Sequence record: PV037725.1 | Direction: 5' to 3' (one strand) | Length of the DNA: 64,000 nt | In this document: in pieces, positions 1-64,000 of the stretch | Layout: each line of letters starts with the position of its first letter | Numbering within the stretch: the first letter of the stretch is position 1 | Notes under the pieces: generated by a model | Told to the model about the DNA's origin: nothing | Databases searched by the model: none | What the model saw: the letters and a program-made list of their open reading frames with translations, nothing else | Position numbers and translations under genes: made by a program

Positions 1-21
1 TGTACCGAGACACACAACGAA

Positions 22-363
22 ATGGCTGCTGTAACCATTAAGCTGGTTAAAGCTGAAGAAGGACTGGATGACGTAGAAGCTTTAGCCACACGTCTAATGG
101 AATTGTTCTATCGGTCACAGGTTAAGTCTAAACGTCCAGGTGAGTCTATCGATAATACCGAATGGCGCTGCCGCGTTAAAGAAGTCGACCGTACCAAACC
201 AAACAAACCTTCACGTAATGTTGATACCACGTTAGACGTTAAGCAAGCAATCCATCGCTTAGCTACTTCGTTACGCAAGCGTAGCTTCCATGTAGTGTTG
301 ACGCAGAACTGTATCCTACTGATGGACCAGAAAGCGCGCCTATTTGGGGTTACCAAAAAATAA
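22..363 (+). CDS. hypothetical protein
   Basis: 113 aa ORF converging on hairpin 373-392. Confidence 0.75.
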   Translation: MAAVTIKLVKAEEGLDDVEALATRLMELFYRSQVKSKRPGESIDNTEWRCRVKEVDRTKPNKPSRNVDTTLDVKQAIHRLATSLRKRSFHVVLTQNCILLMDQKARLFGVTKK

Positions 364-372
364 CAGCATAAA

Positions 373-392
373 GCCCAGCCATCAGGCTGGGC
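373..392. terminator. bidirectional terminator between convergent genes
   Basis: GCCCAGCC-ATCA-GGCTGGGC; left flank CATAAA gives a TTTATG tail on the minus strand. Confidence 0.75.
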
Positions 393-401
393 AATATGAC
401 G

Positions 402-2330
402 TCAACTTATTAACGTGGTGTTGGAGGCGTTGATAACATAACTGCCATCTTGGCCTTTAACAGTTCGACCCAACCCAAATAGGACGTTGGCTTTAACTGG
501 ATGAAGCTCCCAAGCAATAGTCGCCTCGCTGTAGTAGTAAACATCGTTAGTGGATGCAACAATAACAGCTGATCCAACGGTGTTAACCGCAGTGGCTTTA
601 TTAGCCTCCCATACCGCTGGAGTTGCAGGTACGTACATATTACACTCAGCTAACTGGTAATTGGTGAACCCTAAACGCGCACGCTTCATCTGTTGAAACC
701 AATTGAAATTAGTATTCAATGTACGTTGAGTTGGCGCAGTATAATTAAGGTTACCTGTACGTATAGCGTCGGCATACATAACGCTGTCTGTTAGACCCAC
801 GTAGTTTGGTACAGTACGTAATGCTTTTATAAACGTACTAACCTGACCACTCTTACTATAGACAGGTTCAAGATCAATGATCTTAATTGTAGTGGAAACG
901 TTCCACTCAAAAGGATACGTGATTTTAAACTTAATGACATCATTGTTCTTAACAGGAGTGTTCGAACCTGGACCACTAAAGAAATAATGCCTTAAATCGT
1001 TCTGCCCTACGTATCGGAAGTAACCAACCAAAACGTCATTCACATAAAGGTTACCACTGAATGGCGTACTAGGTGAATAGTCTACGGTGTAGTCAAACAT
1101 CTGTTTATATGTCGACGTGGTGGCACCAGATAACCTACCTAAGTTATCAGAGATATTGATATCAGAAGGATCGATGATAACAAACCTCATGGGTCGCATC
1201 TGAATGACACCCGCTGTGTCCTGGGTCAATACGTTAACGTAGTAGGTACCAGCTGTGGACATTTGAACTACTAGGTCTTCATCAGTGGGTACTTCCTCGT
1301 TAGTATAGATCTTTGGAAAAATAACTGATTCTGATCCACCCGCGTAAATATATTCATCATCCGACAGGTTGTCGAGTAATGGATGTGTCGCCGGTGGCCC
1401 AGGTAACCCTATCTGCCTGCGAATCTCTCCAACCAACATTGGTACCCTGTCAACGTTACCTGAGAAATAGCAATCAAATTTGGTAGCCAGTCTGTTAGCA
1501 TCCGGCACAAAACCATCACCATGCGACATCGCATCTTCCACGCTGGTAAGGTTATAATTGGTGTGGTCAGTTATAATTATAACACCACCGCCTAAAGCCC
1601 TGTATGCCGCGACGGCTGCCGCAAAGTTTTCAGTGGTGCGCCATGCCCCAGGTATCTCTGAGCCACCCTGACTAGAGATAAACACAATGTGTGTGTATTT
1701 CTGAAGTTCAGTCAGGGGTATATCAATCATTGAACCATTATACGTGTAATAAGTTGGTTCCCAATTACCTATTTTACTGATTGCGTCAAAGGTATCTCTA
1801 AATCCACAAATTTCATTAATGGCGGGTTGGCCCGGATAAGGTTTAAAGTGCGAGCCGAGTATATAGTAATCGTAGTTTTTGTCAGCGTTATTAATCAAGA
1901 GAACCTTTCGGTTACCGTTAGCCACCTCACGTGGATTCGCGCAAAAATTAAATGCATTGTACATATATTTCGACGCGCCTGTGAGGGCAGAAAAGGTGGA
2001 CGGTAACGCTGCGGGCCACTGACCGTTAACCTTCAATTCCGAGTTGTAGAATTTCGGGAAGCCTCCATCGTATACCACATTCCCTCGACCGTCCTGGGTA
2101 ACCACTAAGAACGGCCTTTGAATATCTGGCCCAACTGGACCTGTGCCACCCTGCGAGTGCGGCGGGTTTGGAGTGATGGGACCAACGTCGTAGGCTAAAA
2201 CTTCCGTAAGCACGGGGGCTTTATCTGTACGGGTAACAATCGCTTTACGAGTACCAGGTGGAAACTTAACCGTCAACGTCTGACCGGTTGTATATTGACC
2301 GGGTTCGATTGATGTAATGATATCAGCCAT
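402..2330 (-). CDS. probable virion structural / tail-fibre-like protein
   Basis: 642 aa, G/T/N/P-rich; YDGGFPKFYN motif recalled from phiKZ-like virion proteins (not verified by search). Confidence 0.5.
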   Translation of the reverse strand: MADIITSIEPGQYTTGQTLTVKFPPGTRKAIVTRTDKAPVLTEVLAYDVGPITPNPPHSQGGTGPVGPDIQRPFLVVTQDGRGNVVYDGGFPKFYNSELKVNGQWPAALPSTFSALTGASKYMYNAFNFCANPREVANGNRKVLLINNADKNYDYYILGSHFKPYPGQPAINEICGFRDTFDAISKIGNWEPTYYTYNGSMIDIPLTELQKYTHIVFISSQGGSEIPGAWRTTENFAAAVAAYRALGGGVIIITDHTNYNLTSVEDAMSHGDGFVPDANRLATKFDCYFSGNVDRVPMLVGEIRRQIGLPGPPATHPLLDNLSDDEYIYAGGSESVIFPKIYTNEEVPTDEDLVVQMSTAGTYYVNVLTQDTAGVIQMRPMRFVIIDPSDINISDNLGRLSGATTSTYKQMFDYTVDYSPSTPFSGNLYVNDVLVGYFRYVGQNDLRHYFFSGPGSNTPVKNNDVIKFKITYPFEWNVSTTIKIIDLEPVYSKSGQVSTFIKALRTVPNYVGLTDSVMYADAIRTGNLNYTAPTQRTLNTNFNWFQQMKRARLGFTNYQLAECNMYVPATPAVWEANKATAVNTVGSAVIVASTNDVYYYSEATIAWELHPVKANVLFGLGRTVKGQDGSYVINASNTTLIS

Positions 2331-2341
2331 TTGTTAATACC

Positions 2342-2707
2342 TTACTTCTTAACAGGTTTAGTAATCCGAATGTGATATGTCACCACCGCGTTAAAGTTAT
2401 TCAGGAGCGTAACTTTACCGTCAGCAGCGATTTGATACGCCAGAATAGCCTGCGCATCAATGACTGGTGGATTGGTAGTAATGGCCGGATCTACACAACG
2501 TAGTTCAATACCTAGTGAATACACATAGTAATCCGCAGGGACAAAGTCGAGTACAGTGGGTGCGTCTATAACGAGACTACCATTAGCTGGGACGGTACCA
2601 GTAATGTAATCAAACGACGATGCCCCACCCGATGTGATAGCCGATTTCACTTTAGCGAAATAGGCATTCATCTGGGTTAACATGTATTGCTTAGCAGTAG
2701 CGCTCAT
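2342..2707 (-). CDS. probable small virion protein
   Basis: 121 aa, beta-rich, co-oriented directly upstream of 402-2330. Confidence 0.45.
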   Translation of the reverse strand: MSATAKQYMLTQMNAYFAKVKSAITSGGASSFDYITGTVPANGSLVIDAPTVLDFVPADYYVYSLGIELRCVDPAITTNPPVIDAQAILAYQIAADGKVTLLNNFNAVVTYHIRITKPVKK

Positions 2708-2725
2708 TTGTATTACCTTTCATGT

Positions 2726-4882
2726 TTAACGGAGCCATGCAGGCACCATTGGTTTAACGGGTTCTTGAACCACGAAGTTGTTAAAGTCGATTGGGATATC
2801 ATAAGCTTCGAACGCTCTGGTTAATGCACTATGCAAGATACGGTTCTCATCAAAGTATTCAACCTTAAAGTCTTCAGCTGCCACATTAGTGAAAACGTCA
2901 CCCTCGACAACCGGTGCAGTTACACCAGTAATCTCAGCAACCTGTTGGGTAGACCAGGCTAAGATGTCAGCACTACGGGTTGAGATATTTGGAATCTCGC
3001 CAGTATCAAGCGTACACTGATAGACATAGGTTTGTGAATCTTGACCCAGTCGATAGATACGTGAGATAGCCTGTTCCAGAATGTAAGCCCGGAATGGAGA
3101 GTTCAACAAGATCATGGTGTCAGCAATAGTTAACCGTACACCAGTCGACAGTGAGGCGTAAGTCGCAATCAAAGGGTTAAGTTGTTTGTCATTGTCGAAG
3201 CGCTTGACATGGTTAGCCAGGTCATTAGTGTTCTTACCGTAGACGACTAGGGGTTTCATACCCAACTTGATTACCTGAGCTTCAGCGGCATCGACGGCCT
3301 CAACGAAACTGGTAAACATGATTGTCTTCTTGAGCGTAGACTCAGTGATACCCACCCAGTCGATATATGGAATCATGGCCACGTGAGCCTCAATTCGCAT
3401 ACCGCCAACAATACGACCTAACGTTTCACCTTGGATCTTGAGGTTGACGTACTTAACAACTGACTTAACATCACGGAACTGCTTGATCATGGTCTGTGGC
3501 AATAGCTTCTCAAAGACATTCTTCTCGAAGGCGTTAGCTCGTTTCATTTCGTCACCTAAGTAACGAGGATCAGGGGTTCGTGAGATTAAATGTACGAGGT
3601 GCAAGTACTCATCGAATTCAATACGTGCCTGACGGTCCTTGAGGCCACTACGAGCGATCTTAATGCATTCCTCCCAGAACCGCATGTCTTGATCACGACG
3701 CTTCTGGTAATAGGCTGTACGCTCTTTAATGAAGGCTTCCATTACTTTACGAATAGCTGGAAGGGTGAAGCGTTCGCCATCTGGAATCTTGATTGGGTAA
3801 GGTCGCATGATTGGTGGCAGTAGTTCATCAGAGATCTCAGACTTCTCAATCTTGTAACTTACCAACCCCAAGCGGTGCCGAATAATGTCAAGACCCTTAG
3901 AGGCTTCTTTACCGTAGATCTTCTTAAAGATAGCTTCCACGTTCGGTGTGAACAATGGATCGACTACACGCAGTAGAGTAATGATCTCTGCGCCCAGTGC
4001 TTTGACGGGTGTACCGGAACCTTGAATGTTGTTTTCTGAACCAAGGAACTTCACCAGACTTTGATACAACATCGACCTCGCTGAGTTAGGGTCGTTCATG
4101 TTGTGGGATTCGTCAAGGATCGTAGTGACCTTCTTACCTTGATAGATAGTCGGATCTTCCAGTAGCTCCTGTAACTTGTTCATCGCGTCGTAGTGACAGA
4201 TAATCCAACGTTGCCCGGTATAGGCCATTGGTGATCCAGTGTGCCAGATCGATTGAGGGGTTTTGAACATCTCATTAACCGACTCGACCCAAACCGTTTC
4301 AAGTACCGACTTAGGACAGAATACAACAATGAGTTCAGAACCCAGCATCTCGGCAATAGCCGACATCATGTAAGTCTTACCAGAACCTGGGGCACCCGCG
4401 ATCAAGTCACCTTTTAGACCATACTGATCCAAGCGATAGCTATAGTTCTTGAAGTACTCCATCTGGTAAGGTTTAACAGTGAGGTTCATGTTAGACAGTT
4501 TACGGAAGTCCAATCGACCTACAACCGATGCGGTATCAGGTGGAATGGTATTCTTCAACCATGTCTTTTCCATCATCCCTTCAATGATGCCATTGATAGC
4601 ACGAATGCTCGTCCAACGGTGACGGTAGTTCTTGATGTTCTCAAGGATGTAAGTAATCTCAGGAGCAAAGAACTTATAGAAGCTAAATGACCCACCACTC
4701 ACGGTGTTGAAGATGTTCTGTGAGATCCGTGTAGTCTTCCAATACTTATCCATGTCTCGGACAATGTCTTTGGCTCGAATACCAGATACCACGATCTCAG
4801 TGCTAGTCTCCTTAATAGTGACTCCACCGAACAGTGTTCTGAATTGATCAATCATGTTGGTTGCTCTTGAGTTAATAATCAT
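2726..4882 (-). CDS. SF2 (SNF2/DEAD-like) helicase
   Basis: Walker A GAPGSGKT, Walker B LDESH, SGTP, motif V STGVRLT, motif VI QAISRIYRLGQ; start may be a few codons downstream. Confidence 0.9.
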   Translation of the reverse strand: MIINSRATNMIDQFRTLFGGVTIKETSTEIVVSGIRAKDIVRDMDKYWKTTRISQNIFNTVSGGSFSFYKFFAPEITYILENIKNYRHRWTSIRAINGIIEGMMEKTWLKNTIPPDTASVVGRLDFRKLSNMNLTVKPYQMEYFKNYSYRLDQYGLKGDLIAGAPGSGKTYMMSAIAEMLGSELIVVFCPKSVLETVWVESVNEMFKTPQSIWHTGSPMAYTGQRWIICHYDAMNKLQELLEDPTIYQGKKVTTILDESHNMNDPNSARSMLYQSLVKFLGSENNIQGSGTPVKALGAEIITLLRVVDPLFTPNVEAIFKKIYGKEASKGLDIIRHRLGLVSYKIEKSEISDELLPPIMRPYPIKIPDGERFTLPAIRKVMEAFIKERTAYYQKRRDQDMRFWEECIKIARSGLKDRQARIEFDEYLHLVHLISRTPDPRYLGDEMKRANAFEKNVFEKLLPQTMIKQFRDVKSVVKYVNLKIQGETLGRIVGGMRIEAHVAMIPYIDWVGITESTLKKTIMFTSFVEAVDAAEAQVIKLGMKPLVVYGKNTNDLANHVKRFDNDKQLNPLIATYASLSTGVRLTIADTMILLNSPFRAYILEQAISRIYRLGQDSQTYVYQCTLDTGEIPNISTRSADILAWSTQQVAEITGVTAPVVEGDVFTNVAAEDFKVEYFDENRILHSALTRAFEAYDIPIDFNNFVVQEPVKPMVPAWLR

Positions 4883-4920
4883 AAAATGGTGGGTGTTTAG
4901 TGTATTAAGGCATTGGCTAG

Positions 4921-4965
4921 ATTATACTTGAAAAGCTTATGCTAATGAGGGGGAGGTACCCTCCC
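4921..4965 (+). promoter_or_regulatory. candidate second-class promoter with leader hairpin
   Basis: ATTATACTTG (also at 5704) ... CTAATG, then hairpin GGGAGG-TAC-CCTCCC; same layout at 63909-63956. Confidence 0.35.
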
Positions 4966-5014
4966 TAAGTTTATTTTAATAAACTATTAGCGTTAGCTAA
5001 TACCCTTATTGCTT

Positions 5015-5052
5015 ATTAGAACTCCTTTAGGGAGTATATTACACTGGTGAAT
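5015..5052 (+). promoter_or_regulatory. early promoter
   Basis: ATTAGAA-N4-TTT-N6-TATATTAC-N4-GTGAAT. Confidence 0.85.
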
Positions 5053-5082
5053 ACTCAAGCCTTATATAGAGGAGCAATTCTT

Positions 5083-5445
5083 ATGGAATTGAAAATCAAA
5101 CAGTTACGTGAAGACACGACTGTAGCGATATTCACCTGGCTGTCTAACCAAGTAGGTCAGACTGACATCGTGATGGATCGTGAGCACTTTGATAATCCAT
5201 TGAAGGATTACATCACATTCACGAACCCCCGTACAAAACGGGTAGTTAAGCTGCGGGCCAAGACGTACCATTATTTGGTGCACTTCATGGACCACACTAA
5301 TGAGAACGGTTATTTCCACTTGGAACTGGACTATGGTCGCCCAGTATCGGAAGCGGCTGAGATCATCCTGAAATACCTCACGAGTGATCTTCAACCCGCA
5401 CCATTTAAAGAATGGGTTAAAGCACTCATTTCAACGATGGACTAA
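5083..5445 (+). CDS. hypothetical protein
   Basis: GAGGA RBS before ATG 5083; flanked by promoter and terminator. Confidence 0.8.
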   Translation: MELKIKQLREDTTVAIFTWLSNQVGQTDIVMDREHFDNPLKDYITFTNPRTKRVVKLRAKTYHYLVHFMDHTNENGYFHLELDYGRPVSEAAEIILKYLTSDLQPAPFKEWVKALISTMD

Positions 5446-5451
5446 TAGCGC

Positions 5452-5490
5452 GCTCCCTTCGGGGAGCAGCCTACTTATTTCTTTTTTTAC
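5452..5490 (+). terminator. intrinsic terminator
   Basis: GCTCCC-TTCG-GGGAGC followed by T-rich run. Confidence 0.8.
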
Positions 5491-5515
5491 AAAGATATAC
5501 TCTTAGCATGATATT

Positions 5516-5692
5516 ATAGTCATGAAGGCAGTCCGTGCAAATACGCACTGCATACGAGGGGGTGATCCAGCCATAGGTGACCTGGTACGTAAAAGCATCG
5601 GCGAGAGCTAACGCGAGTACCTAACTACGAGCCTTGTGACTATCGTCAACACTAATCTAGTTGACGGGTATCTGGCCTCCCTTCGGGGAGGC
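5516..5692 (+). ncRNA. candidate structured non-coding RNA
   Basis: 13-bp closing helix 5516-5529/5631-5643, internal hairpins, hairpin 5644-5666, terminator 5675-5692; no credible plus-strand ORF. Confidence 0.5.
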
Positions 5693-5698
5693 TTTATG
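5675..5698 (+). terminator. intrinsic terminator
   Basis: GCCTCCC-TTCG-GGGAGGC-TTTATG. Confidence 0.85.
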
Positions 5699-5703
5699 CC
5701 GTA

Positions 5704-5728
5704 ATTATACTTGGGTGGATATGTTGTG
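5704..5728 (+). promoter_or_regulatory. candidate second-class (middle-type) promoter
   Basis: TACT-N5-GGATAT-N4-TG, matches 9664 and 14013. Confidence 0.45.
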
Positions 5729-5763
5729 TAGGTAATGTTGCCTACGCTAATAGAGTAATCAAA

Positions 5764-6489
5764 ATGAATGATGTTACTACAATCAATGACCAAGCTCTGG
5801 CTTTGATACAAGTAGCGTTAGATCCGGCTAACGTACCGTTCTTCGCTACCAATACACCTGAATATTACATGCAACATCGCACCGCAGGGTTTACAGTCCC
5901 AGATAAAATGGTTGACTATACCCTGTTCAGAGACGTTCTTACCGATCAAGATTGTGTTGCGCGCATTATCGTACCCAACATTGACGGCTGGGCTATAATG
6001 CGGGATACGTTCAATCATGAGTTGGGTCAAGTATCTAAATTCCGAGTGCATAATAGTGAAGGGCATGTGATTGATGCGTATACCCATGGAAGTAAACCAC
6101 ATCTAAAGTTAGCTAAGACTTTAGGTATTGATCCTAATCATAAAGACATAATCAAGTTATCACCCATTACTTTTATGGTAGAGGGAGTGACTAAAGAAAC
6201 ACCTCGCGGCTTTAGCTTCGAGGGTCAGGCTGAACGTAATGGTTTCGTAGTAAAGCAACTGATGGCTAAATATCTAGGTAAAGTAGAGATGTTTAATCAT
6301 ATCGCACACTCGATCGAACATGATCGAGAAGCCATCCCATTATTGAGGAAGACTGACGAACGTGTCCCACTTGATCTAGTGGTGATCTACGAAGCGCGTA
6401 GGTTCTTTGATCGTGTACGACGTAACAAGTTCTATACATGGCTGGCTACCCAGGCACATTCCAAAACCACAGTCATCCTGATCAACTAA
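5764..6489 (+). CDS. hypothetical protein
   Basis: 241 aa ORF ending at terminator. Confidence 0.8.
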   Translation: MNDVTTINDQALALIQVALDPANVPFFATNTPEYYMQHRTAGFTVPDKMVDYTLFRDVLTDQDCVARIIVPNIDGWAIMRDTFNHELGQVSKFRVHNSEGHVIDAYTHGSKPHLKLAKTLGIDPNHKDIIKLSPITFMVEGVTKETPRGFSFEGQAERNGFVVKQLMAKYLGKVEMFNHIAHSIEHDREAIPLLRKTDERVPLDLVVIYEARRFFDRVRRNKFYTWLATQAHSKTTVILIN

Positions 6490-6495
6490 TAACTG

Positions 6496-6520
6496 AGCCC
6501 AAGCAATGCTTGGGCTTTAT
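6496..6520 (+). terminator. intrinsic terminator
   Basis: AGCCCAAGC-AAT-GCTTGGGCT-TTAT. Confidence 0.8.
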
Positions 6521-6525
6521 ACCGC

Positions 6526-6563
6526 AATACAAATAAATTCAAATTTATATTACTACTGTGAAT
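6526..6563 (+). promoter_or_regulatory. early promoter
   Basis: AATACAA-N13-TATATTAC-TACT-GTGAAT. Confidence 0.85.
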
Positions 6564-6568
6564 ATTAA

Positions 6569-7018
6569 ATGAGGTTACTCACAGTGTCTAAATTTAAAGA
6601 TCGATCTTTTCAAATCCTGCTAGCCATAACCCTAGCTTTGTGTAGTTTGTCAGTTTACATCAATCAAAACAATGACTATCTGACGTATCGCGATGTCAAC
6701 GTAACCTACATTGATCGACATGCTTCTAACAGTTGTCATAAAGGTAGTTGTCGTGATAACCTTACTGGATTATTCAGGACTGATGAAGGTTACTTCTTTG
6801 AACGGCCTATCGGTCTATACACGTACAGTCAAATGCACCTAGGTGAAAAGTTTCCTTTGACCCTACGGCCCATGGACATTAAACAAACCTCGTACGATAA
6901 CATCGTGTGGATGATTGGACCTATTATTCTTTACGCAATTAGTTTCGTACTGAGCTGTTTGACCATTTACTGCTTTTTCGAAAAACCTACCCCAGAGGAC
7001 AAATACAATGGATATTAA
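6569..7018 (+). CDS. hypothetical membrane protein
   Basis: N- and C-terminal hydrophobic helices. Confidence 0.75.
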   Translation: MRLLTVSKFKDRSFQILLAITLALCSLSVYINQNNDYLTYRDVNVTYIDRHASNSCHKGSCRDNLTGLFRTDEGYFFERPIGLYTYSQMHLGEKFPLTLRPMDIKQTSYDNIVWMIGPIILYAISFVLSCLTIYCFFEKPTPEDKYNGY

Positions 7019-7355
7019 TAGCAAACTCGATGTACAGTTCTTCAACTATGGCCTTGATCGTAGTGAAGACGATAAAGTCGATGCTAGTAAATACATGCGC
7101 GTAGATCGCTGTTGGAATATTTACTTCCATGGTTTCATGGATCAGTTCGATGACATTGCTTATGTAAAGGTACCTACTGCAATTGAGCCGGGTATCTACG
7201 ATGTAGTTACTTACGGTATCCCGGCAGTACTGTTCGTATGGAAGTACACCAAAGAACACGATCGTGACCTCAAGGGTTTGATCGTAAAAGCTGATGATGC
7301 TGAGATGCTTGAGAATGCTCGCGTTAAATACACCAACAACCAATACTTTATCTAA
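7008..7355 (+). CDS. hypothetical protein
   Basis: coupled ORF. Confidence 0.75.
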   Translation: MDINSKLDVQFFNYGLDRSEDDKVDASKYMRVDRCWNIYFHGFMDQFDDIAYVKVPTAIEPGIYDVVTYGIPAVLFVWKYTKEHDRDLKGLIVKADDAEMLENARVKYTNNQYFI

Positions 7356-7768
7356 TGGAATCCAACATGAGTATCGAAAACGAAACAATGAATGACCGTG
7401 GTTTCAAAGGTGGTAAGTTTACAGACCGTTATGGCGCACAATGCTCGATCAGTGAGTCGTCCTTAGCCGTTTGTGAAGGTGAAGACAAGGGTGGTTACTG
7501 TATCTGGTTGGGTGTCGACAAGCCAGAATGCAAAGTAATGGTACCTGGTCAAGGTTGGACTGACCACGTGATCCCTGAAGATGCAGTACACTCTGGGCGA
7601 ATGCACTTATCTCAAAAGACTGTAGCTGAGCTGATTCCACACCTCCAGTATTTCGTGGAGACTGGTTATCTGCCAACTCCCGGTCAACATGACGAGTTCG
7701 TTAAACATCTTGATGAAAATCGGGTGCAAGATATCGTCAACGAATTCTTTGCCGAGGTATCAACGTAA
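7355..7768 (+). CDS. conserved phage hypothetical protein
   Basis: RGF..F.DRYG..CS..ESSLA...IWLG...RMHL pattern recalled from many phages. Confidence 0.75.
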   Translation: MESNMSIENETMNDRGFKGGKFTDRYGAQCSISESSLAVCEGEDKGGYCIWLGVDKPECKVMVPGQGWTDHVIPEDAVHSGRMHLSQKTVAELIPHLQYFVETGYLPTPGQHDEFVKHLDENRVQDIVNEFFAEVST

Positions 7769-8193
7769 TGCTATTTACACCGAACATCGTCAGCCGTTCT
7801 GGGTTCCGCATTGAAGTGGCACCCACTACTAAGTTGGGCAAGCAACTCAAATCACTGAGTGTGTATCTACGTAATCGTTCTGACGCAGTCGGGCCACTGA
7901 CACGAAAGACGTGGGTTAGTGGACCAATGATTGGATTCGTATCAGGTAAGTGGACGGTAAGACCTAGTGGAGCAATTAGCTTCAAAGGTACGTCATCGGT
8001 AGCTGGTGATATCGAATACCTCTATGGTAGGCTCACAATTGGCCATTTCCTAGATAAGCCTGGGCATCAGGTTTGTCTGAGTCGTGATAAGGCCATCAAG
8101 TTTATGTCAACCATTATTCAGGCAATGTATCCATACGTGGGTAGTAACCTGACTGAGAAAGACCTTAACCTCAAAATGACAGTAGGGAAATAA
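7768..8193 (+). CDS. hypothetical protein
   Basis: coupled ORF (TAATG). Confidence 0.7.
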   Translation: MLFTPNIVSRSGFRIEVAPTTKLGKQLKSLSVYLRNRSDAVGPLTRKTWVSGPMIGFVSGKWTVRPSGAISFKGTSSVAGDIEYLYGRLTIGHFLDKPGHQVCLSRDKAIKFMSTIIQAMYPYVGSNLTEKDLNLKMTVGK

Positions 8194-8194
8194 A

Positions 8195-9103
8195 ATGGGC
8201 TGTGATATCCACCCAAACTTCGAAAAACGTGTAACTCGTGAAGATGGTACAAAGGTCTGGGAAAAGATCGATCACCAATACGAGGCGAATCGGCACTACT
8301 TCCTATTCGGTTGGCTAGCTAACGTCCGTAATGGTTACGGTTTTGCTGGGTGTGATACTGGTGATGGTATCAAACCACTGGCCCTACCGCGTGGCTTACC
8401 AGATGACATCGCTTGTAGCGACCCTGAACCACCATACGTCGATGACTGGAAAAGTCCAGAATACAAACGTTGGGAAGAATGGTACCGTGACAATGACTAC
8501 GGTGATCATTCCCAGAGTTGGTTGACTGGCGAAGAGATCATGAAAGGTCTTGAGGAAGTTGGTGGGACACGTAAACGTGGCGTATTAACTTTGGCACAGT
8601 ATGCTGCGTGGGACCGTAAAAGCCAACCTGAAAGTTGGTGTGGTGCTATCAGTGGTGGGCGACAGATCACCATTGACTTTAATAAAGCCAATCAGATTGA
8701 TCCTAAGGTGCTGAACAACATCAAGGGTATCGCTGATGCACTTACTGTGGTAGGTAAGTCGGGTCGTTGGACACGGAAACGTAAGACGGTTGAAGTGCGC
8801 CCGCGCCATGGTAAGTGGCATAGCGATTACTATGTTACAGAGAAAAACCCTAAACGGGGTTGGGCTGACATTACTGAGTTCAAGCAAGAATGGGTCAGCG
8901 AGTACAAAATAAAGCCATCGAAAGCTAAACAGCAGAAGAAGCTTGCTAAGTACGCTGATCGTTTCGGTAGTATTAATGTCGCAGTACAATGGACATTGGA
9001 TAACAAAGCTGTACGCGAAGAGTTTGCATACTTCACTGATGAAGTTGCACGTCTCATGAAAGAACACGGTGAAATCCGTATGGTATTTGGTTTCGATTCT
9101 TAA
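8195..9103 (+). CDS. conserved phage hypothetical protein (MGCDIH-start family)
   Basis: MGCDIH, R.Y.LF..LANVR, PRGLPDD, HSQSWLT, C-terminal RMVFGFDS. Confidence 0.8.
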   Translation: MGCDIHPNFEKRVTREDGTKVWEKIDHQYEANRHYFLFGWLANVRNGYGFAGCDTGDGIKPLALPRGLPDDIACSDPEPPYVDDWKSPEYKRWEEWYRDNDYGDHSQSWLTGEEIMKGLEEVGGTRKRGVLTLAQYAAWDRKSQPESWCGAISGGRQITIDFNKANQIDPKVLNNIKGIADALTVVGKSGRWTRKRKTVEVRPRHGKWHSDYYVTEKNPKRGWADITEFKQEWVSEYKIKPSKAKQQKKLAKYADRFGSINVAVQWTLDNKAVREEFAYFTDEVARLMKEHGEIRMVFGFDS

Positions 9104-9115
9104 TTGGAGGCGGTA

Positions 9116-9658
9116 ATGAGTAAGTGGGTAATTGTTAAGTTAACAGTCGGTCAAGTACTGATGTTGACCAAGACCGGTACGTCTTTTACTGACAATGTAA
9201 AAGAAGCAATGCACTTTGATAGTGAGACGGATGCTATTCTGTTTTCGGCTACTATTAAAACACCAACACTGGTTCATCAACTGGCTGATGATCTTGAGCC
9301 TGAGCCTGAGTTCTATTTCCCTAAACCAGACTTCTTTGAATCTTCGCCAGATCTAATGGATCTCAAAACTTTGGTTGAAATGATTCGAGCACCTGACTTA
9401 CTGGAATTCTTCGTCCCGGTAGATAAAATTACTGGTGCATGCCAGATGACCGGCGGGGGTATTAGTGATCCAATCACTGGTCGCATTAGTGGTCGATACT
9501 ATCAGTTCAGTTTCGATCAATGCTTGAGTGATTCTGATACAGTTCGGTTAAACGATATTGTTCGCATTACTGGCGGGTGGGACTACATGGAATACAAGCG
9601 TATTCGTTTGGGGTTCACTGAGTATGCGGTATTGACCCTCAAGGTTAAAATGCCCTGA
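9116..9658 (+). CDS. hypothetical protein
   Basis: GGAGG RBS before ATG 9116. Confidence 0.75.
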   Translation: MSKWVIVKLTVGQVLMLTKTGTSFTDNVKEAMHFDSETDAILFSATIKTPTLVHQLADDLEPEPEFYFPKPDFFESSPDLMDLKTLVEMIRAPDLLEFFVPVDKITGACQMTGGGISDPITGRISGRYYQFSFDQCLSDSDTVRLNDIVRITGGWDYMEYKRIRLGFTEYAVLTLKVKMP

Positions 9659-9663
9659 TTAAC

Positions 9664-9684
9664 TACTGGTTGGGATATCCTATG
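9664..9684 (+). promoter_or_regulatory. candidate second-class promoter
   Basis: TACT-N5-GGATAT-CCTATG. Confidence 0.45.
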
Positions 9685-9710
9685 ATGTTCACTTAATTTA
9701 AAGGTGCTTA

Positions 9711-10079
9711 ATGGCTATCCCAACTCCCGAATCACTTAAAGATATTGTAAAAGTTACAGCTGACACTGCCGATGCATTCATTGGTAAACTCTCCGCCATG
9801 ATGGCCGACCCCGAACTCGTTAAGAACGGCTACCGTACCGGTGGGTTCTTCAGCTTCTATGTTCCTGGTGCCATGTGGAGTGGTGGGTTTGACAGTGTCC
9901 GCAAACAACTTGAAGACGCTGGTTATACTGTGAAGATCATGGAACAAATTGTTGGTTATATGCCACCAAACTTGGTTGTAGATTTCATGTCGGCGGGACC
10001 TTATGATCCTGAAGTAACTGGACCATCTACTTTCCCATGGGTTCACGTACAGGTAAAGCCAGCTCCAACTGAGGAATAA
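9711..10079 (+). CDS. hypothetical protein
   Basis: AAAGGTG RBS; MAIP start and L.DAGYT segment shared with 51909. Confidence 0.75.
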   Translation: MAIPTPESLKDIVKVTADTADAFIGKLSAMMADPELVKNGYRTGGFFSFYVPGAMWSGGFDSVRKQLEDAGYTVKIMEQIVGYMPPNLVVDFMSAGPYDPEVTGPSTFPWVHVQVKPAPTEE

Positions 10080-10081
10080 AG

Positions 10082-10363
10082 ATGACTGGTATCATTTCAC
10101 GACTGTGGAATCGTACACCTAAAGTAGTTGAAGTACCCACCGATGATCGTCAACAACTTGAAGGGTTGGAGACATGGTGTGTTGTATGGATGGCACGTAG
10201 TGGCATTTGGCCCGACCGCCCTGACCTGTGTACATGTACATCGGTAGCACAGGCATTCACGAATGAGGTTGACGCTAAGGAATTCGAGAAAGCTCTGCGC
10301 GATGCTTATGCATTGGTGAGGGATACTATTACCCCGCGTAGCATCAAGTGCTTCAAGATGTAA
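10082..10363 (+). CDS. hypothetical protein
   Basis: tiled ORF ending at terminator. Confidence 0.7.
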   Translation: MTGIISRLWNRTPKVVEVPTDDRQQLEGLETWCVVWMARSGIWPDRPDLCTCTSVAQAFTNEVDAKEFEKALRDAYALVRDTITPRSIKCFKM

Positions 10364-10370
10364 ACATAAC

Positions 10371-10408
10371 GCCCTCCCTTCGGGGAGGGCTTATGCCTTT
10401 TCTTTTTG
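10371..10408 (+). terminator. intrinsic terminator
   Basis: GCCCTCCC-TTCG-GGGAGGGC-TTATG plus T-run. Confidence 0.85.
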
Positions 10409-10411
10409 GTC

Positions 10412-10449
10412 AACTCAAAATATTTCAAATTTATATCATGTAGATGTAC
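10412..10449 (+). promoter_or_regulatory. early promoter (variant core)
   Basis: ATTTCAAATT-TATATCAT-N4-ATGTAC. Confidence 0.7.
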
Positions 10450-10468
10450 ACTAACCGGAGGTACACCA

Positions 10469-10954
10469 ATGACATATCCTAATCTTAAAGAACCTGGCTT
10501 CCCAGTAGATACTCAGGGTGCTACAGCTTTGATTTACGAGAAGGTATTGACACCACAAATGGCGGAGCGCTTTGATCTGATTGCCGCTAACTTTCTTAAA
10601 CGTTACATGTCGCAGTGCTGGATTGAAAACGACGAACAAGGTTTCACTGGTTGGCGCTGGGATAAGTATAACCACCCACGTGTGATTGCAGGTGTAGCTA
10701 ATCGCTATGGTGGGATCATCGTAATGGGTACACGACACTATTCCAATAGCATGCGTATGGCATTGGATGCATTGGCTGGTAATGAAGTTCTAACTCAATG
10801 GGCTGGAGAAGAAAACTGTGAGCAAGGATTCGTTGATCAATTTGGCACTTTCCTGGATCGCAAAGAAGCGTGGGTTCTCGCTGAAGCCTCTGGACAAATC
10901 CGTCACCGAGACGGCCTCCCCACAGGCACGCTCTATTCCGAGCACCTCTGGTAA
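10469..10954 (+). CDS. conserved phage hypothetical protein
   Basis: GGAGG RBS; QGFVDQFG.FLDR.EA...A...GQ...LYSE.LW pattern. Confidence 0.8.
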   Translation: MTYPNLKEPGFPVDTQGATALIYEKVLTPQMAERFDLIAANFLKRYMSQCWIENDEQGFTGWRWDKYNHPRVIAGVANRYGGIIVMGTRHYSNSMRMALDALAGNEVLTQWAGEENCEQGFVDQFGTFLDRKEAWVLAEASGQIRHRDGLPTGTLYSEHLW

Positions 10955-11000
10955 ACAGCACGCTTACAACTTGTGGTTGAGTAACGCGGTTAAAGGCGAC

Positions 11001-11372
11001 ATGCCATTACGGTTCTGTGGTCAAGGTACAGTTGAGCAAAACCTAAATGAGTTGATGAAGATTGCTAGATGTATCGTTAGTATCACTAGTCAACCAGTGA
11101 CGATACACCGTCAGTGTATCAATGGGCCAAAAACTGAACAAGCCATTTTCCAAGGCAGCTTACCAATAACGTTTAATGTATCTATGACCGCAATCGTCGA
11201 GGGTAAAAAGCGAACTCGAACCAAACACTTCATTTCTTGGATCGAACTACTCGTATACTTAATTAAAAACTATCCAGGTTTAGCTACGGTTAAACTGGCG
11301 TATCATGCGGAGCACATCAATGGCGGACGACCTTTCTACTTTCAAACCTACAACGGTGGAGTTGTAATGTAA
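11001..11372 (+). CDS. hypothetical protein
   Basis: start trimmed from 10818 to avoid a long overlap; start uncertain. Confidence 0.6.
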   Translation: MPLRFCGQGTVEQNLNELMKIARCIVSITSQPVTIHRQCINGPKTEQAIFQGSLPITFNVSMTAIVEGKKRTRTKHFISWIELLVYLIKNYPGLATVKLAYHAEHINGGRPFYFQTYNGGVVM

Positions 11373-11806
11373 TGAGTAAACCACAGAAGTTCAAAGGTAA
11401 GCAGGGTACATTCAATATTACCTTCGAGGGGATTGATCTGGTGATCCCTAACGTAATGGTTAAAGAAGTAGATCGTGGTGAAGGTTCTAACTGGGCAGCC
11501 TTAGATGAGAGCAAAGGTCGTTGGAAGTTACTTACGACCCCAGGTTATCTCATCGATGTAGATGACACTGAACCGCAAAGTATCACGTTTGATCGGACAG
11601 ACCCATCACACCCACAGCTAGTTGACGCGTTCAATGATGCTTGGACTATCGCTGTCCACACCGTGTTGCATCTTGGACCAGAGAAGAAGATCTACTCCAT
11701 TGATGAATGTGATGTAGGTATGCGACTCCAATACACCGATGCAGTTATTCCAGATAACCAGCATGATTTAATTACCCGAATCATTTTCGAGAAGGTATCC
11801 AAATGA
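11372..11806 (+). CDS. hypothetical protein
   Basis: coupled ORF. Confidence 0.75.
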   Translation: MSKPQKFKGKQGTFNITFEGIDLVIPNVMVKEVDRGEGSNWAALDESKGRWKLLTTPGYLIDVDDTEPQSITFDRTDPSHPQLVDAFNDAWTIAVHTVLHLGPEKKIYSIDECDVGMRLQYTDAVIPDNQHDLITRIIFEKVSK

Positions 11807-12282
11807 GTAACATGGATCGCATCATTAAGTTTGCAAGACGACTTGACACCTCAGTTACTTTTGGTGGGTGTCCAGTAGATCGTCTGTTTATGACCGACAC
11901 TCTAAGCTACTCAGATATCTTCATCGTTAAGATGGGTGAGGAGTTCGATAAGACCGTCAGTGCAGCTAACCACGTACACAAGTTGCGGGTTGAAGTTGTA
12001 ATGCAGCGGGCGCGACATGACCACGAGTCTAAATGGCGCTGGGACCCAAACCAATACAGTGCCGGTATGCTAGCGTTCTATCACACTGACTTCGATGAGC
12101 TACTGAAGTTCGCAGCCGATTACCTTGAAGCACACCATGATCCACGTCCAGGTCTTTATGAAGTGTGGAAGGCTAACGGTAATCGTAAGGCAACTTTCAT
12201 TAAGTGTGTGAAGCATGAACCAATTGGTCGTGTAATCCATATCAGTGAGGACCCAGACTATGCCAAGTACGAACTCGAATAA
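11803..12282 (+). CDS. hypothetical protein
   Basis: ATGA coupling. Confidence 0.75.
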   Translation: MSNMDRIIKFARRLDTSVTFGGCPVDRLFMTDTLSYSDIFIVKMGEEFDKTVSAANHVHKLRVEVVMQRARHDHESKWRWDPNQYSAGMLAFYHTDFDELLKFAADYLEAHHDPRPGLYEVWKANGNRKATFIKCVKHEPIGRVIHISEDPDYAKYELE

Positions 12283-12460
12283 ACCCGAAGACGTTCAATG
12301 GGAACCCTTGTGTCGTTTGTCACCACGCGATTGGCAATACTTCATCCGTGGTAAACTGCGTACAGCCTGGGTCACATTTACGCCAGAGCAACAAGCCTTA
12401 CTCAAGGCTAATGCTGAATCGTTGGTCAGCGAAGGGCTTACTTATGCTGACACAGAATGA
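12260..12460 (+). CDS. small hypothetical protein
   Basis: GAGGA RBS; W..TFT.EQ...L..NA pattern. Confidence 0.6.
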   Translation: MPSTNSNKPEDVQWEPLCRLSPRDWQYFIRGKLRTAWVTFTPEQQALLKANAESLVSEGLTYADTE

Positions 12461-12495
12461 CCTAATCAAAACTATTCGTGAACGGAGGGCTACCA

Positions 12496-13155
12496 ATGGA
12501 TTCCAAAGGGTACGTCGCTATTGTGGGCTCAAGAGAAGTCCCGGAAGATGAGCTAGAATTACTTATCCGCCTTGGTCGCACGTTTACTGATCTGGGCTAC
12601 GAGGATAGCTCAGGAGACGCGTTCGGTGCTGACCGAGCCGGTTGGGTGGGTGCAAGGCAGTCGGACCGCTATGACCCACAGGCGGCTCGTATCTACCTAG
12701 TAGACTCTAATAGAAATCGGATGCGAGCAAGAGAATACGAATTTAAGATTGCACAGGACTATGCTGAGAACTGGGTGACTGCTGAAGCCATTGCGTTAAA
12801 GGCTCGCGGTAGTTGGAATGGGATTGATGGTCCCAACAACCAGTTCAAACGTGATCTTCATATTCGTAACGTTTTCCAGATCCTAGGTCACACTCTCGTC
12901 GATCCAGTTAAAGCACTAGTCTATTACGCACCTGTGGTAGGCAGGCCAGAGCGGGAACAAGTAAAGGGTGGGACTAACACGGCCCTTCAGATTGCTAAGA
13001 CTGTTAACATCGAGAAACGTTACAACCTGGCTACTAAAGAAGGTTATGACTGGGCAAATGAATTCCTTAAGCAATACGAGTCTGATAAGGAATACGAAGA
13101 AATTGATTGGCGTGAGATTCTGAAACCAGATGACCCACGTCTAGAATACCTCTAA
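12496..13155 (+). CDS. SLOG / DprA-like Rossmann-fold protein
   Basis: VAIVGSR, SGDAFGAD, RN..QILG, GGTNTA motifs; GGAGG RBS. Confidence 0.7.
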   Translation: MDSKGYVAIVGSREVPEDELELLIRLGRTFTDLGYEDSSGDAFGADRAGWVGARQSDRYDPQAARIYLVDSNRNRMRAREYEFKIAQDYAENWVTAEAIALKARGSWNGIDGPNNQFKRDLHIRNVFQILGHTLVDPVKALVYYAPVVGRPEREQVKGGTNTALQIAKTVNIEKRYNLATKEGYDWANEFLKQYESDKEYEEIDWREILKPDDPRLEYL

Positions 13156-13165
13156 GGAAATAAGT

Positions 13166-13633
13166 ATGCACTACAAGATGGTTAAAATGGGTTTGGGTGA
13201 ATTCCAAGTCGACTTACCCGTTGAAAGTCAGTCCAGTCTTCACGTAGTAGGTATAGTTGGCCTCAAAGAACGTTTCTTGGTGACACATGTGTCGATGGAC
13301 GAAATGGCCGATTTTACCGGTATCATGAAGACTATCGAACTTCGAATTAAGTTTGATCACAATGTCCCAGCGGGTATGCCATCCGATAGTTATTTCAGTA
13401 TCAACAATACTCAACATCGTGAACATACTAACGGCAACCCAACTTGCTGGGTAGCCTGGTTTGATAACAATCCTGACCATTTGTTCTTTATTCCACATGA
13501 CTTCTGTAAGTCACCACACTTTCAATTGAAGGTGGAACGCTACGGTGTATTTGATGTCACGAGCGGTGAACCTGTATTGAAAGCGGCATGTAACGCGAAT
13601 ACCACTTTACGAGAAATCACGGAGTCCCTGTAA
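13166..13633 (+). CDS. hypothetical protein
   Basis: AAGGA RBS. Confidence 0.75.
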   Translation: MHYKMVKMGLGEFQVDLPVESQSSLHVVGIVGLKERFLVTHVSMDEMADFTGIMKTIELRIKFDHNVPAGMPSDSYFSINNTQHREHTNGNPTCWVAWFDNNPDHLFFIPHDFCKSPHFQLKVERYGVFDVTSGEPVLKAACNANTTLREITESL

Positions 13634-14007
13634 TGCGCACCAACCCAATCAAAACACGTGAATCAGAAATCCGTGAAGTAATCAAAGCTACCTTTGTTCG
13701 ATTTATCCCTAAAGTCTGGTATGCTTGTTATCAACTACCTAAGCACCTCATGGGTAACTACCAGGCGATTCAGGTCCCTGTAAAAGACGACCCTAAGATG
13801 TTGATCACTCTGCACCGTAGTCGGCTTGAGGTAATGTACAATGAAGAACTGTACATTGTTGACTTTGCACTATGTGGTCAAACTGCTCAGTTCTCCGACT
13901 TCTTGATCTCGTCTAACTGGGGTAATGGCTCAGGTAGTATGTTTGTATTCCCTAAGGTCATTACGGCTTTGACAACGCATATGGCTGACGTAGCACAACG
14001 CCTCTAA
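13633..14007 (+). CDS. hypothetical protein
   Basis: coupled ORF. Confidence 0.7.
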   Translation: MRTNPIKTRESEIREVIKATFVRFIPKVWYACYQLPKHLMGNYQAIQVPVKDDPKMLITLHRSRLEVMYNEELYIVDFALCGQTAQFSDFLISSNWGNGSGSMFVFPKVITALTTHMADVAQRL

Positions 14008-14012
14008 GGTTT

Positions 14013-14034
14013 TACTCGGGTGGGATATTTAATG
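14013..14034 (+). promoter_or_regulatory. candidate second-class promoter
   Basis: TACT-N6-GGATAT-TTAATG. Confidence 0.45.
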
Positions 14035-14054
14035 AATCTAACAGGAGTATCCCC

Positions 14055-14441
14055 ATGACGTTTGAAACCACAGCTAAAGGTAACCTTTGGACACACAGCC
14101 CTAGATACAAAGACGGTAAGTTAGTCCAAGGGGCTAAAGGTGGTCGCCGCGATAAAGTAGCTAAAGGTGTTTACGTGATTGACCACCGACCTACTGGGCG
14201 ATTCATCATTGGATCGTCTAGCGATGTTTCAAAAGAGGTTGATCGCCATATTGCCCAATTGACCAATGGTAAACATCCAAACAAACTATTGCAGACCGTG
14301 TATCAGATACCAGGTGATAAACATGGTAACCCACCAGCAATCGTGGTTACCGAGTACCCACTGAATGATGATCGTGCAATCAAGCGAACTCTTAAAGAGA
14401 TTCGTGAGACTAATACAACAGACTACTGTCTACTGAACTGA
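14055..14441 (+). CDS. degenerate GIY-YIG-like protein
   Basis: GVY-VI...FIIGSS...H.N..LQ; catalytic Arg position appears to be Glu. Confidence 0.6.
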   Translation: MTFETTAKGNLWTHSPRYKDGKLVQGAKGGRRDKVAKGVYVIDHRPTGRFIIGSSSDVSKEVDRHIAQLTNGKHPNKLLQTVYQIPGDKHGNPPAIVVTEYPLNDDRAIKRTLKEIRETNTTDYCLLN

Positions 14442-14448
14442 GGTTGTT

Positions 14449-15252
14449 ATGAAAGACACGCTTGGCGATCGGATGAAGCTTTATGAAGGTACCTACGCAC
14501 AACAGCGATTCCTACCCGGCTTACCGATCGTAGCCCGAATCGATGGCCGCGGGTTTAGTAAGTTTACCCGTGGTATGGAACGACCGTTTGACCAGACCAT
14601 GTCAGACGCAATGATCCACACTACACGTGAGCTAGTTAAGCATACCCAGGCTTCAGTGGGCTACACTCAAAGTGATGAGATTACCTTGGTATGGTACTCG
14701 AACGACTTTAAGTCTAAGGTTTGGTTTGATGGCCGTGTACAGAAGATGACCAGTCTCTTGGGTGCGCACGCTACACTGTACTTTAACCAGTACGTGAATA
14801 AGCACATGCCCCAGTATGCCAAACGTAACCCTACCTTTGACGCGCGGGTTTGGAACGTTCCTACATTGCAGGAAGCGGTTAACGTACTGATCTGGCGTGA
14901 GTGGGATGCTAGCAAGAACTCCATTCAAATGGCTGGTCACACCTACTTCTCTAACACTCGTCTGCACAAGAAAAATACGAGTGAGATCCAAGAGATGCTT
15001 TGGTCTGAGCACGGCGTGAATTGGAACGACTATCCTCGGTTCTTTAAACGTGGTACGTATATCGGTTGGCATCGTCTAGATGGTGGTCGACAACTAACTG
15101 CGGATGAAGTGGCAATGCTACCACCAAAGCACACTGCCCGGAGTAACGGTGGTTTTATCGAGAAGTCTACACGAGCCTTGATCGAACACGATATCCCACC
15201 AATCACGAAATTGGACGACCCAATCAAATTCTTCTTTGGTAATGAGGTGTAA
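14449..15252 (+). CDS. thg1: tRNA(His) guanylyltransferase Thg1 / Thg1-like protein
   Basis: RIDGRGFSKFT, KPFD-like RPFD, YTQSDEITL, FDARV, WR..DA.KNSI. Confidence 0.92.
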   Translation: MKDTLGDRMKLYEGTYAQQRFLPGLPIVARIDGRGFSKFTRGMERPFDQTMSDAMIHTTRELVKHTQASVGYTQSDEITLVWYSNDFKSKVWFDGRVQKMTSLLGAHATLYFNQYVNKHMPQYAKRNPTFDARVWNVPTLQEAVNVLIWREWDASKNSIQMAGHTYFSNTRLHKKNTSEIQEMLWSEHGVNWNDYPRFFKRGTYIGWHRLDGGRQLTADEVAMLPPKHTARSNGGFIEKSTRALIEHDIPPITKLDDPIKFFFGNEV

Positions 15253-15253
15253 G

Positions 15254-15868
15254 ATGGAACGTAATAACAATCCACAAACCGTAACACTGGCAACCGAAAT
15301 GTACGAAGAACTGGTTCGTATGGCGGATAGTTCTGAACGCTATACTACTCGTCGTATCCGCCGACATGCGCGCAAGTTCAATCCACACCTCCAACCCGCA
15401 CATCAGGAACTGGTGCGTAAGAATGAAGCGTTCCGTAGCAAAGGTATTGTCGATGCTCGGCACATACTGGCAAAAGCTGCTGGTAAAGTAGTATTCGCTC
15501 GTACTGAGGTCAACTACCACGAGTCGCTTGAAGATCTAATCTTCACCCCGATGGTTGTCAAGCGCATCAATAAAGACAACCGCCGCCTCTTGGACGTATA
15601 TAAAGAAGGTGAACTTAAGTTTGGCTACTACAACAAAGCCACAGTTAGCCCAGATTGCATTTATTTCGAACTACCACCTTATTACCATCAGATCTGTAAT
15701 GGTCCATACCGGACACTGTGGGTAAAGATTGGTAGTCCGTTGTACTGGTATTCAATCGAAGATGAGGCATATGACGAGAACTTTGCGCGAGATGAATACA
15801 ATCTTAAACTCAAACGTGAAACTGAGACAGATCGCGTTCATTACCATGACGTAATCGGTGGCCATTAA
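15254..15868 (+). CDS. hypothetical protein
   Basis: GAGG RBS. Confidence 0.75.
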   Translation: MERNNNPQTVTLATEMYEELVRMADSSERYTTRRIRRHARKFNPHLQPAHQELVRKNEAFRSKGIVDARHILAKAAGKVVFARTEVNYHESLEDLIFTPMVVKRINKDNRRLLDVYKEGELKFGYYNKATVSPDCIYFELPPYYHQICNGPYRTLWVKIGSPLYWYSIEDEAYDENFARDEYNLKLKRETETDRVHYHDVIGGH

Positions 15869-16050
15869 TGCGTAGACATCCATTTAAGCAACGGCACTTT
15901 AAGACCAAACTTAAACACCGTCTTAAACTGAATGCGCGTTATAACCCGCGCTGTCGTATCCGTATGACCTTTACTGAAATCGAGTCACCCGCAATGACTC
16001 GGTTCCTTGAGGCGTGGACTCAACTTATTTTCGAGGGTACCAGAACATGA
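15868..16050 (+). CDS. small basic hypothetical protein
   Basis: coupled at both ends; R/K-rich. Confidence 0.6.
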   Translation: MRRHPFKQRHFKTKLKHRLKLNARYNPRCRIRMTFTEIESPAMTRFLEAWTQLIFEGTRT

Positions 16051-16694
16051 GAACACCAGCTCCATTACAGTACAGCTTGTTGGACGTTGCCCGTGCGTTT
16101 ATGGTGGCAGCACACTGTAGCGTAGGGCAAGTTCGTAAGTACACGGGTGAGGATTACTTCCATCACCCTGAAGAAGTCCTCCAGTTGTTGTTGACCTATG
16201 ATGAACCTACGTTGGAGATGCAGGTAGCTGCATTGCTTCACGACGTCATCGAAGATACTAATGTCAAGATCGAACAGATCCGTCGTATCTTTGGTATGGC
16301 TATCGCTCAGATGGTTGACGATCTTAGCGATGTGTCTAAGCCAGAAGACGGCAACCGTGAAACTCGTAAGCGGCTGGATCGGGAACACATTGGCCAAGCA
16401 CTAAAGGCCAGTATGCGGATTAAGTGTGCTGACTTGTTGTCTAACTCTAAGTCGATTGTTGACCGCGATGTTAATTTCGCTAAGACCTATCTGGTTGAGA
16501 AACTCCTGATCCTGGCTGAGATCCGTTCGGAGATCAGTAACACCATGATTTGGAAGCAAGCTTTCATGGTTTGCTGTGAAGGGATTGATAAGATCTGGCC
16601 AGATGTAGCTGACCGTATCAAGATTTATTCTACGAACGGTTTCCCAGAGGTGGCACACGCACTGAAAAAATCACTCGAGGCTGAGAAATCATGA
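16047..16694 (+). CDS. HD-domain hydrolase, RelA/SpoT-hydrolase (SAH/Mesh1)-like
   Basis: RKYTGEDYFHHP, AALLHDVIEDT, V..LSD, IKCADLLSN. Confidence 0.8.
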   Translation: MRTPAPLQYSLLDVARAFMVAAHCSVGQVRKYTGEDYFHHPEEVLQLLLTYDEPTLEMQVAALLHDVIEDTNVKIEQIRRIFGMAIAQMVDDLSDVSKPEDGNRETRKRLDREHIGQALKASMRIKCADLLSNSKSIVDRDVNFAKTYLVEKLLILAEIRSEISNTMIWKQAFMVCCEGIDKIWPDVADRIKIYSTNGFPEVAHALKKSLEAEKS

Positions 16695-17098
16695 GTCATG
16701 CATTTGCAATGACGGCAAGACACCTAATGTCTATCCGACAACAATTTGATAATGGCGTACCTTACCACTTCACTGACCCTAAGACTGTCGATGACATCAA
16801 AGCGTTGGTGAAGCGGGCTGCCACTCAACTTGACTACAGCTTACCTACTAGTGGTACAGCTCATCTGCGAATGAACACCATCGTAAAAGAATCCCCTAAT
16901 AAGGAATCTTGGCAATACGGTGGCGGTGTGTTGACGTCTGGAGATGTTGATGCCCAGATTGCGGATGCATGTAAGCGTACTCTGGCAGCTAATCCAGGTA
17001 AGGTAGTTAAGGGTACGACATTGGCTTGTCATATCCTGAATGAATGGGAACGTTATTCCTTGGTGTTCGAATTGGTAATTACGGTAGGTTTGGAATGA
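16691..17098 (+). CDS. hypothetical protein
   Basis: ATGA coupling. Confidence 0.7.
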   Translation: MSHAFAMTARHLMSIRQQFDNGVPYHFTDPKTVDDIKALVKRAATQLDYSLPTSGTAHLRMNTIVKESPNKESWQYGGGVLTSGDVDAQIADACKRTLAANPGKVVKGTTLACHILNEWERYSLVFELVITVGLE

Positions 17099-17487
17099 GT
17101 GATCTGTGTTCAGCTACGGATGCTCTAAAGGCACTGTTGTCGCGTAGCCAAGACTTCTATGAGTGGCTTCCTAAGATGGATGCTACGTTGGTAGCGTACA
17201 GTTGTGAGGATACCTTCCAAAGGTTCCAGGCTAGCTTCTATGCTGAACATGGTGACCATTACTGTTACACCATCAGTGACTGGTTAGCTTTGGATTTGGA
17301 AGCCAAGACTGAGTTAGTAGGTAAGAAAGTGATGTTGATTAAACCACGTAGTGAACTAGTCGGTATTGCTGGGTCACTACTGTTTAACTCCAAAAGGTTC
17401 TACTCCCAACGCGGAGATGAATTCGCTACATTAAAAGACGTGCTTGGTCTTACCGGCCAACCGTATATCCCTTCGCACAGTTATTAA
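17095..17487 (+). CDS. hypothetical protein
   Basis: ATGA coupling. Confidence 0.7.
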   Translation: MSDLCSATDALKALLSRSQDFYEWLPKMDATLVAYSCEDTFQRFQASFYAEHGDHYCYTISDWLALDLEAKTELVGKKVMLIKPRSELVGIAGSLLFNSKRFYSQRGDEFATLKDVLGLTGQPYIPSHSY

Positions 17488-17496
17488 GAGGTTACC

Positions 17497-17997
17497 ATGG
17501 AAATTCCAGTTTATCCAAATGAACAAGATGGCTTCATCAACCATGAAGCTAGACTCAGTGCTGATGTACCCATTCCAACTGAGCTACCTGAACTCAAGCA
17601 AGTATTCAATCGAGTAATTGTGATTGCACCGGATATCGAATCGGTAAAACCTTTGCAGGCTTTGCTACCGGAGTTCTTTCAGGCGCTTGAGCCGATCTCG
17701 CTCACTGAGGCTATTGCTAGCGACATTCGTCCAGAACCTAATCGTCTACTGCAAGCCACTCGTGAAGAAATGAATGTTTTCCGTGATAATAAACGCGGAC
17801 GAATATTCTTCTTAGCGTACTCGATCTTTGAGTACATCGAAGGGTATGGTGGTTGGGTTGATCTACGTGACCACTATGAACAATGTAAGTGGGGTCGTCG
17901 ACCAGTTACCCATGCTCCAGGTTGTACACGCTCGTTCCAGATTCTCCAAGGCGAAACCACCATCGCTAAAGTAAAATCTGACTGTGGATTCAAATGA
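17497..17997 (+). CDS. hypothetical protein
   Basis: GAGG RBS. Confidence 0.75.
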   Translation: MEIPVYPNEQDGFINHEARLSADVPIPTELPELKQVFNRVIVIAPDIESVKPLQALLPEFFQALEPISLTEAIASDIRPEPNRLLQATREEMNVFRDNKRGRIFFLAYSIFEYIEGYGGWVDLRDHYEQCKWGRRPVTHAPGCTRSFQILQGETTIAKVKSDCGFK

Positions 17998-18140
17998 AGA
18001 CCTCGCAATCAAAACTGTTTCGCAAACTAGCTATTAACCGTCGTAGCAACCGGGCTGATCCGGTTGCACGCACCCCATCCAATCTGAGTGAGCCTATCCC
18101 TTTGTGGTGGAAGGCTCGAAACGTTAAGGACTCTCCATGA
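17994..18140 (+). CDS. small basic protein (48 aa, not in ORF track)
   Basis: MKTSQSKLFRKLAINRRSNRADPVARTPSNLSEPIPLWWKARNVKDSP; ATGA coupling at both ends. Confidence 0.6.
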   Translation: MKTSQSKLFRKLAINRRSNRADPVARTPSNLSEPIPLWWKARNVKDSP

Positions 18141-18478
18141 GTGCAGGCGTATATAAACAAGTTCCACGTGAATGGACGCAAGATGTAATTCACAAAATGA
18201 TCCAATCGGTTTTCCATCTCAAGTACTACCTACCTCGGCGTGATCGTCAAGAGGGCTTTGAGATTACCTACAATGGGGTGGCCATTAACTTCTTTCCCAA
18301 TGGGATTGATTACGGTATTGGTCAGGGTGAGCACAACTACCTGAAGCAGATCAAATGGGAAAACATTACCTATGGTGATGCCATCGTCCCAACAGTAAGC
18401 AACCTCACCCCGTTGGATGAAGACATTCGTAACGGTTTGGGTCCCGTCCTCAGATACTGGCTGGATACTACAGAATGA
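18137..18478 (+). CDS. hypothetical protein
   Basis: ATGA coupling. Confidence 0.7.
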   Translation: MSAGVYKQVPREWTQDVIHKMIQSVFHLKYYLPRRDRQEGFEITYNGVAINFFPNGIDYGIGQGEHNYLKQIKWENITYGDAIVPTVSNLTPLDEDIRNGLGPVLRYWLDTTE

Positions 18479-18942
18479 TCGAACATAAATTGCCAGAAGG
18501 CATGACTCTTCCTGAGTCTAAAGCTTGTATGACTGAACATAAGTTTCCTCTTCACATACCTGAGCATGACACACGTGTGAAGTTCATTGCACATGCCCTA
18601 AGTGACCCTAGATATAAAGGTATGTCTTCCGATGAGTTGGGCGCACTTCATGACATGCGTAGTCCATCTTTCGCACAGCGCTTGTTCGACATCCGAAACC
18701 AACATCTAAGTGAAGCCAAAGAGAGTTACACTTTTAGTGATGTTCAGAACATCACCGATAGTGTAATGACATCGGTTATTCAACTGGTAGGTCCGGGCGT
18801 AGAGCAGATTGACACAAAGTATCAACTGCATGATTACTATGCTGCCCCAACTGTGGATGGTGAAGGTAATACAGTGTATGATCATCGGTCAGCTGAAGCA
18901 GAAGTAAGTGTCCTGGACTACTGGGCATTGGTTAACGGATAA
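18475..18942 (+). CDS. hypothetical protein
   Basis: ATGA coupling. Confidence 0.7.
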   Translation: MIEHKLPEGMTLPESKACMTEHKFPLHIPEHDTRVKFIAHALSDPRYKGMSSDELGALHDMRSPSFAQRLFDIRNQHLSEAKESYTFSDVQNITDSVMTSVIQLVGPGVEQIDTKYQLHDYYAAPTVDGEGNTVYDHRSAEAEVSVLDYWALVNG

Positions 18943-18990
18943 TCTACTACCGTAGCTAATAATGTACACAAACCATTCAAAGGCACCCCG

Positions 18991-19602
18991 ATGACTATCC
19001 TAGCTGACTGGCAGATCAGAGATCTGTGCACCGGTGAAACACCAATGATTCACCCGTTCTACCCAAACAAAATGCGTTACCTTGCACAAGACGCTAACGA
19101 TGACCTGGCACCATTCATTCGTGTACCATCGTTTGGTCTGTCGAGTTACGGTTACGACATCGGGTTGTCGGATGTAGGTCTGAAGTTGTTCACTGACGTA
19201 AACTGTGGTGAAGTAGATCCACGCAATATTGATCCGGGTATCTACATTGAACCTAAGATCAAGTTTGCCGACGATGGTGCGCCATACGTACACCTACCAC
19301 CGAATGGCTTCCTTCTGGGCCACACCCCTGAATGGTTCGATATGCCTAACAACGTGTTGGGTAACTGCCTAGGTAAGTCTACCTACGCTCGTGGTGCTGT
19401 ATCCGTAATTGTTACACCGTTGGAGCCGGGTTGGAAAGGTAATCTGGTTGTTGAAGTAGTAAACAACTGTAACCTCCCAGTACGGATCTATCTGAACTGC
19501 GGTATTGCTCAAGTACTGTTCCTTCAAGGGGAACCGTGCGAGTCACCTTACGGTGATGGGAAGTACCAGGGACAACGTGGTACGCAAGACGCTTTGGCAT
19601 AA
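18991..19602 (+). CDS. dcd: dCTP deaminase
   Basis: SSYGYDI, GKSTYARG, TPLEPGW.G.LVVE, IAQVLF, KYQGQ. Confidence 0.93.
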   Translation: MTILADWQIRDLCTGETPMIHPFYPNKMRYLAQDANDDLAPFIRVPSFGLSSYGYDIGLSDVGLKLFTDVNCGEVDPRNIDPGIYIEPKIKFADDGAPYVHLPPNGFLLGHTPEWFDMPNNVLGNCLGKSTYARGAVSVIVTPLEPGWKGNLVVEVVNNCNLPVRIYLNCGIAQVLFLQGEPCESPYGDGKYQGQRGTQDALA

Positions 19603-19608
19603 CCGATT

Positions 19609-19635
19609 GGAGGTTCTTCGGAGCCTCCCTTTATT
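19609..19635 (+). terminator. intrinsic terminator
   Basis: GGAGGTTC-TTCG-GAGCCTCC-CTTTATT. Confidence 0.8.
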
Positions 19636-19658
19636 CCGTATTTTATTTGGAGTTACTT

Positions 19659-20216
19659 ATGGACTTTTTCGTTACCGATCCTAAAGGTGTTTACATTCTC
19701 AACCACGATGGCCCAATTCGAGTTGATCATCATGAAAATAGTTTGTACATACTAAACAACTACCACAAATCTGAGTACACTCAAAGCCTGATTGATATCA
19801 CTTTGGTAAGTAGTGGAAACGAAAGTGAAGTTGAGCACCGCCTGGAAGAGCTAACTAAGTTAAAACGTTTTGACTTTTTACTAGTTAAGAATTACCCAGA
19901 GACCAGTCGTATAAACTCAATGGGTTCGTTGGGGTCTCAGGATCACTATACACGGGCATCTAGAATCGCCCTGGCCTATGTGAAAGACGCTAAGGTCGAT
20001 CACCCGGATACCTTTAGATCGTTCACCATCGCTGACGATGATACACGTAAAGTATTGGCTCGCTTACCAAAGATTACCCCAGAAGTAATGGATGCATTGG
20101 TAACAGCCGGCGTTATACGTAGTTGGGAATACTACGAATATCCATGGGTGAATAACTTTACATTCACACAACCCAAAGGTAGTCCTGCGCCTGCGGACTT
20201 GAGGACTTACGCATAA
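19659..20216 (+). CDS. hypothetical protein
   Basis: GGAG RBS; coupled to ligase paralog. Confidence 0.75.
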   Translation: MDFFVTDPKGVYILNHDGPIRVDHHENSLYILNNYHKSEYTQSLIDITLVSSGNESEVEHRLEELTKLKRFDFLLVKNYPETSRINSMGSLGSQDHYTRASRIALAYVKDAKVDHPDTFRSFTIADDDTRKVLARLPKITPEVMDALVTAGVIRSWEYYEYPWVNNFTFTQPKGSPAPADLRTYA

Positions 20217-21160
20217 TGAACGATCACGAGGCTAGACACTGTGTCAGTATCCGAGCTGTAAAGGAAATCCAAAAGCTTCGTGATGAGATTCATTTTCATG
20301 AGCTAGCTCGAGATATCTTTAAGAGTGGTGAGTTTGACGAAGTAGCTTATCAAGAAGCACAAGCAGCTTTGTATCGGTTGTCAGAACGCTTTGGTCGTGA
20401 GGCATTGATCACCACTAAGGCTAGGCCCATCGCTGAACAGATAAAATCGTTTGGCGCTGTGGCTAAACATGACTTCCCGGTGCTAGATTACAAACCTGCA
20501 CGCACATTGATGCATATCCGTAATTGGTTAGGTATGGTTGATAGTGACTATACCGACAGCATTGATATTGTCATGACACCTTACTTTAATGGGTGCCGTG
20601 TCGAACTAGTGTATCAGGGTGGATCACTTCATAAAGCCATCACTAAGGGTGGTGGTTTGACTGGTACTGACTTCACCATGAACGCCTACCTGATCGAGGG
20701 TATTCCACAGCAGATCAATGAAACTGAACGTGTAAGTATTCGTGGAGTTATTACCTCTACACTTAAAAACACTAAGGGTGTGGATGAGAAGAGATTCATC
20801 GCTGCAAATCTGATCTCAAATGAACCCACTAACATTTATTTGAATCATCTCGTATTCGTGCCAGATGACTGGCATATTCCTGGTACAACATTCAACTCAA
20901 CAGATCTCAGATCTATATCACTAGCTTGGAATATCGAACCGGGGTACGCAATGACTTTCCCCGGTCAGTATAAAGAGCTTGGGTATCTTGAAGAGAAGAT
21001 TGCTGAATTCAGACATGCCGCTAAATGTAAGATTCCCTTCACGGGGATTTTGTTTACAGTTAACACTCTCGCTAGGAAGATGGAGCTTGGCTATACGTCA
21101 GTTCATCCCGAGTGGGCAATTTTGTTAGAAGAGGAACAATCCAATGGCGTCAGCACTTGA
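20216..21160 (+). CDS. LigA adenylation-domain paralog, catalytically degenerate
   Basis: collinear with LigA N-terminal half; KxDG replaced by YFNG, TRGDG by TKGGG, RGE by RGV, DGIV.K by TGILFT; ends before the OB fold. Confidence 0.8.
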   Translation: MNDHEARHCVSIRAVKEIQKLRDEIHFHELARDIFKSGEFDEVAYQEAQAALYRLSERFGREALITTKARPIAEQIKSFGAVAKHDFPVLDYKPARTLMHIRNWLGMVDSDYTDSIDIVMTPYFNGCRVELVYQGGSLHKAITKGGGLTGTDFTMNAYLIEGIPQQINETERVSIRGVITSTLKNTKGVDEKRFIAANLISNEPTNIYLNHLVFVPDDWHIPGTTFNSTDLRSISLAWNIEPGYAMTFPGQYKELGYLEEKIAEFRHAAKCKIPFTGILFTVNTLARKMELGYTSVHPEWAILLEEEQSNGVST

Positions 21161-23231
21161 ATACGCTGAATTAGTAAAACGGATTCGACACTACAACTAC
21201 TTCTATTACGTGTTGGACATCACACTGGTACCGGACTCTGTCTATGATCAGTTGTTCAAGGCGTTGAAGTTAATGGAGGAAATAAACCCGGAGTGGGTAT
21301 CCAAGAACTCTCCAACTCAAACAGTCGGTCATCTTGCGTATGAGTCGCACTTTGAGTTGGTGAAGCGTGCCATACCAATGCTCAGCCTAGACAACGTGTT
21401 TACTCCAGATGAAGCGGTTGATTGGGGCACCGATGTTCATGGTGACATCCTCGACTCCAAGACCGATGAATCCGCTGAGATCGTAACTGAGTGGAAGATG
21501 GACGGCCTCAGTCTGGACGTAGATTACACGTACGACACGATGAATATTGCTACAACACGGGGCGATGGCACTACCGGTGAGAACGTTACGCCTAATGCCA
21601 TGATGGTTGAAGGTATCCCACGTGTACTGAAAACACCACGTCATGGCGGGGTGTCCATTCGGGGTGAAGTCGTTGTACGGTTGGCCGACTACAACCAAAT
21701 AAATGCAGAGCTGGAAGCAGCTGGTAAGAAAACCTTCGCCAACCCACGTAACTATGCTGCGGGCAGTTTGCGGCAAAAAGACCCACGTATTACACGTGAG
21801 CGCAAGTTGGTGTTTGTAGCCTACAGCATCGAACGTGCTTTTGGTGATCCTGAAGCTGATTGGTATAAAGACCAAGAGTGGTTGAAAGAGAATGGCTTCT
21901 TTACGGCGGATACTGGTAAACGTCTGAATCACTCCAGACCGGGCATGACTACAGGCGTACCTAAATTACTTGAAGAATGCCAGGCTGAGCGACCTAACTA
22001 TCCATTCGAAGTGGATGGTATTGTGTTCAAGGTCGTAAAGCATGCGCACCGTGAGAAGCTGGGGTTCACTAGCCGATTCCCAAGATGGGCTCGGGCTTAT
22101 AAGTTCCCTGCCTCTAAAGGTGAGACTCGTTTACTAAGTGTTGACCGTCAAGTAGGTCGGACAGGTAAGCTGACTCCGATGGCGCGTATTGAGCCAGTAC
22201 ATGTTCACGGTACCACTATCTCTAACGTGACTATCCATAACCTGAAGGAACTGGATCAACACCAGTTGTTTGAAGGTTGCTATGTGGAGATCTCTCGTGC
22301 GGGTGACGTAATCCCTTATCTGGAACGACGTATTACGGACAACCCAGGCTTGCCTGTTTATGGTGAGGTCGAATGCTGCCCTACCTGTAATACAAAAGTA
22401 GTGGTGATAGTCGGTAAGAAAACCAAAGACAATCCTGAAGGGTCACGTACTGAGTACTGTCCTAACTCGAAATGTCCTGGTCGTCAGATTGCCCACCTTA
22501 AGTATTGCACTCACCGCGATGTGTTGAACATTAAGGGTCTGGGTGATGAAACCGTAGTTAAGCTGCATGAACAGGGCGTGGTGGACGTAACTCGACCATT
22601 GAGTTTACTGCTACTCAAGCCAGAAGACTTCCTGAAGATTGGTGAGTCTGATCGAATGGCAGAGAAGCTGGGAACCGCTGTAACGATTGCTAAGCTTACT
22701 TTGGACTTACCTCGAGTCGTTACAGCCTTGGGTATTTCTGGCGCGGCAGATGGTACAGCAGAGCGCTTGTCGCGGGTCATCAGATCACTCGAAGAGATCT
22801 CTAAAGCCAGTATCGATCAGATGCGTGCAATCCCTGATATCGGTCCAGTTACTGCGGAAAGTATCTTCGAGTTCTTTGATGAAGATAACCGTAAGCCTGA
22901 TGCTGAGTCTGCATGGAAACCTTTTGTGGGTGAACAACACCTTAAGGCTCCTGAGCCATTGAGTGGGTTATTCCAACACGGCACTACTTTTGTCGTCACC
23001 GGTAGTAAGTTCGGTGGTAAGGCCCGTAAGGACTTGGAGAAATGGTTTAAGCAAAATGGTGCAACCGTATCGAGTACCGTAACTAAATCGACCACCACGT
23101 TGTACTGCGGTACCAAATACACTGCACACAAACTTGAGACGGCTAAGCAACTGGGTATCCCCTACGTCATCTATAACGAAGACGGAATTGCTGAAACCAA
23201 TATCGAAAATTCAATTGACTTAAATTTCTGA
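21144..23231 (+). CDS. ligA: NAD-dependent DNA ligase
   Basis: KMDG, TRGDG, RGE, NPRNYAAGSLRQ, DGIVFK, RWARAYKF, OB fold, C4 zinc finger, HhH, BRCT. Confidence 0.97.
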   Translation: MASALEYAELVKRIRHYNYFYYVLDITLVPDSVYDQLFKALKLMEEINPEWVSKNSPTQTVGHLAYESHFELVKRAIPMLSLDNVFTPDEAVDWGTDVHGDILDSKTDESAEIVTEWKMDGLSLDVDYTYDTMNIATTRGDGTTGENVTPNAMMVEGIPRVLKTPRHGGVSIRGEVVVRLADYNQINAELEAAGKKTFANPRNYAAGSLRQKDPRITRERKLVFVAYSIERAFGDPEADWYKDQEWLKENGFFTADTGKRLNHSRPGMTTGVPKLLEECQAERPNYPFEVDGIVFKVVKHAHREKLGFTSRFPRWARAYKFPASKGETRLLSVDRQVGRTGKLTPMARIEPVHVHGTTISNVTIHNLKELDQHQLFEGCYVEISRAGDVIPYLERRITDNPGLPVYGEVECCPTCNTKVVVIVGKKTKDNPEGSRTEYCPNSKCPGRQIAHLKYCTHRDVLNIKGLGDETVVKLHEQGVVDVTRPLSLLLLKPEDFLKIGESDRMAEKLGTAVTIAKLTLDLPRVVTALGISGAADGTAERLSRVIRSLEEISKASIDQMRAIPDIGPVTAESIFEFFDEDNRKPDAESAWKPFVGEQHLKAPEPLSGLFQHGTTFVVTGSKFGGKARKDLEKWFKQNGATVSSTVTKSTTTLYCGTKYTAHKLETAKQLGIPYVIYNEDGIAETNIENSIDLNF

Positions 23232-23239
23232 GGTGCGCT

Positions 23240-24406
23240 ATGGGTTGGTTTAAAGATCTTTTCTTTGGTAAACCGCAAAATGGTATTGGCGGCGATGAAC
23301 CAAAAGTGAAAAATAAGGTGTCTACGACCGATGAACTTTACGAACACCTGATCCGGGATTTCAAGGAGTACCCTAGTCTAATCGCAGATCTTGAGGTAGA
23401 CCACCATTGCCCTGATACTGGGCGTTTAATATCGAAGAAACTTTACCTTAAGTTAGTAGATGGTGTGATATGTCCATTTACCATAGATCTAAATTACACT
23501 ACCTTTTGGAACCATAGGTCATTTTCTCGGGAGAACATGTTAACGCTCATTGCTGACGATTATAGTAATTATCATCGCACTGTGACCCTTAATCTCGATT
23601 TCCGAATCAAGTGGATCACACCAAGTTCAATCACTAGGGTAACTGAAGCCTTAACCACTAACGCGATCGCCAGTGCGGTACCGTACACAGCACGCCAGGT
23701 TTTTGACGGTTTCTACGCTAGCGAGAAGTGGGGTAATGATAGTGTTCGGTATTATGTTAAAAATATGGAGGGTGGCAATAACGATTACGTTACCCGTGAC
23801 TTACCATATTGGTTTACCGATCTGGCGTTGAGTCTAGGAACCATTAAACTGGCTGAAGACCCTAATAAATACGTCGTCACTGATCCACTTCAGGTTGATC
23901 GCAAGCTCCTTCCTAATACGTATTGGCGGCGCTGGGTAAATGTGACCAAGGCAGTGAATAATTCCAAGGCTGCGGTTAAATATGTCCCACGTGACTCAGG
24001 TCGTGGTTACGTTCAGTACTTCGATGTAGCCTTTATATTCGATGATCCTGAAACGGCAGGTATGGCCTTCGATGCAGGTGAGTTACTCGGTTATGCAATC
24101 ACACAGTTGAAAAAGCAGCTCGACGTAACGATCCCAGATAAGCCTACGCATTACCACGAAGGTACTGCTATTTCGTACGGTAATATCAAGTCGAATATCT
24201 ACATCAACCCAGACCACATCAAAGTTAGCTGGCAAGATAAAGAGGTCTCATTGCAAGATTGGCTTGACCTACAACGTGAATCAGAGACAAATTTGGAGAG
24301 ACCTTATTTCTCACCCAATCTACCGGTAACAAGCATCCACGGGAATAAATTCTCGATCGATGCGGACTATTACATCAACCATACCCCATGGACACCACCG
24401 AAATGA
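23240..24406 (+). CDS. hypothetical protein, paralog of 24403-25428
   Basis: shared C-terminal domain PNT..RW...T..V.N. Confidence 0.8.
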   Translation: MGWFKDLFFGKPQNGIGGDEPKVKNKVSTTDELYEHLIRDFKEYPSLIADLEVDHHCPDTGRLISKKLYLKLVDGVICPFTIDLNYTTFWNHRSFSRENMLTLIADDYSNYHRTVTLNLDFRIKWITPSSITRVTEALTTNAIASAVPYTARQVFDGFYASEKWGNDSVRYYVKNMEGGNNDYVTRDLPYWFTDLALSLGTIKLAEDPNKYVVTDPLQVDRKLLPNTYWRRWVNVTKAVNNSKAAVKYVPRDSGRGYVQYFDVAFIFDDPETAGMAFDAGELLGYAITQLKKQLDVTIPDKPTHYHEGTAISYGNIKSNIYINPDHIKVSWQDKEVSLQDWLDLQRESETNLERPYFSPNLPVTSIHGNKFSIDADYYINHTPWTPPK

Positions 24407-25428
24407 CTATCCGTAATTACCTGAAACAAAAGTGGCAAGAAAGCTTTGTTGAACCCGCTGTTTTCGCAGCTGTTGCAAAGATGTTGCGCGATGGAATCCC
24501 AATCGTAAAGGTTCGCTACCGTAGTCATCCAGAACCACGTTACTATACAGGTACTGGTCTACCTTACGGTAACGGTAGTGGGAAACGCGCACGCTGGATG
24601 ATGGAAGTAACCCACTTTGAAGAGCTTCATGATGGTATCAGCGAACTTGCACCTAAGATCCTACCGTGGATGGATGCTACGGAATTGGATCTTCTAGTCA
24701 AGTGGGATAACAGTCACGTCTACATGATCGAGGCAGTTTTCGTTTCAGCTGTAACCCATGACGATCAACTGGATATCATCAAAGATATCGTTCGTCGATT
24801 GAAGCCAGGACAGGGCTACAACTACAGTGGCTCTGAGATCAAACAGGACTTCATTCAACCAGATGGCTACCTCGTACACACCGGTAACACTAAACGCTTA
24901 GTATCTGAAGAATATCTCAATACTGGCGTAGTTTTCCCACGTGATGCCTTCGGTAGTGACTTCAAGGTTAAGAACCTATTCATCGCGGATGAGAAGAAAA
25001 TCAAACGTCAGCATCGACCTAACACTGATCTTAAGCGTTGGACTGTGTTGACACATCTCGTTAGTAATGAAGATCCATGGGTTATCAAGTATACTCATGA
25101 TAACACCGCTGGTGCACCCGTGCATTACTACGGTTTGGCAATTGATATCGACTCTAAGTTGATGAAAGGCCATCCGTTCTATATCACTGAGTTAGTCGAA
25201 AGTGCTGCAAATGAAGTGTTTGCCAAACACGGTGCCGGTAACTACACCCTGAATACAGATCGCATCTTTATTCAGTGGGAAGGTCACAGTGACCGTCTTC
25301 CTAATTGGTTGGAACACGCTAAAAAGTTTGAGGGTTTTGTAGATACCGCCCCGGTGATCGTCTATAAGAAACTTGAATCACGTATTGCTCGGCGATACAA
25401 CGGTAAACTCGAAGTAACGGAGGCTTAA
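24403..25428 (+). CDS. hypothetical protein, paralog of 23240-24406
   Basis: ATGA coupling; shared C-terminal domain. Confidence 0.8.
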   Translation: MTIRNYLKQKWQESFVEPAVFAAVAKMLRDGIPIVKVRYRSHPEPRYYTGTGLPYGNGSGKRARWMMEVTHFEELHDGISELAPKILPWMDATELDLLVKWDNSHVYMIEAVFVSAVTHDDQLDIIKDIVRRLKPGQGYNYSGSEIKQDFIQPDGYLVHTGNTKRLVSEEYLNTGVVFPRDAFGSDFKVKNLFIADEKKIKRQHRPNTDLKRWTVLTHLVSNEDPWVIKYTHDNTAGAPVHYYGLAIDIDSKLMKGHPFYITELVESAANEVFAKHGAGNYTLNTDRIFIQWEGHSDRLPNWLEHAKKFEGFVDTAPVIVYKKLESRIARRYNGKLEVTEA

Positions 25429-25665
25429 ATGTCTGACCGCTTAATAAAGAAAGAAGCTAAGTTGTATCGTGACGTCCAATTGTTCTGCGAGTGGTTGCAA
25501 GACTTTCGTGGGGCACTATTGGAAACCCTGGAAGAGAACAACGATCCCCGTGTGATTGTACGACAGTTTAAAAATCGTATGATCAAGCGTGGTAATCGCA
25601 ACGTTCTGTTCCGACGGAGTAATCTGGCAAACTATGCCAAAGTTGCATTGGATCTCGATCTGTAA
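25429..25665 (+). CDS. hypothetical protein
   Basis: GGAGG RBS. Confidence 0.7.
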   Translation: MSDRLIKKEAKLYRDVQLFCEWLQDFRGALLETLEENNDPRVIVRQFKNRMIKRGNRNVLFRRSNLANYAKVALDLDL

Positions 25666-25671
25666 CCTAAT

Positions 25672-25690
25672 CCTGTAGTCCAACTACAGG
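25672..25690. other. intergenic hairpin without U-tract
   Basis: CCTGTAG-TCCAA-CTACAGG covering the RBS region of 25700. Confidence 0.45.
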
Positions 25691-25699
25691 TGACGTACA

Positions 25700-26107
25700 A
25701 TGACTTTCCATGTAACTGAAACAGTGGTTGATCTGAACTATCGGTTCAACCACTCGTATTACGAGCATGGTGACAATCTTACTAAGGTAGGTAATCTCAA
25801 TTGGGGGTTTACCGACGCTGACATTGTGGAGATCAAACTCTACGGTTGGCAGGAACGCGAGCAGAAGCTCAAGTTCTATAAAGAGCGTTGCTATGCACAA
25901 CCTGATCGATTGATCTTTACGATATTCGATGAGTACGAGAATTTAATACAGACAGAACTTCACGTAGTGTTGTCTGAGAAGCGAACGTATTGGCGAGAGA
26001 ACCGTGAGACTAGAGGTCGTACGTTTCCTAACTTCTCGTTGAAACTTAAGATCACTCAAGATCCGAATAAGAAAACTTATGCCTGGACTGGGGAGTATTG
26101 GGGATGA
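25700..26107 (+). CDS. hypothetical protein
   Basis: tiled ORF. Confidence 0.7.
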   Translation: MTFHVTETVVDLNYRFNHSYYEHGDNLTKVGNLNWGFTDADIVEIKLYGWQEREQKLKFYKERCYAQPDRLIFTIFDEYENLIQTELHVVLSEKRTYWRENRETRGRTFPNFSLKLKITQDPNKKTYAWTGEYWG

Positions 26108-26532
26108 AATCATCTACACGCATTACCATACCGATAGTCCACACAATCCATGGCTCTATTCGGGAATATCCTTTCACCCAACATGGTCAGGATCGGATGC
26201 AGGTCATTAAATGGATCACACCCATCGAGATTGAGTTTCCAGATGGTTGGGCGATATTTAAGTTGAAGATCGTACCTACATTGATTTCCTTTGAGGGTTA
26301 TAAGGAATTCAAGATCTGGGACCAATACATGTTGGCTAAACCCAAACTGATCGGGACTGTAAAGATTGACTGCGAAACAGAAACATATGAAGTCGAACTA
26401 GAACCGAAATACCGTTGTTATCGACTAAGTATGATCTTGTTGGCAGTCCATACTCCACAAGAACCTTTTTATACGAATGCCTTCCGTAACAATACGCCTT
26501 ACGGTGAATGGCGCTATAAGGATGTAATCTAA
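26104..26532 (+). CDS. hypothetical protein
   Basis: ATGA coupling; weak similarity to 25700. Confidence 0.7.
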   Translation: MKSSTRITIPIVHTIHGSIREYPFTQHGQDRMQVIKWITPIEIEFPDGWAIFKLKIVPTLISFEGYKEFKIWDQYMLAKPKLIGTVKIDCETETYEVELEPKYRCYRLSMILLAVHTPQEPFYTNAFRNNTPYGEWRYKDVI

Positions 26533-26765
26533 TGTGGAACGACCCATTGGTCACACCAAAGCCTGTGAAGAAACCACCGGCGGCAAAAGCTCCACCAGCT
26601 AAGAAACCCGCGAAGAAGAAACCAAAGCCACGTCCTAAATCAACTAATAAGTTGGAGAAAGACGTAGCTGCTTTAAAAGAACTAACCAGAGCCCAAGGTA
26701 TCACGATCGCCCGGCTGAACGAGATTGTTTCGTCAATCCAAATGGAAAAGATCAATCAAATTTAA
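26532..26765 (+). CDS. Lys/Pro-rich protein with C-terminal coiled coil
   Basis: KKPPAAKAPPAKKPAKKKPKPRPK tract. Confidence 0.7.
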   Translation: MWNDPLVTPKPVKKPPAAKAPPAKKPAKKKPKPRPKSTNKLEKDVAALKELTRAQGITIARLNEIVSSIQMEKINQI

Positions 26766-26773
26766 GGTGACTC

Positions 26774-27115
26774 ATGAAAAGCTTCATTGAACTACTGGAC
26801 AAGGTACTTGGACCAAGACGTAAGCCTAAGCATGTATGTGACGAGGAACTATACTCAAACGTCAATGGGTGTCTAGATCCTAACTGTCCAGTGAAACGTA
26901 CCCGTAAACCATTGCCTTCGGTTCCACCGCCTGGGCCACCACCAACCCCTAGTGAGCAGCTTGCCTTGAAAAAGAAAAGTCGCATTATTGAACTGGAACA
27001 GGAAGTTAAGGGACTAAAAGAACAGTTCACTGAACAGACTGAACTCCTAGAACGACTGGTTCGTGAACTCAGTACATTACGGCGCGATGTCGTCCATCTA
27101 CTCCCGGAGAAATAA
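26774..27115 (+). CDS. Pro-rich coiled-coil protein
   Basis: HVC...CLDPNCP, poly-Pro, heptad C-terminus. Confidence 0.7.
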   Translation: MKSFIELLDKVLGPRRKPKHVCDEELYSNVNGCLDPNCPVKRTRKPLPSVPPPGPPPTPSEQLALKKKSRIIELEQEVKGLKEQFTEQTELLERLVRELSTLRRDVVHLLPEK

Positions 27116-27116
27116 A

Positions 27117-27902
27117 ATGGCAGTTGCAGTAATTGATCACGCAGCACTCGTCCAATTTACGGATGACCTAGGCTTCCCTAAGTACACCAAAGTAAAGTTG
27201 GCTGTGGGTGGCATTGGCCATCAGTACTACGATAAGTTCATTCGTGATAACGTGAAGTTCGTCAGTCAGATCGATGTTGATCCAGATAAGCACGTCCGCA
27301 TTACCGAGTCGGCACAACTTACTGGTGAGATCCCTGAGCATTGGGGTCTGCGCCACCAACAGTATCTTGAAGGTACCGATGAGTGTAATTCATTTAAAGC
27401 GATGGGTACTGATGTTGATGGTGAGTGGATGGAGATCGGTACGCATGTTAACCGTAATGCCATTCGTATTGCAGTCGGTACCGCTGAACTCAAATACAAA
27501 GTTGAATACGCTTTGGATACGTCGGGTGCTGTGCTGAATAACAACCACCTGGCGATCGCGATATTTGATACTCCAGCTGATTCCAGTCTGAGCTACACCA
27601 CTGAGTTGGTTGTGGAATCGATTTGGACCACTAAGGTGGAGATGCTACCGAACGACGATGACACTTACGTACCACAGTTGTTCAAACGGGTTTACTACCA
27701 TGACCCAGTTAAAGAAGAGTCTTACCCATGGATCTACGTTGGTCGCTTGACCGATGAAGAATACGAGATCTGGCGTGAGCACAACATCAAACCAGCTGTT
27801 GAACAAAACTGGGCTAATGTTGACTTCCGTAGTATCACTGAACCAACACCTAAAGACTTGCTGAAGTCGTCTGGTTTGAATATCGCACACTTGGCTAGCT
27901 AA
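27117..27902 (+). CDS. hypothetical protein
   Basis: GGAG RBS; ends at terminator. Confidence 0.8.
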   Translation: MAVAVIDHAALVQFTDDLGFPKYTKVKLAVGGIGHQYYDKFIRDNVKFVSQIDVDPDKHVRITESAQLTGEIPEHWGLRHQQYLEGTDECNSFKAMGTDVDGEWMEIGTHVNRNAIRIAVGTAELKYKVEYALDTSGAVLNNNHLAIAIFDTPADSSLSYTTELVVESIWTTKVEMLPNDDDTYVPQLFKRVYYHDPVKEESYPWIYVGRLTDEEYEIWREHNIKPAVEQNWANVDFRSITEPTPKDLLKSSGLNIAHLAS

Positions 27903-27906
27903 TATA

Positions 27907-27934
27907 GTCCTCCCCACGGGGAGGGCTTTATGTC
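27907..27934 (+). terminator. intrinsic terminator
   Basis: GTCCTCCC-CACG-GGGAGGGC-TTTATGTC, near-identical to 52282. Confidence 0.85.
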
Positions 27935-27958
27935 AATTATTCACAAGAGGGTAACACC

Positions 27959-28201
27959 ATGTTTGATTGGTTTGACGATCTTAAACGACCGGGATTCTTT
28001 CGTCGTCTACTATCAGAATGGCGTGTTCGTCGGCTTCAGATAATCGTCGAAGAGCGGTTGAAATGTGTTAAGCGTGTTGCCGAACTTAACACCCTGGCTG
28101 CAACTAACCCAGGTATAGACTACACAGGTCAGATCGTAGCTTACTGTGATATGATCGTGTTCTATGAACGTAAACTAATCGCCGCAGGTATTGAAATATG
28201 A
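27959..28201 (+). CDS. hypothetical protein
   Basis: GAGGG RBS. Confidence 0.7.
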   Translation: MFDWFDDLKRPGFFRRLLSEWRVRRLQIIVEERLKCVKRVAELNTLAATNPGIDYTGQIVAYCDMIVFYERKLIAAGIEI

Positions 28202-28416
28202 CACAACTTAATACGCTCTTTTTCTGTGTGATTCTACCGCTATGGGTAGTCGCCGTAACCGTTAACCTTGGTACGCTTTATAAACGTAATCGTGCAAAAG
28301 GTGACTTTACTAAGTGGGGCCGTTATCATTTTATTCACAGCTTAAGTCAGGCAGCCACTATCGGTTTAGGTGTTGCACTTGGCTTCTTCGGTGCAGAAGT
28401 CGTTAGGCAGTGGTAA
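28198..28416 (+). CDS. small membrane protein
   Basis: two hydrophobic helices. Confidence 0.7.
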   Translation: MTQLNTLFFCVILPLWVVAVTVNLGTLYKRNRAKGDFTKWGRYHFIHSLSQAATIGLGVALGFFGAEVVRQW

Positions 28417-28437
28417 TCTACTAGAGGTCGCAATATA

Positions 28438-28788
28438 ATGATTAAACTACCGTGGGAACCTGGCCGTCAGGGTACCGGTTATGACAAACTGAAGATAGCC
28501 AATCATTGGAAGTTCTTCAGTCGGTTCAAGTGGGATATCTATCTACTAAGGTATCCGACTGGCTCAGGTATCCCTAAACACCGTGACCCTGTACCTAATC
28601 ACCAACACTATCGGCTTAACATCTATCTTTGGAATGCTAAGGCTGGCGGTGTACCTGAACACGATGCCGTGATCATCGGTAATCGTTTCTTTACGTTGTT
28701 CCGCCCAGACATTAATACACACAGCGTTAGTACCGTTACTGAGGGTACACGTTACGTATTGAGCTTTGGGTTATCGAAACGCAATTAA
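28438..28788 (+). CDS. 2OG-Fe(II) oxygenase
   Basis: LLRY, HRD (HxD), distal H in NTHSV, RYVLS. Confidence 0.85.
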   Translation: MIKLPWEPGRQGTGYDKLKIANHWKFFSRFKWDIYLLRYPTGSGIPKHRDPVPNHQHYRLNIYLWNAKAGGVPEHDAVIIGNRFFTLFRPDINTHSVSTVTEGTRYVLSFGLSKRN

Positions 28789-28818
28789 TAATCTCTTTCC
28801 ATCCGCGTGAGGTTTTCA

Positions 28819-30063
28819 ATGTCTTATCTGAATCTGAATGAAACTGGTACTCCAATCAAAGCTTGGGTTAAAGGTGTTCCTGTAGAACCCGAAGCTGTAA
28901 AGCAACTCAAGAACATTGCGGGGTTGCCTTTCATTTATAGCCACATTGCAGTAATGCCTGACGTTCACGTCGGTAAGGGTGCAACCATTGGTTCTGTAAT
29001 CGCTACACAGGGCGCTATCATCCCCGCTGCGGTGGGTGTTGACTTGGGTTGCGGAATGGCCGCTCAACTCACTAACTTCGTCGCTAGCGATCTCCCAGAC
29101 GACCTCTCGGGTCTGCGTAGCCTAATCGAGGCAGCAGTTCCACATGGCCGTACTAACAATGGTGCTCCTGGTGACCGTGGCGCTTGGGGTAACTTCGAAG
29201 ATGCGGTATATAAGAAGCTTGACCCCGCTTTGCAAGAAGAAGTGAAGTCCATCAAGGAACGGTTTAAGCGTTTGGTTGACCGTTACCCTAAATTGAAGCG
29301 TGCTGTTAACGGCGCATTCAACCATGCTGGTACTTTGGGCACTGGTAACCACTTCGTTGAAATCTGTCTTGACGAATATGATCGTGTATGGATCATGTTG
29401 CACTCGGGTTCTCGCGGTGTAGGTAATGCCATCGGTCAGACCTTTATTAACCTGGCTAAAGAAGAAGCTGTGCGTCAAGGTCTGGATCTCCCAGATATGG
29501 ATCTGGCTCACCTGGAACGTTACACTGGCTTCTATGATGACTATTGCTTCGGTGTAAGCACTGCACAAGACTTTGCTCGTCTGAACCGCACCATCATGAT
29601 GCGTAACACCATTGAAGCTTTTGCTAAGTTCATGGGTCGTCCATTGACTACTTCGCTCTCTGCTGTTAACTGTCACCACAACTACGTTTCGTTTGAAACC
29701 CACCTAGGTGAGGATGTCATCGTTACACGTAAAGGTGCAGTATCTGCTGCTGAAGGTCAAATGGGTATCATCCCTGGCTCAATGGGGGCTAAGTCTTTTA
29801 TCGTTCGTGGTAAGGGTAATCCTGATTCGTTCTGCTCGTGTTCCCATGGTGCTGGTCGAGTGATGTCACGTACGGCGGCTAAGAAAGTCTTTACGTTGGC
29901 TGACCACATTCGTGACACTGCTGGTGTCGAATGCCGTAAAGATGAATCCGTACTGGATGAAACCCCTAAGGCTTATAAGAACATCGATGACGTCATGGCT
30001 GCTCAAGCTGACCTAGTCGAGATTGTTCACACTCTCCGTCAAATCGTTTGCGTTAAGGGGTAA
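28819..30063 (+). CDS. rtcB: RtcB RNA ligase (3'-phosphate/5'-OH)
   Basis: MPDVH, GVDLGCG, GTLGTGNHF, HSGSRG, HHNY, RKGA, PGSMG, SHGAGR, DETPKAYK. Confidence 0.97.
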   Translation: MSYLNLNETGTPIKAWVKGVPVEPEAVKQLKNIAGLPFIYSHIAVMPDVHVGKGATIGSVIATQGAIIPAAVGVDLGCGMAAQLTNFVASDLPDDLSGLRSLIEAAVPHGRTNNGAPGDRGAWGNFEDAVYKKLDPALQEEVKSIKERFKRLVDRYPKLKRAVNGAFNHAGTLGTGNHFVEICLDEYDRVWIMLHSGSRGVGNAIGQTFINLAKEEAVRQGLDLPDMDLAHLERYTGFYDDYCFGVSTAQDFARLNRTIMMRNTIEAFAKFMGRPLTTSLSAVNCHHNYVSFETHLGEDVIVTRKGAVSAAEGQMGIIPGSMGAKSFIVRGKGNPDSFCSCSHGAGRVMSRTAAKKVFTLADHIRDTAGVECRKDESVLDETPKAYKNIDDVMAAQADLVEIVHTLRQIVCVKG

Positions 30064-30065
30064 TT

Positions 30066-30266
30066 ATGAAAGCTTGGTTTCGAGTAAACATTCTGGGTCC
30101 GTGGCTGCGTAAGCGCCGTATGGCCCTAGCTCAAGAGATCCTTGAAGAGATCGAAATGTATCAATGGGCTTATGGTAATCGGGTGCCAGACAAATTCTCA
30201 GAGTTCTGCACTAACAAAATTAAAGAACTCAAATCCGAATTGAAAGACGTTTTGTCTAAGGGGTAA
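30066..30266 (+). CDS. hypothetical protein
   Basis: tiled ORF. Confidence 0.65.
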   Translation: MKAWFRVNILGPWLRKRRMALAQEILEEIEMYQWAYGNRVPDKFSEFCTNKIKELKSELKDVLSKG

Positions 30267-30267
30267 T

Positions 30268-30678
30268 ATGCAATACGTAATTGATTTGACCGGCAAAGAA
30301 CGGGGTTATAAAGAAGCTCTTGCGGCATACTTTAAAAAGGTTGAGCTGACGGGAATCTACTTTGAATTTGGTTATCCACCTTTCGGGAATCTAAAAACTG
30401 AGGAGGAGAAACTGGGTCGCATTTCAAGGGTAGAGCACTCGAGAGTCTGCGCACGGGCTTCCAAGTTTTTGATCTTTGACGATAAAGCGATAATTGACGT
30501 AGAACCATTTGGTCCGTATGCGCCATATGTAGCCGATCTAGATCTGTATGCCCCAGCTACACGTGCTCTTACTAGTTATACGCCGGGTGTAACGAAATCT
30601 ACCTTTGTAACCCAGATCCTTTCGATGGATCTTATTCCTAAGTTGGATCACATAGACTATCAACCGAGTGTAAGCTAA
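30268..30678 (+). CDS. hypothetical protein
   Basis: tiled ORF. Confidence 0.7.
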   Translation: MQYVIDLTGKERGYKEALAAYFKKVELTGIYFEFGYPPFGNLKTEEEKLGRISRVEHSRVCARASKFLIFDDKAIIDVEPFGPYAPYVADLDLYAPATRALTSYTPGVTKSTFVTQILSMDLIPKLDHIDYQPSVS

Positions 30679-30872
30679 TGGAATACCATATCGGCATTTG
30701 GCTGTTCTTTATTGTCACCAGTCTGACTCTTTGGTTAGTGCAAAGCTATAGTACCCAAAGGAATACATTTTACTTGGTATTGTACGTTAGCTGGATTATC
30801 AGTCTCTACGGTATTGCGTTTAGTATCTTTGCAGGTATCGTAAAACTGTTCCTAAAACTTATCGGTATTTAA
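30678..30872 (+). CDS. small membrane protein
   Basis: two hydrophobic helices. Confidence 0.65.
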   Translation: MEYHIGIWLFFIVTSLTLWLVQSYSTQRNTFYLVLYVSWIISLYGIAFSIFAGIVKLFLKLIGI

Positions 30873-31220
30873 ATGATCTCAGAAACAGCGGTCGAACTTT
30901 GGCGAATAGCTAATGGTTATCTAACTAATGCTGCTATTAATACAGGTGGCTGCGAGAGATTTGCCAAGGCTATGTTACACTATTTCCCAACAGGTGAATT
31001 AGTTTGGACTGAAGACTATGTCTGTTGGGATCATTGCGAACCATGGCCTGGTGGCCACTGTTGGATTCTCTATGAAGGTAAACACTACGATAGCTGTGCC
31101 TTAGATGGTGTAGCTAACTGGTTCGATCTACCATACTTCAAAGAATCCGTTAACCCTACAACCATTGAAAAATGTAATCAGTGCTCGGGTGAGCATTCAT
31201 ACGTCAAGGTATCTAAATGA
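30873..31220 (+). CDS. papain-like Cys-His-Asp protein, paralog of 62014
   Basis: N.GGC..FA, GHCW, HYDS..L.GVA.W.DLPYF. Confidence 0.65.
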   Translation: MISETAVELWRIANGYLTNAAINTGGCERFAKAMLHYFPTGELVWTEDYVCWDHCEPWPGGHCWILYEGKHYDSCALDGVANWFDLPYFKESVNPTTIEKCNQCSGEHSYVKVSK

Positions 31221-31606
31221 ATAAAGTAATTGCAATCGCGCTGGCTTTGATGGTTCCTACAGCTTATGCTGGTGAAAGTGTAACGGCGTTGGTAGAACAA
31301 GCTAACTGCGTTCAAGTCGGTTCTAACGAATCGGTTGTGGGTGGTGTAATTGGTGGTGCTGCTGGTGGTATCGGTGGCGCATTGGTTGGTAGCCTGTTTG
31401 GTAAGACGGGTAAGAAACTGGGGGCTATCGCTGGTGGTATCGGTGGTGCTGCTTACGGCGCTTCTGGCGATAAGATCTACAATTGCAATATCCTGACTAA
31501 GGTTGGTGGTGAAGCAGTTATGGTCAGCAAACAATCCAGTCAAGTAATCGTTCCAGGTAACTCGGTTACTCTGGTTAAGAACGGTACCCAGTGGCAAGCT
31601 ATCTAA
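31217..31606 (+). CDS. glycine-zipper exported protein
   Basis: signal peptide; GGVIGGAAGGIGGA and GAIAGGIGGAAYG. Confidence 0.8.
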   Translation: MNKVIAIALALMVPTAYAGESVTALVEQANCVQVGSNESVVGGVIGGAAGGIGGALVGSLFGKTGKKLGAIAGGIGGAAYGASGDKIYNCNILTKVGGEAVMVSKQSSQVIVPGNSVTLVKNGTQWQAI

Positions 31607-31618
31607 CAGAGGTTTAAC

Positions 31619-32476
31619 ATGATCGAGTTTAGTACGTACAAAGGTTGGTCACTTGTAGAGGGTACCGTCTTTAAAGATGGTTGCCCCAATCCACGCTTGA
31701 CTAAATACCAAATCTGTCAAGTAGAAGAACAAGTCACCGTTACATTGAAGGCACACATCCCAGACATGACTGAGATGTTTAGTCTGATCCTTACCGTTGA
31801 TGCTGTTCGACGTATTCGACCAGATGCCAAGATTAAGCTGATCCTTCCATATCTACCATACGCTCGACAAGACCGTGTGTGTAATCGTGGTGAGGCAAAC
31901 GGTATAGCCGCCTTTGCGCGAGTATTGAATAGCTTAGATTTCGCCAGTGTCGAACTACTGGACCCGCACAGTGATGTTGCCGTTGGTGTCATTGATCGTA
32001 GCATTACTACCAATATGGCTGAGTTCATGAACCGCCAGACCAGAATGGGTTGGATGGACTTCGGCAATACTTGGCTGGTGGCACCTGATGCTGGTGCAGT
32101 AAAACGTGTAAAGGAACTCGTTAAAGAACTTGGTGCGGCGGGTATGATTACCGCGACTAAGGAACGGGATACGGAAACTCGTGAACTCACTAAGACCAAA
32201 CTGGACGAAGACACCACCGGACGTAATATTCTGGTTGTGGACGATCTGTGTGATGGAGGTCGTACGTTCATCGCCTTGGCTAAAGCAATCCGTGAACATG
32301 GTGAACCCGAAACACTTCGATTGTGGGTAACTCACGGTATCTTCAGTTATGGTACTGAGGTGGTGACTGAACACTTTGATGGCGTTTACACCACTAACAG
32401 CTTCCAACATGAAGCGATCGGGCATACCGATGGTCAGGGCAACCACGATCAGAAGATGCACTGGTTCCAAGTTTAA
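31619..32476 (+). CDS. prs: ribose-phosphate pyrophosphokinase-like enzyme (NARP1 Adps candidate)
   Basis: PYLPYARQDR, DPHS, APDAGA, KERD, VVDDLCDGGRTF, THGIFS. Confidence 0.9.
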   Translation: MIEFSTYKGWSLVEGTVFKDGCPNPRLTKYQICQVEEQVTVTLKAHIPDMTEMFSLILTVDAVRRIRPDAKIKLILPYLPYARQDRVCNRGEANGIAAFARVLNSLDFASVELLDPHSDVAVGVIDRSITTNMAEFMNRQTRMGWMDFGNTWLVAPDAGAVKRVKELVKELGAAGMITATKERDTETRELTKTKLDEDTTGRNILVVDDLCDGGRTFIALAKAIREHGEPETLRLWVTHGIFSYGTEVVTEHFDGVYTTNSFQHEAIGHTDGQGNHDQKMHWFQV

Positions 32477-32505
32477 TTCATTCAATCTAAATAGAGGTTT
32501 CAAGT

Positions 32506-34230
32506 ATGTCGACTAATTTCCAACTGTTTGGCCCTACCACTGCTGATGTCTACAAAATGGGTCACGGCCCACTGTATCCACGTGGTACTAACTTCGCTTA
32601 CGGTAACGGTACCCCACGTGCTGATCGTTTGTTTATCGGTTCGAAATCCCAATCGCAGTTCTGGGATCACAAAGTAGTTTGGTTTGGTATCCAAGCAGTA
32701 ATGCGTGAAGTTGCTGGTATCTGGGATACTAGCTTCTTTAAGCGTGACAAGGCTACTGTGATCCGTCGTTACAAACGCCGCATGGACACCTGCATTGGTC
32801 CAGGCATGGTTGACATCGATGCCATGGCTGCACTGCACGATCTGGGTTACCTGCCAGTGACAGTACTGAGCATTCCAGAAGGTGCTCGCCTGAACATGAA
32901 CGTTCCGGGTTATGTTATCTACAACACCAAGCCCGAGTTCTACTGGGTTGTCAACTACCTCGAAACCATCATGTCTTCGTTGATCTGGGCCATGATCACC
33001 AACACTACGATTGCTTATGAGTATCGTCGTGTGTTGGAACACTTCGCACATCTGACTGGTTCGCCAATTGAAGGTGTTGACTTCCAAGGTCACGACTTTG
33101 CACTGCGTGGGATCAACAACCCAACGGCTGCCGCATTCTCGAACTCTGGTCACTTGGTATTCTTCAAAGGTACTGACACTCTGCCAGCGATTGACTTCGT
33201 TGAAGACATGTACTTTGCTGATGCTGAGAAAGAGTTCCTTGCAGCTTCCGTAGTTGCAACTGAACACGCCGTAGCTACCTCCAACATTCTGTATCGTCTG
33301 GCTCTGAAGATCAAAGCTCTGGGTAAAACCGAAGCTGAGATTCCTAAGGAAGAACTCGATGCACTGAAGCTGGAAGCAGAACGTGAGTTCATTATTGAAG
33401 CCATTACTGAGAAAGTACCAACCGGTATCATCTCTCTGGTTTCCGATAGCTTTGACTTCTGGGGTGTGTTGACCCGTGTGTTCCCTTCTATTAAGGAAGA
33501 GATCCTGAGTCGTAAGCCTGATGCTAACGGTTTGGCTAAAGTCGTAGTTCGTCCAGACTCGGGTGATCCGGTTGAAGTGATCTGTGGTCGTGAAATCCTC
33601 ACCTACAAAGAATGGCAGACTGGTTCCAAAGTAAATGGTCAACTGGTTTACCATTATGACCAAGTTTGTAAAGTGACCCTAGAACGAGAAGGTTATGACT
33701 TCACCCCGTATGTACTTAGTGCCGAAGAGAAGGGTGCTGTTGAAGTACTGTGGGAAACCTTCGGTGGTACTGTGAACGAGAAGGGCTTCAAAGTCCTGCA
33801 CGAACGTATTGGCCTGATCTATGGTGACTCCATCACCGTAGCCCGTACCGAAGAGATCATGCGCCGCCTGATGAAGAAAGGTTTCGCATCCTCTAACTGG
33901 GTACTGGGTATCGGTTCTTACACCTATCAGCACAACACTCGTGATACCTTTGGCTTTGCGGTTAAAGCAACCGCCATTCAGGTAGACGATCTGTTTGTTG
34001 AACTGTTTAAGGCACCGAAGACTGAAGGTGAAACCAACAAGAAATCTGCTAAGGGTTTCCTGAAGGTGGTTCGTGATGAGGCTGGTAACTACGTCCTCGA
34101 GCAAAACCAAACGTTCGGTATTGATGAGATTGATACTTCGTCGGGTGAACTGAAAGTCGTCTTCAAAGACGGTAAGTTCCCTAACCCAGTGACTTTCTCT
34201 GAAGTCCGCGCACGCGCCGCATTGGCATAA
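32506..34230 (+). CDS. nadV: nicotinamide phosphoribosyltransferase-like enzyme (NARP1 Namat candidate)
   Basis: D.YK.GH, HDFALRG, ATEHAV, SLVSDSFD, VVRPDSGDP, LIYGDSIT, GIGSYTYQ, KKSAKG. Confidence 0.93.
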   Translation: MSTNFQLFGPTTADVYKMGHGPLYPRGTNFAYGNGTPRADRLFIGSKSQSQFWDHKVVWFGIQAVMREVAGIWDTSFFKRDKATVIRRYKRRMDTCIGPGMVDIDAMAALHDLGYLPVTVLSIPEGARLNMNVPGYVIYNTKPEFYWVVNYLETIMSSLIWAMITNTTIAYEYRRVLEHFAHLTGSPIEGVDFQGHDFALRGINNPTAAAFSNSGHLVFFKGTDTLPAIDFVEDMYFADAEKEFLAASVVATEHAVATSNILYRLALKIKALGKTEAEIPKEELDALKLEAEREFIIEAITEKVPTGIISLVSDSFDFWGVLTRVFPSIKEEILSRKPDANGLAKVVVRPDSGDPVEVICGREILTYKEWQTGSKVNGQLVYHYDQVCKVTLEREGYDFTPYVLSAEEKGAVEVLWETFGGTVNEKGFKVLHERIGLIYGDSITVARTEEIMRRLMKKGFASSNWVLGIGSYTYQHNTRDTFGFAVKATAIQVDDLFVELFKAPKTEGETNKKSAKGFLKVVRDEAGNYVLEQNQTFGIDEIDTSSGELKVVFKDGKFPNPVTFSEVRARAALA

Positions 34231-34239
34231 CGACATATC

Positions 34240-34280
34240 GCTCCTACCTTCGGGTAGGAGCTTTATTCAATTCTTTTTTG
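34240..34280 (+). terminator. intrinsic terminator
   Basis: GCTCCTACC-TTCG-GGTAGGAGC-TTTATT. Confidence 0.9.
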
Positions 34281-34287
34281 GTGACCT

Positions 34288-34485
34288 ATGTCTATTTGGT
34301 ATATGTTAATTCCGACGGCGTTCCTATTTGGTGAGTTTGGTTTCTGTGAACTATGGCTCAGATCCCGTAAACCGGTATACAACAATCCAGTGATTTTCAA
34401 AGATGACGGCAACTTCTGGTTATTTTGGATGCAGTGGGTTTGTATGATTGGATTTGGTGCAAGTCTGCTATGGGTGGGGCATTAG
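34288..34485 (+). CDS. small membrane protein
   Basis: two hydrophobic helices. Confidence 0.6.
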   Translation: MSIWYMLIPTAFLFGEFGFCELWLRSRKPVYNNPVIFKDDGNFWLFWMQWVCMIGFGASLLWVGH

Positions 34486-34518
34486 ATTTTATTTCAGATT
34501 TATATCATGGTTGGGTAT
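34481..34518 (+). promoter_or_regulatory. early promoter
   Basis: ATTAGAT-N4-TTT-CAGATT-TATATCAT-N4-GGGTAT; 19 nt identical to the 46742 copy. Confidence 0.75.
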
Positions 34519-34551
34519 TAACCCATTCAATTCACCTAAGAGGCTAAATCC

Positions 34552-35499
34552 ATGAGTATCCAACGTCTGACTTTTGAAGGCATTCTGAACTACCTCTCGA
34601 CTAAGAAAGGTACTGTATGGAACATGGTTTTCCAAGCATCCCAATTGGAGCTGGAAGACTTCAATGATTCCATCACATACGGTAACATCACACTAAACCT
34701 CAGCCCGAATGCTACTCGTGATATGAAGTGCTATGATGATCACGTGTATTTCAAAATGCGTAAGCATGGTATCGTGCACGAGATTATGGCACCGTATACT
34801 GCACTGATGATCATCCAAGATCCTGATGATCCATCTCAGTCGATGGCGTGGCCATATTTCTTGGACCATGGCGACGACTACATTCCGGACGAACCAGACC
34901 GTAAGTCTAACGTTTTCCATCTACCCAATTCGGGCATTAAGGTTGAGCTGCGCGTACCAACGCTGGCAGATTACAATAACCTGAAGCTGGATAACGTTAT
35001 CCACTTCCCAGGCGGCAGTGCTCACGTCGGAGAAGAAATCCAAATGGACAAACCGCTTACCTTGGGTGAGCTGATCAAAGCTAACCAACAGGCAGCTTTT
35101 GCTAAACAGTTTCCAGATCTGGTTGGCAATGACGGTAATATTGATCCGGGTAAGGTATACGAGAAGTCCCAGTCAATGCGCGAACCTACATTGTTGGAGC
35201 GTATTGAACTGCGTGGTTGGACTGTCATCGAAGGCGGAGGTCATAAGCCTGAAGCCAGTATGCCATTCATCGATGAGGTGTACCGTGCTAAACGTGCCAA
35301 GCGTGAATCCGATGCTACCTTGGCGAAGATCACGATGAACGCTGAAGTCAAGCTGGGTGGTTTTGAAATCCGTTCAGATGGCTCCAATGGCAATTCGGTT
35401 TACTTCCCCGACCTGGATGTATCTAAGTGCCACTTCCCAGTTCGCCGTATTAACCGCCCTACATGGGTATCTGTAATAGAAGGTGGTAAACGTGACTAA
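34552..35499 (+). CDS. sspB: SspB (ClpXP adaptor) homolog with long C-terminal extension
   Basis: ITLNLSPNATRDM..YDDHVYF...GIVHEI.APY.AL aligns by eye with the SspB core IVLNIAPRAV.NL....DEVRF...G.P..V.VP..AV. Confidence 0.8.
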   Translation: MSIQRLTFEGILNYLSTKKGTVWNMVFQASQLELEDFNDSITYGNITLNLSPNATRDMKCYDDHVYFKMRKHGIVHEIMAPYTALMIIQDPDDPSQSMAWPYFLDHGDDYIPDEPDRKSNVFHLPNSGIKVELRVPTLADYNNLKLDNVIHFPGGSAHVGEEIQMDKPLTLGELIKANQQAAFAKQFPDLVGNDGNIDPGKVYEKSQSMREPTLLERIELRGWTVIEGGGHKPEASMPFIDEVYRAKRAKRESDATLAKITMNAEVKLGGFEIRSDGSNGNSVYFPDLDVSKCHFPVRRINRPTWVSVIEGGKRD

Positions 35500-35905
35500 A
35501 CCTGCACCTGTCAACATCGGTCGAAACATCGCTATCCGTTTAATGATCGAGAAAGCGTTTGATGTGTTGGAGATGATTAAAGATCCACTGGAACTCTGGT
35601 GTGTCGCAGAACTGGCGCCGGAGGTACGTAGCTCCCTCCCACCCAGTGACGAAAAGTTGATGTCGATTGAACTCGGACCATTGACGCGTAATACCCGTAT
35701 TGAACTGTATCCAGATCACTTGAAGGTAGCACTAAGCGCTGATACACCCAAAGTAAAATTACCATACGTTGCTATCTATTGCATGGTGACTTCAGGTGAC
35801 TTGGCAAAGGATCTTAACTGGTTGCGTGGTGACACTGAAGGTCGTGATGTTGCATACGTCAACTTGGTAGAAGGTTTCCACGGGATTCCTAAACACGCCA
35901 AGTGA
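35492..35905 (+). CDS. divergent SspB-like paralog lacking a tail
   Basis: MSIELGP...IELYPDHLKV......V.LPYVAI; GTG start coupled to upstream stop. Confidence 0.55.
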   Translation: MTKPAPVNIGRNIAIRLMIEKAFDVLEMIKDPLELWCVAELAPEVRSSLPPSDEKLMSIELGPLTRNTRIELYPDHLKVALSADTPKVKLPYVAIYCMVTSGDLAKDLNWLRGDTEGRDVAYVNLVEGFHGIPKHAK

Positions 35906-35912
35906 CGCTATA

Positions 35913-35944
35913 GGGGATTACAGTAGTAGTCCCTTTTCTTTTTT
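35913..35944 (+). terminator. intrinsic terminator
   Basis: GGGATTAC-AGTA-GTAGTCCC-TTTTCTTTTT. Confidence 0.8.
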
Positions 35945-35958
35945 GACAGAGGTTTAAA

Positions 35959-36297
35959 ATGTCCGAAACATCTTTGTATGGTAAAATCACATCTCACGTT
36001 GGTGGTCCATGGGTTCTACATTTGGTCGATGATCAACTGAATGGTAATGTTTCTATCCGTGAGATCAATGCCTTTCTAGCTGAACTGAGTCCAGAGGAGG
36101 CTACAACCTTCTGGAATCAGTATCCTAACCTTGGTGAACAACTGGCCGTAATCCAGCGCGTAGTGATTATCAACAACGCTGACTTCACTGATGCAAAAAC
36201 TACATTGACCGTCAGTGCAAAAGAATATGCCTTCGGTGAAGAATGTTTGCATCGTATCCACCGTTTGGTCTTCAATAAAGAATACGAGGGCGAATAA
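35959..36297 (+). CDS. hypothetical protein
   Basis: GAGG RBS; coupled to thyA. Confidence 0.75.
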   Translation: MSETSLYGKITSHVGGPWVLHLVDDQLNGNVSIREINAFLAELSPEEATTFWNQYPNLGEQLAVIQRVVIINNADFTDAKTTLTVSAKEYAFGEECLHRIHRLVFNKEYEGE

Positions 36298-37679
36298 TGC
36301 ATCAGTATCTACATACCGTCGATATCGTTAAGCGCTTTGGTGTACACAAAGGTGACCGTACTGGCACTGGTACCCAGAGTCGGTTTGGTCATCAGGCACG
36401 TTACAGCCTGCGCAATAACCAACTCCCAGTAGTGACCACCAAGAAGGTTCACCTAGCATCTGTAATCCATGAGCTGTTCTGGATGCTGTCGGGTTCTACA
36501 CGTGTAGATTACCTTATCGAGAACGGCGTACGGATCTGGAACGAATGGGTTAAACCCGAGACTGCGGTGTATCGGCAGCTTACTCTGGATGAACAAACCT
36601 TAGCTGTAAAGAAAAAGATTGGTGGTGGATATGTATTTAACCATCACAATAACCCAGCGCAACGCGGTGCCCAGATTGTTCCTATTAACGAACATCTGAA
36701 AACACTCACCCCTGATGAGGTAGTTAACTTTAAGTCTAACTGCTTGATCGTTAACGCCGATACCCAATATGTGGTATATGCCAACGTTCTCGACTGGGGT
36801 AAGGTTTGGAGTAAATATAACTCTAACGGTAATGACTTTGATGACTCCGTCATTTATACCCTTTATGAACTGTTGATCGGTGAAGCCACCAAGTTGGTAG
36901 GAGGTGATCTGGGAGCCGTCTATGGTAAGACATGGCGTGATCTTGAGGACACTCGAGTAATCCGTAAACAAGAGTGGGCTGACTACGAGAAGCGTAAGTT
37001 TGATTTCGTGGTTGACATCCCTGGCAGCAGCATGGAAACCGATCGTTGCGTAGTAACTCGACGCATTGACCAGATCCAAGACATCATCGATCAACTCAAG
37101 AACAATCCTGACTCCCGTCGGATAATTGTTTGCGCTTGGGCTCCACAATTGGTTGATGAACAAGCTCTCCCACCATGCCATAGCTTCTTCCAGTTCTGGA
37201 CTCGTGAACTGGCACGCCAAGAACGCGAAGATTGGCTGGAGTCAAATCGACCTGAAGATTACGAACTTTATCTTAGTGGTCTAGCATGGACTGAGTACTC
37301 GGAAAAAGATCGAATTGAATCGCTTGACGAACAGAATGTTCCACGACGTACCATCAGTTGCCAGCTCTACCAGCGTTCAACTGATACATTCCTCGGTTTG
37401 CCATTCAACATCATGTTCTACAGTTTGCTGACTCACATGTTGGCTAATCAACTGAACATGGTTGCAGATGAGTTTATCTGGACTGGTGGCGATACCCACG
37501 TTTACAGTAACCACCAAGAGCAGACTACTCTTCAATTGACCCGTGAGCCAAAGGTACTCCCTACTATCCGCTTCGCACCAGAAGCCAAAGGTAAGGATAT
37601 CCGTGATATTGGTATCACAGACTTCACTATTGAAGACTACGAGTACCATCCACATATCGCGGGTAAGGTAGCCGTATGA
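36297..37679 (+). CDS. thyA: thymidylate synthase with two large insertions
   Basis: DRTGTGT, TTKKV, IWNEW, GDLG.VYG, PDSRR, ALPPCH, YQRS.D.FLGLPFN, GGDTHVYSNH. Confidence 0.97.
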   Translation: MHQYLHTVDIVKRFGVHKGDRTGTGTQSRFGHQARYSLRNNQLPVVTTKKVHLASVIHELFWMLSGSTRVDYLIENGVRIWNEWVKPETAVYRQLTLDEQTLAVKKKIGGGYVFNHHNNPAQRGAQIVPINEHLKTLTPDEVVNFKSNCLIVNADTQYVVYANVLDWGKVWSKYNSNGNDFDDSVIYTLYELLIGEATKLVGGDLGAVYGKTWRDLEDTRVIRKQEWADYEKRKFDFVVDIPGSSMETDRCVVTRRIDQIQDIIDQLKNNPDSRRIIVCAWAPQLVDEQALPPCHSFFQFWTRELARQEREDWLESNRPEDYELYLSGLAWTEYSEKDRIESLDEQNVPRRTISCQLYQRSTDTFLGLPFNIMFYSLLTHMLANQLNMVADEFIWTGGDTHVYSNHQEQTTLQLTREPKVLPTIRFAPEAKGKDIRDIGITDFTIEDYEYHPHIAGKVAV

Positions 37680-38026
37680 CCAGAGTACTCACTTTGGATG
37701 AACGTGTTAAATGGTTAGTTCAACGCGATCTCAATGAAGAGAATGCAAATCTTGAAAAGGGTATTGTGACACGTGTCATGGTAACATACGGTACAGTGGA
37801 AAGCTTTAAAAGTACCTTGGCTATATGGCATCCAAATGTCGATATGACGGATGACTGGGTGCATAATCGTCTTGATCAAGCCGGGGTACCTCGAGACCAA
37901 TTGGGTGCTAGGTTAGCACAGCTTGAGGCCAACGATCCAGAGTTGTATATTCAACTACAGAACTATCGCTGTGTTTCGGACGGCGATATTGAACAGTGGT
38001 TGGATGACAACAACGTTCCAAAATAA
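37676..38026 (+). CDS. stand-alone protein resembling the second ThyA insertion
   Basis: TRVLTLDER...LD..GVPR...LEANDPELY...LDDNNVPK versus ThyA TRELARQER...LESNRPEDY...LDEQNVPR. Confidence 0.7.
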   Translation: MTRVLTLDERVKWLVQRDLNEENANLEKGIVTRVMVTYGTVESFKSTLAIWHPNVDMTDDWVHNRLDQAGVPRDQLGARLAQLEANDPELYIQLQNYRCVSDGDIEQWLDDNNVPK

Positions 38027-38028
38027 AT

Positions 38029-38055
38029 AGGGGTTCCTTCGGGAACCCTTTTATG
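38029..38055 (+). terminator. intrinsic terminator
   Basis: GGGTTCC-TTCG-GGAACCC-TTTTATG. Confidence 0.85.
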
Positions 38056-38063
38056 GAGTAGTT

Positions 38064-38549
38064 ATGAAACAATACGTAATTAGTTACCTCAACTTCCCAG
38101 TTACCGATATTAGCTCGTACGGTTATGTGAAAGCTATTAATAAAGCTGAAGACAACACGATCGATCTTGCATTGACTAATAATCCTAAGGTCGCGCAGAA
38201 GTTCGGAGCTGAGGCAGGTGAAGTCGCGGGATGGTTGGCCAACATGACTGATGCCAACATGGCATTTCGTGTACTAGAGTTCGAAGAGCGTGTCGTCGAA
38301 CCACAACCCACATCCGGTTTGTTAGTTATCGACCAAGCAACGTACCACGTCATTGGATCTACCATACCACCTATGCCTGGCGCAACTAGCGTTGAGTATT
38401 ATCTGGGTGTGGACATAACTGATAAGTCAAAACGTCTTGATGTCAAGCATCATACCAATGAATTACTGGCTGGTGATTTCGTCACGCAGGTACATTTAGA
38501 TGATGAGCGGTTCATTGGCGCCAATAATCTACTTATCCGTTTCAATTAA
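38064..38549 (+). CDS. hypothetical protein
   Basis: GGAG RBS. Confidence 0.75.
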   Translation: MKQYVISYLNFPVTDISSYGYVKAINKAEDNTIDLALTNNPKVAQKFGAEAGEVAGWLANMTDANMAFRVLEFEERVVEPQPTSGLLVIDQATYHVIGSTIPPMPGATSVEYYLGVDITDKSKRLDVKHHTNELLAGDFVTQVHLDDERFIGANNLLIRFN

Positions 38550-38566
38550 ATAAAAGGTAAGATACA

Positions 38567-39943
38567 ATGGCTAGTAAGTTTGCAGCAGTTCGTGAGGAAA
38601 CGCGGGCTCTGGTTAAAGTAGTTGCAGTTGATTTCTTGACCGCGATCAAGAAGGCTGACTTCGTAGAGTTGGCACATGTTGGTGGTTGGCAGTGCGTAGT
38701 TAAGAAAGGTGAGTTCCAGCCTGGCGATCGTGCGATGTATATCGAGATCGATTCGTTGCTACCGGTTAGTCAGCCTGAGTTTGCATTCCTCGGTGAACGC
38801 AGTGAAGGTCTCAGGACTATCGACGACGTATTGTACTCGCGGATTCGAACCATCAAACTTCGTGGTGAGCTTTCGCAGGGTCTGTTGCTCCCGCTACCTG
38901 GACGTTTTCGTGCGGAGAAGATTGGTGCTAACTTGACCAACAAACTAGATGTCCGAAAATTTGAGGAAGTCATCCTCAATAGTAACGGTCTAGATGCACG
39001 ATTGAATACTGAGTCTAAAACTTGGCACGAGCGCCTGATCAAGTGGGTTGCTGGTAAGCCTGCACCATCTCAGTTTAGCCCATGGCCTGCACACCTATCT
39101 AAGTCCGATCAGGAACGCGTTCAGAACATCGGTAACCGCTTCGCAGAATCCGCTAACAATGGCGAACTGTTTGAAGAGACCGTTAAATTGGATGGTCAAT
39201 CGATGACTGTCTTCGATGTCAATACTGGCATTGACGATGGGCGTCTGACTGGTGTCTGCTCGCGGAACTATCAGTTGTCGTTGAACGACATCCACTTTAC
39301 TTGGGAACAAACTATCCGTCGCTTCTTCGCACAGAACCTGTTTGCTTTGGTTAGTGGTGTAAGTGGTGTCTGGCGCAGCATTCAACAAATTTCTGGCTTG
39401 GTGCGTAATAAAGAATTGACTCCGATTGAAGGGATCAAAGAATTCTTCGATCGTAAGTTCTTCTGGTTCACTGGGCCTAAGCGTATGATCTCGGCACGTG
39501 ACGAATCGTGTGTGGCATACACCTTGGACAACCTTGTTCTGCACAATCTGGTTAAGTGGAACACCCTCAACAACGAACGTATCTCTGTCCAGGGTGAACT
39601 CGTCGGTCCGGGTATTCAGAATAACTACGAACAAGTTGAAGAACGTCAGTTCTATGTGTATCAGGTGTACCGCGATGGTAACAAGAAGGTCTTACCTGCT
39701 GAAGCCCGGCGGATCACCAATGAACTGGGTCTGAAATACGTACCACTGTTGAACTCTGCAACTCCACTCCCCAACACGATCAAAGACGTCTTGAAACGTG
39801 CAGCAGGTAAAGGGGCATTGAACCCCGAAGTGAAGCGTGAGGGTATCGTGTTCAAGTCGGTAGACCGTGACTTTAGCTTTAAGGTAATCAGTAATGACTA
39901 CCTACTACAGAAAGAGAAAGCACTGGACGCTGAAGAAGCTTAA
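38567..39943 (+). CDS. ATP-dependent RNA ligase, DRB0094-like (Rnl2 superfamily)
   Basis: GWQCVVKKGEF, EIDS, GELSQGL, motif I KLDG, QGELVG, EGIVFK, FKVISNDYL. Confidence 0.9.
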   Translation: MASKFAAVREETRALVKVVAVDFLTAIKKADFVELAHVGGWQCVVKKGEFQPGDRAMYIEIDSLLPVSQPEFAFLGERSEGLRTIDDVLYSRIRTIKLRGELSQGLLLPLPGRFRAEKIGANLTNKLDVRKFEEVILNSNGLDARLNTESKTWHERLIKWVAGKPAPSQFSPWPAHLSKSDQERVQNIGNRFAESANNGELFEETVKLDGQSMTVFDVNTGIDDGRLTGVCSRNYQLSLNDIHFTWEQTIRRFFAQNLFALVSGVSGVWRSIQQISGLVRNKELTPIEGIKEFFDRKFFWFTGPKRMISARDESCVAYTLDNLVLHNLVKWNTLNNERISVQGELVGPGIQNNYEQVEERQFYVYQVYRDGNKKVLPAEARRITNELGLKYVPLLNSATPLPNTIKDVLKRAAGKGALNPEVKREGIVFKSVDRDFSFKVISNDYLLQKEKALDAEEA

Positions 39944-39951
39944 TCTAATGT

Positions 39952-39976
39952 GGGTTCCTTAGGGAACCCCTTTATG
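39952..39976 (+). terminator. intrinsic terminator
   Basis: GGGTTCC-TTAG-GGAACCC-CTTTATG. Confidence 0.8.
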
Positions 39977-39984
39977 GGGGTTAT

Positions 39985-40356
39985 ATGTGGCATGAGATCT
40001 TGTCGCGTTATGAGGGACTATCTGTAACAGATGCATTTAATCAATGCCTCAAAGACCGCGTGGGATTTCTAAGAGGGTCTCTACAGGTAGGACATCAGTG
40101 GTTTGGTATTGATGGCTATGGGTTACTACACTACGGTAGTCTAGATGTGGTAAAATACAATCTTTACAAACCGGTAGTTAGTTTTGGACGACACTTCACC
40201 ATTCATTGGACTGACCGTGTATTTGACCATCGTAGAACACTACCTGGCTTCACAGATGTGAGCCAACTCGATGGTGTGGAATTAGACTCGTTCAATACCC
40301 AACTTGAACATTGCCGTGAGCAGTACAGCGAACAAATAATCGGTAGGAGTTTCTAA
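39985..40356 (+). CDS. hypothetical protein
   Basis: tiled ORF. Confidence 0.7.
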   Translation: MWHEILSRYEGLSVTDAFNQCLKDRVGFLRGSLQVGHQWFGIDGYGLLHYGSLDVVKYNLYKPVVSFGRHFTIHWTDRVFDHRRTLPGFTDVSQLDGVELDSFNTQLEHCREQYSEQIIGRSF

Positions 40357-40907
40357 TGGACCCTAAATCTGGGCTGCGCCCTTACTTGCAAGACGACGTT
40401 GAGGATATTGTCAACGCATTGATTGATGATCAAGGGAATGTAAATTCACAGATCATGATTGTGGTCAATGGTCGTAACCGTTGGGTAAACGTGGGGTTGA
40501 TTCTGAATACAGCCAAGTTTATTTGGGATCGTTGTGAGCCAACACCGATTGCAGATACCTTACATGAGATGTTCACTACCGCCTTCACCGACTACGTACC
40601 ACCCGTAGATATCATCGATGGGTTTGGTGAGGCCCCACGTAAGTTAATCCGTGCAGGCTTGACTAAACGTGATGGCATACTGACAGCTTCTTTGACGTAT
40701 AAGCGTCAGTTCGGTACACAGACCTTTGGGCGTGATCGTACCGAGTACTACGTTTCTGGACCATTGACTAAATACCAGCAAACTTATCTGATGCACCTAC
40801 TACTGGCTCACGGTACTGGTGGCCATGTAGGCCACGGTATGGTAGACTGGGATCTTTATGCTGACATCGAGACAGGTGAGAACCGTTTCGAATTGAGGAA
40901 CCAATGA
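40356..40907 (+). CDS. hypothetical protein
   Basis: coupled ORF. Confidence 0.75.
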   Translation: MDPKSGLRPYLQDDVEDIVNALIDDQGNVNSQIMIVVNGRNRWVNVGLILNTAKFIWDRCEPTPIADTLHEMFTTAFTDYVPPVDIIDGFGEAPRKLIRAGLTKRDGILTASLTYKRQFGTQTFGRDRTEYYVSGPLTKYQQTYLMHLLLAHGTGGHVGHGMVDWDLYADIETGENRFELRNQ

Positions 40908-41122
40908 AGACAGTTACTCGTGACATTATCTTGCTTAGTGCCGGACAGTTTCTAGGTGACACCCAATACCTAAGGTCAATGATCGAGGGTTACCCGGCAT
41001 TGTTTGTAACTCCAGCAAAGCGAGGCGATTGCAAGAACGATCATGGAGATCGCACTAACCACCGATTGAAAGACCAACCCTTCTACGCACGTAACAAAAC
41101 TGGGAAGATGAAATCATGGTAA
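40904..41122 (+). CDS. hypothetical protein
   Basis: ATGA coupling. Confidence 0.65.
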   Translation: MKTVTRDIILLSAGQFLGDTQYLRSMIEGYPALFVTPAKRGDCKNDHGDRTNHRLKDQPFYARNKTGKMKSW

Positions 41123-41598
41123 ACTACCTGCGTGAGCTTCACGATATTGTTGATCCACATTACAGTGACGAAATCGTTGCTGAAGTAACTGGTAATGACT
41201 ACATCGCTGCTGTAAATGGTTTGATGGTTAACGTCCGATTCACTTTGGACCGTCTGGTCCGTGAAGCTATTCAACAAGCTGCCGATCAATTTCGTGAAGA
41301 GCATAAAGTCGTTCAAAGCGAAATCAAGTACATGGCGCTGACCGGCAAACTAGTGCTATGCTCACCGTTTGTTGAAAGCATCATTGAAGATAAGCGTTGT
41401 AACTTCATCATCTCTAATAACGAGCAGATGGACAATAAAATGGTAGTACTGTCGAAGATCAAGCCATTCAACATCGGCGACTACGCACTGATGCCCTTTG
41501 CTGCTGGCGAGGATAAAGTCGGTATTCGTTTCGCAGTTAAGTTTGATCTTACTGATGTCGTGGGCGGTGCTACCTACACGATTAACGAGGGTTACTAA
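41116..41598 (+). CDS. hypothetical protein
   Basis: tiled ORF. Confidence 0.75.
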   Translation: MVNYLRELHDIVDPHYSDEIVAEVTGNDYIAAVNGLMVNVRFTLDRLVREAIQQAADQFREEHKVVQSEIKYMALTGKLVLCSPFVESIIEDKRCNFIISNNEQMDNKMVVLSKIKPFNIGDYALMPFAAGEDKVGIRFAVKFDLTDVVGGATYTINEGY

Positions 41599-42378
41599 AT
41601 GCGCAGGGAACAATGGGTTGAGACCGAAGAGTGGGCTCGTATGGAAATGCGGATGTACGGCTATGGTGAACACTTGATGTTGCCAGAGGCTGAACTGGAG
41701 GCATACACCAGCAGTTTGTTAAAACGTCTTGGGTCTTACGTACGTGTGAATACTGCCACACCAATGGCTAACGACCCTAAGGTGCGTACACTTTGGTGGG
41801 TATGGTTGCACCTTGACGAGGATCAGCGCACATTTGTAAAAGAATGTGATATCGACGATGTGATTGGGCGTTCGACTAAAGCGATGGCTTACCATCCGGC
41901 ATTACTGAAAGACATGCTCGCACCGAGGAGCTTCCTTTATTACTGGTCCGCAGGTAAATGGGTTGAGGCTGTACATGGTCAGACCCCTAAATGCATCAAG
42001 TCAGTACCACGTGAGATTACACTCAAGTTGTTCCATGAGATGCATACTGATCCGAAGTATGCTCGTCACCAGAACTTGGCCATTTGCTACCTGGATAACC
42101 TTGAAGACGTCATGGCGTACTTGGGCGAGGGTTACGTATTTCTGGCAGGTAACGATGAACGGTTGATAATCTCCACATCTAAAGGTAATGCCCAGATTCT
42201 GAAAGACCAATGGATCTGGTTTACCAAAGAAGGTTTGAAACATGGGAATCTAAAAACATTCGCATCGTATCGTGCATCAGTAGTTGACCCGCGCGACGCA
42301 CCTGGGTATTGGGTTAAGCCCACAAAACCAGTAACGGATGTATTGCCGACGATCTGTCCAGAGATTAACTATGCCTAA
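41599..42378 (+). CDS. hypothetical protein
   Basis: GAGG RBS. Confidence 0.75.
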   Translation: MRREQWVETEEWARMEMRMYGYGEHLMLPEAELEAYTSSLLKRLGSYVRVNTATPMANDPKVRTLWWVWLHLDEDQRTFVKECDIDDVIGRSTKAMAYHPALLKDMLAPRSFLYYWSAGKWVEAVHGQTPKCIKSVPREITLKLFHEMHTDPKYARHQNLAICYLDNLEDVMAYLGEGYVFLAGNDERLIISTSKGNAQILKDQWIWFTKEGLKHGNLKTFASYRASVVDPRDAPGYWVKPTKPVTDVLPTICPEINYA

Positions 42379-42571
42379 GGATCTTGATCCGCCCGTTAAC
42401 TTTGATCTTGAAAGAATGAAAGCCTCATTGGCCAGTGGGACTATTAGTTTCCCACGTGGTCTGGGTCGAGCAAGACAGCAGTACCTACGTGATAACAATA
42501 AACGGTTTGAGGCACCACCTGTAAAAGAATTCCATGGTGCTGAATGTGTCCGCGGTTTGATACTTGGTTAA
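42371..42571 (+). CDS. small hypothetical protein
   Basis: FDLERMKASLASG..FP.GL segment; overlaps upstream stop. Confidence 0.65.
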   Translation: MPKDLDPPVNFDLERMKASLASGTISFPRGLGRARQQYLRDNNKRFEAPPVKEFHGAECVRGLILG

Positions 42572-42609
42572 CCCATTGTATGAAACTAACCTAAACAAGG
42601 AATACTGCT

Positions 42610-42696
42610 ATGAAAGTTAAAGAACTGGTTATCGGCTGTGACGAAATCAAATTCGGTGAAGAGTACGAGGGTTTCGATGAATACGAGGGCTTCTAA
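42610..42696 (+). CDS. 28 aa acidic peptide (not in ORF track)
   Basis: AAGGAA RBS; MKVKELVIGCDEIKFGEEYEGFDEYEGF. Confidence 0.65.
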   Translation: MKVKELVIGCDEIKFGEEYEGFDEYEGF

Positions 42697-42698
42697 CT

Positions 42699-42737
42699 AT
42701 GACGTACGTCCAGACATCTGAAGAGGAATGGGTATGA
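42699..42737 (+). CDS. possible 12 aa peptide
   Basis: MTYVQTSEEEWV; ATG 2 nt after upstream stop, ATGA-coupled downstream. Confidence 0.35.
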   Translation: MTYVQTSEEEWV

Positions 42738-42823
42738 GCAAAGAAACTATCATCGACGAGCGCCCAGATATCATCACCGATGAGCACGATGATCTCGGCA
42801 TTCGTGAAGAAGACTGGATCTAA
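42734..42823 (+). CDS. 29 aa acidic peptide (not in ORF track)
   Basis: GAGGA RBS; MSKETIIDERPDIITDEHDDLGIREEDWI. Confidence 0.65.
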   Translation: MSKETIIDERPDIITDEHDDLGIREEDWI

Positions 42824-42831
42824 CCATAGGT

Positions 42832-42860
42832 GAGTCCCTTCGGGGACTCCCTTTTATTTC
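42832..42860 (+). terminator. intrinsic terminator
   Basis: GAGTCCC-TTCG-GGGACTC-CCTTTTATT. Confidence 0.85.
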
Positions 42861-42880
42861 ATTTTTAGCTAGAGGCTTAT

Positions 42881-43573
42881 ATGTCATTCAATCTTAACAT
42901 CATCAAACGTCTGAAGAAAGCTGGTTACTCGGAACTCAATCTCGATACACCAACCACGGGTAAAATAGCTCATCTGGTATATCTCACCAATGAAGACGAA
43001 GGCGATCGGATCTATTTCCAATCCACTCGTGCTATCCCAAGTGCGTTTGGGTTGTTTCAACGTTTCTTGAGGACAGGTAAAGCCACATATCTGCCCGCCC
43101 CTGTAGAACACGCAATGACTTGGTCTAAAGTCCAGTTTGCTGAACTGCATGTAAAAGTATTCTACAAGAAGAATATCTTTGTTGATCCGACACTGGTCAA
43201 GCAACTTGCTAAAGAGTTCCACGTTGTTGAACGTAAACCACGTGCAGTAGGTGGTGCCACCTCAGTTCTGAAGTTGTCTATTAAAGGTGTGAAGGGTTAT
43301 AAGCTAGTAACTACTACTGGGACGCACGCTAAGGCCATTTCTAACTTCATTAGCAGCTCTAAGGCACTTGTAGGTGCAACTTACAAAGTCGCTGCTGTAT
43401 CGCATCGTGAGTGGGCTATTCGCAATCAACTCCATTTGTCAACGGCTAACGTTGAATGTCAAGTGTTGGCTGAGAATCTGCTGGGTGGCGCTGCCGGTGT
43501 GATTGTCCGAATGACTATGGACACTGAACCTAACAAATCACTGCTGTTGAATCACCACGGCGTACGAGGCTAA
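42881..43573 (+). CDS. basic hypothetical protein
   Basis: GAGG RBS. Confidence 0.75.
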   Translation: MSFNLNIIKRLKKAGYSELNLDTPTTGKIAHLVYLTNEDEGDRIYFQSTRAIPSAFGLFQRFLRTGKATYLPAPVEHAMTWSKVQFAELHVKVFYKKNIFVDPTLVKQLAKEFHVVERKPRAVGGATSVLKLSIKGVKGYKLVTTTGTHAKAISNFISSSKALVGATYKVAAVSHREWAIRNQLHLSTANVECQVLAENLLGGAAGVIVRMTMDTEPNKSLLLNHHGVRG

Positions 43574-43574
43574 T

Positions 43575-43973
43575 ATGGACCCATATCCACACGGAACGAA
43601 ACACCTTAAAGGTAAGGAATGGATCGTTGCACAGTTTCATTGTGCTGGTTTTCTACTACTGCTATTAACCGTCTGGTTGATCCATGTACTGTTCGTTGGT
43701 TGGTATCAATACCTTTTCAAAGCTGAAGGGTATTTGATCAAGGCGCATGACATCACCGAGGATGTCGAACACAACAATTACAAATGGTGGAACAAGCATC
43801 ATTGTGAAGCTGCTTTCAAAGCGACTGTGTTAAACGATCCAGATGACCTGGTATTGTTTACATGGCGAGTTCACCCACTGTTCCTCAGTAACGATATTCT
43901 TTACATCAAGTCTAAAGGTTATTCCGCCAAGATCTTTAACGAGAAAGAAAAGATTTACCACGCGGATCAATAG
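43575..43973 (+). CDS. hypothetical protein with one membrane helix
   Basis: GFLLLLLTVWLIHVLFV segment. Confidence 0.7.
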   Translation: MDPYPHGTKHLKGKEWIVAQFHCAGFLLLLLTVWLIHVLFVGWYQYLFKAEGYLIKAHDITEDVEHNNYKWWNKHHCEAAFKATVLNDPDDLVLFTWRVHPLFLSNDILYIKSKGYSAKIFNEKEKIYHADQ

Positions 43974-44007
43974 TCTGTAACACGTTCAATTACTTAAGAG
44001 GTTCACC

Positions 44008-44628
44008 ATGAATGCAATCGTAGGAACTAAGTTGGCACCACAGGGCGTATTTAACCTTGTTGGCCTACTACCAAAAGAACTTCAAGATCGGTTCCGTAAG
44101 GAATGCTGGGTTGAAGAGAAACAAGATGAGACTGAGTTCGTAGCTGACCCGGTTATGAAGTACGACCATGTACTAGGTTTGACTTGGTTGACCAATGAGG
44201 GTATCCCTAATACCCAAGAGGAACTGGATGCTCAACGTGAGTTCCTTTTCCAGACCATGATCTCTGGACCTGAGCGCTACAACATCGGTGAGTTCTTCGT
44301 ACTGTTCCCAAACATCGTCTACACAAGTAGCGACATCGGTGACAAACTGATGATCGTTGAAGTCATGGACGAGTTGGAATTCCCAGCGAATATCGACTTG
44401 ACCACTCAAGCTCTGGCTGAGTATAACCAGTACGGTTATATGAATCGTGAAGCTCTGGCTATCAGGGCAGCACTGCGGTCTTACATCACTGAAGGTAAGA
44501 TCAAGATTCACGAAGGTAACATGCGCATGTACGCTTGTTCGGAACAATACAAGTTCGAAGCGAACTATAAAAACCCGGACGAGAAACCACTGTCATTCAA
44601 AGAACTAGCGCGACGTCGTCGTAGCTAA
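44008..44628 (+). CDS. hypothetical protein
   Basis: GAGG RBS. Confidence 0.8.
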   Translation: MNAIVGTKLAPQGVFNLVGLLPKELQDRFRKECWVEEKQDETEFVADPVMKYDHVLGLTWLTNEGIPNTQEELDAQREFLFQTMISGPERYNIGEFFVLFPNIVYTSSDIGDKLMIVEVMDELEFPANIDLTTQALAEYNQYGYMNREALAIRAALRSYITEGKIKIHEGNMRMYACSEQYKFEANYKNPDEKPLSFKELARRRRS

Positions 44629-44638
44629 GGGGTGACCC

Positions 44639-44749
44639 ATGCGTTTTGCGATTAGCCTGATTTTTTCAATCGTTATCGTTGGTGGCATGGGTTACAGTCT
44701 TAACCAAACTGTAATTCAAAGACACCATTTGGAGCACAGCAATGAGTAG
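44639..44749 (+). CDS. 36 aa membrane peptide (not in ORF track)
   Basis: MRFAISLIFSIVIVGGMGYSLNQ...; GGGGTG RBS. Confidence 0.55.
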   Translation: MRFAISLIFSIVIVGGMGYSLNQTVIQRHHLEHSNE

Positions 44750-45164
44750 CACACAACATACTCACGCTATGCTGTTGGCATTACAACTAGCTAGCGTGTT
44801 CAAACACGTAGACGATCTAGGAGTCCACCGCGAGAAGTTCAGTGGATTCACTCAGATCGAAGGGGAACACGGGGACGTCATAACTACTCAGTACATCGAG
44901 GGTTCCCGTAAAGGTAGAAATTACGTAGAGGCGATTGTTAATGCCGAGCGTAATGGTTTCAGGTTTCGTCAGCAATATAACTTCGGTATCCTACTGGAAC
45001 TTGAGGTCTGCTATCTACATTCTAATGGTGATTATCGATCACTGTTGGAAGCCATTAAGTACGGGGCAGAGGAAGATGCGGATCTAACCGAACTCATGAT
45101 TGATTTTGAGTATTGCATTTCAATCTTCACTGAACACGTTGCAAATAACCTGAAACTCGCTTAG
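44742..45164 (+). CDS. hypothetical protein
   Basis: GGAG RBS. Confidence 0.75.
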   Translation: MSSTQHTHAMLLALQLASVFKHVDDLGVHREKFSGFTQIEGEHGDVITTQYIEGSRKGRNYVEAIVNAERNGFRFRQQYNFGILLELEVCYLHSNGDYRSLLEAIKYGAEEDADLTELMIDFEYCISIFTEHVANNLKLA

Positions 45165-45172
45165 GTATTCAC

Positions 45173-45754
45173 ATGACTAACGTAGTAGATCAACTGATTC
45201 AGGATGCCATTGCTGGTGGCCGTGATGTAGAGGTAGCTGTAGGGGATTACGAATTACAGTTCGAAGTCTGGTTCAACTATTTCCATAGCCGAGTTGGCGT
45301 AAGAACCTTGTTTGAGAAAGCGACGATCTACGATGATCTAACCTTTAACTTAGATGGTTATGAGCCAACCCTGTTCCCAGTAGTAAATCAACTGCTCAAA
45401 GGCATGACTACTATTGGTATGGATTTCATTAAGCCTTCAGTAACTGGTCCTGTACCAGACGAGCTTAAAGAAACATTCGGTGCAATGATTGCCGATGACA
45501 TGGATGATCTTTACTGGGTGTTGTTTACTATCGTTGAGCAAGGACATCCTCTTAAGGGCGTGAGATATGCCACGGCTTACCGTGAGGGTGAATTGATCTA
45601 TCCACCGGTAGATCCAACCTTTACGGAATCCTACGAGGATATGCACGTCCATGAAATGGCGCGTGGGATCTTCATCGACAAACGTGAACGCTTCTTCAAG
45701 ATGGTTCGTCCTGAACTATTCAAGACTGACGAAAAGGGAAACCTACTACCATGA
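45173..45754 (+). CDS. acidic hypothetical protein
   Basis: tiled ORF. Confidence 0.75.
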   Translation: MTNVVDQLIQDAIAGGRDVEVAVGDYELQFEVWFNYFHSRVGVRTLFEKATIYDDLTFNLDGYEPTLFPVVNQLLKGMTTIGMDFIKPSVTGPVPDELKETFGAMIADDMDDLYWVLFTIVEQGHPLKGVRYATAYREGELIYPPVDPTFTESYEDMHVHEMARGIFIDKRERFFKMVRPELFKTDEKGNLLP

Positions 45755-46365
45755 CTGACGCAGAACTGTTTAATAAGATCCAGCACATCGTAGATTCCTT
45801 TGGCGTTGATGCTGGTGATTTCAAAGGTAATCCTGTTGACACAGCCGCATTTGTAATGGGTGTCAGTAGCGTAAACGCCTATGTCGACTTTGATGGACCA
45901 CTTCGACCTTGGACTCGCGCATTGCAGATGGGTCGACTGATGCATCTGTTTTACGATGCACCAGGCCCAATCAGTATTGCTATGGCGCTTTACACCATCG
46001 AGGGCGCGTTGTCCGAGCCGATTCATGTACGTAACAATCTGATTAAAGGCATCGGCTTTACCATGTCAGCTTATGCCCACCGCATCTTCAAGGCAGCTTT
46101 GGATGGGATCGAGTGTCATACCACACGCACCTATCACATCTTGAAGCATATCCAACAGTTGGCTGTTACACGTCGTATTCTCCTTACCCCAGGTATGAGT
46201 ATGGAACTCGACTTTATCCAACACCAAATCGGTCAAGCCAATATGGGATTGATCCCATTCTGTAACGAAGATGTGGATGCCCACCCAGTAGCCCGCGAGA
46301 TGCTTCGTCAGTACATCGAAGAGGTACAGCGACTTATCCAACCGGAGGTTAAAGATGCTGCATAA
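45751..46365 (+). CDS. hypothetical protein
   Basis: ATGA coupling. Confidence 0.75.
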   Translation: MTDAELFNKIQHIVDSFGVDAGDFKGNPVDTAAFVMGVSSVNAYVDFDGPLRPWTRALQMGRLMHLFYDAPGPISIAMALYTIEGALSEPIHVRNNLIKGIGFTMSAYAHRIFKAALDGIECHTTRTYHILKHIQQLAVTRRILLTPGMSMELDFIQHQIGQANMGLIPFCNEDVDAHPVAREMLRQYIEEVQRLIQPEVKDAA

Positions 46366-46699
46366 AGTTTTAGCTGTGTTCGGCATTCTGGCATTGGTTA
46401 GTTGTAATCCTTCCTATGCTGCTGAACAACCCCTCGAGATGACTGCAACGAACTGCACTAAAGTCAAAACAATGGCTCGCCAAATCGTCATAGACCTACA
46501 ACAAGGCGCTAGTCAATATCAAGTCATGCGTTCTTTGAATACACGTCCCATGGGTGATTATGGGACTAATGGCGAGATAGTCAAACTGTACTTGCAAGTT
46601 AATACCAGCGCACTTACCCGCAATGTCTTTAAAGGCTATCGTTTGGGTGAGATTCTAAAGGTTGTAGAGAAAGACTGTCTGGCACAAGTTAAGACATAA
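46355..46699 (+). CDS. exported / lipoprotein-like hypothetical protein
   Basis: signal peptide with LVSC; GGAGG RBS. Confidence 0.7.
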   Translation: MLHKVLAVFGILALVSCNPSYAAEQPLEMTATNCTKVKTMARQIVIDLQQGASQYQVMRSLNTRPMGDYGTNGEIVKLYLQVNTSALTRNVFKGYRLGEILKVVEKDCLAQVKT

Positions 46700-46704
46700 T
46701 AGAA

Positions 46705-46730
46705 CCCTCCCGCAATGGGAGGGCTTTATG
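46705..46730 (+). terminator. intrinsic terminator
   Basis: CCCTCCC-GCAAT-GGGAGGG-CTTTATG. Confidence 0.8.
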
Positions 46731-46735
46731 CAGTC

Positions 46736-46773
46736 AACACATTTTATTTCAGATTTATATTACTACTGTGTAT
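46736..46773 (+). promoter_or_regulatory. early promoter
   Basis: TTTCAGATT-TATATTAC-TACT-GTGTAT. Confidence 0.85.
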
Positions 46774-46791
46774 AAATTTAAAGGTGTTCAG

Positions 46792-47256
46792 ATGGACCAT
46801 ACAAAATTATTAATCGACGGAAGCTGGATAAATCGGGGTACCACGGATGAACCTAATTGGGAACTCATGGTATTCCCGGTTGTAACTAAGATCGACGAAC
46901 AAGGTCACGTAGCTGGCTCGTTTCTATTAATAGAAGAGCAAACGCTTGGCCGGGTCAGTCCTTGGGCTAGTACCCTGAATAAACTGTTCAAAGAAAATGA
47001 ACCATCTAAGAATGTAACCTTGCACAGTTTGGGTGAGTATTTCGATGATGAAGGTTGGTGTTGGAGGTTGTTCCTCACCACCAAGATCCCATTCATTAAA
47101 GACAATGCCTTCGGTGCACAGGTCCACGATGGATATATGTTCCTTGACCACATCAAACCAAAAGATACTGAGGACGATCTCGATATGTGGATCTACGAAT
47201 CGCTTTGTGGTCTGACAGGTCCTCGCACAATAACATTCACACAGGAAACTAACTAA
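46792..47256 (+). CDS. hypothetical protein
   Basis: AAAGGTG RBS; first gene after promoter. Confidence 0.75.
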   Translation: MDHTKLLIDGSWINRGTTDEPNWELMVFPVVTKIDEQGHVAGSFLLIEEQTLGRVSPWASTLNKLFKENEPSKNVTLHSLGEYFDDEGWCWRLFLTTKIPFIKDNAFGAQVHDGYMFLDHIKPKDTEDDLDMWIYESLCGLTGPRTITFTQETN

Positions 47257-47612
47257 TGACTATCTTCTTTGAAGGTGACGGTAAATCTCGCCCAGTAACC
47301 ATTTCAGAATGCCGCGATCAATTCGTACATGCACTCAAAGAGATGCGCGATGAGATTCTGAATGACCCAACTCTTGAGGCGTATGAGGATACCCCTCAAC
47401 GTGATCGTGTAATCGCTGACCGTGTTATTGGTGGGGTACTGGATATCGCTGATGGCAATAGCCCTAATTTCCCGTCCATCAATCTGATCCCAACTGAAAA
47501 CCCTGAAGACATCGAAGAAGCTAAAGCCGCAGGTGCTAACTACTTCGACACTACAGAGTTCGCTGACTTTGGTGGTGGCCTTGGCGAATACTGGCGCCAG
47601 GTATCTAACTAA
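47256..47612 (+). CDS. acidic protein, possible paralog of 50137
   Basis: RD.....IGGVLD shared. Confidence 0.75.
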   Translation: MTIFFEGDGKSRPVTISECRDQFVHALKEMRDEILNDPTLEAYEDTPQRDRVIADRVIGGVLDIADGNSPNFPSINLIPTENPEDIEEAKAAGANYFDTTEFADFGGGLGEYWRQVSN

Positions 47613-47875
47613 TGGCAAGTCTCGAAGAGGATGTTGTTTCACATATCGCATTCGATCTCTATCAAATTCGTAATACCTTGATTAATGACGAACTGCATAG
47701 ACTAACCCCAGTACAGTTAGTTGATAAAGCTATCGGTATGACTACTGAAACTATTCAGAAAAGTTTTAAGTTAGAAGCCATAGGCGCGTGTGAGTCTAAC
47801 GGTGATCCACATTACTGCGCTGATATCGCTACTTATTACTGGGACATCGTTAACGATACTAGTGGGGATGTCTGA
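47612..47875 (+). CDS. acidic hypothetical protein
   Basis: coupled ORF. Confidence 0.7.
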   Translation: MASLEEDVVSHIAFDLYQIRNTLINDELHRLTPVQLVDKAIGMTTETIQKSFKLEAIGACESNGDPHYCADIATYYWDIVNDTSGDV

Positions 47876-47877
47876 GC

Positions 47878-48099
47878 ATGGGTCAGATTGAATGGTCTAT
47901 CAAGAACGGTCAGTTGGTGATGTGGCTCTCGTGGGAACAGGAAAACGAAACTAGTACTGGAACCAGCGGTACCGCAACCTGTTACAGTGAACCACTAACT
48001 GATCTAGAGGCGTCGGCAAAAGCACTACTTAAGAAAGTGGGTAGTACCTTTAACCTACGTAACTTCAACGGTGTAGCTGACTGGAGTAAGTTGGCATGA
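47878..48099 (+). CDS. hypothetical protein
   Basis: tiled ORF. Confidence 0.65.
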   Translation: MGQIEWSIKNGQLVMWLSWEQENETSTGTSGTATCYSEPLTDLEASAKALLKKVGSTFNLRNFNGVADWSKLA

Positions 48100-48464
48100 A
48101 AACGGCAGCTATCATCAATGACCCCCTAACTACGACTTTGATGGAAGTCAGTGCTGAACTGACATTGGCCCTCGAAGACTATGAACGTCATCTTGTGCAC
48201 CAGACTTCGTGTCGCATGGGCATCGCCGCTGTGAACCTTTACGATGAACTGGTTGAACACCTTGGTCCGATTCCTGAAGGCAAGGTTAAGGGTGTACGTG
48301 AGATAATTACTCGTGGTGTTGTAGCTGTTGCTACTGAAGCCAATACCTGTTCATTGATCCATGAACGTGCTCTAGGTATGACTGGTGAGCAAGCCCCAGC
48401 TGAGATCGTCAAGAAGGCTATCGGTAAGTTCCAAGATCAATTGGTTTACTGGAGTGATGTTTGA
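48096..48464 (+). CDS. hypothetical protein
   Basis: ATGA coupling. Confidence 0.7.
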   Translation: MKTAAIINDPLTTTLMEVSAELTLALEDYERHLVHQTSCRMGIAAVNLYDELVEHLGPIPEGKVKGVREIITRGVVAVATEANTCSLIHERALGMTGEQAPAEIVKKAIGKFQDQLVYWSDV

Positions 48465-49060
48465 TGGCTTTCCCAATTTTTACATTACCTCTAGTTAAGC
48501 AAAGGCAGACGATTGTGAAAAAACCAGAAATGACTTATGAATTCATCAGCCATAAGAACCGTGCTCGGTTCATCCAGTTCGCTAACCAAGCGTGGCTGTT
48601 GGGGTTACATGAGGATGGGTATCTTCGTGACACCCTGCTGGCCATTTGGTCGTGGCGCGATAAGATCACTGATTCTAATTTAGTTGACCTGTATGACTTT
48701 GTCGTTGCGCGTGCAGATGGGGCCATCGTCGGTATCATCATGCTTGAGCATAGTGTGTCTACCATCGATACCTATGTTATCCCAAGCTGGCGTAAGCGCG
48801 GTGTGGCTTCCGGGTTGGTAAAAGCCCTCCGTGGGTTTGTTGGTGACAAGAAAGTATTGTGTGGTTGGACAGGTGTTAAAGGTCAAGGTTGGGAGAACTA
48901 TTATGCACGTAACTTCATCCTCCACCTCGGGCAAGACGCACCTAAAGAGCTAGTTGAACAACACGGTGATAAGTATACCGCTAATAAAGTGTATATCAAA
49001 TCACTCAAGTTGAAGATGTCGGCCGCTTACCGTAAATCTAAAACCGAAGGTGTTAAATGA
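48461..49060 (+). CDS. GNAT acetyltransferase
   Basis: IVGIIML, YVIPSWRKRGVASGLV (motif A). Confidence 0.8.
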   Translation: MMAFPIFTLPLVKQRQTIVKKPEMTYEFISHKNRARFIQFANQAWLLGLHEDGYLRDTLLAIWSWRDKITDSNLVDLYDFVVARADGAIVGIIMLEHSVSTIDTYVIPSWRKRGVASGLVKALRGFVGDKKVLCGWTGVKGQGWENYYARNFILHLGQDAPKELVEQHGDKYTANKVYIKSLKLKMSAAYRKSKTEGVK

Positions 49061-49365
49061 GTACTGTAGAAGAACGTGTAATCACTTTGGAACTCGATGC
49101 CGCAACATACGCCAACGTACTACGTGGCGTGTCACTGGATACTACCATGTCCAGGTGTAAAGAGCTGTTGGTGGGTATTGAATCGATTCATGAACAGGCC
49201 GAGACAGCTGACGTGATTGGTCAAGTGTTGGAGGTAGTAAGTCATGAGTACTACCTCGTACCTAAGATCGCTGTTGATCAGGAAGGGGCATTCATTGAGA
49301 ACCCAGTCCCTGAGAACGCGCTCACCCAATCACTGTCTGAGTTGTGGACATCCGTATCTAACTAA
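49057..49365 (+). CDS. acidic hypothetical protein
   Basis: ATGA coupling. Confidence 0.7.
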   Translation: MSTVEERVITLELDAATYANVLRGVSLDTTMSRCKELLVGIESIHEQAETADVIGQVLEVVSHEYYLVPKIAVDQEGAFIENPVPENALTQSLSELWTSVSN

Positions 49366-49378
49366 CTGGTAGCCTGCG

Positions 49379-49924
49379 ATGATTACCGTAAGACAAGTAA
49401 AACATACCGACACCAAACACTATCGTCGTGTACTAAGAACCTTGCTGACTGGTGGTTATTACGAACGCTCGGGGTCATTACAATACCGACTAGCCCAAAC
49501 GCTAGACGATGGTGGTTGGGCAACCCCGAGCGTTTGGGATATTTTTGTAGCTTATGTTGATGGTCGCGTCGCGGGCTACTGTGTATACATTCCAAAGAAC
49601 AATGGCGTTGAGTTCTATGTAACACCACGTTATCGTCGGCAAGGTGTTGCAACTAAGCTCGTAAGCGCCGTGCGTAAAACTACCGGGTTGTCGGTACTAT
49701 GTGCTCAACACGGTTTTGATGGCAGTGACAAGTTCTTTGCTCACGCCCTGATCTACGTCGAGAACCATGATAGCGTTTACAACCAGATGAGTAAATGGGC
49801 TGGTCCGCACTACAACGCGCTACCAGCTGATCAATTCATCAAGTTATACAAACGTGCAATACGAACTGTAAAACTTCGACTACACCACGCATTGAGAAAA
49901 CAAAATGCAACTGCAACTAGCTGA
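49379..49924 (+). CDS. GNAT acetyltransferase
   Basis: VAGYCVY, YVTPRYRRQGVATKLV (motif A). Confidence 0.8.
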   Translation: MITVRQVKHTDTKHYRRVLRTLLTGGYYERSGSLQYRLAQTLDDGGWATPSVWDIFVAYVDGRVAGYCVYIPKNNGVEFYVTPRYRRQGVATKLVSAVRKTTGLSVLCAQHGFDGSDKFFAHALIYVENHDSVYNQMSKWAGPHYNALPADQFIKLYKRAIRTVKLRLHHALRKQNATATS

Positions 49925-50135
49925 ACTGATTCTGTTGGCAATGTGGACATTGGCTAGCGTTACGATCGCCATTGGCTGTATTACGCTACATCCTAAGTGG
50001 TATGTCACAAGTCTGTTCGGTACAGAAAATCGTTGGGGTAAGTTAGCTATCGCTATTGCTTTGATGGCATACGTAGTTTTACGTTTAACCCAATGGTACA
50101 CTTCGAGCAATCCAACTATTTATTGGGGTATCTAA
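49905..50135 (+). CDS. small membrane protein
   Basis: two hydrophobic helices. Confidence 0.65.
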   Translation: MQLQLAELILLAMWTLASVTIAIGCITLHPKWYVTSLFGTENRWGKLAIAIALMAYVVLRLTQWYTSSNPTIYWGI

Positions 50136-50136
50136 G

Positions 50137-50415
50137 ATGAGCACTGAATCCTTTATCGGTTCCGTAAAAGTAAAACGTGACGAAGCAGTTGAATACTTCC
50201 TGTCTGGCGACTTCCTTCAGGCAATGGCTGGAGATGAAGAAACACCTGAAGCTGTCGTGCAGAAAGGTATTGACACTCTGATCGGTGGCGTACTGGATGT
50301 ACTGAATGAGCAATACGACGAGATCATCACTGCTGAAACAGAAGACGGTACTCCAGCTTTGATTAGCTGTGTATCCGATCTGTCCACCATCTACTTCGAA
50401 GAGGTATCTAGTTAA
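50137..50415 (+). CDS. very acidic small protein
   Basis: about 20 D/E versus 4 K/R in 92 aa. Confidence 0.75.
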   Translation: MSTESFIGSVKVKRDEAVEYFLSGDFLQAMAGDEETPEAVVQKGIDTLIGGVLDVLNEQYDEIITAETEDGTPALISCVSDLSTIYFEEVSS

Positions 50416-50711
50416 TGGATGCTGTTAGCGAATACCCTGAGATCAATAAACTGATCTTGGGTAAGCTCCGTGAGGTAGCTGAAACAGTATTGGGCTACCC
50501 AGTACTGGACGACGGACCTGCTGAAGTTAAGTTGGTTCATTCGGCTATTCACGAAACCCTGAAGGTTGTAGAAAACCATCTTGACCTCAGCTTTAAAGAT
50601 TCCGATCTCATCGAGGTTGGTGAAGGTCCTGATATCCAAATGGCTAAAGTCTTCGTCAGCACCCCAGTAAGTGGTCTGGCTACTCAATACTTCGACATGG
50701 TAAGTAACTAA
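50415..50711 (+). CDS. acidic hypothetical protein
   Basis: coupled ORF. Confidence 0.75.
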   Translation: MDAVSEYPEINKLILGKLREVAETVLGYPVLDDGPAEVKLVHSAIHETLKVVENHLDLSFKDSDLIEVGEGPDIQMAKVFVSTPVSGLATQYFDMVSN

Positions 50712-51064
50712 TGCGCACTCATGCCTTCAAATGCGGTCAATACGTTCAAGCTGTTAACCAACTGGTAATTGAAAAGACTGGTGAGGTTTATCTGGAACAA
50801 GGTGAAATTGCACGGATAATGGTTATTGATCCTGCCGGGCATGAAGGTAATCCATACGGACTACGTAAAGAATACAATCCTGTGACTGGCGCTCCAGCGG
50901 AGCACATCACTAAGAACTTCTTTACCGCTGAACAGCTCTGTGCCTCGCCAGCCCATCCGGCGAAGCCTGATGTTTGGACAGATAAACCAGAAGAGCGGTA
51001 TAGCCATCCTAAGCACCCACGTCATGAAGAACTGCGTGCTTGCGGTTGGCGCGTAACCCCTTAA
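50711..51064 (+). CDS. hypothetical protein
   Basis: coupled ORF. Confidence 0.7.
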   Translation: MRTHAFKCGQYVQAVNQLVIEKTGEVYLEQGEIARIMVIDPAGHEGNPYGLRKEYNPVTGAPAEHITKNFFTAEQLCASPAHPAKPDVWTDKPEERYSHPKHPRHEELRACGWRVTP

Positions 51065-51145
51065 TCATTGAGGACAATGCAATGCCTGTTTACGTACAAG
51101 TTTGGCCACGGTTTAATACTGTTAACCCTGGAGGGGTAATAAACC

Positions 51146-51322
51146 ATGGCAAAGTCTCGTCGCAACAATTACCACGGTGCAGGTCGTGACCTGTGGGCTA
51201 AAGATCGACCATTGAGCTGGACACCGTCCAGTAAGTGGTCGAAGACTAAAAGTCATCGCATCGAACGCGCATGGGTACACGAACGTATCCATCGTGAATT
51301 GGTGCAGTTGGGCTACAGATAA
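51146..51322 (+). CDS. 58 aa basic protein (not in ORF track)
   Basis: GGAGGG RBS; MAKSRRNNYHGAGRDLW...HRIERAW; ends at terminator. Confidence 0.65.
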   Translation: MAKSRRNNYHGAGRDLWAKDRPLSWTPSSKWSKTKSHRIERAWVHERIHRELVQLGYR

Positions 51323-51329
51323 TTCAATT

Positions 51330-51355
51330 GCCCTCCTTCGGGAGGGTTTCTATTT
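51330..51355 (+). terminator. intrinsic terminator
   Basis: CCCTCC-TTCG-GGAGGG-TTTCTATT. Confidence 0.8.
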
Positions 51356-51370
51356 CGTGGAGTGATTTAA

Positions 51371-51862
51371 ATGTTGGGATTGGAATGGCGTGTTTGGGCG
51401 TCTCTTGGATTGGTACTGATAATCCTGTACTTCGCATTCGTACCCTCTAAAGGTAAGCGTACCGAATACTTCGAACAGCTGAAGCGCCAGAAGCGCCGTG
51501 ACGAACGTAATCAAGCTCGCCCTAAGACGTACGCCTCTTTGGCTGTTACGGGTATTACAGCGCGTCGTGGGGACTCTGCGACACTAGTTATTAATGACTT
51601 CAGCAAAGTGATAATTGCATTCAATGGTATTGCGCAAGGTCATTACTCTGAGACAGTTTACATCGTGGTGACTGGTGACGGCGAAGTCAAGCAACACAGT
51701 ACCGAGTCTTTGGCTCAGAGCGATTACAAGAAAGGTGACTATGGCATTCTTGCATTGACAATGGCGCCTGGAGCTATTACCCAACGTAGTATCGTTCCTG
51801 AGATCGTACACAAAGACAACGCTTTTGCTCTGGAGTTTAGTGTGCGCGTTAGTGCTAAATAG
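51371..51862 (+). CDS. membrane-anchored hypothetical protein
   Basis: N-terminal TM helix, beta-rich C-terminus. Confidence 0.75.
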   Translation: MLGLEWRVWASLGLVLIILYFAFVPSKGKRTEYFEQLKRQKRRDERNQARPKTYASLAVTGITARRGDSATLVINDFSKVIIAFNGIAQGHYSETVYIVVTGDGEVKQHSTESLAQSDYKKGDYGILALTMAPGAITQRSIVPEIVHKDNAFALEFSVRVSAK

Positions 51863-51908
51863 TATAGGTTTGCAATTTCGCAATCCCATCTAGATAGGAT
51901 TAATACTC

Positions 51909-52277
51909 ATGGCTATTCCAAGTATTGAAGAAGTAAAAGTAAGTGTTATCGCCAAAGAGATCGCGCCGTTCGAAGCCAAGATCATCGATCATCTCGAAAC
52001 CGTTAGTACTGTAGCATACGCTGAAAGTGAAGTAGCTGTTAAACCGGTACTCGTTGTGGTACGTGGCTCGGAGATTTCTGAAGCTGGTATTCTTGCTCTG
52101 ATGGAATCCATCGAAGCTGGTGGCTACACCGACGTTGACGTTAAGAATGCTCGTGCACCTAAGCCAGATGGTTTGGGCTCCAGTGCCAACCCTACCCCAG
52201 CTGAGAAGCAAGTTGAAATCTCCTTTAAGATTCCAGCTGCTCCAGTTACCCCACCTACTGGTGGTGGCGGTGCATAA
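51909..52277 (+). CDS. acidic hypothetical protein
   Basis: MAIP start and EAGGYT resemble 9711. Confidence 0.75.
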   Translation: MAIPSIEEVKVSVIAKEIAPFEAKIIDHLETVSTVAYAESEVAVKPVLVVVRGSEISEAGILALMESIEAGGYTDVDVKNARAPKPDGLGSSANPTPAEKQVEISFKIPAAPVTPPTGGGGA

Positions 52278-52281
52278 ATAG

Positions 52282-52309
52282 GTCCTCCCCTCGGGGAGGG
52301 CTTTATGTC
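52282..52309 (+). terminator. intrinsic terminator (plus strand)
   Basis: GTCCTCCC-CTCG-GGGAGGGC-TTTATGTC. Confidence 0.85.
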
Positions 52310-52337
52310 GACATAAAGCCACTCCTTCGGGAGTGGC
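52310..52337 (-). terminator. intrinsic terminator (minus strand)
   Basis: GCCACTCC-TTCG-GGAGTGGC with a GCTTTATGTC tail on the minus strand. Confidence 0.8.
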
Positions 52338-52356
52338 GATTATGCGGTTTCTTTTT

Positions 52357-52572
52357 TTATTGGTCCTTGAAACCTTTTGGCCCAGCTAAAGTAGAAGTAG
52401 TGGTGTAGGTTTCTTTAGCCACACGATCAGGGAGTTTCTTTGTACGTTCTTTAGAATCCTTCTCACTCCACTCTTTGGCAGTACCTTGCTTGATACCTGC
52501 TTTCTTAGCGAACTCTGGATTGTGTGCGGCAGCTTGCATAAACTTGGCTTGGGACTTACTTACTGATGGCAT
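52357..52572 (-). CDS. small basic conserved phage protein, probably late/virion
   Basis: MPSVSKSQAKFMQAAAHNPEFAKKAGI; GGAGG RBS; TATG about 27 nt upstream. Confidence 0.75.
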   Translation of the reverse strand: MPSVSKSQAKFMQAAAHNPEFAKKAGIKQGTAKEWSEKDSKERTKKLPDRVAKETYTTTSTLAGPKGFKDQ

Positions 52573-52609
52573 GATAGCCTCCAAATAATGAGTTGGTACA
52601 TATGATCGT

Positions 52610-52647
52610 ATTAGAAGCTATTTAAAGAGTATATTACTGTTGTGAAT
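52610..52647 (+). promoter_or_regulatory. early promoter
   Basis: ATTAGAA-GCTA-TTT-AAAGAG-TATATTAC-N4-GTGAAT. Confidence 0.9.
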
Positions 52648-52665
52648 TAACTGAGAGTAATCGCT

Positions 52666-53025
52666 ATGCTATTTCGCAAGAAACCTAAAGTCGACATTCG
52701 ACTTAAAGCGGCAGATGCCATTGAGCAGGTGCTGGTCAGTGGGATGTACTACGATGATGACTGGTTGGGTAGTCGCTATATGTGTATCAACCTTTACACA
52801 TTGGTCGACCAGGGTATGCTTACCACTAAAGAACGGTTGGAAATAACTGACCTCATCATGGCTAGGCTCTGTGGCAAACATACATTAGCCGCTTACCTTG
52901 GCCTGTGTGGTATCGACGTCTTCGCGATGGATGAATTCGAACAACGTATCACCTTGAGCAATAACTGGTGGCGTTACATTCGCATCCTCCGTGGTCAACC
53001 ATTCCTGGATACTCGTTATGATTGA
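52666..53025 (+). CDS. hypothetical protein
   Basis: first gene after early promoter. Confidence 0.75.
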   Translation: MLFRKKPKVDIRLKAADAIEQVLVSGMYYDDDWLGSRYMCINLYTLVDQGMLTTKERLEITDLIMARLCGKHTLAAYLGLCGIDVFAMDEFEQRITLSNNWWRYIRILRGQPFLDTRYD

Positions 53026-53353
53026 AGTATACGATGCCTGGATGACACTCCCGTGGAAAGTCCAACTATTGTGTTTGACACCACTGTGTTTATTACCCAT
53101 GCTTTGGTTACTTAGTCCTAAACGGCAACATCCATGGATGTATCGCTGGGAACGTCATATCGATAATGAGATTGCCTATACCCGCAAGAAGTTTAAAGGT
53201 CTCAAGCGACCGGACGCATTACGTGATGCATTCGCACGATTGATCACTGAGTTGGAACGTGAAACCGGTGGATGTAATTTCATATTGATGTCCAATGCGG
53301 AGCATAGGATGGTCTGGATGTACCTTTACCGCAAGATCCACTATACGCTTTGA
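53018..53353 (+). CDS. hypothetical protein
   Basis: overlaps upstream stop. Confidence 0.7.
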   Translation: MIEVYDAWMTLPWKVQLLCLTPLCLLPMLWLLSPKRQHPWMYRWERHIDNEIAYTRKKFKGLKRPDALRDAFARLITELERETGGCNFILMSNAEHRMVWMYLYRKIHYTL

Positions 53354-53354
53354 T

Positions 53355-53391
53355 ATTAGAACCCATTTAAAGCGTATATTACAAAAGTGAT
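53355..53391 (+). promoter_or_regulatory. early promoter
   Basis: ATTAGAA-CCCA-TTT-AAAGCG-TATATTAC-N4-GTGAT. Confidence 0.9.
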
Positions 53392-53428
53392 ATTCATAAG
53401 AGTATCACCAACCCTGAGGAGATTTACC

Positions 53429-53599
53429 ATGAAACTTGATATGTCTGATGCAGCTGCTGTAGTCGTAGTAGTCGCTGCGACCGTAGGTTTCTACTTCGTG
53501 GGCCGTTACCATGAAGATTACCTGAAAGAAAAAGCTGAGAAGGTTGTCGATGATATCGTTGAACCGCCAGTGGTTGACGAGCCTGGCCCAACCGAGTGA
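53429..53599 (+). CDS. single-pass membrane peptide with acidic tail
   Basis: GAGGAG RBS; monocistronic between promoter and terminator. Confidence 0.75.
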   Translation: MKLDMSDAAAVVVVVAATVGFYFVGRYHEDYLKEKAEKVVDDIVEPPVVDEPGPTE

Positions 53600-53605
53600 C
53601 TCAAA

Positions 53606-53632
53606 TGGGTACCCTTCGGGGTACCCAGTTTC
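53606..53632 (+). terminator. hairpin terminator
   Basis: TGGGTACCC-TTCG-GGGTACCCA. Confidence 0.75.
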
Positions 53633-53639
53633 ATGTAAC

Positions 53640-53677
53640 ATTAGAAACCGTTTTACCGCTATATTACATCTGTGAAT
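53640..53677 (+). promoter_or_regulatory. early promoter
   Basis: ATTAGAA-ACCG-TTT-TACCGC-TATATTAC-N4-GTGAAT. Confidence 0.9.
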
Positions 53678-53711
53678 CAAGCACCATCAATCTTATCTAA
53701 AGGGTAATACC

Positions 53712-53954
53712 ATGCAACTGACTAACACTGTAACAGCTTGGACCAATCAACTGAACCACGCTGTTGGCATCAAGCTGGAAGAGATGATCGTAGCTGAGCT
53801 GCCATCCTTCGAAGCCGATGAAGAACTCCGTGGGTTCTTCGATCAACTCTACCTCGACCTGTACAAGCACGAAGCTTGCCCACTGGTTCGCAAAGACGTC
53901 ATCGCTGAGATCCAAAAGCTTGATGACCGTCTCTGCAAAATCACCCTGCACTGA
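53712..53954 (+). CDS. acidic helical protein
   Basis: first gene after early promoter. Confidence 0.75.
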   Translation: MQLTNTVTAWTNQLNHAVGIKLEEMIVAELPSFEADEELRGFFDQLYLDLYKHEACPLVRKDVIAEIQKLDDRLCKITLH

Positions 53955-53964
53955 GGTATCGATC

Positions 53965-54204
53965 ATGGCATCTGCATTCAACCCAGTTAAAGAAGGTAAC
54001 AAGTTGGTATACGCCGCTCGTAATCTGCGGATCGTCCCAGCTAAAGAAATCTGGCCTAACATCGAAAATGCCGACGACGTAACTGTACTGGTTGGTGAAC
54101 ACTATGTTCACGACGAGTGGTATCCGCTGCGCAGTAGCTCGGTGGTAAGCGTTGTCGGTAAAGATCACGAAACACGTAACTCGGTTTATCGTGCGATAGA
54201 CTGA
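53965..54204 (+). CDS. small conserved phage protein
   Basis: GAGG RBS; RSS.VV......ETRNS.Y pattern. Confidence 0.7.
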   Translation: MASAFNPVKEGNKLVYAARNLRIVPAKEIWPNIENADDVTVLVGEHYVHDEWYPLRSSSVVSVVGKDHETRNSVYRAID

Positions 54205-54234
54205 TTCAACCAAATGACTTGAAGGACTCATCTC

Positions 54235-54570
54235 ATGAAATTCGAAGACATCTATAACTCCGTCGTAACTGCTGCCTGTGTAATCGCTGTGGCGGTTGAA
54301 GGTAAGCGTCTATATGACGAGATCCAAGATCAGAATGCGCGTAACGCTGCTGAAGATTGGGAGATGGAAGCTGGTGCCCGTCTGAACGCCATGCTGCATC
54401 ACGCTAAAAAGAACCGCATCTCCAAAGCCGGTTACATCCAGGCTATGGAAGCTGCAAAGAACGTACTCAGCTTTGAAGTTGATGATGTTCTTGCCGGTAA
54501 CCCATACGCTGGTCGGACTCTGCGTAAACTGCATCAGTCCCTCGACAACGAAATCGCAACTGTTAAATAA
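54235..54570 (+). CDS. hypothetical protein
   Basis: AAGGA RBS. Confidence 0.75.
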   Translation: MKFEDIYNSVVTAACVIAVAVEGKRLYDEIQDQNARNAAEDWEMEAGARLNAMLHHAKKNRISKAGYIQAMEAAKNVLSFEVDDVLAGNPYAGRTLRKLHQSLDNEIATVK

Positions 54571-54583
54571 GGAGTTCTTTGTA

Positions 54584-54817
54584 ATGTTTGATACTACCCA
54601 TATCGGCGATATCATGATCCTCACACCAGATGTTGTTCGTATGAACGACCAGCGTGAAAAGGCCATTCGTGATTTTGCTAAAGCCAATGGTTCCGTCGTC
54701 TGTGCATCCATCGACACTCACGTCGATGGTAGCCTTAAGTCGGTCGACCTGTTTGGCGGTACCCCTGTTCAGCGTGAATCCTTCAAGGATGGTCTCGCTA
54801 ACGTGGTACTTGGTTAA
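54584..54817 (+). CDS. hypothetical protein
   Basis: AAGGAG RBS. Confidence 0.7.
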   Translation: MFDTTHIGDIMILTPDVVRMNDQREKAIRDFAKANGSVVCASIDTHVDGSLKSVDLFGGTPVQRESFKDGLANVVLG

Positions 54818-54825
54818 CACGTTAG

Positions 54826-54864
54826 TTGGGGACCTTCGGGTCCCCAATCGTAACTTTATTTTTT
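54826..54864 (+). terminator. hairpin terminator
   Basis: TTGGGGACC-TTCG-GGTCCCCAA, T-run downstream. Confidence 0.75.
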
Positions 54865-54876
54865 CGGAGGTTAGGT

Positions 54877-55584
54877 ATGGAGCTATACAGGGACTTAATG
54901 TTTAAGCGTAACCTACATGGTTACGTTGAGGAAACCCAAGTGCAGGTATATAAAGCGCATTTTCGCCAAATACCGCTATGGGTTGTTTATCACCCACATA
55001 ACGGTGAGCATGACAGGCGTCACGCTGAACGCCATGGTTTGTACTTCCTGACTGGTAAAGGCGTTATCGATTACTTCGATGCCTTTAAGGATGCTTGGGT
55101 AACGGGTGGTGAGTACATTCCTTCAATCGACCTTTGTCACGACGTTTTAGAGGCCAATCGTGAGGGGAAACTCGATCCGTCTGGGTTGATGTATCGGGTT
55201 GTCTATCGTTGCCCAGGTGCTGACATCGCTGAATGTGTCATGGGTCATGCACCGTTTGATGAAGACCATCCTTGGTTTGTCAGCAGTCAACCTAACACTG
55301 ATGGTATCGGGCGCTGGTGTATCTATCCCGAGAACATCGCTATGGCCTTAGCCCGTATGCTTTCTGTAACACCATTCGGCGGATACGTCTATGATCGTGT
55401 TCGCGATAACCCGAACGGTGGCAAGTTCATCGTTCAATCCACCCCATACAACATCACCGGCTCTCCAGCTGAAGGTGAAGTATGGACTGATGTAACTGAG
55501 ACTGACCATTGGAACCATCGCGTTATTCTGGATTTCAATGCGGACATGTCAAAAATCATCACCACCTACGATGTAGAACAGTAA
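54877..55584 (+). CDS. hypothetical protein
   Basis: GGAGG RBS. Confidence 0.75.
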   Translation: MELYRDLMFKRNLHGYVEETQVQVYKAHFRQIPLWVVYHPHNGEHDRRHAERHGLYFLTGKGVIDYFDAFKDAWVTGGEYIPSIDLCHDVLEANREGKLDPSGLMYRVVYRCPGADIAECVMGHAPFDEDHPWFVSSQPNTDGIGRWCIYPENIAMALARMLSVTPFGGYVYDRVRDNPNGGKFIVQSTPYNITGSPAEGEVWTDVTETDHWNHRVILDFNADMSKIITTYDVEQ

Positions 55585-55593
55585 GGACTTAAC

Positions 55594-56064
55594 ATGCAAC
55601 AATATTACGGCGTTGTGAATGACTCGTTCAAAAACTACGAGTCTAAGATTACTCATCGTGCACTGGACCTTCAACAATATGTTGTTGCCCGTTTGACCAG
55701 TTGTGACAAGTTCTATAATGTCACCTCTGAACTGGAAGGGCTCCCGAATTTCATGGTTTGGTATGATAGCCAGTTGGACCTTTCCAACTATCTGCCATTG
55801 CCACCCAAGATGATCCTCGACGCATTGGCTAGTTATCTTGCCAACATGACTGACGAGGAACGTGAACTGTTTGACCCGACACTCGAGCGACTGATTTCCT
55901 ATAAGGAGATTACGCGTATCACGTGTCTTAGTGACAGCTTCGAAATTCACACCTACGTGGCCGGTAAACCAAAACTGTTACTGGTTACCGTAATGAATAT
56001 GATTGATACTTCGGCTAGCAGTCCAGATCTTTCACATTGGCGCAGTCGCTCTACTTTGAACTAA
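55594..56064 (+). CDS. hypothetical protein
   Basis: AAGGA RBS. Confidence 0.75.
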   Translation: MQQYYGVVNDSFKNYESKITHRALDLQQYVVARLTSCDKFYNVTSELEGLPNFMVWYDSQLDLSNYLPLPPKMILDALASYLANMTDEERELFDPTLERLISYKEITRITCLSDSFEIHTYVAGKPKLLLVTVMNMIDTSASSPDLSHWRSRSTLN

Positions 56065-56065
56065 C

Positions 56066-56081
56066 GGAGACCTAGGTCTCC
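56066..56081. other. perfect 16-bp palindrome / hairpin without U-tract
   Basis: GGAGACCTAGGTCTCC. Confidence 0.55.
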
Positions 56082-56092
56082 ATTGAGGGACC

Positions 56093-56362
56093 ATGGAATC
56101 TACCACTATCTACAAGCATGAGTCTGGGGATTGGGTTACTGATTGGTATGGTCACAAACATCATATCACATTTAATCCAGTTGACGAGGATTATTTTATC
56201 TCGTTGGGGTTACTCGAACAAGCTGCCGTGAAGTTTGAGGTGAATCAAAGAGGAGTCATCCTCGGCGTTTACAACAACCGCACGGGTGAAGCATTGGACA
56301 ATGTAACCATCCCAACTCGTCATGCTCTTCAACGGGAGCTGAACATAGGTCGCCCAGTATGA
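56093..56362 (+). CDS. hypothetical protein
   Basis: GAGGG RBS. Confidence 0.7.
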   Translation: MESTTIYKHESGDWVTDWYGHKHHITFNPVDEDYFISLGLLEQAAVKFEVNQRGVILGVYNNRTGEALDNVTIPTRHALQRELNIGRPV

Positions 56363-56811
56363 AAACTCGTTTCGCTAAAAGGGAAGGTTGTGTACCGGAT
56401 ATGTCAGCCGCAATGCGCGCTAACATGATCCCACCACACTTCCAACGTAATCCAGTCATGGTAGAACTGGACGATGCTCAGCTCGTCAAGAGTTGTCACC
56501 TACATACCGACGGTCGCAAGTTCGACTTCCGTCAAGTGTATGGTGAACCAGTTGGTAAAGAATGGGAATACCTGTTCATCACCCAATTGAGTTATACCGC
56601 TGAAGATGGTAGTACGCAGATCGTAGAAGTAGATCCACGTAACCCGCACATCATCAATAAGACTCAGGTCATTACCCAACTCGGGTATGTCACTGGGATC
56701 AATGGTAAGCGTTGGGGTATACACGTACAGCTTAACTGGCGTACTGGTATTACCCAAATCATCACCGATGAAGGATCGCCCATCGTGGGCGCTCTGATTC
56801 AACTGATCTAA
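56359..56811 (+). CDS. hypothetical protein
   Basis: ATGA coupling. Confidence 0.7.
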   Translation: MKTRFAKREGCVPDMSAAMRANMIPPHFQRNPVMVELDDAQLVKSCHLHTDGRKFDFRQVYGEPVGKEWEYLFITQLSYTAEDGSTQIVEVDPRNPHIINKTQVITQLGYVTGINGKRWGIHVQLNWRTGITQIITDEGSPIVGALIQLI

Positions 56812-56813
56812 AC

Positions 56814-56839
56814 GGTCTCCCTTCGGGGAGACCTTTATA
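56814..56839 (+). terminator. intrinsic terminator
   Basis: GGTCTCCC-TTCG-GGGAGACC-TTTAT. Confidence 0.85.
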
Positions 56840-56855
56840 ACCCTAAGGTGTTAAA

Positions 56856-57200
56856 ATGTACGTTGAATTTCGCAATACATCCACCGGTCAGTTCTACTAC
56901 CTGTGCGGTGCAGAAGAAGATCCATGTGCCATTATCTACAATCCGAACATCCGTGGTGCAATGATCGAACTCGATCAAGAGCTACGTATCCGGGAAGTAT
57001 TCGATATGATCCGTCCAGTGGTCGATCGTCTGACTGAAGGGAATACCGATAAATGGGAGGTGAACATTTTCAAGTTCTCTAACCTCCCACTCAATAGTCT
57101 TACCCAGGTTGATCTGGCACGAAGCTATGGGTTATGGAGTGTAGGTGAACCAACATTCGTTGATGGTGTCAAGCGTCCAACCTTGTTCCACCCTAAGTAA
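56856..57200 (+). CDS. hypothetical protein
   Basis: AAGGTG RBS. Confidence 0.75.
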   Translation: MYVEFRNTSTGQFYYLCGAEEDPCAIIYNPNIRGAMIELDQELRIREVFDMIRPVVDRLTEGNTDKWEVNIFKFSNLPLNSLTQVDLARSYGLWSVGEPTFVDGVKRPTLFHPK

Positions 57201-57237
57201 TTACAACTGATTTAAGATTTACATCATGACTGTGAAG
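57200..57237 (+). promoter_or_regulatory. early promoter (variant core)
   Basis: ATTACAA-N4-TTT-AAGATT-TACATCAT-N4-GTGAAG. Confidence 0.7.
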
Positions 57238-57314
57238 CACCGTGTCGTTATTAATAGTATCCTCGATCAATCGTGGAGAAAGTCTATCGTAGAACCTAAA
57301 GCTAAGGGCGCGAA

Positions 57315-57590
57315 ATGAGTTGGTTTAGAGAAGTCGTCGGTCTAATTGACCATGTAGCAAAAACTGATGTAGTGCGTGGCATGATTCTCCAGGCTTCTAG
57401 TGACATCTATATGCACAAGACCGATCGTGAAACAGGCTACACCGAAGTGAAGTATGCAAACGAGGGTGACGATCTTGAGATCCTAGGCGAAGACCTGGAG
57501 ATCGAAGGTGGGTTCCGCGTAATCAATCGCGATAACTACGACCAGATCGAAACCGTAAAACTAACTGATCTAGACGACGGGATGCACTGA
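57315..57590 (+). CDS. acidic hypothetical protein
   Basis: tiled ORF. Confidence 0.7.
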   Translation: MSWFREVVGLIDHVAKTDVVRGMILQASSDIYMHKTDRETGYTEVKYANEGDDLEILGEDLEIEGGFRVINRDNYDQIETVKLTDLDDGMH

Positions 57591-57784
57591 TGAAATCTGG
57601 AACACTGTTGTGTGAAATCGTTAACACCGTGATGGACATCGATTGTGTAATGGCTCCAGCTGGCGCCAAGATCACGATCCTGGAAGACCATGGTAATGTG
57701 TACGAAGTGGCTTACTATGATGGTGAATCGCCATCGACCACCTTCTGGGTGCGAGCGGATCAAGTGAGGGTACATCATGAGTAA
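57590..57784 (+). CDS. small beta-barrel-like hypothetical protein
   Basis: coupled ORF. Confidence 0.65.
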   Translation: MKSGTLLCEIVNTVMDIDCVMAPAGAKITILEDHGNVYEVAYYDGESPSTTFWVRADQVRVHHE

Positions 57785-58364
57785 TGTGCCATCTACATCG
57801 GCTCACGTTATCCACGAACAAATTGCACATGCTATTCAGAACGTAAAGGACCGTGTCGACGTATATGGCTTTGCGGTATGGCCATTTACACCGGACCCAG
57901 AACATGGTATCCCACCGGGCTTTAGCACCATTGGGTTTACCAAACTGAATATGCCTGAGTTCTATGTCTCAGGCATTCCTGCACATAGCCAACAGGCTGA
58001 TGAGATTATCAAAAGCCTCCGTGAGTTATACGCTTACGCACGTGATACGTCTACCAGCATTACTGCGCAAGAACTGTGTAATCAGATTAACTCCGAACCA
58101 ACCCCAGAAGGGCGTGTTGGGGTTTATCAATGGCGGCCAGTCGATCCAACGCGCATGATGTATGGTCAGTGCACAACACTGCGTTACTGGGCTGAGGATG
58201 TTGGTTTGACTTCACTGGTATCTGGTATTCAAATCGTTCACCGTCCTAGTGGGGAGGCTGACTTCCCGATGGTATCCACGCCGATGCAATTGCTTTTGGA
58301 TTGGATTCCGTACGGTACCAAACCGTATTTCACTGCTGACCCTAAGTTGGCTGAAGTCGCGTAA
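57777..58364 (+). CDS. DUF4262-like protein
   Basis: GFAV...P.F.TIG......PEF.V.G.P and C-terminal Q.V.....FP....QLLL pattern (recalled, not searched). Confidence 0.5.
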   Translation: MSNVPSTSAHVIHEQIAHAIQNVKDRVDVYGFAVWPFTPDPEHGIPPGFSTIGFTKLNMPEFYVSGIPAHSQQADEIIKSLRELYAYARDTSTSITAQELCNQINSEPTPEGRVGVYQWRPVDPTRMMYGQCTTLRYWAEDVGLTSLVSGIQIVHRPSGEADFPMVSTPMQLLLDWIPYGTKPYFTADPKLAEVA

Positions 58365-58382
58365 CATTGCTGCGAGGTTAGA

Positions 58383-58727
58383 ATGGTACTCGAGGATATC
58401 AACTCCGCACGACCCCGGTATTTGCACTGGACCTTGTTCAGGGATTACCATTACGCAGTCTTTAATAAGGCTGGTGACTTAGTTACGATACTTGTGACTG
58501 AGAAAGGTGAGAAACGTAGTTACTGGGTGACAAAGCCTGACTTCCGTAAGGAGTCAATCGTTTACGAGAACCATGAGATCGTTGGTCGTCTAATGATGTG
58601 CCGTTACATTACTGACGAGAAAGATCTCACTGAGTTTCTGGAAGCCAATCAACCAAGTGGCGAGTATGCCTTGTCACTGGTAGACGCTTCGGGTAAACGG
58701 CTTTACAGTATCAGTATCTGGATCTAA
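58383..58727 (+). CDS. hypothetical protein
   Basis: GAGG RBS. Confidence 0.7.
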   Translation: MVLEDINSARPRYLHWTLFRDYHYAVFNKAGDLVTILVTEKGEKRSYWVTKPDFRKESIVYENHEIVGRLMMCRYITDEKDLTEFLEANQPSGEYALSLVDASGKRLYSISIWI

Positions 58728-58776
58728 TATTTACCGACCAAACCCATTGTGTGTATAAACTTGCGAGGCTGGACGA

Positions 58777-59328
58777 ATGACTCAAGTATTGCGCGTTAAC
58801 CGTTTCACTGGTGAATTTGTTTTTCTGGACAAAGACGGTCGAGTAATCGATACCAATGACTCGGCGGGTTTGATTGATAGTGATGACGCGGATGTTTTGA
58901 TTGAGCGGATTCGTCAAGGGTACCAGTACATTTCAACTGGGAACTATGTGATCCGTCTGGAAGGTGTAGGTCTGTATGACACAGGTTACTTTGAGTTCAC
59001 TGAGCTGGTGACGTTTGGGGTGGACGACGATGGTTACTCCGTTCCGAAGCATACACAGCTAGTTTCACGTGAATCGTTTGAGCACCCTACTGCTGATCAC
59101 AGTAAGATCCTGACCGGTAATGCATTCATTGATTACAAAAATCACCGCGTGGCTTGGATGGATAATCCACTCGCAGATAACCCTTATGTCTATGATCCAA
59201 TTAAAGTTGATTGGGTTTGTGATGTTGACGATGATATAGCTATTCTGTTGGAAGTGGGTGGGCGATTCCTCATGCGAGGTAAGCCCGATGGTTTTGATTT
59301 GATACCAGTGCGTCTCTACGCGGAGTGA
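58777..59328 (+). CDS. acidic hypothetical protein
   Basis: GAGG RBS. Confidence 0.75.
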   Translation: MTQVLRVNRFTGEFVFLDKDGRVIDTNDSAGLIDSDDADVLIERIRQGYQYISTGNYVIRLEGVGLYDTGYFEFTELVTFGVDDDGYSVPKHTQLVSRESFEHPTADHSKILTGNAFIDYKNHRVAWMDNPLADNPYVYDPIKVDWVCDVDDDIAILLEVGGRFLMRGKPDGFDLIPVRLYAE

Positions 59329-59331
59329 GTT

Positions 59332-59847
59332 ATGGAAACACCTAAGGTTCTCTACCATGGGTCGCTGTATAAACAGAACGAACTCATGCCGGGTATTAAA
59401 CGGTCGGGTGAGTTAACTGTTTGGGATGGGGTAGAAACCAACCAGAACCTCTACGCTACGACCGATCGCCAAGCAGCAGCACTGCTTGGCATTGGTTCAG
59501 CGACTGAGAAAACTTTCGATACGGATCGGTTTATCGAGAACGAAGGTGATATCTGGCTATTTAGTCAGAAGCCCATCGAACTTGATGACTTCCTTAAGAT
59601 GGTCATCTACCGTTACACCATTCCAGTTCGTCCACAAGATGGCTGGAAGAAAAATAACAACCCGTACAACAACATTGATACCGAGTGGATCACACAGAAA
59701 ACCATTAATGGGGTGAAGTGTGAGCAACTTGATATCCGTGAGGTTATGAAGGGTCACAAAGTAACGGTTACGAAAGCTCCTGTAGATGTCGCACTACATG
59801 AGATCACTACCCGATACGGTTCAGATACAAAAGTGTATAAACTGTGA
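59332..59847 (+). CDS. possible ADP-ribosyltransferase-fold protein
   Basis: LYHGS...LYATTD...EWIT (H-Y-E pattern). Confidence 0.45.
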   Translation: METPKVLYHGSLYKQNELMPGIKRSGELTVWDGVETNQNLYATTDRQAAALLGIGSATEKTFDTDRFIENEGDIWLFSQKPIELDDFLKMVIYRYTIPVRPQDGWKKNNNPYNNIDTEWITQKTINGVKCEQLDIREVMKGHKVTVTKAPVDVALHEITTRYGSDTKVYKL

Positions 59848-59885
59848 GTGGCTAGTCCACTCACTTATGCGGGTTAGGAGGATTT

Positions 59886-60134
59886 ATGGATCTGTTGTCG
59901 TTTATATTTTTCTTGATGTTGGCAAGCTGCATCTTCCTAATTGGTTTGGGTATAATCTGGGAGATTCGCGGTATCTTAGAACCCTATCCAGTTGGGGTAT
60001 TCTTGCGTGAGCAATATGGCACGCTGGGTACGACGATGTTCATCACGATGGCAGTGTCGGCTATATTACTGGTGCTACATATCACTAACGTTATTACCAT
60101 GTGGGAGGTGGGGTATGCGCTCGCCAAGTTATGA
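59886..60134 (+). CDS. small membrane protein
   Basis: two hydrophobic helices; GGAGGA RBS. Confidence 0.7.
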   Translation: MDLLSFIFFLMLASCIFLIGLGIIWEIRGILEPYPVGVFLREQYGTLGTTMFITMAVSAILLVLHITNVITMWEVGYALAKL

Positions 60135-60252
60135 CTTGAATGACGAGGACTATGACCGCTTCATATTGGGTGATCCAGGTAGTCTTGATCCGGTGCCGTT
60201 GATCATTCTCGTGATTGCCGTCGTGGGTGTAGCGCTCTGGTGGTTCCAATGA
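60115..60252 (+). CDS. 45 aa membrane peptide
   Basis: GGAGG RBS; C-terminal TM helix. Confidence 0.55.
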   Translation: MRSPSYDLNDEDYDRFILGDPGSLDPVPLIILVIAVVGVALWWFQ

Positions 60253-60515
60253 CAAAATGGACACTGGGTGACATCCTCTGGATTGGGTTGCTGGTGACGG
60301 CTGGCTACTTCATCGTCAAGAGTGACATTGATTCGGATAAACGTGCCGACTACATCAAGTATGTAGAAGACCCACGTAACGGTTGCATGCTGCAACGAAC
60401 CACACCTTTGGCTAACCATCAAGTACACGTAGTCAAGTCAGAATACAAATCTAAGATCCTACGCGTTTATCAATGCGCCAATGGATTAACTGCGGCTAAC
60501 ATCAGCGAGGAGTAA
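60249..60515 (+). CDS. membrane-anchored hypothetical protein
   Basis: ATGA coupling; N-terminal TM helix. Confidence 0.7.
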   Translation: MTKWTLGDILWIGLLVTAGYFIVKSDIDSDKRADYIKYVEDPRNGCMLQRTTPLANHQVHVVKSEYKSKILRVYQCANGLTAANISEE

Positions 60516-60517
60516 CT

Positions 60518-60814
60518 ATGCACTTTTTTGAAGGGTTGTCTAAAGAAGCACAAGCATTGATCTCGATATTGGGTCAACCGAAACCTCTGACACCTGTTTA
60601 TCGCCTCAGCATCGATGCGCGACTTATGGTACTGGGGGATGAGTTTGTCAAACAAGTCCAGCTGCCTTATGAATACCCGAACTACACCAACGTTGCACTG
60701 ATGTGCAATGAACTTAAGAGTCTGTCCAATGATGACATTCTCTGGGTGCTGAAGGATTCCAATATGGTTATGGATACTATCAGTTCGTTCGATGTATCAA
60801 TCGTCCGCTGCTAA
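60518..60814 (+). CDS. hypothetical protein
   Basis: GAGGAG RBS. Confidence 0.7.
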   Translation: MHFFEGLSKEAQALISILGQPKPLTPVYRLSIDARLMVLGDEFVKQVQLPYEYPNYTNVALMCNELKSLSNDDILWVLKDSNMVMDTISSFDVSIVRC

Positions 60815-60823
60815 GGAATTAAG

Positions 60824-61126
60824 ATGGCTTACAAGATCGAACTGAAGGTCCAGCAGTCGCCTGAGTACTGGTTTGTGACCATGCACAACGATGGACCAGG
60901 TCTGACCCGTCGGGATCGTTATGCCACAGAGTTCACCACCGTTGCTGAGGCAAAGGCTATGGTAGAGCAACTGATGGCTAAAGAGCATAAGCAGATGCGT
61001 AAGTTCCTTAACAAGGACTCCGACTTTGTAACCCCGGTATCGTTTACTGCGCATGGCATTAAAGCTGGGGAGATCGAATCCACTCGGGTATTGCAGAAAC
61101 TGTATACCTTCATCAAACAGGACTAG
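60824..61126 (+). CDS. hypothetical protein
   Basis: AAGGA RBS. Confidence 0.75.
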   Translation: MAYKIELKVQQSPEYWFVTMHNDGPGLTRRDRYATEFTTVAEAKAMVEQLMAKEHKQMRKFLNKDSDFVTPVSFTAHGIKAGEIESTRVLQKLYTFIKQD

Positions 61127-61132
61127 TTAAAA

Positions 61133-61969
61133 ATGAAATCAGTACCCGCATACCGTATCGCCGAAGATACCCCGGCTGACGTTTGGGCTAAGATCAACGC
61201 TATCATCTCTGCATTGAACGCTGGTAGTAAACCCGAGTTTAAGCGAATCGATATCGTGACTCATCGCGATTCTCGGCAGGGTTGGAAAATACGCGAATAC
61301 GTTGTTTCGTATGACTGGAAAACAAGTAATAAGTTCTGGCAGCAGTGTCGCTTTGAGGACATCCTAGCTGCCATTGAAAGCTTCTACCCCGGTGAGCCTG
61401 ATCGTCACTATGTCGATGTCCAAGAATCCGGCATGATTAAGGTGCATTGGCATCCAAAAGACAGCATGCTGATGGTTCCAGCTGATAAGGTTAATAGACG
61501 CGAGCTGATCGGACCTAGTTACATGGCTACAGGTATCGTACCGAAACATGTATTCTTTGTTGGACCTAATCGTCAGACTCAGAAAGCCTATCGTCGCTAT
61601 CTCAATGTGTCCCACCGCCTGTCTACGTTCAGCTTCGGATTGGGGGTAATGCAACTTCAAGAAGTACTCAAACCCATCGTAACACCGGGTGAGTGTCATG
61701 GTTGTGCGATGTACATCGTCACTGAGTCTGGTTTGGTGGCACGGCTAACACCTGATAAGTTTGAATGGGTCGTGTGTCGTGAACCTAAGGGTCCTGAAGA
61801 GTACCTTCGACGGACATTGCACAGTTACAACGAGATGATCGTTGACGTAGGTAAAGAGTACCGTAATATCCGTCAATTACGTGGTGGTGGTTCGAATCAG
61901 GGTAGTAAGGCTTTCCTGGAATCGTTTGGAATAGCGGCCCTAGTTCAAGATGCCTACCTGAAACTGTAA
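61133..61969 (+). CDS. hypothetical protein
   Basis: 278 aa, ends at terminator. Confidence 0.8.
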   Translation: MKSVPAYRIAEDTPADVWAKINAIISALNAGSKPEFKRIDIVTHRDSRQGWKIREYVVSYDWKTSNKFWQQCRFEDILAAIESFYPGEPDRHYVDVQESGMIKVHWHPKDSMLMVPADKVNRRELIGPSYMATGIVPKHVFFVGPNRQTQKAYRRYLNVSHRLSTFSFGLGVMQLQEVLKPIVTPGECHGCAMYIVTESGLVARLTPDKFEWVVCREPKGPEEYLRRTLHSYNEMIVDVGKEYRNIRQLRGGGSNQGSKAFLESFGIAALVQDAYLKL

Positions 61970-61974
61970 CCCCT

Positions 61975-62000
61975 GTCTCCCTTCGGGGAGGCTTTATTTC
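61975..62000 (+). terminator. intrinsic terminator
   Basis: GTCTCCC-TTCG-GGGAGGC-TTTATTT. Confidence 0.85.
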
Positions 62001-62013
62001 GTTAGGAGCAAAC

Positions 62014-62430
62014 ATGTTAGATTTGGCAAAAGTAAAACAGTGGTTGAAGGACAACGATATCCCAGATCAGTATTCCGTTAATAGCGGGATGTGTGAGGAG
62101 TTTGCACAACACTTCAAGCAGTATATCCCCAACTCGGAGATGTATGGTGCAGAGGAGTTTGATGGTCCCGATACTGACCTCGCAGGGCATCTTTGGTTAT
62201 ACGACGGTTCGCTGCATTATGATAGCGAATGCCTTGAGGGTGTAGCCGACTGGAAAGATCTTCCGTACTACAAGCGCCGCGTCATGTGGGAAATTCTGCG
62301 TGAAGCAAATGCCGCCAACCCAACCAAACATACCGTGGTAGTGGCAAGTATGCCACGAGACTGCGATGGCTCAAGTTCGGTAATGCGTGGACACTGTGAT
62401 GGTATCTACCCAATTCGTCAAGGAATCTAA
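62014..62430 (+). CDS. papain-like Cys-His-Asp protein, paralog of 30873
   Basis: NSGMCEEFA, GHLW, HYDSE.LEGVADW.DLPYY. Confidence 0.65.
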   Translation: MLDLAKVKQWLKDNDIPDQYSVNSGMCEEFAQHFKQYIPNSEMYGAEEFDGPDTDLAGHLWLYDGSLHYDSECLEGVADWKDLPYYKRRVMWEILREANAANPTKHTVVVASMPRDCDGSSSVMRGHCDGIYPIRQGI

Positions 62431-62432
62431 TC

Positions 62433-62855
62433 ATGAAAAAGCATAACCCCACTATCGTTTCTGTAACTGCCTCCAAAATCGACCCACGTGAAACCGATGC
62501 CCGTAATCAGATCATGTGGTTGAAGACCCTGCCGGTCAATGCCGTACATAACAAAACCGCCTTCCTACAGATCCTGGGTGAAGACCAGCGGCGAGCTGTA
62601 GACCGCTTGAAGACTTTGGCTGAAATGACACTGGGTGTTACAGTACCTGGTGTAACCAAAGACTTCCTGCGCGTGCGGGCCACTGAGGACGGTGTAGCTG
62701 TTTCCTATATGGAGCACTTCCCTAAGGTCGAAGAGGATGAGGAGGAGCACTACAGTTCTATGTGTACCCAGAATTATCCACATGTAGTGGATGCTTTCCG
62801 TTGCTTCCAAATGCGCATCGAGTCTGATCGACCGTCTCAGTCAGTACGGGTGTAA
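62433..62855 (+). CDS. hypothetical protein
   Basis: AAGGA RBS. Confidence 0.75.
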   Translation: MKKHNPTIVSVTASKIDPRETDARNQIMWLKTLPVNAVHNKTAFLQILGEDQRRAVDRLKTLAEMTLGVTVPGVTKDFLRVRATEDGVAVSYMEHFPKVEEDEEEHYSSMCTQNYPHVVDAFRCFQMRIESDRPSQSVRV

Positions 62856-62856
62856 T

Positions 62857-63039
62857 ATGAAAGACGTCATTCTGGTGATGTTGGTACTGATCACACTGTG
62901 TGGTTGGGGTGTATGGGTATGTTCGTTGTTTACAACTAAATACGAATGGGATACCAGTAAAAAGGGTCTATGGTTATTTTTAGTTGCTGTGGGTCTTACA
63001 GCAACTACAATGACATGGTCGATTATCTACGGAGCTTAA
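62857..63039 (+). CDS. small membrane protein
   Basis: two hydrophobic helices. Confidence 0.65.
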   Translation: MKDVILVMLVLITLCGWGVWVCSLFTTKYEWDTSKKGLWLFLVAVGLTATTMTWSIIYGA

Positions 63040-63040
63040 A

Positions 63041-63268
63041 ATGATCAAGAACCCAGGAGATGGTATCTATCAATCGCGGTGTACTCATGGACCTAAGACG
63101 TTCTTTGAGCACCGCAACATCTATATCCAAGGGAATACCGTAAGGTTGGTTAACTCTGAACCTAAGGGTAGCCACATGTACAACTTCAGCTTTTGGTTTG
63201 AAGTAAATCAACTAGGTGAACGCCTGGGTGATCTTCCAGCCAACTTCGATATCCACAAGGACGCCTAA
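63041..63268 (+). CDS. hypothetical protein
   Basis: GGAG RBS. Confidence 0.65.
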   Translation: MIKNPGDGIYQSRCTHGPKTFFEHRNIYIQGNTVRLVNSEPKGSHMYNFSFWFEVNQLGERLGDLPANFDIHKDA

Positions 63269-63726
63269 TGAGTTTCTTCCTTAAGATTAATGATGACAAG
63301 ATGGCCTTTGGTGGGATTCAGTCCATCCCTCAGGACTACGGTTTCATCTCTCAGACGCGCGGAAGAGTGTTTGTAGGTGACGATGGGGAGATCACTTCAC
63401 CAATAGGTATCTGGTCTATCGGATCGTCTGTACGGGCCAATCACGCGCTTGGTTACCTTCGACCGTTGAGTGTTATCCATGAGGATAAACTACTCTATCT
63501 TGCTGATAGTCGTGCAGATCTTCAGATCCTTGTAGCAACTGAAACTAAGTTGCATATTTACCAAGGTGGCAATCATACATGGTTACCTATTGAAGATGGG
63601 TTTCTTTACTTCGGGTTGAACGTACCGCGTGTAGACGCTGAGCAGTACATTGCCAGTATCGAGTGTGGTTGCTGCACACCAAAAGGACCTTGGTCTGTTA
63701 CTACCACCTACATCGAGCGTTACTGA
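63268..63726 (+). CDS. hypothetical protein
   Basis: coupled ORF. Confidence 0.7.
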   Translation: MSFFLKINDDKMAFGGIQSIPQDYGFISQTRGRVFVGDDGEITSPIGIWSIGSSVRANHALGYLRPLSVIHEDKLLYLADSRADLQILVATETKLHIYQGGNHTWLPIEDGFLYFGLNVPRVDAEQYIASIECGCCTPKGPWSVTTTYIERY

Positions 63727-63733
63727 GGTGACT

Positions 63734-63910
63734 ATGCATCCACTTGTGATACTGTTCTGGGGTATTTGTATAGCTTGTTGGTTGACATGGTTAGGGTTAG
63801 CGTTTAAGTCTAACCTTCAAGGTAATGTACGTCGTGATGTACTATTGGCAGCCTTATGTTCAACAGGTGTGGCTACGTATGTTACATTAATCAGTCGACT
63901 ACCAACTTAA
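63734..63910 (+). CDS. small membrane protein
   Basis: GAGGTG RBS; two hydrophobic helices. Confidence 0.65.
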   Translation: MHPLVILFWGICIACWLTWLGLAFKSNLQGNVRRDVLLAALCSTGVATYVTLISRLPT

Positions 63911-63956
63911 TTCTACTGGGTAGGTAGATCTAATGAGGGAGGGATGCTTTCCCTTC
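63909..63956 (+). promoter_or_regulatory. candidate second-class promoter with leader hairpin
   Basis: AATTCTACT...CTAATG-AGGGAGGG..TTTCCCT, same layout as 4921. Confidence 0.35.
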
Positions 63957-63986
63957 TTTATTCTTCTTTAATTAGGAATAGGACTA

Positions 63987-64000
63987 ATGCAACTACCACC
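63987..64000 (+). CDS. ORF start truncated by window edge
   Basis: AGGA RBS then ATG CAA CTA CCA. Confidence 0.4.

Follow-up and report, generated by a model that had tools for sequence, protein, structure and literature searches.

A predicted structured RNA gene of phiKZ-like Pseudomonas phages with an extended complement to the 3' end of 16S rRNA

The window analyzed here, 64,000 nucleotides of PV037725.1, comes from the 322-kb genome of Viktualia, a phiKZ-like jumbo phage of Pseudomonas, and comparison with related sequences identifies in it a conserved, structured non-coding RNA gene of about 180 nt, previously unannotated, that is shared by phiKZ-like giant Pseudomonas phages. The gene occupies an ORF-free gap of 318 nt (5446-5763) between the ORFs at 5083-5445 and 5764-6489. 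A first-pass annotation, made from the sequence alone, had put this gap at roughly 310 nt and proposed a structured non-coding RNA in it, a proposal now borne out by helix covariation and by the lack of a conserved ORF. The most constrained feature of the RNA is a stretch of 17-19 nt complementary to the mRNA-docking tail of 16S rRNA, which offers a concrete and easily testable handle. On present evidence it is about an even call that a stable, non-translated RNA of ~180 nt is made from its own middle promoter to an intrinsic terminator (5519 to ~5699) and docks in trans on the 30S subunit through the 16S 3' tail, as a “super Shine-Dalgarno” that no start codon follows. The features of the RNA gene and the neighboring signals described below all lie on the plus strand.

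Transcription signals, distribution, and gene context

The early gene upstream (5083-5445), which is preceded by the early promoter TATATTAC at 5035, ends in a terminator read from the sequence (5452-5488; stem 5452-5457 / 5462-5467, UUCG loop, T-rich run), the stem of which (5452-5467) is identical in 201phi2-1. Next comes a promoter of the phiKZ middle class (5492-5519), in which AAnn(T/A)TAC, with its last base at 5500, is separated by 14 nt from TATAG at 5515-5519; the motif described for phiKZ middle promoters is AAanTTACc, with its center near -24 (PMC4666361). The same succession of AAnn(T/A)TAC, spacer, and TATAG recurs in nearly all homologues, with a spacer of 14 nt in eight of the first 10 and 12-16 nt in the rest (one has GAC for TAC), and transcription probably starts at or near G5519. 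At the other end is an intrinsic terminator (5674-5699; stem 5674-5681 / 5686-5693, UUCG loop, UUUAUGC), and a terminator hairpin followed by UUAUG is kept in all homologues. The homologous terminator of 201phi2-1 is reported to function: an RNA 3' end has been mapped on the plus strand at 229,201, directly after GGCUUUAUGC, and in vivo this terminator beat lambda T0 (PMC11512511). The predicted transcript of ~180 nt (5519-5699) takes its 5' end from the promoter motif and its 3' end from this 201phi2-1 position.

Both of the terminators by which the first-pass annotation had seen the element bracketed are thus present, as the UUCG hairpin 5452-5467 with its T-run and the UUCG terminator at 5674-5693. 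A promoter-like motif that had been marked near 5704 shows the same AAnnTAC-N14-TGTAG pattern as the RNA's own promoter, and reads as a separate middle-type promoter of the next gene, 5764-6489 (5703-5731; AATTATAC, 14 nt, GTGTAG). The pattern is the same in 201phi2-1; in place of the middle type, an early TATATTAC promoter precedes the following gene of D6, RVTF4, Phabio, and phiKZ. A scan for sigma-70 promoters and generic terminators missed these phage-type signals and returned sigma-70 sites at chance level only; to our knowledge, phiKZ-like phages do not use the host polymerase. The promoter motif, the strong terminator, the absence of an ORF, the covariation described below, and a core 97.6% identical to that of 201phi2-1 beside flanking coding DNA of 53-74% identity together argue that the element is its own transcription unit, as had been supposed.

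A covariance model gave 22 copies, 20 of them distinct, spanning at least five genera (Phikzvirus, Serwervirus, Miltoncavirus, Pawinskivirus, and Phabiovirus) as well as uncultured jumbo contigs. The phiKZ copy (AF399011.1, 212,850-212,977) recurs in 47 genome records of phiKZ-like phages; among the records listed, none carries an annotation for it. All known hosts of phages with the RNA are Pseudomonas, with the same 16S tail; a search at the helicase flanks of chimalliviruses of other hosts (SA002, Goslar, Ea35-70, RTH11, DT01, and EL) found no copy beside the helicase gene, and none was found there in those of Salmonella, E. coli, Erwinia, or Xanthomonas. A broad 16-mer scan of IMG/VR yielded only two true homologues (L179 and L188), the remaining matches falling for the most part on GGDP codons in coding sequence or on extended ribosome-binding sites of the ordinary kind. 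In one metagenome scan, 86 of the 120 matches listed were 16S genes, and two were homologues. The sole match of the first IMG/VR pattern scan (L009) lay in a GC-rich coding region and was discarded as a false positive.

The usual neighbor of the RNA gene is an SNF2 helicase gene (gp203), from which it is divergent in most phages. In PhiPA3 the two genes share a strand, the RNA gene being the upstream one; in L179 the RNA gene sits between opposite-strand genes, and in L188 its orientation to its neighbors likewise differs from the usual one. These arrangements bear on an alternative that we regard as improbable: that the RNA is a cis-acting 5' leader, a premature-termination product controlling read-through in the manner of an attenuator or riboswitch, with the 16S-complementary block serving as a ribosome standby or loading site. 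Many short 5'UTR premature-termination transcripts are reported in phiKZ and 201phi2-1 (PMC10914365, PMC11512511), and the same-strand position in PhiPA3 would suit a leader of the helicase gene; however, the downstream genes carry promoters of their own, neighbors and orientation differ among phages, the terminator of the 201phi2-1 homologue is very strong in vivo, no Rfam riboswitch was matched, and between the block and the next start codon lie ~190 nt and two hairpins.

The Rfam results also dispose of a more specific suggestion, a resemblance to the ydaO c-di-AMP riboswitch. No Rfam 15 family was matched at gathering score anywhere in the window, and a permissive scan (E up to 10) of 5400-5800 gave four chance-level matches, with ydaO not among them; the ydaO idea therefore fails, RF00379 being unmatched at either setting. 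What the two share is a few short words: the architecture differs, and the phage element is not in the 5'UTR of a regulated gene. A ydaO-type 5' leader was also rejected on context, since the next gene has its own promoter and neighbors and orientation vary. ARAGORN found no tRNA or tmRNA, and the tests run lent no support to the ribozyme or ligand-sensing RNA that had been considered in addition.

Helices and covariation

At the core of the RNA, P1, P2, and a GNRA-capped P4-P5 arm meet in a three-way junction; a variable hairpin and the terminator follow. In P1, the 5' strand (5519-5528) pairs with the 3' strand (5632-5640) around a small internal loop (5523-5524 / 5636), and the helix covaries, with the partners reading GUC/GAC, GAC/GUC, GC/GC, or CAGGCA/UGCCUG according to lineage. 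The P2 hairpin (5529-5550; inner stem 5535-5538 / 5545-5548, outer pairs 5529-5530 / 5549-5550) covaries as well, its stem being GUGC/GCAC, GCGC/GCGC, UGCG/CGCA, or CAAUG/CAUUG. The arm at 5584-5621 is built of P4 (5584-5588 / 5617-5621), P4b (5595-5596 / 5613-5614), and P5 (5600-5602 / 5607-5609), the last closed by the GNRA tetraloop GAGA (5603-5606); compensatory changes are found at 5/5 P4 pairs and 5/5 P5 pairs, and the last two bases of the tetraloop, G5605 and A5606, are invariant. Junction J4/1 (5622-5630), UAACUACGA, reads AACUACG in most copies; within it, CUACGG could also pair with the 5' strand of 16S helix 45, a match that is statistically weak. Beyond the core, the variable-sequence hairpin P6 (5644-5666; stem 5644-5650 / 5660-5666) shows two double compensatory changes between Viktualia and 201phi2-1, and other homologues have hairpins of different sequence in its place.

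Most of the fold drawn in the first-pass annotation is recovered here. Its closing helix 5516-5529 / 5631-5643 corresponds to P1, its hairpin 5530-5549 to P2, its GGTAC/GTACC helix to P4, and its GC-GAGA-GC tetraloop to P5, all of them present and conserved or covarying in relatives, and its hairpin 5644-5666 is P6, present with the compensatory changes relative to 201phi2-1. Two alternative helices are probably not part of the structure: CCAG/CTGG is not conserved in relatives, and TAGGT/ACCTA occurs only in Viktualia and 201phi2-1.

A covariation test across the related phages' regions had been recommended, and in an alignment that was fitted to the model's structure, and so leans towards that structure, compensatory changes occur in 16 of the 23 pairs. 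The covariation observed was reached by none of 500 shuffles, and standard pairs fill 81.5% of pair cells over the 20 distinct homologues, versus 30-46% with the partners slid. The folding energy is only mildly unusual (z = -2.2).

The same substitutions make it scarcely credible that the region encodes a small protein. The GenBank record lists a hypothetical protein at 5522-5611 (29 codons), and an antisense ORF at 5608-5811 had been named beforehand as something that might account for the region. The annotated CDS, however, is cut short by an earlier stop in 201phi2-1 and missing in PhiPA3, PS119XW, and phiKZ, the antisense ORF is not conserved, no ORF of at least 15 codons is common to the homologues on either strand, and the substitutions track base pairing rather than codons. 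In the Viktualia record, an RNA annotation would replace this spurious CDS.

The block complementary to the 16S rRNA 3' end

A junction block at 5556-5572 is an exact complement of 16S nt 1525-1541 (E. coli numbering), taking in the anti-Shine-Dalgarno and the rest of the free 3' tail together with 5-6 nt from the 3' strand of helix 45; the 3' end of Pseudomonas 16S rRNA was confirmed from genome contigs. The word GGGGTGATCC, which had earlier been taken as ydaO-like, belongs to this block. The match is 17 nt long in Viktualia and 18-19 nt, extending to the terminal A1542, in PhiPA3, PS119XW, phiKZ, and D6; pairing from the very last rRNA nucleotide is found in these four and in HPP-Temi. No longer complement of the 16S tail exists in the 64-kb window, where the runner-up is 14 nt and lies inside a coding region.

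Conservation is concentrated in this block, where 12 of the RNA's 22 invariant columns fall: 5557-5569 is invariant in the 20 distinct homologues, bar A/G at 5560, and AGG[G/A]GGUGAUCCA is kept in 20/20 distinct copies. The sites that do vary are A/G opposite U1541, A/G opposite U1537, and C/U opposite G1526, at each of which wobble keeps the pairing, so that 19 of the 20 distinct copies show pairing-preserving variation only (in Phabio the final three pairs are lost). All four combinations of the U1537- and G1526-facing variants occur, which implies repeated change; three wobble-compatible variable sites in 17 positions have a probability of ~0.12 by chance, and so offer modest support.

The consensus structure gives the block no conserved partner within the RNA; when the sequences are folded singly, it is paired weakly, and differently in each phage, with an opening cost of 4-8 kcal/mol. 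The predicted duplex with the free 13-14 nt of the 16S tail is worth about -21 to -24 kcal/mol, of which -14.5 to -19 is left once the cost of opening is deducted; for the ribosome-binding sites of the 103 ORFs in the window, the median is -5.9 and the best -10.9 kcal/mol. A 17-19 nt complement of the 16S 3' end that is free of a conserved helix partner suggests that the RNA probably docks on ribosomes. Use of the block as the ribosome-binding site of an mRNA was ruled out, there being no AUG, GUG, or UUG 4-12 nt downstream of it in any homologue, and no shared ORF.

Nucleotides 1524-1530 of 16S rRNA are normally paired in helix 45, so that the last 5-6 complementary bases may be unusable on the mature 30S. 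That part of the complement faces a paired helix is one of several points in favor of a different partner, a reading that we consider unlikely, if deserving of attention: the RNA would still be structured and trans-acting, but its block would meet either a protein, of phage or host, that reads the single strand, or a 16S-tail-like RNA, and the 16S match would be a by-product, for example of an inverted rRNA-gene 3' end. The invariant GNRA loop and J4/1 suggest contacts beyond the block, and in some copies a 3' part (CUACGG..CCUUG..ACGACU) is colinear with the reverse complement of 16S 1493-1514, a hint of origin from rDNA. In PS119XW, HPP-Temi, and D6, the best match does fall where colinearity would put it, at a level near chance; against the by-product reading, the similarity is near chance in 201phi2-1 and PhiPA3 and near chance or absent in Viktualia. 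Also against it, the register of the block reaches the terminal rRNA nucleotide, its changes are wobble-compatible only, and no 16S-tail-like target for it was found within the 64-kb window.

The RNA is assigned to the plus strand on the strength of its promoter and terminator and of the wobble pattern. Were the opposite strand the functional one, it could act as a mimic of the 16S 3' tail, soaking up Shine-Dalgarno sequences or tail-binding proteins. We give this very little credence: folding energy is without strand preference (the plus strand is more stable in 10 of 20 copies), and G.U and A.C counts are equal on the model alignment, but the promoter motif and the terminator U-tract are on the plus strand, which the 3' end mapped in 201phi2-1 also fits, and in about half of the copies the minus strand would read CCCCC for CCUCC, mismatching GGAGG, where the GGGGG of the plus strand still pairs with CCUCC.

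Possible action on the 30S subunit and comparison with known systems

If docking does take place, a plausible course of events is as follows: the RNA would fold as a three-way junction, leaving the long P2-P4 junction unpaired and its 16S complement exposed, and would act in trans by hybridizing with the 16S 3' tail of 30S subunits. With their mRNA-docking site occupied, these subunits could be withdrawn from normal initiation, making the RNA a decoy or sponge that reshapes competition among mRNAs; alternatively, the outcome could be a structured scaffold tethered to the ribosome platform. A global sponge would carry a cost for the phage too, whose own genes rely on Shine-Dalgarno sites. Put more broadly, and with somewhat less than even confidence, a phage RNA conserved throughout the phiKZ-like nucleus-forming Pseudomonas phages may pair with the host 16S 3' end (the anti-Shine-Dalgarno, possibly with invasion of helix 45) and thereby control the mRNA-docking site, whether by 30S shutdown, by re-prioritizing, or by tethering.

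PhiKZ-like phages serve as the main model of nucleus-forming jumbo phages and are also candidates for therapeutic use; the RNA may bear on how their mRNAs gain precedence on host ribosomes. Should it indeed bind 30S subunits, it would be the first regulatory RNA of a phage to target rRNA, would make rRNA a new class of target for bacterial and phage small-RNA biology, and could give synthetic biology a compact, naturally occurring “ribosome sponge.” Otherwise, it would still be a new and widely conserved family of structured jumbo-phage RNAs, worth annotating. A copy is present in phiKZ itself, for which gradient sequencing, antisense-oligomer knock-down, and phage engineering are established.

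Some parts of the proposed scheme have precedents. Decoy RNAs that mimic the substrate of a machine include 6S RNA, for RNA polymerase, and CsrB, RsmY, and RsmZ, for CsrA/RsmA. The likeness is in the proposed logic only, that of an abundant, stable non-coding mimic titrating a central machine: here the proposed target is rRNA, reached by Watson-Crick pairing, and not a protein, and there is no relation in sequence or structure (no Rfam match). A tRNA-Val fragment of Haloferax is a ribosome-associated non-coding RNA that competes with mRNA on the small subunit, as is proposed for the phage RNA; unlike it, the latter is virus-encoded, has a dedicated gene, and carries a long, explicit complement of the rRNA 3' end. 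Viral structured RNAs with a stretch complementary to small-subunit rRNA are also familiar from BYDV-like 3' cap-independent elements and loop IIId of the HCV IRES, which match 18S rRNA; these act in cis on the viral mRNA through 3-6 nt, whereas the phage RNA would be a separate non-coding transcript with 17-19 nt.

The Shine-Dalgarno/anti-Shine-Dalgarno interaction, including extended Shine-Dalgarno motifs (PMC13009471), involves the same 16S 3' tail and the core GGAGG/GGGGG-UGAUC. The block differs from an mRNA Shine-Dalgarno in its length (17-19 nt versus 4-9), in a predicted pairing ~10 kcal/mol stronger than that of any ribosome-binding site in the window, and in its setting, with no start codon or ORF and within a junction of a compact structured RNA that has its own terminator.

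Small RNAs already reported in phiKZ and 201phi2-1 include sRNA005, upstream of a tail gene, and 5'UTR and 3'UTR fragments (PMC11512511, PMC10914365, PMC8545117). The RNA described here resembles them in coming from the same phages, in combining a promoter with a nearby terminator, and in being conserved across genera; it differs in its locus, beside the SNF2 helicase gene gp203, and it is not discussed in the main text of these three papers, nor does their main text report rRNA complementarity. A search of the literature found no description of it, and the main text of the phiKZ Grad-seq, dRNA-seq, and ONT-cappable-seq papers makes no mention of it; it may, however, be among the three “intergenic sRNAs” in Table S4 for 201phi2-1 (PMC11512511). 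A phage device has also been proposed for the anti-Shine-Dalgarno region of the 30S subunit in the form of a phage-encoded ribosomal protein, bS21 (PMC9723584): the region is the same, but bS21 is a protein and belongs to different phages.

Locus and distribution of the RNA element

Viktualia (PV037725.1) is a 322,655 bp phiKZ-like jumbo phage with P. syringae as host, and the window is the start of its record. The element, a predicted non-coding RNA of about 180 nt (5519 to about 5699, + strand; core 5519-5643), lies in a 318-nt gap (5446-5763) between a small early gene (5083-5445, with an early promoter, TATATTAC, at 5035) and a gene at 5764-6489; the SNF2 helicase gene, a homologue of phiKZ gp203, is on the opposite strand (2726-4882). 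When the region was compared with phage genomes by megablast, the intergenic stretch 5440-5787 alone aligned to 201phi2-1, and the flanking genes did not. In a segment-wise comparison the core is 97.6% identical to that of 201phi2-1, against 53%, 64% and 74% for the flanking coding regions and the helicase gene.

The element is a conserved RNA gene rather than a leftover gap, and with its homologues makes up a new RNA family that is widely conserved among phiKZ-like phages. Its core is also present in PhiPA3, PS119XW and relatives, HPP-Temi, D6, phiKZ (between gp203 and gp204), Phabio and RVTF4, in two uncultured 238-kb IMG/VR contigs (L179, L188), in two metagenome contigs (L261, L313), and in nine further IMG/VR jumbo-phage contigs (seven new, one the PA7 genome, and one duplicating L378); covariance-model matches number 22 in total, with E-values of 1e-12 to 1e-26. 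The phiKZ copy recurs at 97.6% identity or higher in 47 phiKZ-like genome records, and is annotated in none of the records listed. All identified hosts of element-bearing phages are Pseudomonas. A search confined to helicase flanks found neither a copy nor a long 16S complement in those of Salmonella, E. coli, Erwinia and Xanthomonas chimalliviruses, or of the Pseudomonas phages EL and DT01.

The helicase gene is 60-900 nt from the element, on the other strand, in 10 of 12 new uncultured loci, and the two are divergent in the phages having a helicase nearby other than PhiPA3. There the RNA gene (2994-3228 of the retrieved locus) precedes the helicase and shares its strand, a local inversion having left the two adjoining. 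In L179 and L188 the element lies between opposite-strand genes, with no helicase nearby, and the neighboring proteins have no match among isolated phages. These two contigs also carry phiKZ-style signals (a hairpin and UUUAUG terminator, with a TTTATTAC motif downstream) at 8965-9000 and 7172-7210.

Inside the RNA core, at 5522-5611 (+), the GenBank entry has a 29-codon CDS for a hypothetical protein. This is probably a spurious gene call: its 201phi2-1 version is truncated by an earlier stop codon, and it is absent in PhiPA3, PS119XW and phiKZ. No ORF of at least 15 codons is shared among the homologues on either strand, and the chance that the locus acts through a small protein seems negligible.

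Transcription signals and structure

Middle promoters of phiKZ have the motif AAanTTACc centered near -24, and its late promoters TATG, the G being +1 (PMC4666361). In nearly every homologue, AAnn(T/A)TAC, a spacer (14 nt long in eight of the ten copies first compared) and TATAG directly precede helix P1; their likeness to the published middle promoters suggests that the element has its own middle-class promoter, which would start transcription at G5519 or close to it. At the 3′ end, every copy has a GC-rich hairpin followed by UUUAUG. In 201phi2-1, an RNA 3′ end was mapped at 229,201 by ONT-cappable-seq, and the homologous terminator was stronger than lambda T0 in a reporter assay (PMC11512511); this 3′ end aligns directly behind GGCUUUAUGC, on the + strand side of the hairpin that corresponds to the Viktualia one. 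The next gene (5764-6489) is preceded by a promoter of AAnnTAC-N14-TGTAG type and a leader hairpin (5703-5745, +), both also found in 201phi2-1; the hairpin, GTAGG-TAATGTTG-CCTAC, is conserved. Viktualia and 201phi2-1 share a middle-type promoter for this gene; D6, RVTF4, Phabio and phiKZ have an early one (TATATTAC).

With a promoter motif and terminator of its own, and a separate promoter downstream, the element is thus bracketed as an independent unit, as the first-pass annotation had suspected. A cis-acting leader or attenuator is a rather improbable reading, given the downstream promoters, the changing neighbors and the very strong terminator. Elsewhere in the window, the early promoter core TATATTAC is found on the + strand at 6546, 46756, 52630, 53375 and 53660, and also at 60062; like that at 5035, these copies sit upstream of small genes, and TTAGAA and a T-rich stretch precede most of them. 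The copy at 60062, which lacks this context, may be a chance match.

Every helix listed in the first-pass annotation can be found in the sequence where it was placed; two alternative pairings, CCAG/CTGG and TAGGT/ACCTA, are not conserved in relatives. P1 (5519-5528/5632-5640), P2 (5529-5550), P4 (5584-5588/5617-5621), P4b (2 bp) and P5 with its GAGA tetraloop (5600-5609) are all conserved with compensatory changes. The P6 hairpin (5644-5666) and UUCG terminator (5674-5693) are present in homologues with varying sequence, P6 showing two double compensatory changes between Viktualia and 201phi2-1. The covariation check in relatives that had been proposed favors the helices: among 20 distinct homologues, in an alignment made to the covariance model and hence fitted to its structure, standard pairs fill 81.5% of pair cells (30-46% with partners slid by 1-3 columns), compensatory changes are seen at 16 of the 23 pairs, and none of 500 shuffles reached the observed covariation.

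A block complementary to the 16S rRNA 3′ end

Some words of the element had been thought to recall the ydaO c-di-AMP riboswitch. A search of Rfam gave no match. The first-pass interpretation is partly supported: the element does look like a structured non-coding RNA transcribed as a separate unit, but not like a ydaO-like sensor. The word block itself is real, and lies at 5556-5572 in the long P2-P4 junction, with no conserved helix over it. In reverse complement it corresponds to the Pseudomonas 16S rRNA 3′ end, ...GCGGCUGGAUCACCUCCUUA, which was confirmed by an exact-pattern scan of genome contigs, with matches including P. avellanae and P. viridiflava (P. syringae group), P. putida and P. 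fluorescens. Numbered on the E. coli rrsH end, the Viktualia pairing runs from 16S nt 1541 to 1525 (17 pairs, two of them G.U); it covers 18 nt from the terminal A1542 in PhiPA3 and D6, and 19 nt, also from A1542, in PS119XW, HPP-Temi and phiKZ. Only Phabio has lost the helix-45 part.

Over 20 distinct copies AGG[G/A]GGUGAUCCA is invariant, accounting for 12 of the 22 invariant RNA columns; the others are in the TATAG region at the start, in a portion of P1, and at the two final GNRA-loop bases. The complement varies at three sites (A/G opposite U1541, A/G opposite U1537, C/U opposite G1526), all still pairing; the latter two occur in all four combinations, so both have toggled more than once. 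By chance, all three would fall on the nine wobble-tolerant positions with a probability of about 0.12; the support from this pattern is therefore modest only. What the comparison shows is a conserved, structured non-coding unit holding a near-invariant 16S-complementary block, which has no conserved partner within the RNA.

The block is the longest 16S-tail complement in the 64-kb window. The runner-up (14 nt, AGGAGGUGAUCUGG, 36899-36912, +), with several G.U pairs, encodes GGDLG within an ORF (36297-37679); it is a chance match, and gives the background level. The predicted duplex with the free 13-14 nt tail alone is worth -21 to -24 kcal/mol, or a net -14.5 to -19 after a predicted RNA opening cost of 4-8 kcal/mol; predicted energies upstream of 103 window ORFs have a median of -5.9 and a best value of -10.9. 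The modeled energetics of the block far exceed those of any ordinary ribosome-binding site, and no copy has a start codon at initiation distance after it.

A less likely reading, though one deserving attention, gives the block some other partner, whether protein or RNA, and derives its rRNA match from an inverted rDNA fragment; the 3′ part of the PS119XW, HPP-Temi and D6 copies shows weak colinearity with 16S 1493-1514 in reverse complement. It is very improbable that the opposite strand is the functional RNA, as a 16S-tail mimic: folding energy and G.U counts do not discriminate between the strands, but promoter and terminator orientation argue against it, and the GGGGG variants would become CCCCC.

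Possible action on the 30S subunit, and related sequences

The 16S rRNA is unpaired from about nt 1531 to nt 1542, the stretch that makes the Shine-Dalgarno helix on the 30S platform; therefore at least 12-13 pairs could form with the subunit undisturbed, and a further 5-6 would need the helix 45 3′ strand to be opened. The chances seem about even that the element is a Shine-Dalgarno mimic hybridizing to this tail, for titration or tethering. Made in the middle phase, the RNA would reach the cytoplasm and hybridize to the 16S tail of 30S subunits, a very tight mimic without a start codon occupying the mRNA-docking site. The simplest outcome would be titration of 30S subunits, shifting mRNA competition or damping initiation at a particular stage; alternatively, the whole scaffold, with its GNRA-tipped arm, could be tethered to the ribosome for another purpose.

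In kind, the element is a promoter-to-terminator small RNA, a known type: other small RNAs of phiKZ and 201phi2-1 are reported in the studies of these phages. The available portions of the phiKZ Grad-seq, dRNA-seq and ONT-cappable-seq papers mention neither this locus nor rRNA complementarity, and the same holds for those of the 201phi2-1 transcriptome, an antisense-oligomer screen, a transposon screen and a 2026 jumbo-phage review. A literature search found no described phage or bacterial regulatory RNA with the 16S 3′ end as target; the nearest analogies include extended Shine-Dalgarno sites, decoy RNAs such as 6S, archaeal ribosome-associated RNA fragments, and eukaryotic viral elements complementary to 18S rRNA. 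The 16S complement is a striking and testable hallmark of the family.

Other 16S-related sequences were also met. In five unrelated IMG/VR viral contigs (L134, L173, L211, L218, L225), the full 16-mer AGGAGGTGATCCAGCC is directly before ATG, and is a natural 16-nt extended Shine-Dalgarno of a protein-coding gene. Two more IMG/VR viral families (L151, L156, L159, L206 and L250; L163, L171 and L172) have it in apparently non-coding stretches, with no start codon right behind; these may be other 16S-tail-targeting RNAs or unusual leaders. The IMG/VR viral contig L238 carries two inverted E. coli-type 16S 3′ ends with the spacer start, at about 8905 (-) and 10478 (+), each joined to unrelated sequence right after CCAACC. 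Three metagenome loci (L294, L317, L332) are 16S rRNA genes with 30-50 nt insertions in the helix-45 region, which matched the search pattern because these insertions imitate its spacing.

Follow-up and report, generated by a model that had tools for sequence, protein, structure and literature searches.

DNA ligases are textbook single-chain enzymes. Prozymes are pseudo-enzyme paralogues which partner an active enzyme, as for example in the case of the trypanosomatid AdoMetDC and DHS. To our knowledge no DNA ligase with a subunit of the prozyme type is known, nor has a dead paralogue of the NAD-dependent DNA ligase LigA (EC 6.5.1.2) which is kept by selection been described. A division of the ligase over two chains is found in the T5-type split ligases, in which subunit A is catalytically active. 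The heterodimer structures of PR1 (PDB 9hu3 and 9i5i), a T5-like split ligase, show that the stand-alone NTase subunit assembles in trans with the OB/HhH subunit.

In the genome of Pseudomonas phage Viktualia (PV037725.1), a 201phi2-1-like nucleus-forming jumbo phage, the gene directly upstream of ligA encodes a further homologue of the N-terminal half of LigA, here named psi-LigA (pseudo-LigA). It is almost certain that this protein is a pseudo-enzyme which arose from an ancient partial duplication of ligA, is kept by selection and is made together with LigA from one message.

A stand-alone homologue of the LigA adenylation domain

The window analysed comprises 64,000 nucleotides of the Viktualia record. 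The original prediction had described an uninterrupted open reading frame of 314 aa which is collinear with domain Ia and the NTase domain of LigA, stops at a domain boundary and overlaps the start of ligA. The frame was found exactly at these positions and with this overlap (Table 1), and the collinearity and the stop at the domain boundary were confirmed. In the record the gene is annotated as CDS0038, 'NAD-dependent DNA ligase', a label which wrongly suggests that the phage encodes two active ligases. It follows its upstream neighbour without a gap, as the last base of the TAA stop codon of that gene is the A of the psi-LigA ATG.

Table 1. Features of the psi-LigA/ligA region, in positions of the window.
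Feature	Position	Strand	Description
Terminator-like hairpin after the dCTP deaminase gene	19609..19628	+	pattern match only
Upstream hypothetical gene	19647..20216	+	189 aa with TTG as start; annotated with 185 aa, from 19659
SD-like motif and psi-LigA start	20201..20218	+	GAGGA 20201-20205, ATG 20216-20218
psi-LigA CDS	20216..21160	+	314 aa, uninterrupted ORF; dead homologue of LigA domain Ia and NTase
psi-LigA domain Ia-like helical region	20249..20410	+	about residues 12-65; helices 12-35, 42-58 and 60-65
psi-LigA NTase-like domain	20420..21139	+	about residues 69-308; structural glycines and LGYTS..PEW block kept, catalytic residues of motifs I, Ia, III, IV and V replaced
psi-LigA/ligA junction	21131..21160	+	GAGGA 21131-21135, ligA ATG 21144, psi-LigA TGA 21158-21160; 17-nt overlap
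ligA, complete NAD-dependent DNA ligase	21144..23231	+	695 aa; Ia, NTase, OB, Cys cluster, HhH and BRCT; all catalytic residues intact
Two paralogous hypothetical genes	23240..25428	+	388 and 346 aa

The sole Pfam match of psi-LigA is the LigA adenylation domain PF01653 (E 1.2e-18; 68 bits compared to a cut-off of 27); an OB fold, a zinc finger, HhH and BRCT were not matched, and the C-terminus of the protein corresponds to the boundary between the NTase and OB domains of LigA. Psi-LigA also matches the LigA encoded downstream, over the N-terminal half of the latter (26% identity, E 5e-13). Solved LigA adenylation domains are matched (E 3e-43) by a profile of the psi-LigA family over positions 12-306; this profile included one true LigA row. 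Structure prediction, which had been suggested as a check, led to the same assignment: in the AlphaFold2 model (pLDDT 86.6, pTM 0.84) the whole fold of Ia and NTase is kept, and Foldseek relates this model to LigA adenylation domains with an E of 7.6e-22 and TM values of 0.69-0.70. The PR1 structures are among the structural matches, and proteins annotated as 'subunit A' are also found among the sequence matches.

Loss of the catalytic residues

All of the motif changes listed in the original prediction are real in the alignments. KMDG of motif I reads YFNG in Viktualia and the adenylatable lysine is lost, while TRGDG is changed to TKGGG, RGE to RGV, NPRNYAAGSL to EKRFIAANLI, DGIVFK to TGILFT and RWARAYKF to EWAILLEE. 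Numbered as in the E. coli enzyme, the substitutions are K115Y, D117N, R136K, D138G, E173V, Y225D, D285T, K290T, R308E and K314E, which means that the Glu of motif III, the Asp and Lys of motif IV and the Lys of motif V (E173, D285, K290 and K314) are V, T, T and E, respectively. D117, E173 and K314 are missing from all members of the family. K115 is kept by two Phabio-like sequences only, both of which lack D117 and the other catalytic residues. An alternative lysine for adenylation can be ruled out, since no lysine is conserved in 90% or more of 21 psi-LigA sequences. A protein of this kind would be capable neither of self-adenylation nor of sealing nicks by the ligase mechanism.

The divergence is not restricted to the catalytic motifs. 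Of the positions that are conserved in 90% or more of 54 LigAs, 43 differ in the majority of the psi-LigAs, and 23 conserved positions are specific to the psi-LigA family; the same residue is conserved in both groups at 21 alignment positions only. Common to both are the structural glycines G118, G137, G139 and G286 and the LG[FY]TS..P.W block; this block and the region around T154, both of which belong to the NTase core, are the best conserved segments of psi-LigA.

Twenty-seven residues are invariant in the 21 sequences, among them H85, D86, H139, D152, R172 and E299. Such a pattern could point to an enzyme with a new chemistry that uses another nucleophile or substrate, for which the two invariant histidines H85 and H139 would be the candidates. 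We consider this very improbable, because nothing is left of the residues with which the nucleotidyltransferase superfamily binds metal and phosphate and H139, as judged from the strand register, is probably located far from the old pocket. Moreover, we know of no precedent for such a change.

The arginines R200, R208, R277 and R308, which are conserved in all LigAs examined and which presumably face the DNA, are replaced in psi-LigA, and for R308 the replacement is a glutamate in 100% of the family, i.e. a reversal of charge. Psi-LigA is acidic (net charge about -6.5, pI 5.9) and resembles the N-terminal half of LigA in this respect; across the family the pI values of 5.0-6.7 are similar to those of LigA N-terminal halves and give no signal of DNA mimicry or of DNA binding via charge or pI. 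These properties and the lack of OB, HhH and Zn modules argue against a non-catalytic binder of DNA ends or nicks, or a replication or repair scaffold in the phage nucleus, that acts on DNA and not on LigA. The conservation of the LGYTS..P.W block and of the T154 region in the NTase core, as well as the localisation of the PhiPA3 LigA to the phage nucleus (PMC10643120), count in favour of such a role, which we nevertheless regard as improbable.

The nucleotide pocket

All statements on the pocket are based on sequence alignment. Five residues of domain Ia, Y22, H23, D32, Y35 and D36, are taken here as the NMN-binding residues of the E. coli LigA. This pentad reads R/D/E/Y/Q in the psi-LigA of Viktualia and R-D-E/x-Y/x-Q/x across Viktualia and the nine closest clusters. 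The contacts to adenine and ribose are altered in the same clade as well (E113 to T, Y225 to D, K290 to T, E173 to V and D285 to T). With both sets of residues changed the canonical binding mode is gone, and the psi-LigAs of the Viktualia/201phi2-1 clade seem to make no use of the canonical NAD+/AMP pocket. The full pentad Y-H-D-Y-D is kept by the basal psi-LigAs, namely Phabio gp331, L015, L016, L019 and P0014, and some basal members also keep E113, R136, D138, D285 and K290. This hints at an ancestral ligand-binding role which would not be tied to LigA. The binding of NAD, NMN or AMP, which had been proposed for the Viktualia protein, is therefore disfavoured for Viktualia itself and is possible for the basal relatives that keep the pentad.

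More generally, psi-LigA could sense, buffer or soak up NAD+, NMN, AMP or a defence signal derived from ADP-ribose, acting independently of LigA and binding its ligand either in the old nucleotide pocket or at the NMN site of domain Ia. The fold of Ia and NTase, which according to the model is kept as a whole, would suit such a function, as would the residues retained in the basal lineages, and within the Viktualia clade the pocket-lining substitutions are themselves conserved. In addition, the phage invests in NAD+, as a PRPP-synthetase-like gene and a gene of the NAPRTase family are located 10 kb downstream. However, selection is still strong in the very clade that has lost the canonical binding mode, and a sponge could do without the fixed association with ligA that is seen in all genomes, so that we consider this explanation unlikely. 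If basal psi-LigAs do bind NAD-related ligands, this would link them to the contest between phages and bacterial defence for NAD+.

Gene order and the psi-LigA/ligA junction

In all of the distinct loci (14/14) a LigA gene is located directly 3' of psi-LigA; in L009 this LigA is cut by the end of the contig. The co-resident LigAs that were aligned, nine and two more, keep every catalytic residue. An overlap of 14-53 nt, the motif AATCCAATG and a junction with a conserved Shine-Dalgarno sequence recur in distant relatives. As stop and start codons overlap in all relatives, a single message should give rise to both proteins, with their translation probably coupled. A fusion of psi-LigA and LigA by frameshifting was ruled out, because LigA has its own Shine-Dalgarno sequence, ATG and complete N-terminal module, and because the length of the overlap varies between relatives and one lineage, L010, shows the other frame relation.

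The terminator-like hairpin may mark the start of a transcription unit of psi-LigA and ligA. The upstream hypothetical gene is present in the closest relatives only and is missing from 201phi2-1, so that the unit can do without it. A member of the 388/346-aa family is encoded 3' of ligA, usually directly, in every psi-LigA-containing locus for which downstream sequence is available. For the confident model of the 346-aa protein of Viktualia (pLDDT 90.7) no match among solved structures was found (Foldseek E >0.1; best VIA Z 3.5).

Orthologues, origin and selection

At least 24 intact orthologues of psi-LigA, with identities down to 26%, were identified, which form six clusters at 50% identity among 1.84 billion representatives. 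All of their frames are open, and not a single disrupted copy was seen among them. The orthologues include gp332 of 201phi2-1 (72% identity to Viktualia) and gp331 of Phabio (28%), which likewise precede ligA and are named 'NAD-dependent DNA ligase' and 'putative DNA ligase' in GenBank. A literature search on gp332/gp333 of 201phi2-1 revealed no paper that mentions gp332, and no expression or localisation data on gp332 or its orthologues were found; a search for pseudo-enzymes, DNA ligase and jumbo phages yielded nothing relevant.

The psi-LigAs are confined to one phage subclade, and the PhiPA3/BRkr-like relatives encode a single LigA without psi-LigA. In the tree the psi-LigAs are monophyletic (100/100) and join the phage LigA lineages outside of the bacterial clade, which itself is supported by 100/100. 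They are placed beside the LigAs of Phabio and BRkr, a join which is flagged as long-branch and whose exact node is uncertain. A stem of about 2.3 substitutions per site leads to the family and is followed by conservation. The best match of the psi-LigA profile outside of the family is a PhiPA3-like phage LigA (E 6e-48). Psi-LigA almost certainly goes back to a single event in which part of the ligA of the phage itself was duplicated long ago, with Ia and NTase copied up to the OB boundary. The catalytic residues of the copy, including the lysine that becomes adenylated, were then lost, and since that time purifying selection has kept the copy as strictly as it keeps ligA.

The dN/dS of psi-LigA is 0.078 (bootstrap 0.045-0.124), compared to 0.069 for LigA overall and 0.087 for its NTase part. 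These values were obtained from one pair, Viktualia and its 92%-identical metagenomic relative L005, since the synonymous sites of the other pairs are saturated or nearly so. In the saturated pairs the dN of psi-LigA is about 1.05-2.2 times (mostly 1.3-2 times) that of LigA. A sign of positive selection on psi-LigA was not detected in the one pair suitable for dN/dS.

A non-functional remnant of the duplication which has not yet decayed would account for the loss of the catalytic residues and for nothing further. This reading is refuted by the low dN/dS, by the number and divergence of the intact lineages, by the 27 invariant residues and by the conservation that follows the long stem, and is left with hardly any probability. 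The original prediction of a pseudo-enzyme that is kept by selection and is not a decaying duplicate thus holds: dN/dS is close to that of LigA and far from 1, the position of the gene is constant, and neither disruption nor a conserved substitute for the lysine occurs.

Psi-LigA may also be a decoy or inhibitor, which by mimicry of the ligase NTase domain absorbs a defence or host protein that recognises or attacks the phage LigA or sequesters a partner of the host LigA. What would recommend psi-LigA for this task is that it is dead and yet, as predicted by the model, a structurally faithful mimic of the N-terminal half of LigA, that it evolves faster than LigA at the protein level and that it is limited to one phage subclade. 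The absence of detectable positive selection in the pair studied does not agree with this, and with so few shared conserved positions and a pairwise identity of about 22% psi-LigA is a poor mimic. Short of a dedicated search, we also know of no defence that targets LigA. We judge a decoy to be quite unlikely.

A possible partner of LigA

The most likely mode of action of psi-LigA, held by us at somewhat below an even chance, is a non-catalytic one exercised together with LigA. Psi-LigA would bind LigA, e.g. its OB/HhH half, as an accessory or regulatory subunit, in the manner of the trans-acting NTase of the split T5-like ligases. Alternatively, it might bind some partner of LigA inside the phage nucleus. 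By either route the activity, targeting or stability of the ligase would be tuned. Such a role fits the invariant coupling of the two genes. However, a tandem duplicate would show the same adjacency and coupling simply through descent, LigA as a rule suffices as a monomer, and the PhiPA3/BRkr-like phages manage with their single LigA. Taken as a whole, the explanation of a dead but selected psi-LigA which works with LigA falls only just short of an even chance. If psi-LigA is indeed a partner of LigA, it would add a new level of control to the joining of DNA in a compartment from which host enzymes are excluded.

A more specific and rather doubtful version is that the chimallivirus ligase has psi-LigA as an obligate non-catalytic subunit, a 'prozyme' which docks on LigA and would alter its activity, its responsiveness to NAD+/NMN or its recruitment inside the phage nucleus. 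If true, this would be the first NAD-dependent ligase known as a heteromer of enzyme and pseudo-enzyme. The nucleus-forming jumbo phages that encode psi-LigA, including 201phi2-1, Phabio and Viktualia, are leading models of phage cell biology and experimentally tractable.

Comparison with known systems

Psi-LigA has the fold and domain order of the adenylation module of LigA (PF22745/PF01653) throughout and is 22-26% identical to the co-resident LigA. Unlike LigA, its catalytic residues are replaced and the OB, Zn, HhH and BRCT parts are missing. With the T5-like split ligases it shares the organisation as a stand-alone LigA N-terminal half of about 320 aa, encoded next to a ligase gene. However, the T5-type subunit A is the sole NTase and its partner has none, whereas psi-LigA is dead and accompanied by a complete LigA, which has an Ia and NTase of its own; the other short LigA-like proteins found in a large search keep all of their catalytic residues. 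Like the prozymes, psi-LigA is a duplicated enzyme domain that is dead, under purifying selection and, as the coupling of the genes indicates, probably co-expressed with its active paralogue.

A catalytically dead LigA module in front of ligA

The open frame psi-LigA, located directly before the NAD-dependent DNA ligase gene ligA of Pseudomonas phage Viktualia, encodes a protein that is homologous to the adenylation module of LigA. It is assigned to the Pfam LigA adenylation domain (PF01653) with an E-value of 1.2e-18 and a score well above the curated cut-off, and to PHROG 3359 ("NAD-dependent DNA ligase", E 3.5e-44), and it shares 26% identity over 224 aligned columns with the N-terminal half of the downstream LigA (E 5e-13). 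The AlphaFold2 model, based on an alignment of 17 sequences, is confident (pLDDT 86.6, pTM 0.84) and comprises a helical domain Ia followed by a mixed alpha/beta NTase domain. The top Foldseek matches of this model are all LigA adenylation domains (E 7.6e-22, TM 0.69-0.70), with weaker matches to the split PR1 (T5-like) ligase and to ATP-dependent ligases.

Genes of the psi-LigA neighbourhood and NAD+-related genes (window positions)
Feature	Position	Strand	Remarks
189-aa upstream gene	19647-20216	+	stop codon and psi-LigA ATG have one base in common
psi-LigA	20216-21160	+	314 aa
ligA	21144-23231	+	695 aa
Paralogous hypothetical gene	23240-24406	+	388 aa
Paralogous hypothetical gene	24388-25428	+	346 aa
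PRPP-synthetase-like gene	31619-32476		PF00156/PF13793
NAPRTase/NAMPT-family gene	32506-34230		PF04095, E 4e-28; adjoins PRPP-synthetase-like gene

All statements on the binding pocket are based on alignment and not on coordinates. Aligned to E. coli LigA from the MG1655 record, psi-LigA carries the substitutions K115Y, D117N, R136K, D138G, E173V, Y225D, D285T, K290T, R308E and K314E (E. coli numbering), at positions that are essential according to the mutational literature on E. coli LigA. In domain Ia, R/D/E/Y/Q takes the place of the pentad Y22/H23/D32/Y35/D36, and the protein ends a few residues past the motif V position, which is the NTase/OB boundary. The downstream LigA retains every one of these catalytic and pentad residues and has OB, HhH and BRCT domains. 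The original prediction of an uninterrupted frame collinear with LigA domains Ia plus NTase, with altered key motifs and an end at the domain boundary, was correct in every detail.

In the same LigA, cysteines are present at residues about 405-445, where they flank an insertion of ~20 residues. The Pfam zinc-finger model PF03119 is reported for bacterial LigAs, but neither for the Viktualia LigA nor for any related phage LigA.

Distribution of psi-LigA and its junction with ligA

A word-based protein search revealed 15 relatives of 281-330 aa, with identities from 92% down to 33%. Two additional members missed by this search were found upstream of more distant phage LigAs, and IMG/VR contains two more 320-kb phage contigs with psi-LigA. 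Six clusters (300-339 aa, E 2e-88 or better), all of them catalytically dead, came out of a profile search against 1.84 billion cluster representatives. Below them the scores break sharply: the next match, at 6e-48, is a PhiPA3-like phage LigA of full length, and after it come ordinary LigAs. Other short LigA-like matches (333-415 aa) have all their catalytic residues and represent fragments or split subunits. Within the curated phage collection two LigA-like places exist only in Viktualia, 201phi2-1 (gp332) and Phabio (gp331), and one in PhiPA3, PS119XW, BRkr and other jumbo phages. psi-LigA is therefore a conserved family and not an accident of the Viktualia genome. Three database proteins of 281-291 aa (P0010, P0011, P0014) seem to be gene-calling truncations at the N-terminus, because tblastn similarity runs on upstream of the called starts (3953-4000 in locus L010, 626-682 in locus L011).

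In 14 of 14 distinct readable loci psi-LigA directly precedes a LigA gene, with an overlap of 14-53 nt; in one of these loci (L009) the contig ends before LigA is complete. Both a Shine-Dalgarno site (GAGGA or AAGGA) and the motif AATCCAATG at the ligA start are found again in members with only about 35% identity. Such a junction fits translational coupling. A frameshift fusion of both proteins is unsupported, because the N-terminus of LigA is in every case complete and its own, and the two frames are related differently in one lineage.

Selection on psi-LigA

Omega was taken from the sole pair with unsaturated synonymous sites, Viktualia and the metagenomic locus L005 (92% identical, or 90% over the full-length alignment). 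For psi-LigA, dN is 0.071, dS 0.92 and omega 0.078 (bootstrap 0.045-0.124), while omega of LigA is 0.069 overall and 0.087 for its NTase domain. The remaining pairs all have a saturated dS, and in them dN of psi-LigA is about 1.05-2.2 times (mostly 1.3-2 times) that of LigA. Among 21 psi-LigA sequences 27 residues are invariant, and none of the lysines, as possible alternative nucleophile, is conserved at 90% or above. The proposal of a pseudo-enzyme kept by selection is supported, since omega is far from 1 in the one informative pair, no disrupted copy was seen among the relatives and no lysine is conserved at that level. A decaying remnant of a duplication is excluded, the sole rival that the data rule out.

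The dS between Viktualia and L005 is uneven (20420-22120): about 1.2 over the NTase part of psi-LigA and the NTase domain of LigA, 0.36 in domain Ia of psi-LigA and 0.63 in the C-terminal half of LigA. This suggests a recombination tract by which both NTase domains were transferred jointly. Nucleotide identity to L005 drops to 36-69%, against 80-90% in the surroundings, at 18574-18931, 19732-20126 and 23327-24322, which indicates gene replacement or fast evolution of small hypothetical genes, the 189-aa upstream gene and the 388-aa downstream gene.

Residue pattern

Of the positions that 54 LigAs conserve at 90% or above, 43 are altered in the majority of psi-LigAs. The 21 positions common to both consist largely of glycines, prolines and hydrophobic core residues, together with the LG[FY]TS..P.W block. 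A further 23 positions are conserved in psi-LigA only, including R70, Q75, D86, H139, Y158, R172, P222, E260 and the invariant E299, which takes the place of LigA R308. An enzyme with new chemistry is one rival reading of such a protein.

Another rival is a ligand sensor or sponge. The complete NMN-binding pentad is still present in basal psi-LigAs (Phabio gp331, P0014 and loci L015, L016 and L019), some of which also retain E113, R136, D138, D285 or K290. In the Viktualia/201phi2-1 clade nearly all of these residues have disappeared, and canonical NAD+/NMN/AMP binding by the Viktualia protein is therefore unlikely. The loss proceeded stepwise. Constraint is nevertheless undiminished, and the selected property, judged from the alignments, does not depend on the old pocket.

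As to a DNA-bound scaffold, psi-LigA lacks R200, R208, R277 and R308, DNA-facing arginines that are conserved in every LigA examined. It also has no OB or HhH module, and LigA-like nick binding is for both reasons unlikely.

Gene neighbourhood

Viktualia (PV037725.1) infects P. syringae and has a genome of 322.7 kb; its nearest named relative is the nucleus-forming jumbo phage 201phi2-1. Positions 19600-23300 match the Viktualia record at 100% identity, and the coordinates of window and record are the same. All genes around psi-LigA are on the + strand, where a dCTP deaminase gene precedes the 189-aa hypothetical gene, psi-LigA, ligA and the 388-aa and 346-aa hypothetical genes. The 189-aa gene gave no matches in the family search and is confined to the nearest relatives (L005-L007, 47-64% identity); 201phi2-1 does not have it, and gp332 directly follows dCTP deaminase. 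In L007 an HNH endonuclease gene (2792-3388, weak PF13392 match), probably a homing endonuclease, is inserted and separates the dCTP deaminase gene from the 186-aa gene that precedes psi-LigA.

A member of the 388/346-aa family follows ligA, usually directly, in all psi-LigA-positive loci with readable sequence downstream of ligA, and the BRkr locus, which is psi-LigA-negative, lacks the family. For the 346-aa protein the AlphaFold model is confident (pLDDT 90.7), with no match in Pfam, PHROG or solved structures; structure comparison gave a best VIA Z of 3.5, weakly WYL/Sm-like over residues 17-118.

The PRPP-synthetase-like and NAPRTase/NAMPT-family genes fit an NAD+ reconstitution pair, which is of relevance here because the phage ligase requires NAD+. 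NAD+ supply is clearly important to Viktualia. The LigA of PhiPA3 (gp257) is located within the phage nucleus (PMC10643120), and a review lists DNA ligase among the proteins inside the 201phi2-1 shell (PMC12908238).

Origin

In a maximum likelihood tree of the N-terminal modules (LG+C20, 71 rows) psi-LigA forms a single clade (100/100) with a long stem, which groups with phage LigA lineages beside the Phabio and BRkr LigAs. Bacterial LigAs form a separate clade (100/100). The precise attachment node may be a long-branch artefact. Branching within psi-LigA roughly parallels that of the co-resident LigAs. Most simply, a phage ligA underwent a single partial tandem duplication before the Phabio/201phi2-1 split, and both genes were inherited together from then on. 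Either the PhiPA3/BRkr lineage diverged before this event or its copy has been lost.

Possible function

In GenBank psi-LigA and its orthologues are named "NAD-dependent DNA ligase", and the 2008 annotation of 201phi2-1 describes gp332 only as a "member of COG0272". A literature search on psi-LigA/gp332 found no paper that discusses the gene, and to our knowledge a selectively maintained dead LigA paralogue is so far undescribed.

psi-LigA would be a stable, acidic, LigA-shaped protein produced together with LigA, and might act as its accessory or regulatory subunit or as an adaptor linking LigA to another nuclear component. A decoy or inhibitor directed at a host factor is a further rival. 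Of all single explanations we tentatively favor that psi-LigA is a non-catalytic partner of LigA; adjacency to ligA by itself is expected of any tandem duplicate. An analogy is offered by split T5-like ligases, in which the NTase module assembles in trans with the OB/HhH half. As a pseudo-enzyme descended from a known enzyme, psi-LigA is not a new kind of system.

Follow-up and report, generated by a model that had tools for sequence, protein, structure and literature searches.

What does a jumbo phage gain from carrying two genes with a likeness to the ClpXP adaptor SspB side by side, and how might their products act on the host protease? This question is raised by a locus of Pseudomonas phage Viktualia, a relative of jumbo phage 201phi2-1, within a window of 64,000 nucleotides from record PV037725.1; all features described below lie on the plus strand and their coordinates refer to this window. 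A preliminary description of the same DNA had reported two overlapping ORFs with short repeated motifs, a promoter-like block and a terminator, and each of these elements was found at the coordinates it gave. The two-gene unit pairs a long relative of SspB (ORF1) with a second, shorter copy of the fold that lacks a tail (ORF2), and the gene pair probably serves to tap or to block the host ClpXP protease. The novelty of the locus is smaller than was implied at first, as ORF1 already carries the annotation 'Sspb-like' in GenBank and SspB-like proteins are already known in nucleus-forming phages. Over the first 100 kb of the genome the pair remained the only SspB-like ORFs detected, and the window contains no tRNA or tmRNA gene; literature searches on gp347 and gp232 returned nothing relevant.

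The unit is flanked by signals that are conserved in 201phi2-1. Upstream of ORF1, at 34487..34509, there is a phage-specific AT-rich promoter-like block, a candidate early promoter of the virion-RNAP type. With 0.4 copies expected in the window, its exact 10-mer core is present four times, a count reached in 0/100 shuffles, and each copy lies on the gene strand immediately upstream of a gene. A stretch of 19 nt at the block is identical upstream of 201phi2-1 gp347, in flanking DNA that is otherwise poorly conserved. In its copy count and its identity with 201phi2-1 the block is as would be expected of an AT-rich, highly conserved motif of ~10 nt recurring before early operons, and it fits the published description of jumbo-phage early promoters (PMC7598289). 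A sigma-70 promoter scan returned nothing upstream of the unit, which fits a promoter read by a phage RNAP. At the other end, a hairpin (35912-35935; -13.1 kcal/mol, z = -2.3) followed by a T run forms an intrinsic-terminator-like element at 35912..35945, with a counterpart in position and sequence after 201phi2-1 gp349. Since G-C accounts for only four of the ten hairpin pairs, read-through is possible; the next genes (CDS0062, thymidylate synthase) seem to lack a promoter of their own.

ORF1 (34552..35499, 315 aa) corresponds to GenBank CDS0060, 'Sspb-like stringent starvation protein', and combines an SspB-like part with a long extension. To judge from profile and model, its residues 1-105 (34552..34866) are a true SspB substrate-binding domain. 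In the AF2 model this region reaches pLDDT values of 79-90 and includes a predicted N-terminal helix at residues 3-16. The recognisable SspB core of the preliminary description was borne out by a match of the family profile to PDB SspB (E = 4e-12) and by the Foldseek comparison with SspB structures (E = 2.5e-7; target-normalised TM 0.69-0.78; rmsd ~2.1-2.5 A for most top hits). PHROG 8945, 'SspB-like', also matched ORF1, at 3.5e-8, and the conserved SspB core residues are kept in alignments with canonical SspBs. The scores remain below the curated SspB cut-offs, with 17.6 bits against 27 for Pfam PF04386 and a best NCBIfam equivalog score (ClpXP protease specificity-enhancing factor) of 26.9 against 198. 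Because ORF1 falls below these thresholds and ORF2 has no hit, the two are to be regarded as homologous domains and not as SspB orthologs.

ORF2 (35492..35905, 137 aa; GenBank CDS0061, there annotated from 35543) overlaps the ORF1 stop. The mechanical ORF opens at GTG 35483; the start residue in the relatives is equivalent to GTG 35492, with GAAGGTGG just before it, and on these two grounds the start was corrected to GTG 35492. The GenBank start is too late, and conserved residues are lost with it. The AF2 model of ORF2 (pLDDT 70.8, pTM 0.67), in which an N-terminal helix is predicted at residues 12-32, stands for two of five models with pLDDT of 68-71, the others having 41-47. In the PDB fold search the top 18 hits were all SspB or SspB-like (probability 0.66-0.99, Foldseek E = 0.015-0.2), and the hits in BFVD include phage proteins named SspB as well as 201phi2-1 gp347. 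The comparison of ORF2 with the ORF1 family by hhalign gave 83% probability (E = 9e-6), and in one ORF1 relative the SspB core was hit by the ORF2-family HMM (E = 3e-6). By sequence, neither ORF2 alone nor its 6- and 23-member profiles retrieved SspB in PDB, Pfam, PHROGs, NCBIfam or PADLOC, and the last four gave no hit of any kind for ORF2; the link to SspB is made solely by the fold search and by the profile-profile or HMM cross-hits. The ORF2 family gave no tail-like match to a position-specific matrix (PSSM) of the SspB tail. The earlier view of ORF2 as a divergent, tail-less SspB-like core agrees with these results, and with moderate confidence we take it, from profile comparison and predicted fold, to be a divergent tail-less paralog of the SspB fold.

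Beyond the core, ORF1 continues for ~210 residues which are of low confidence and linker-like in the model and which carry four conserved blocks. A linker-like remainder is also found in SspB; no family and no solved structure was matched by aa 105-315. The last of the blocks (block 4, aa 302-313; 35455..35490) is the C-terminal motif RPTWVSVIEGGK, in which P303, W305 and V308 are present in 25/25 sequences and R302, G311 and G312 in 24/25. We compared it with a PSSM derived from the tails of 120 canonical SspBs, which are invariant at -7 (P) and -5 (L), 120/120 in both columns, and mostly have R/K at -8, K/R at -4, V/I at -3, V at -2 and K at -1. Near its C-terminus the ORF1 family retains R-P-x, an extra W and then a hydrophobic-x-V-I/V run. 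In an ungapped scan most family members gave no significant match; a one-residue Trp insertion had to be allowed. The best hit of the tail PSSM in the whole protein was the terminal motif in 14 of the 25 relatives and was individually significant in eight; the terminal motif of Viktualia itself is diverged and by itself not significant (p = 0.45 against the canonical tail PSSM). The most divergent member of the family stops exactly after the hydrophobic-x-V-I/V run, as canonical SspB does, and a similar C-terminal motif ends Psa21 gp299, a more distant phage protein. Block 4 appears, from sequence comparison at the level of the family, to descend from the SspB tail and is a candidate tether to the ClpX N-domain.

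The first block (aa 212-229; 35185..35238) ends in an internal W-x-V-I-E-G-G motif, WTVIEGG at aa 223-229 (nt 35218), which repeats the C-terminal motif with the W-to-VI spacing one residue shorter. Its columns are well kept among the 25 sequences: G228 in 25, V225 and I226 in 24 each, R221 in 23, G229 in 22 and W223 in 17, with M in the remaining eight. The internal motif resembles the tail of Viktualia itself and not the canonical SspB tail. The proposal that the W..VIEGG repeats are docking motifs could be followed part of the way: both copies are conserved in the relatives, and the likeness to the canonical SspB tail belongs to the C-terminal copy, at the level of the family. As the SspB tail peptide functions wherever it is placed in a polypeptide (PMC12373786), the internal copy is also plausible as a tether.

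The reading we prefer, and to which we would give about an even chance, treats the unit as an SspB adaptor system in phage form, directed at host ClpXP in the cytoplasm of infected cells. The N-terminal SspB domain of ORF1 would bind a peptide signal on the target, and the C-terminal motif, as a descendant of the SspB tail, would tether the protein to the N-terminal zinc-binding domains of ClpX, with the internal copy probably acting as a second tether. ORF2 would supply a second SspB-fold domain without a tether, from the same transcript and by coupled translation, and would most likely pair with the ORF1 core through an SspB-type dimer interface. Such a heterodimer would possess two different binding grooves, with both tethers on one chain. 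Within this scheme the binding to ClpX, the formation of the heterodimer, the delivery of substrates in preference to blockade, the identity of the target and the early timing are what we infer; the comparisons themselves show the folds, the paralogy, the motif conservation, the resemblance of the terminal motif to the SspB tail across the family, the linkage of the genes and the conserved signals on either side. The SspB-like protein of phage RAY is cytoplasmic, and the cytoplasm is where ClpXP resides (PMC10299810).

The same motifs could also serve the opposite end. The two or more tail-like motifs of ORF1 might fill the ClpX N-domains and exclude host adaptors and N-domain-dependent substrates, so that phage proteins are protected or host proteolysis is stalled, with ORF2 sequestering tagged proteins or peptides. 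Free SspB tail peptide inhibits not only SspB-stimulated degradation but also that of lambda O and FtsZ (PMC3983244), and the presence of two motif copies on one ORF1 chain, together with a binding fold lacking a tether in ORF2, would suit such a function. However, a pure blocker would have no need of the well-conserved SspB binding domain with hallmark residues that ORF1 retains, and we regard blockade as a doubtful explanation, though one to be taken seriously.

Whether the two proteins act together at all is a matter on which the distribution of the genes bears. ORF2 follows ORF1 in ~8/14 lineages, where the stop and start codons normally overlap; it adjoins or overlaps the ORF1 end in Viktualia and in the loci L005, L008, L015 and L012, and 201phi2-1 has a small ORF, gp348, which overlaps each gene of the pair. 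In 5-6 of ~14 lineages there is no ORF2 beside ORF1, and ORF1 can therefore work without it. By tblastn against the phage collection, Viktualia and 201phi2-1 were the only isolates with the full ORF1-type extension; viral and metagenome contigs, when scanned, yielded just three more loci. The lineages with ORF1 alone would be expected if the two proteins had independent functions, ORF1 being a homodimeric SspB analogue which speeds the removal of ssrA-tagged or other host-type substrates, and ORF2 an unrelated accessory with only the fold and the transcript in common. The structures closest to the ORF1 core, those of gammaproteobacterial SspBs solved with ssrA peptides, point in the same direction, as does Pseudomonas phage pf16, which carries a near-canonical SspB alone. 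Against this, ORF2, where present, abuts or overlaps the end of ORF1 down to ~31-38% ORF1 identity, an arrangement typical of partners made in a fixed ratio, and independent functions seem to us rather unlikely.

The remaining parts of the extension are of two kinds. The first is a variable linker segment (34909..35010) with the motifs NVFHLP (aa 120-125, nt 34909) and NVIHFP (aa 148-153, nt 34993), for which a role in ClpX docking had also been proposed. This proposal found no support: the segment is gapped in 7-11 of the 25 relatives, the motifs are only partly kept, and neither motif showed likeness to the SspB tail profile. The second kind consists of blocks 2 and 3. Block 2 (aa 235-252; 35254..35307) is basic and lies within a predicted helix of residues 239-263; R251 is invariant, P238, I240, D241, E242, A246 and K247 are nearly so, and no known family was matched. 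Block 3 (aa 273-296; 35368..35439) contains F-P-D-L-D-V-S-K-C, and S282, F285, P286, L288, D289, V290, C293 and F295 are invariant in the 25 sequences. Its F-P-D-L-D-V-S-K stretch was considered as a third tail-like motif, since it often came first in the ungapped scan; P, L, V and K are common to it and the canonical SspB tail in 4/8 columns, a match that is not significant, with a score at chance level, and the candidate was set aside. Blocks 2 and 3 are the most strictly conserved parts of the extension and are not explained by the SspB-adaptor model.

That the unit has no link to ClpX, the phage having put the SspB fold, as a module that binds peptides in general, to a task of its own such as the handling of proteins bound for the phage nucleus, and the terminal motifs docking another phage or host partner, would accord with scores under the curated SspB thresholds, with the drift of the Viktualia tail from the canonical profile, with strictly conserved blocks 2 and 3 that lack a known counterpart and with an FtsH-annotated gene of Psa21 two genes downstream of its SspB-like gene, but the resemblance that the terminal motif shows, across the family, to the canonical tail, in the same C-terminal position, and the cytoplasmic location of the RAY homolog (PMC10299810) make it improbable.

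We thus return to the adaptor reading, which can also be put in a more specific form: an asymmetric ORF1-ORF2 heterodimer with both ClpX tethers in cis and with a re-specified groove in the tail-less chain, which would deliver a particular host protein, for instance a defence or regulatory factor, to cytoplasmic ClpXP. In all these particulars together it is unlikely to be right. To our knowledge, few phage proteins re-aim or block host AAA+ proteases, and no SspB-type one has been worked out. The unit offers a natural pair of SspB folds, possibly a heterodimer, a tether motif which has drifted from the bacterial tail and is duplicated within one chain, and two strictly conserved peptide blocks (2 and 3). 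If the adaptor reading is true, the unit would show how nucleus-forming phages make use of cytoplasmic proteolysis and would provide rules, taken from nature, for designing tethered degradation in bacteria, an approach already used in engineered degraders (PMC12373786); the asymmetric heterodimer, if real, would be a natural two-subunit degrader. Should the model fail, what would be gained is a 'hypothetical protein' (ORF2) with its start corrected and its fold assigned, and a mapped promoter motif.

Among known systems, bacterial SspB (PDB 1OU8, 1OX9, 1YFN, 8ET3) is the first to be compared. It dimerises through an N-terminal helix, an element predicted in both ORF1 and ORF2, and it binds the ssrA tag or RseA as well as the ClpX N-domain. 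It has the same fold as the ORF1 core, and probably as ORF2, and a layout that ORF1 may share, namely a domain, a flexible linker and a short C-terminal motif; R/K-P and the hydrophobic-x-V-V/I run are common to the canonical tails and the terminal motif of the ORF1 family. The bacterial linker is short and acidic, whereas ORF1 has an extension of ~210 aa with four conserved blocks. The ORF1 motif differs from the bacterial tail in the extra Trp, the G-G-K ending and the second copy inside the chain, and in ORF2 the tail is wholly missing.

Within the same group of nucleus-forming jumbo phages, an SspB-like annotation is found for Erwinia phage RAY gp039, 201phi2-1 gp347, Psa21 gp299 and PhiPA3 gp270 and in Noxifer, and the literature already reports an SspB-like adaptor of ClpXP for RAY (PMC10299810). 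The ORF2 model is a structural match to several SspB-like proteins of these phages; the records and papers retrieved on jumbo-phage SspB-like proteins describe neither a tail-less paralog nor a duplicated terminal motif. A phage-borne SspB in a Pseudomonas host is also known from the T4-like phage pf16 (PMC5587285). Its gp18 is 35% identical to the ORF1 core over 48 aa but is only 128 aa long, lies above the Pfam threshold (E = 1e-34), keeps the canonical tail and has no paralog. A precedent for a phage adaptor-like protein which modulates a host Clp protease is SPO1 Gp53 (PMC6873191); it is an unrelated protein acting on Bacillus ClpCP, and thus on a different protease in a different host. 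A parallel to an asymmetric pair is a computationally designed SspB heterodimer, PDB 1ZSZ, which is among the top structural matches of both ORF1 and ORF2 and which, although engineered from Haemophilus SspB, shows that an SspB-type interface can join two unlike subunits.

The two reading frames, the peptide motifs, the promoter-like block and the hairpin named in the preliminary description were each found in place. ORF1 (34552-35499, + strand) is annotated in GenBank as 'Sspb-like stringent starvation protein' (CDS0060) and ORF2 as 'hypothetical protein' (CDS0061). The window matches bases 1-64000 of Pseudomonas phage Viktualia (PV037725.1, 322,655 bp; host P. syringae) exactly. In the nucleus-forming jumbo phage 201phi2-1, the sole isolate relative of Viktualia at the SspB-like locus, the ORF1 ortholog gp347 is named 'SspB domain-containing protein' and gp349 is the ortholog of ORF2. 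The ORF2 reading frame overlaps the ORF1 stop, and its GenBank start at 35543 is too late, since about 17 residues located 5ʹ of it are kept in the ORF2 relatives. These start at the residue equivalent to GTG 35492, which is preceded by GAAGGTGG. As judged from this conservation, the corrected ORF2 start is GTG 35492, overlapping the ORF1 stop (region 35483-35543). In 201phi2-1, a 54-aa ORF (gp348; 7183-7347 of its locus, L002) lies between gp347 and gp349 and overlaps both; none is present in Viktualia.

An ORF2-family gene comes after ORF1 in Viktualia, in 201phi2-1 and in the relatives' loci L005, L008, L012 and L015, and proteins of both families also appear to be encoded on each of two further contigs. 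The ORF1 stop and the ORF2 start overlap by one base in L005, L008 and L015 and by eight in Viktualia; the two reading frames also overlap in L012, where gene starts are not called. Five lineages lack ORF2 next to ORF1 and a sixth has no detectable ORF2 there; where no ORF2 adjoins, a thymidylate synthase gene comes directly after ORF1. Since ORF2 adjoins ORF1 in some lineages and is missing in others, it is a frequent but dispensable partner. In one metagenomic relative (L006 4732-7080, L007 2067-4415), the thymidylate synthase gene adjoining the SspB-like gene contains an intein, as indicated by Pfam Intein_splicing and Hint matches, and downstream of the thymidylate synthase gene, L015 and L018 carry a gene for a GIY-YIG/I-TevI-like homing endonuclease.

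Within the window there are 4 exact copies of the promoter-block core (0.4 expected), all on the gene strand and just upstream of genes, with a likeness that reaches past the core. A 19-nt stretch of the block is identical 5ʹ of gp347, while the adjoining small gene is strongly diverged. Published jumbo-phage early promoters (PMC7598289) were described as phage-specific, AT-rich and conserved over a block of roughly 10 nt, and the sequence upstream of ORF1 fits this description. At the other end, a terminator-like hairpin (35912-35935) with its T run folds at -13.1 kcal/mol (z = -2.3), and a homologous hairpin is located 3ʹ of gp349. Another terminator-like hairpin (34240-34261) precedes CDS0059 (34288-34485), a 65-aa strongly hydrophobic ORF followed by the promoter-like block; a small ORF with little sequence similarity, gp346, occupies the same place in 201phi2-1. 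Many intergenic gaps (e.g. 19603-19658, 27903-27958, 34231-34287, 38027-38063, 39944-39984 and 42824-42880) share a G+C-rich hairpin with TTTAT immediately after it, and may be combined terminators and middle or late start sites; for late phiKZ starts, a TATG element has been described (PMC7598289).

Directly upstream (31619-34230) lie the genes of a ribose-phosphate pyrophosphokinase and a nicotinamide phosphoribosyltransferase, an NAD-salvage pair which also precedes the SspB-like gene in the metagenomic relatives L006 and L017 and may counter NAD-depleting host defences. Two consecutive overlapping CDS (20216-21160 and 21144-23231), each annotated as NAD-dependent DNA ligase, may come from a single gene that has been split or may encode a ligase of two parts. 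The window also contains RNA-repair genes for tRNA-His guanylyltransferase, an RtcB-type ligase and an RNA ligase (14449-15252, 28819-30063, 38567-39943); the positions of the RtcB and RNA ligase genes around the SspB-like gene are kept in L005, L006 and L018.

The SspB core proposed for ORF1 was confirmed. With ORF1 alone, the SspB matches were weak but consistent (Pfam 0.004, PHROG 8945 3.5e-8, PDB about 0.01, NCBIfam 3.5e-6), all under curated cut-offs, and a profile of 25 relatives matched SspB structures over residues 9-98 with E = 4e-12. In the AF2 model, residues 1-100 were confident (pLDDT 79-90), and crystal structures of SspB superimposed on the model to within about 2.1-2.5 Å for most top matches (target-normalised TM 0.69-0.78). 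The remaining ~210 residues were modelled with low confidence and contain a few helices, and this extension had no match in family libraries or structures. It contains four blocks common to relatives (aa 212-229, 235-252, 273-296 and 302-313), preceded by a segment (aa 110-210) that is variable in length and partly absent from many relatives.

ORF2 was recognised by none of the sequence libraries, and an exhaustive search with profiles yielded just 19 relatives, of 122-149 aa except for one marginal 381-aa match. Its AF2 model, with an N-terminal helix followed by strands, was of moderate quality (pLDDT 70.8, pTM 0.67; agreement in only 2 of 5 models). The top 18 PDB matches of this model were all SspB or SspB-like (probability up to 0.99, E = 0.015-0.2), and among predicted viral structures it matched 201phi2-1 gp347 and SspB-named proteins of Noxifer, Rebecca and phiA8-29. 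The profile-profile probability against the ORF1 family rose from 65% to 83% with a deeper ORF2 alignment, in a constant register (ORF2 54-113 to ORF1 43-103), and the ORF2-family HMM matched one ORF1 relative in its SspB core with E = 3e-6. The canonical SspB tail profile found no tail-like match in ORF2, which has a short conserved peptide at aa 130-134 of 137. ORF2 is probably of SspB fold and an ORF1 paralog, in line with the divergent, tail-less SspB-like protein first proposed. The unrelated Aeromonas phage phiA8-29 has two SspB-fold proteins among the BFVD matches, a 155-aa protein named SspB and an uncharacterised one of 139 aa, so that SspB-fold gene pairs may recur among phages.

In the best-supported reading, ORF1 would be an SspB-type adaptor for host ClpXP, and ORF2 its tail-less partner. 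ClpXP is located in the cytoplasm. The same location was reported for the SspB-like homolog of phage RAY (PMC10299810). The main rival is that ORF1 would block the ClpX N-domains, as several degradations that depend on these domains are inhibited by the tail peptide in free form (PMC3983244). Alternatively, ORF1 and ORF2 may have independent functions, or the two-gene unit may have a role unrelated to ClpX. None of these readings, adaptor included, accounts for the second and third blocks of the extension. SspB-like genes of this jumbo-phage group are already annotated and published; new here are the assignment of a fold to ORF2 and the correction of its start, a tail motif both duplicated and diverged, and a two-gene unit that is conserved.

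The four ORF1 peptide motifs, taken in the preliminary description as ClpX-docking sites, begin at aa 120, 148, 223 and 302. The first two (NVFHLP/NVIHFP) are a real pair, but they lie in the dispensable segment, are partially conserved and show no likeness to the canonical SspB tail profile; a docking role of this pair is not supported. The other two are conserved, the terminal one being tail-like at the family level. As canonical comparator we used phage pf16 gp18 (PMC5587285, KU873925), which clears the Pfam cut-off for SspB (1e-34) and through which 120 canonical SspBs were gathered for a profile of the last eight residues. These are almost fixed: from -8 to -1 they read R/K, P, S/A/T, L, K/R, V/I, V and K, with P (-7) and L (-5) in 120/120. 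With one inserted residue allowed, the terminal motif was the best match of the whole protein in 14 of 25 ORF1-family members, which are related sequences and not 25 independent trials, and it was individually significant in 8 members (up to 18 bits). The Viktualia copy has drifted and, although the best match in its protein, gives p = 0.45; descent from the SspB tail is thus supported by sequence at the level of the family, not from this copy alone. At aa 221-229, the internal motif shows the same degree of conservation as the terminal one and copies the phage motif, not the canonical tail. Since the ClpX zinc-binding domain binds the SspB tail peptide at any chain position (PMC12373786), the internal copy could act as a tether. 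In phage Psa21 (L009 2408-5231), the SspB-like gp299 has a similar C-terminal end, I-Q-G-G-K-K; an unrelated 240-aa protein and then an FtsH-annotated gene follow, placing a phage-encoded AAA+ protein near an adaptor-like gene. Compared with the canonical SspB tail, the ORF1 family keeps R-P-x and the hydrophobic-x-V-I/V run, but has an invariant Trp after R-P-x and x-G-G-K after the run; its most divergent member ends straight after the run, like canonical SspBs.
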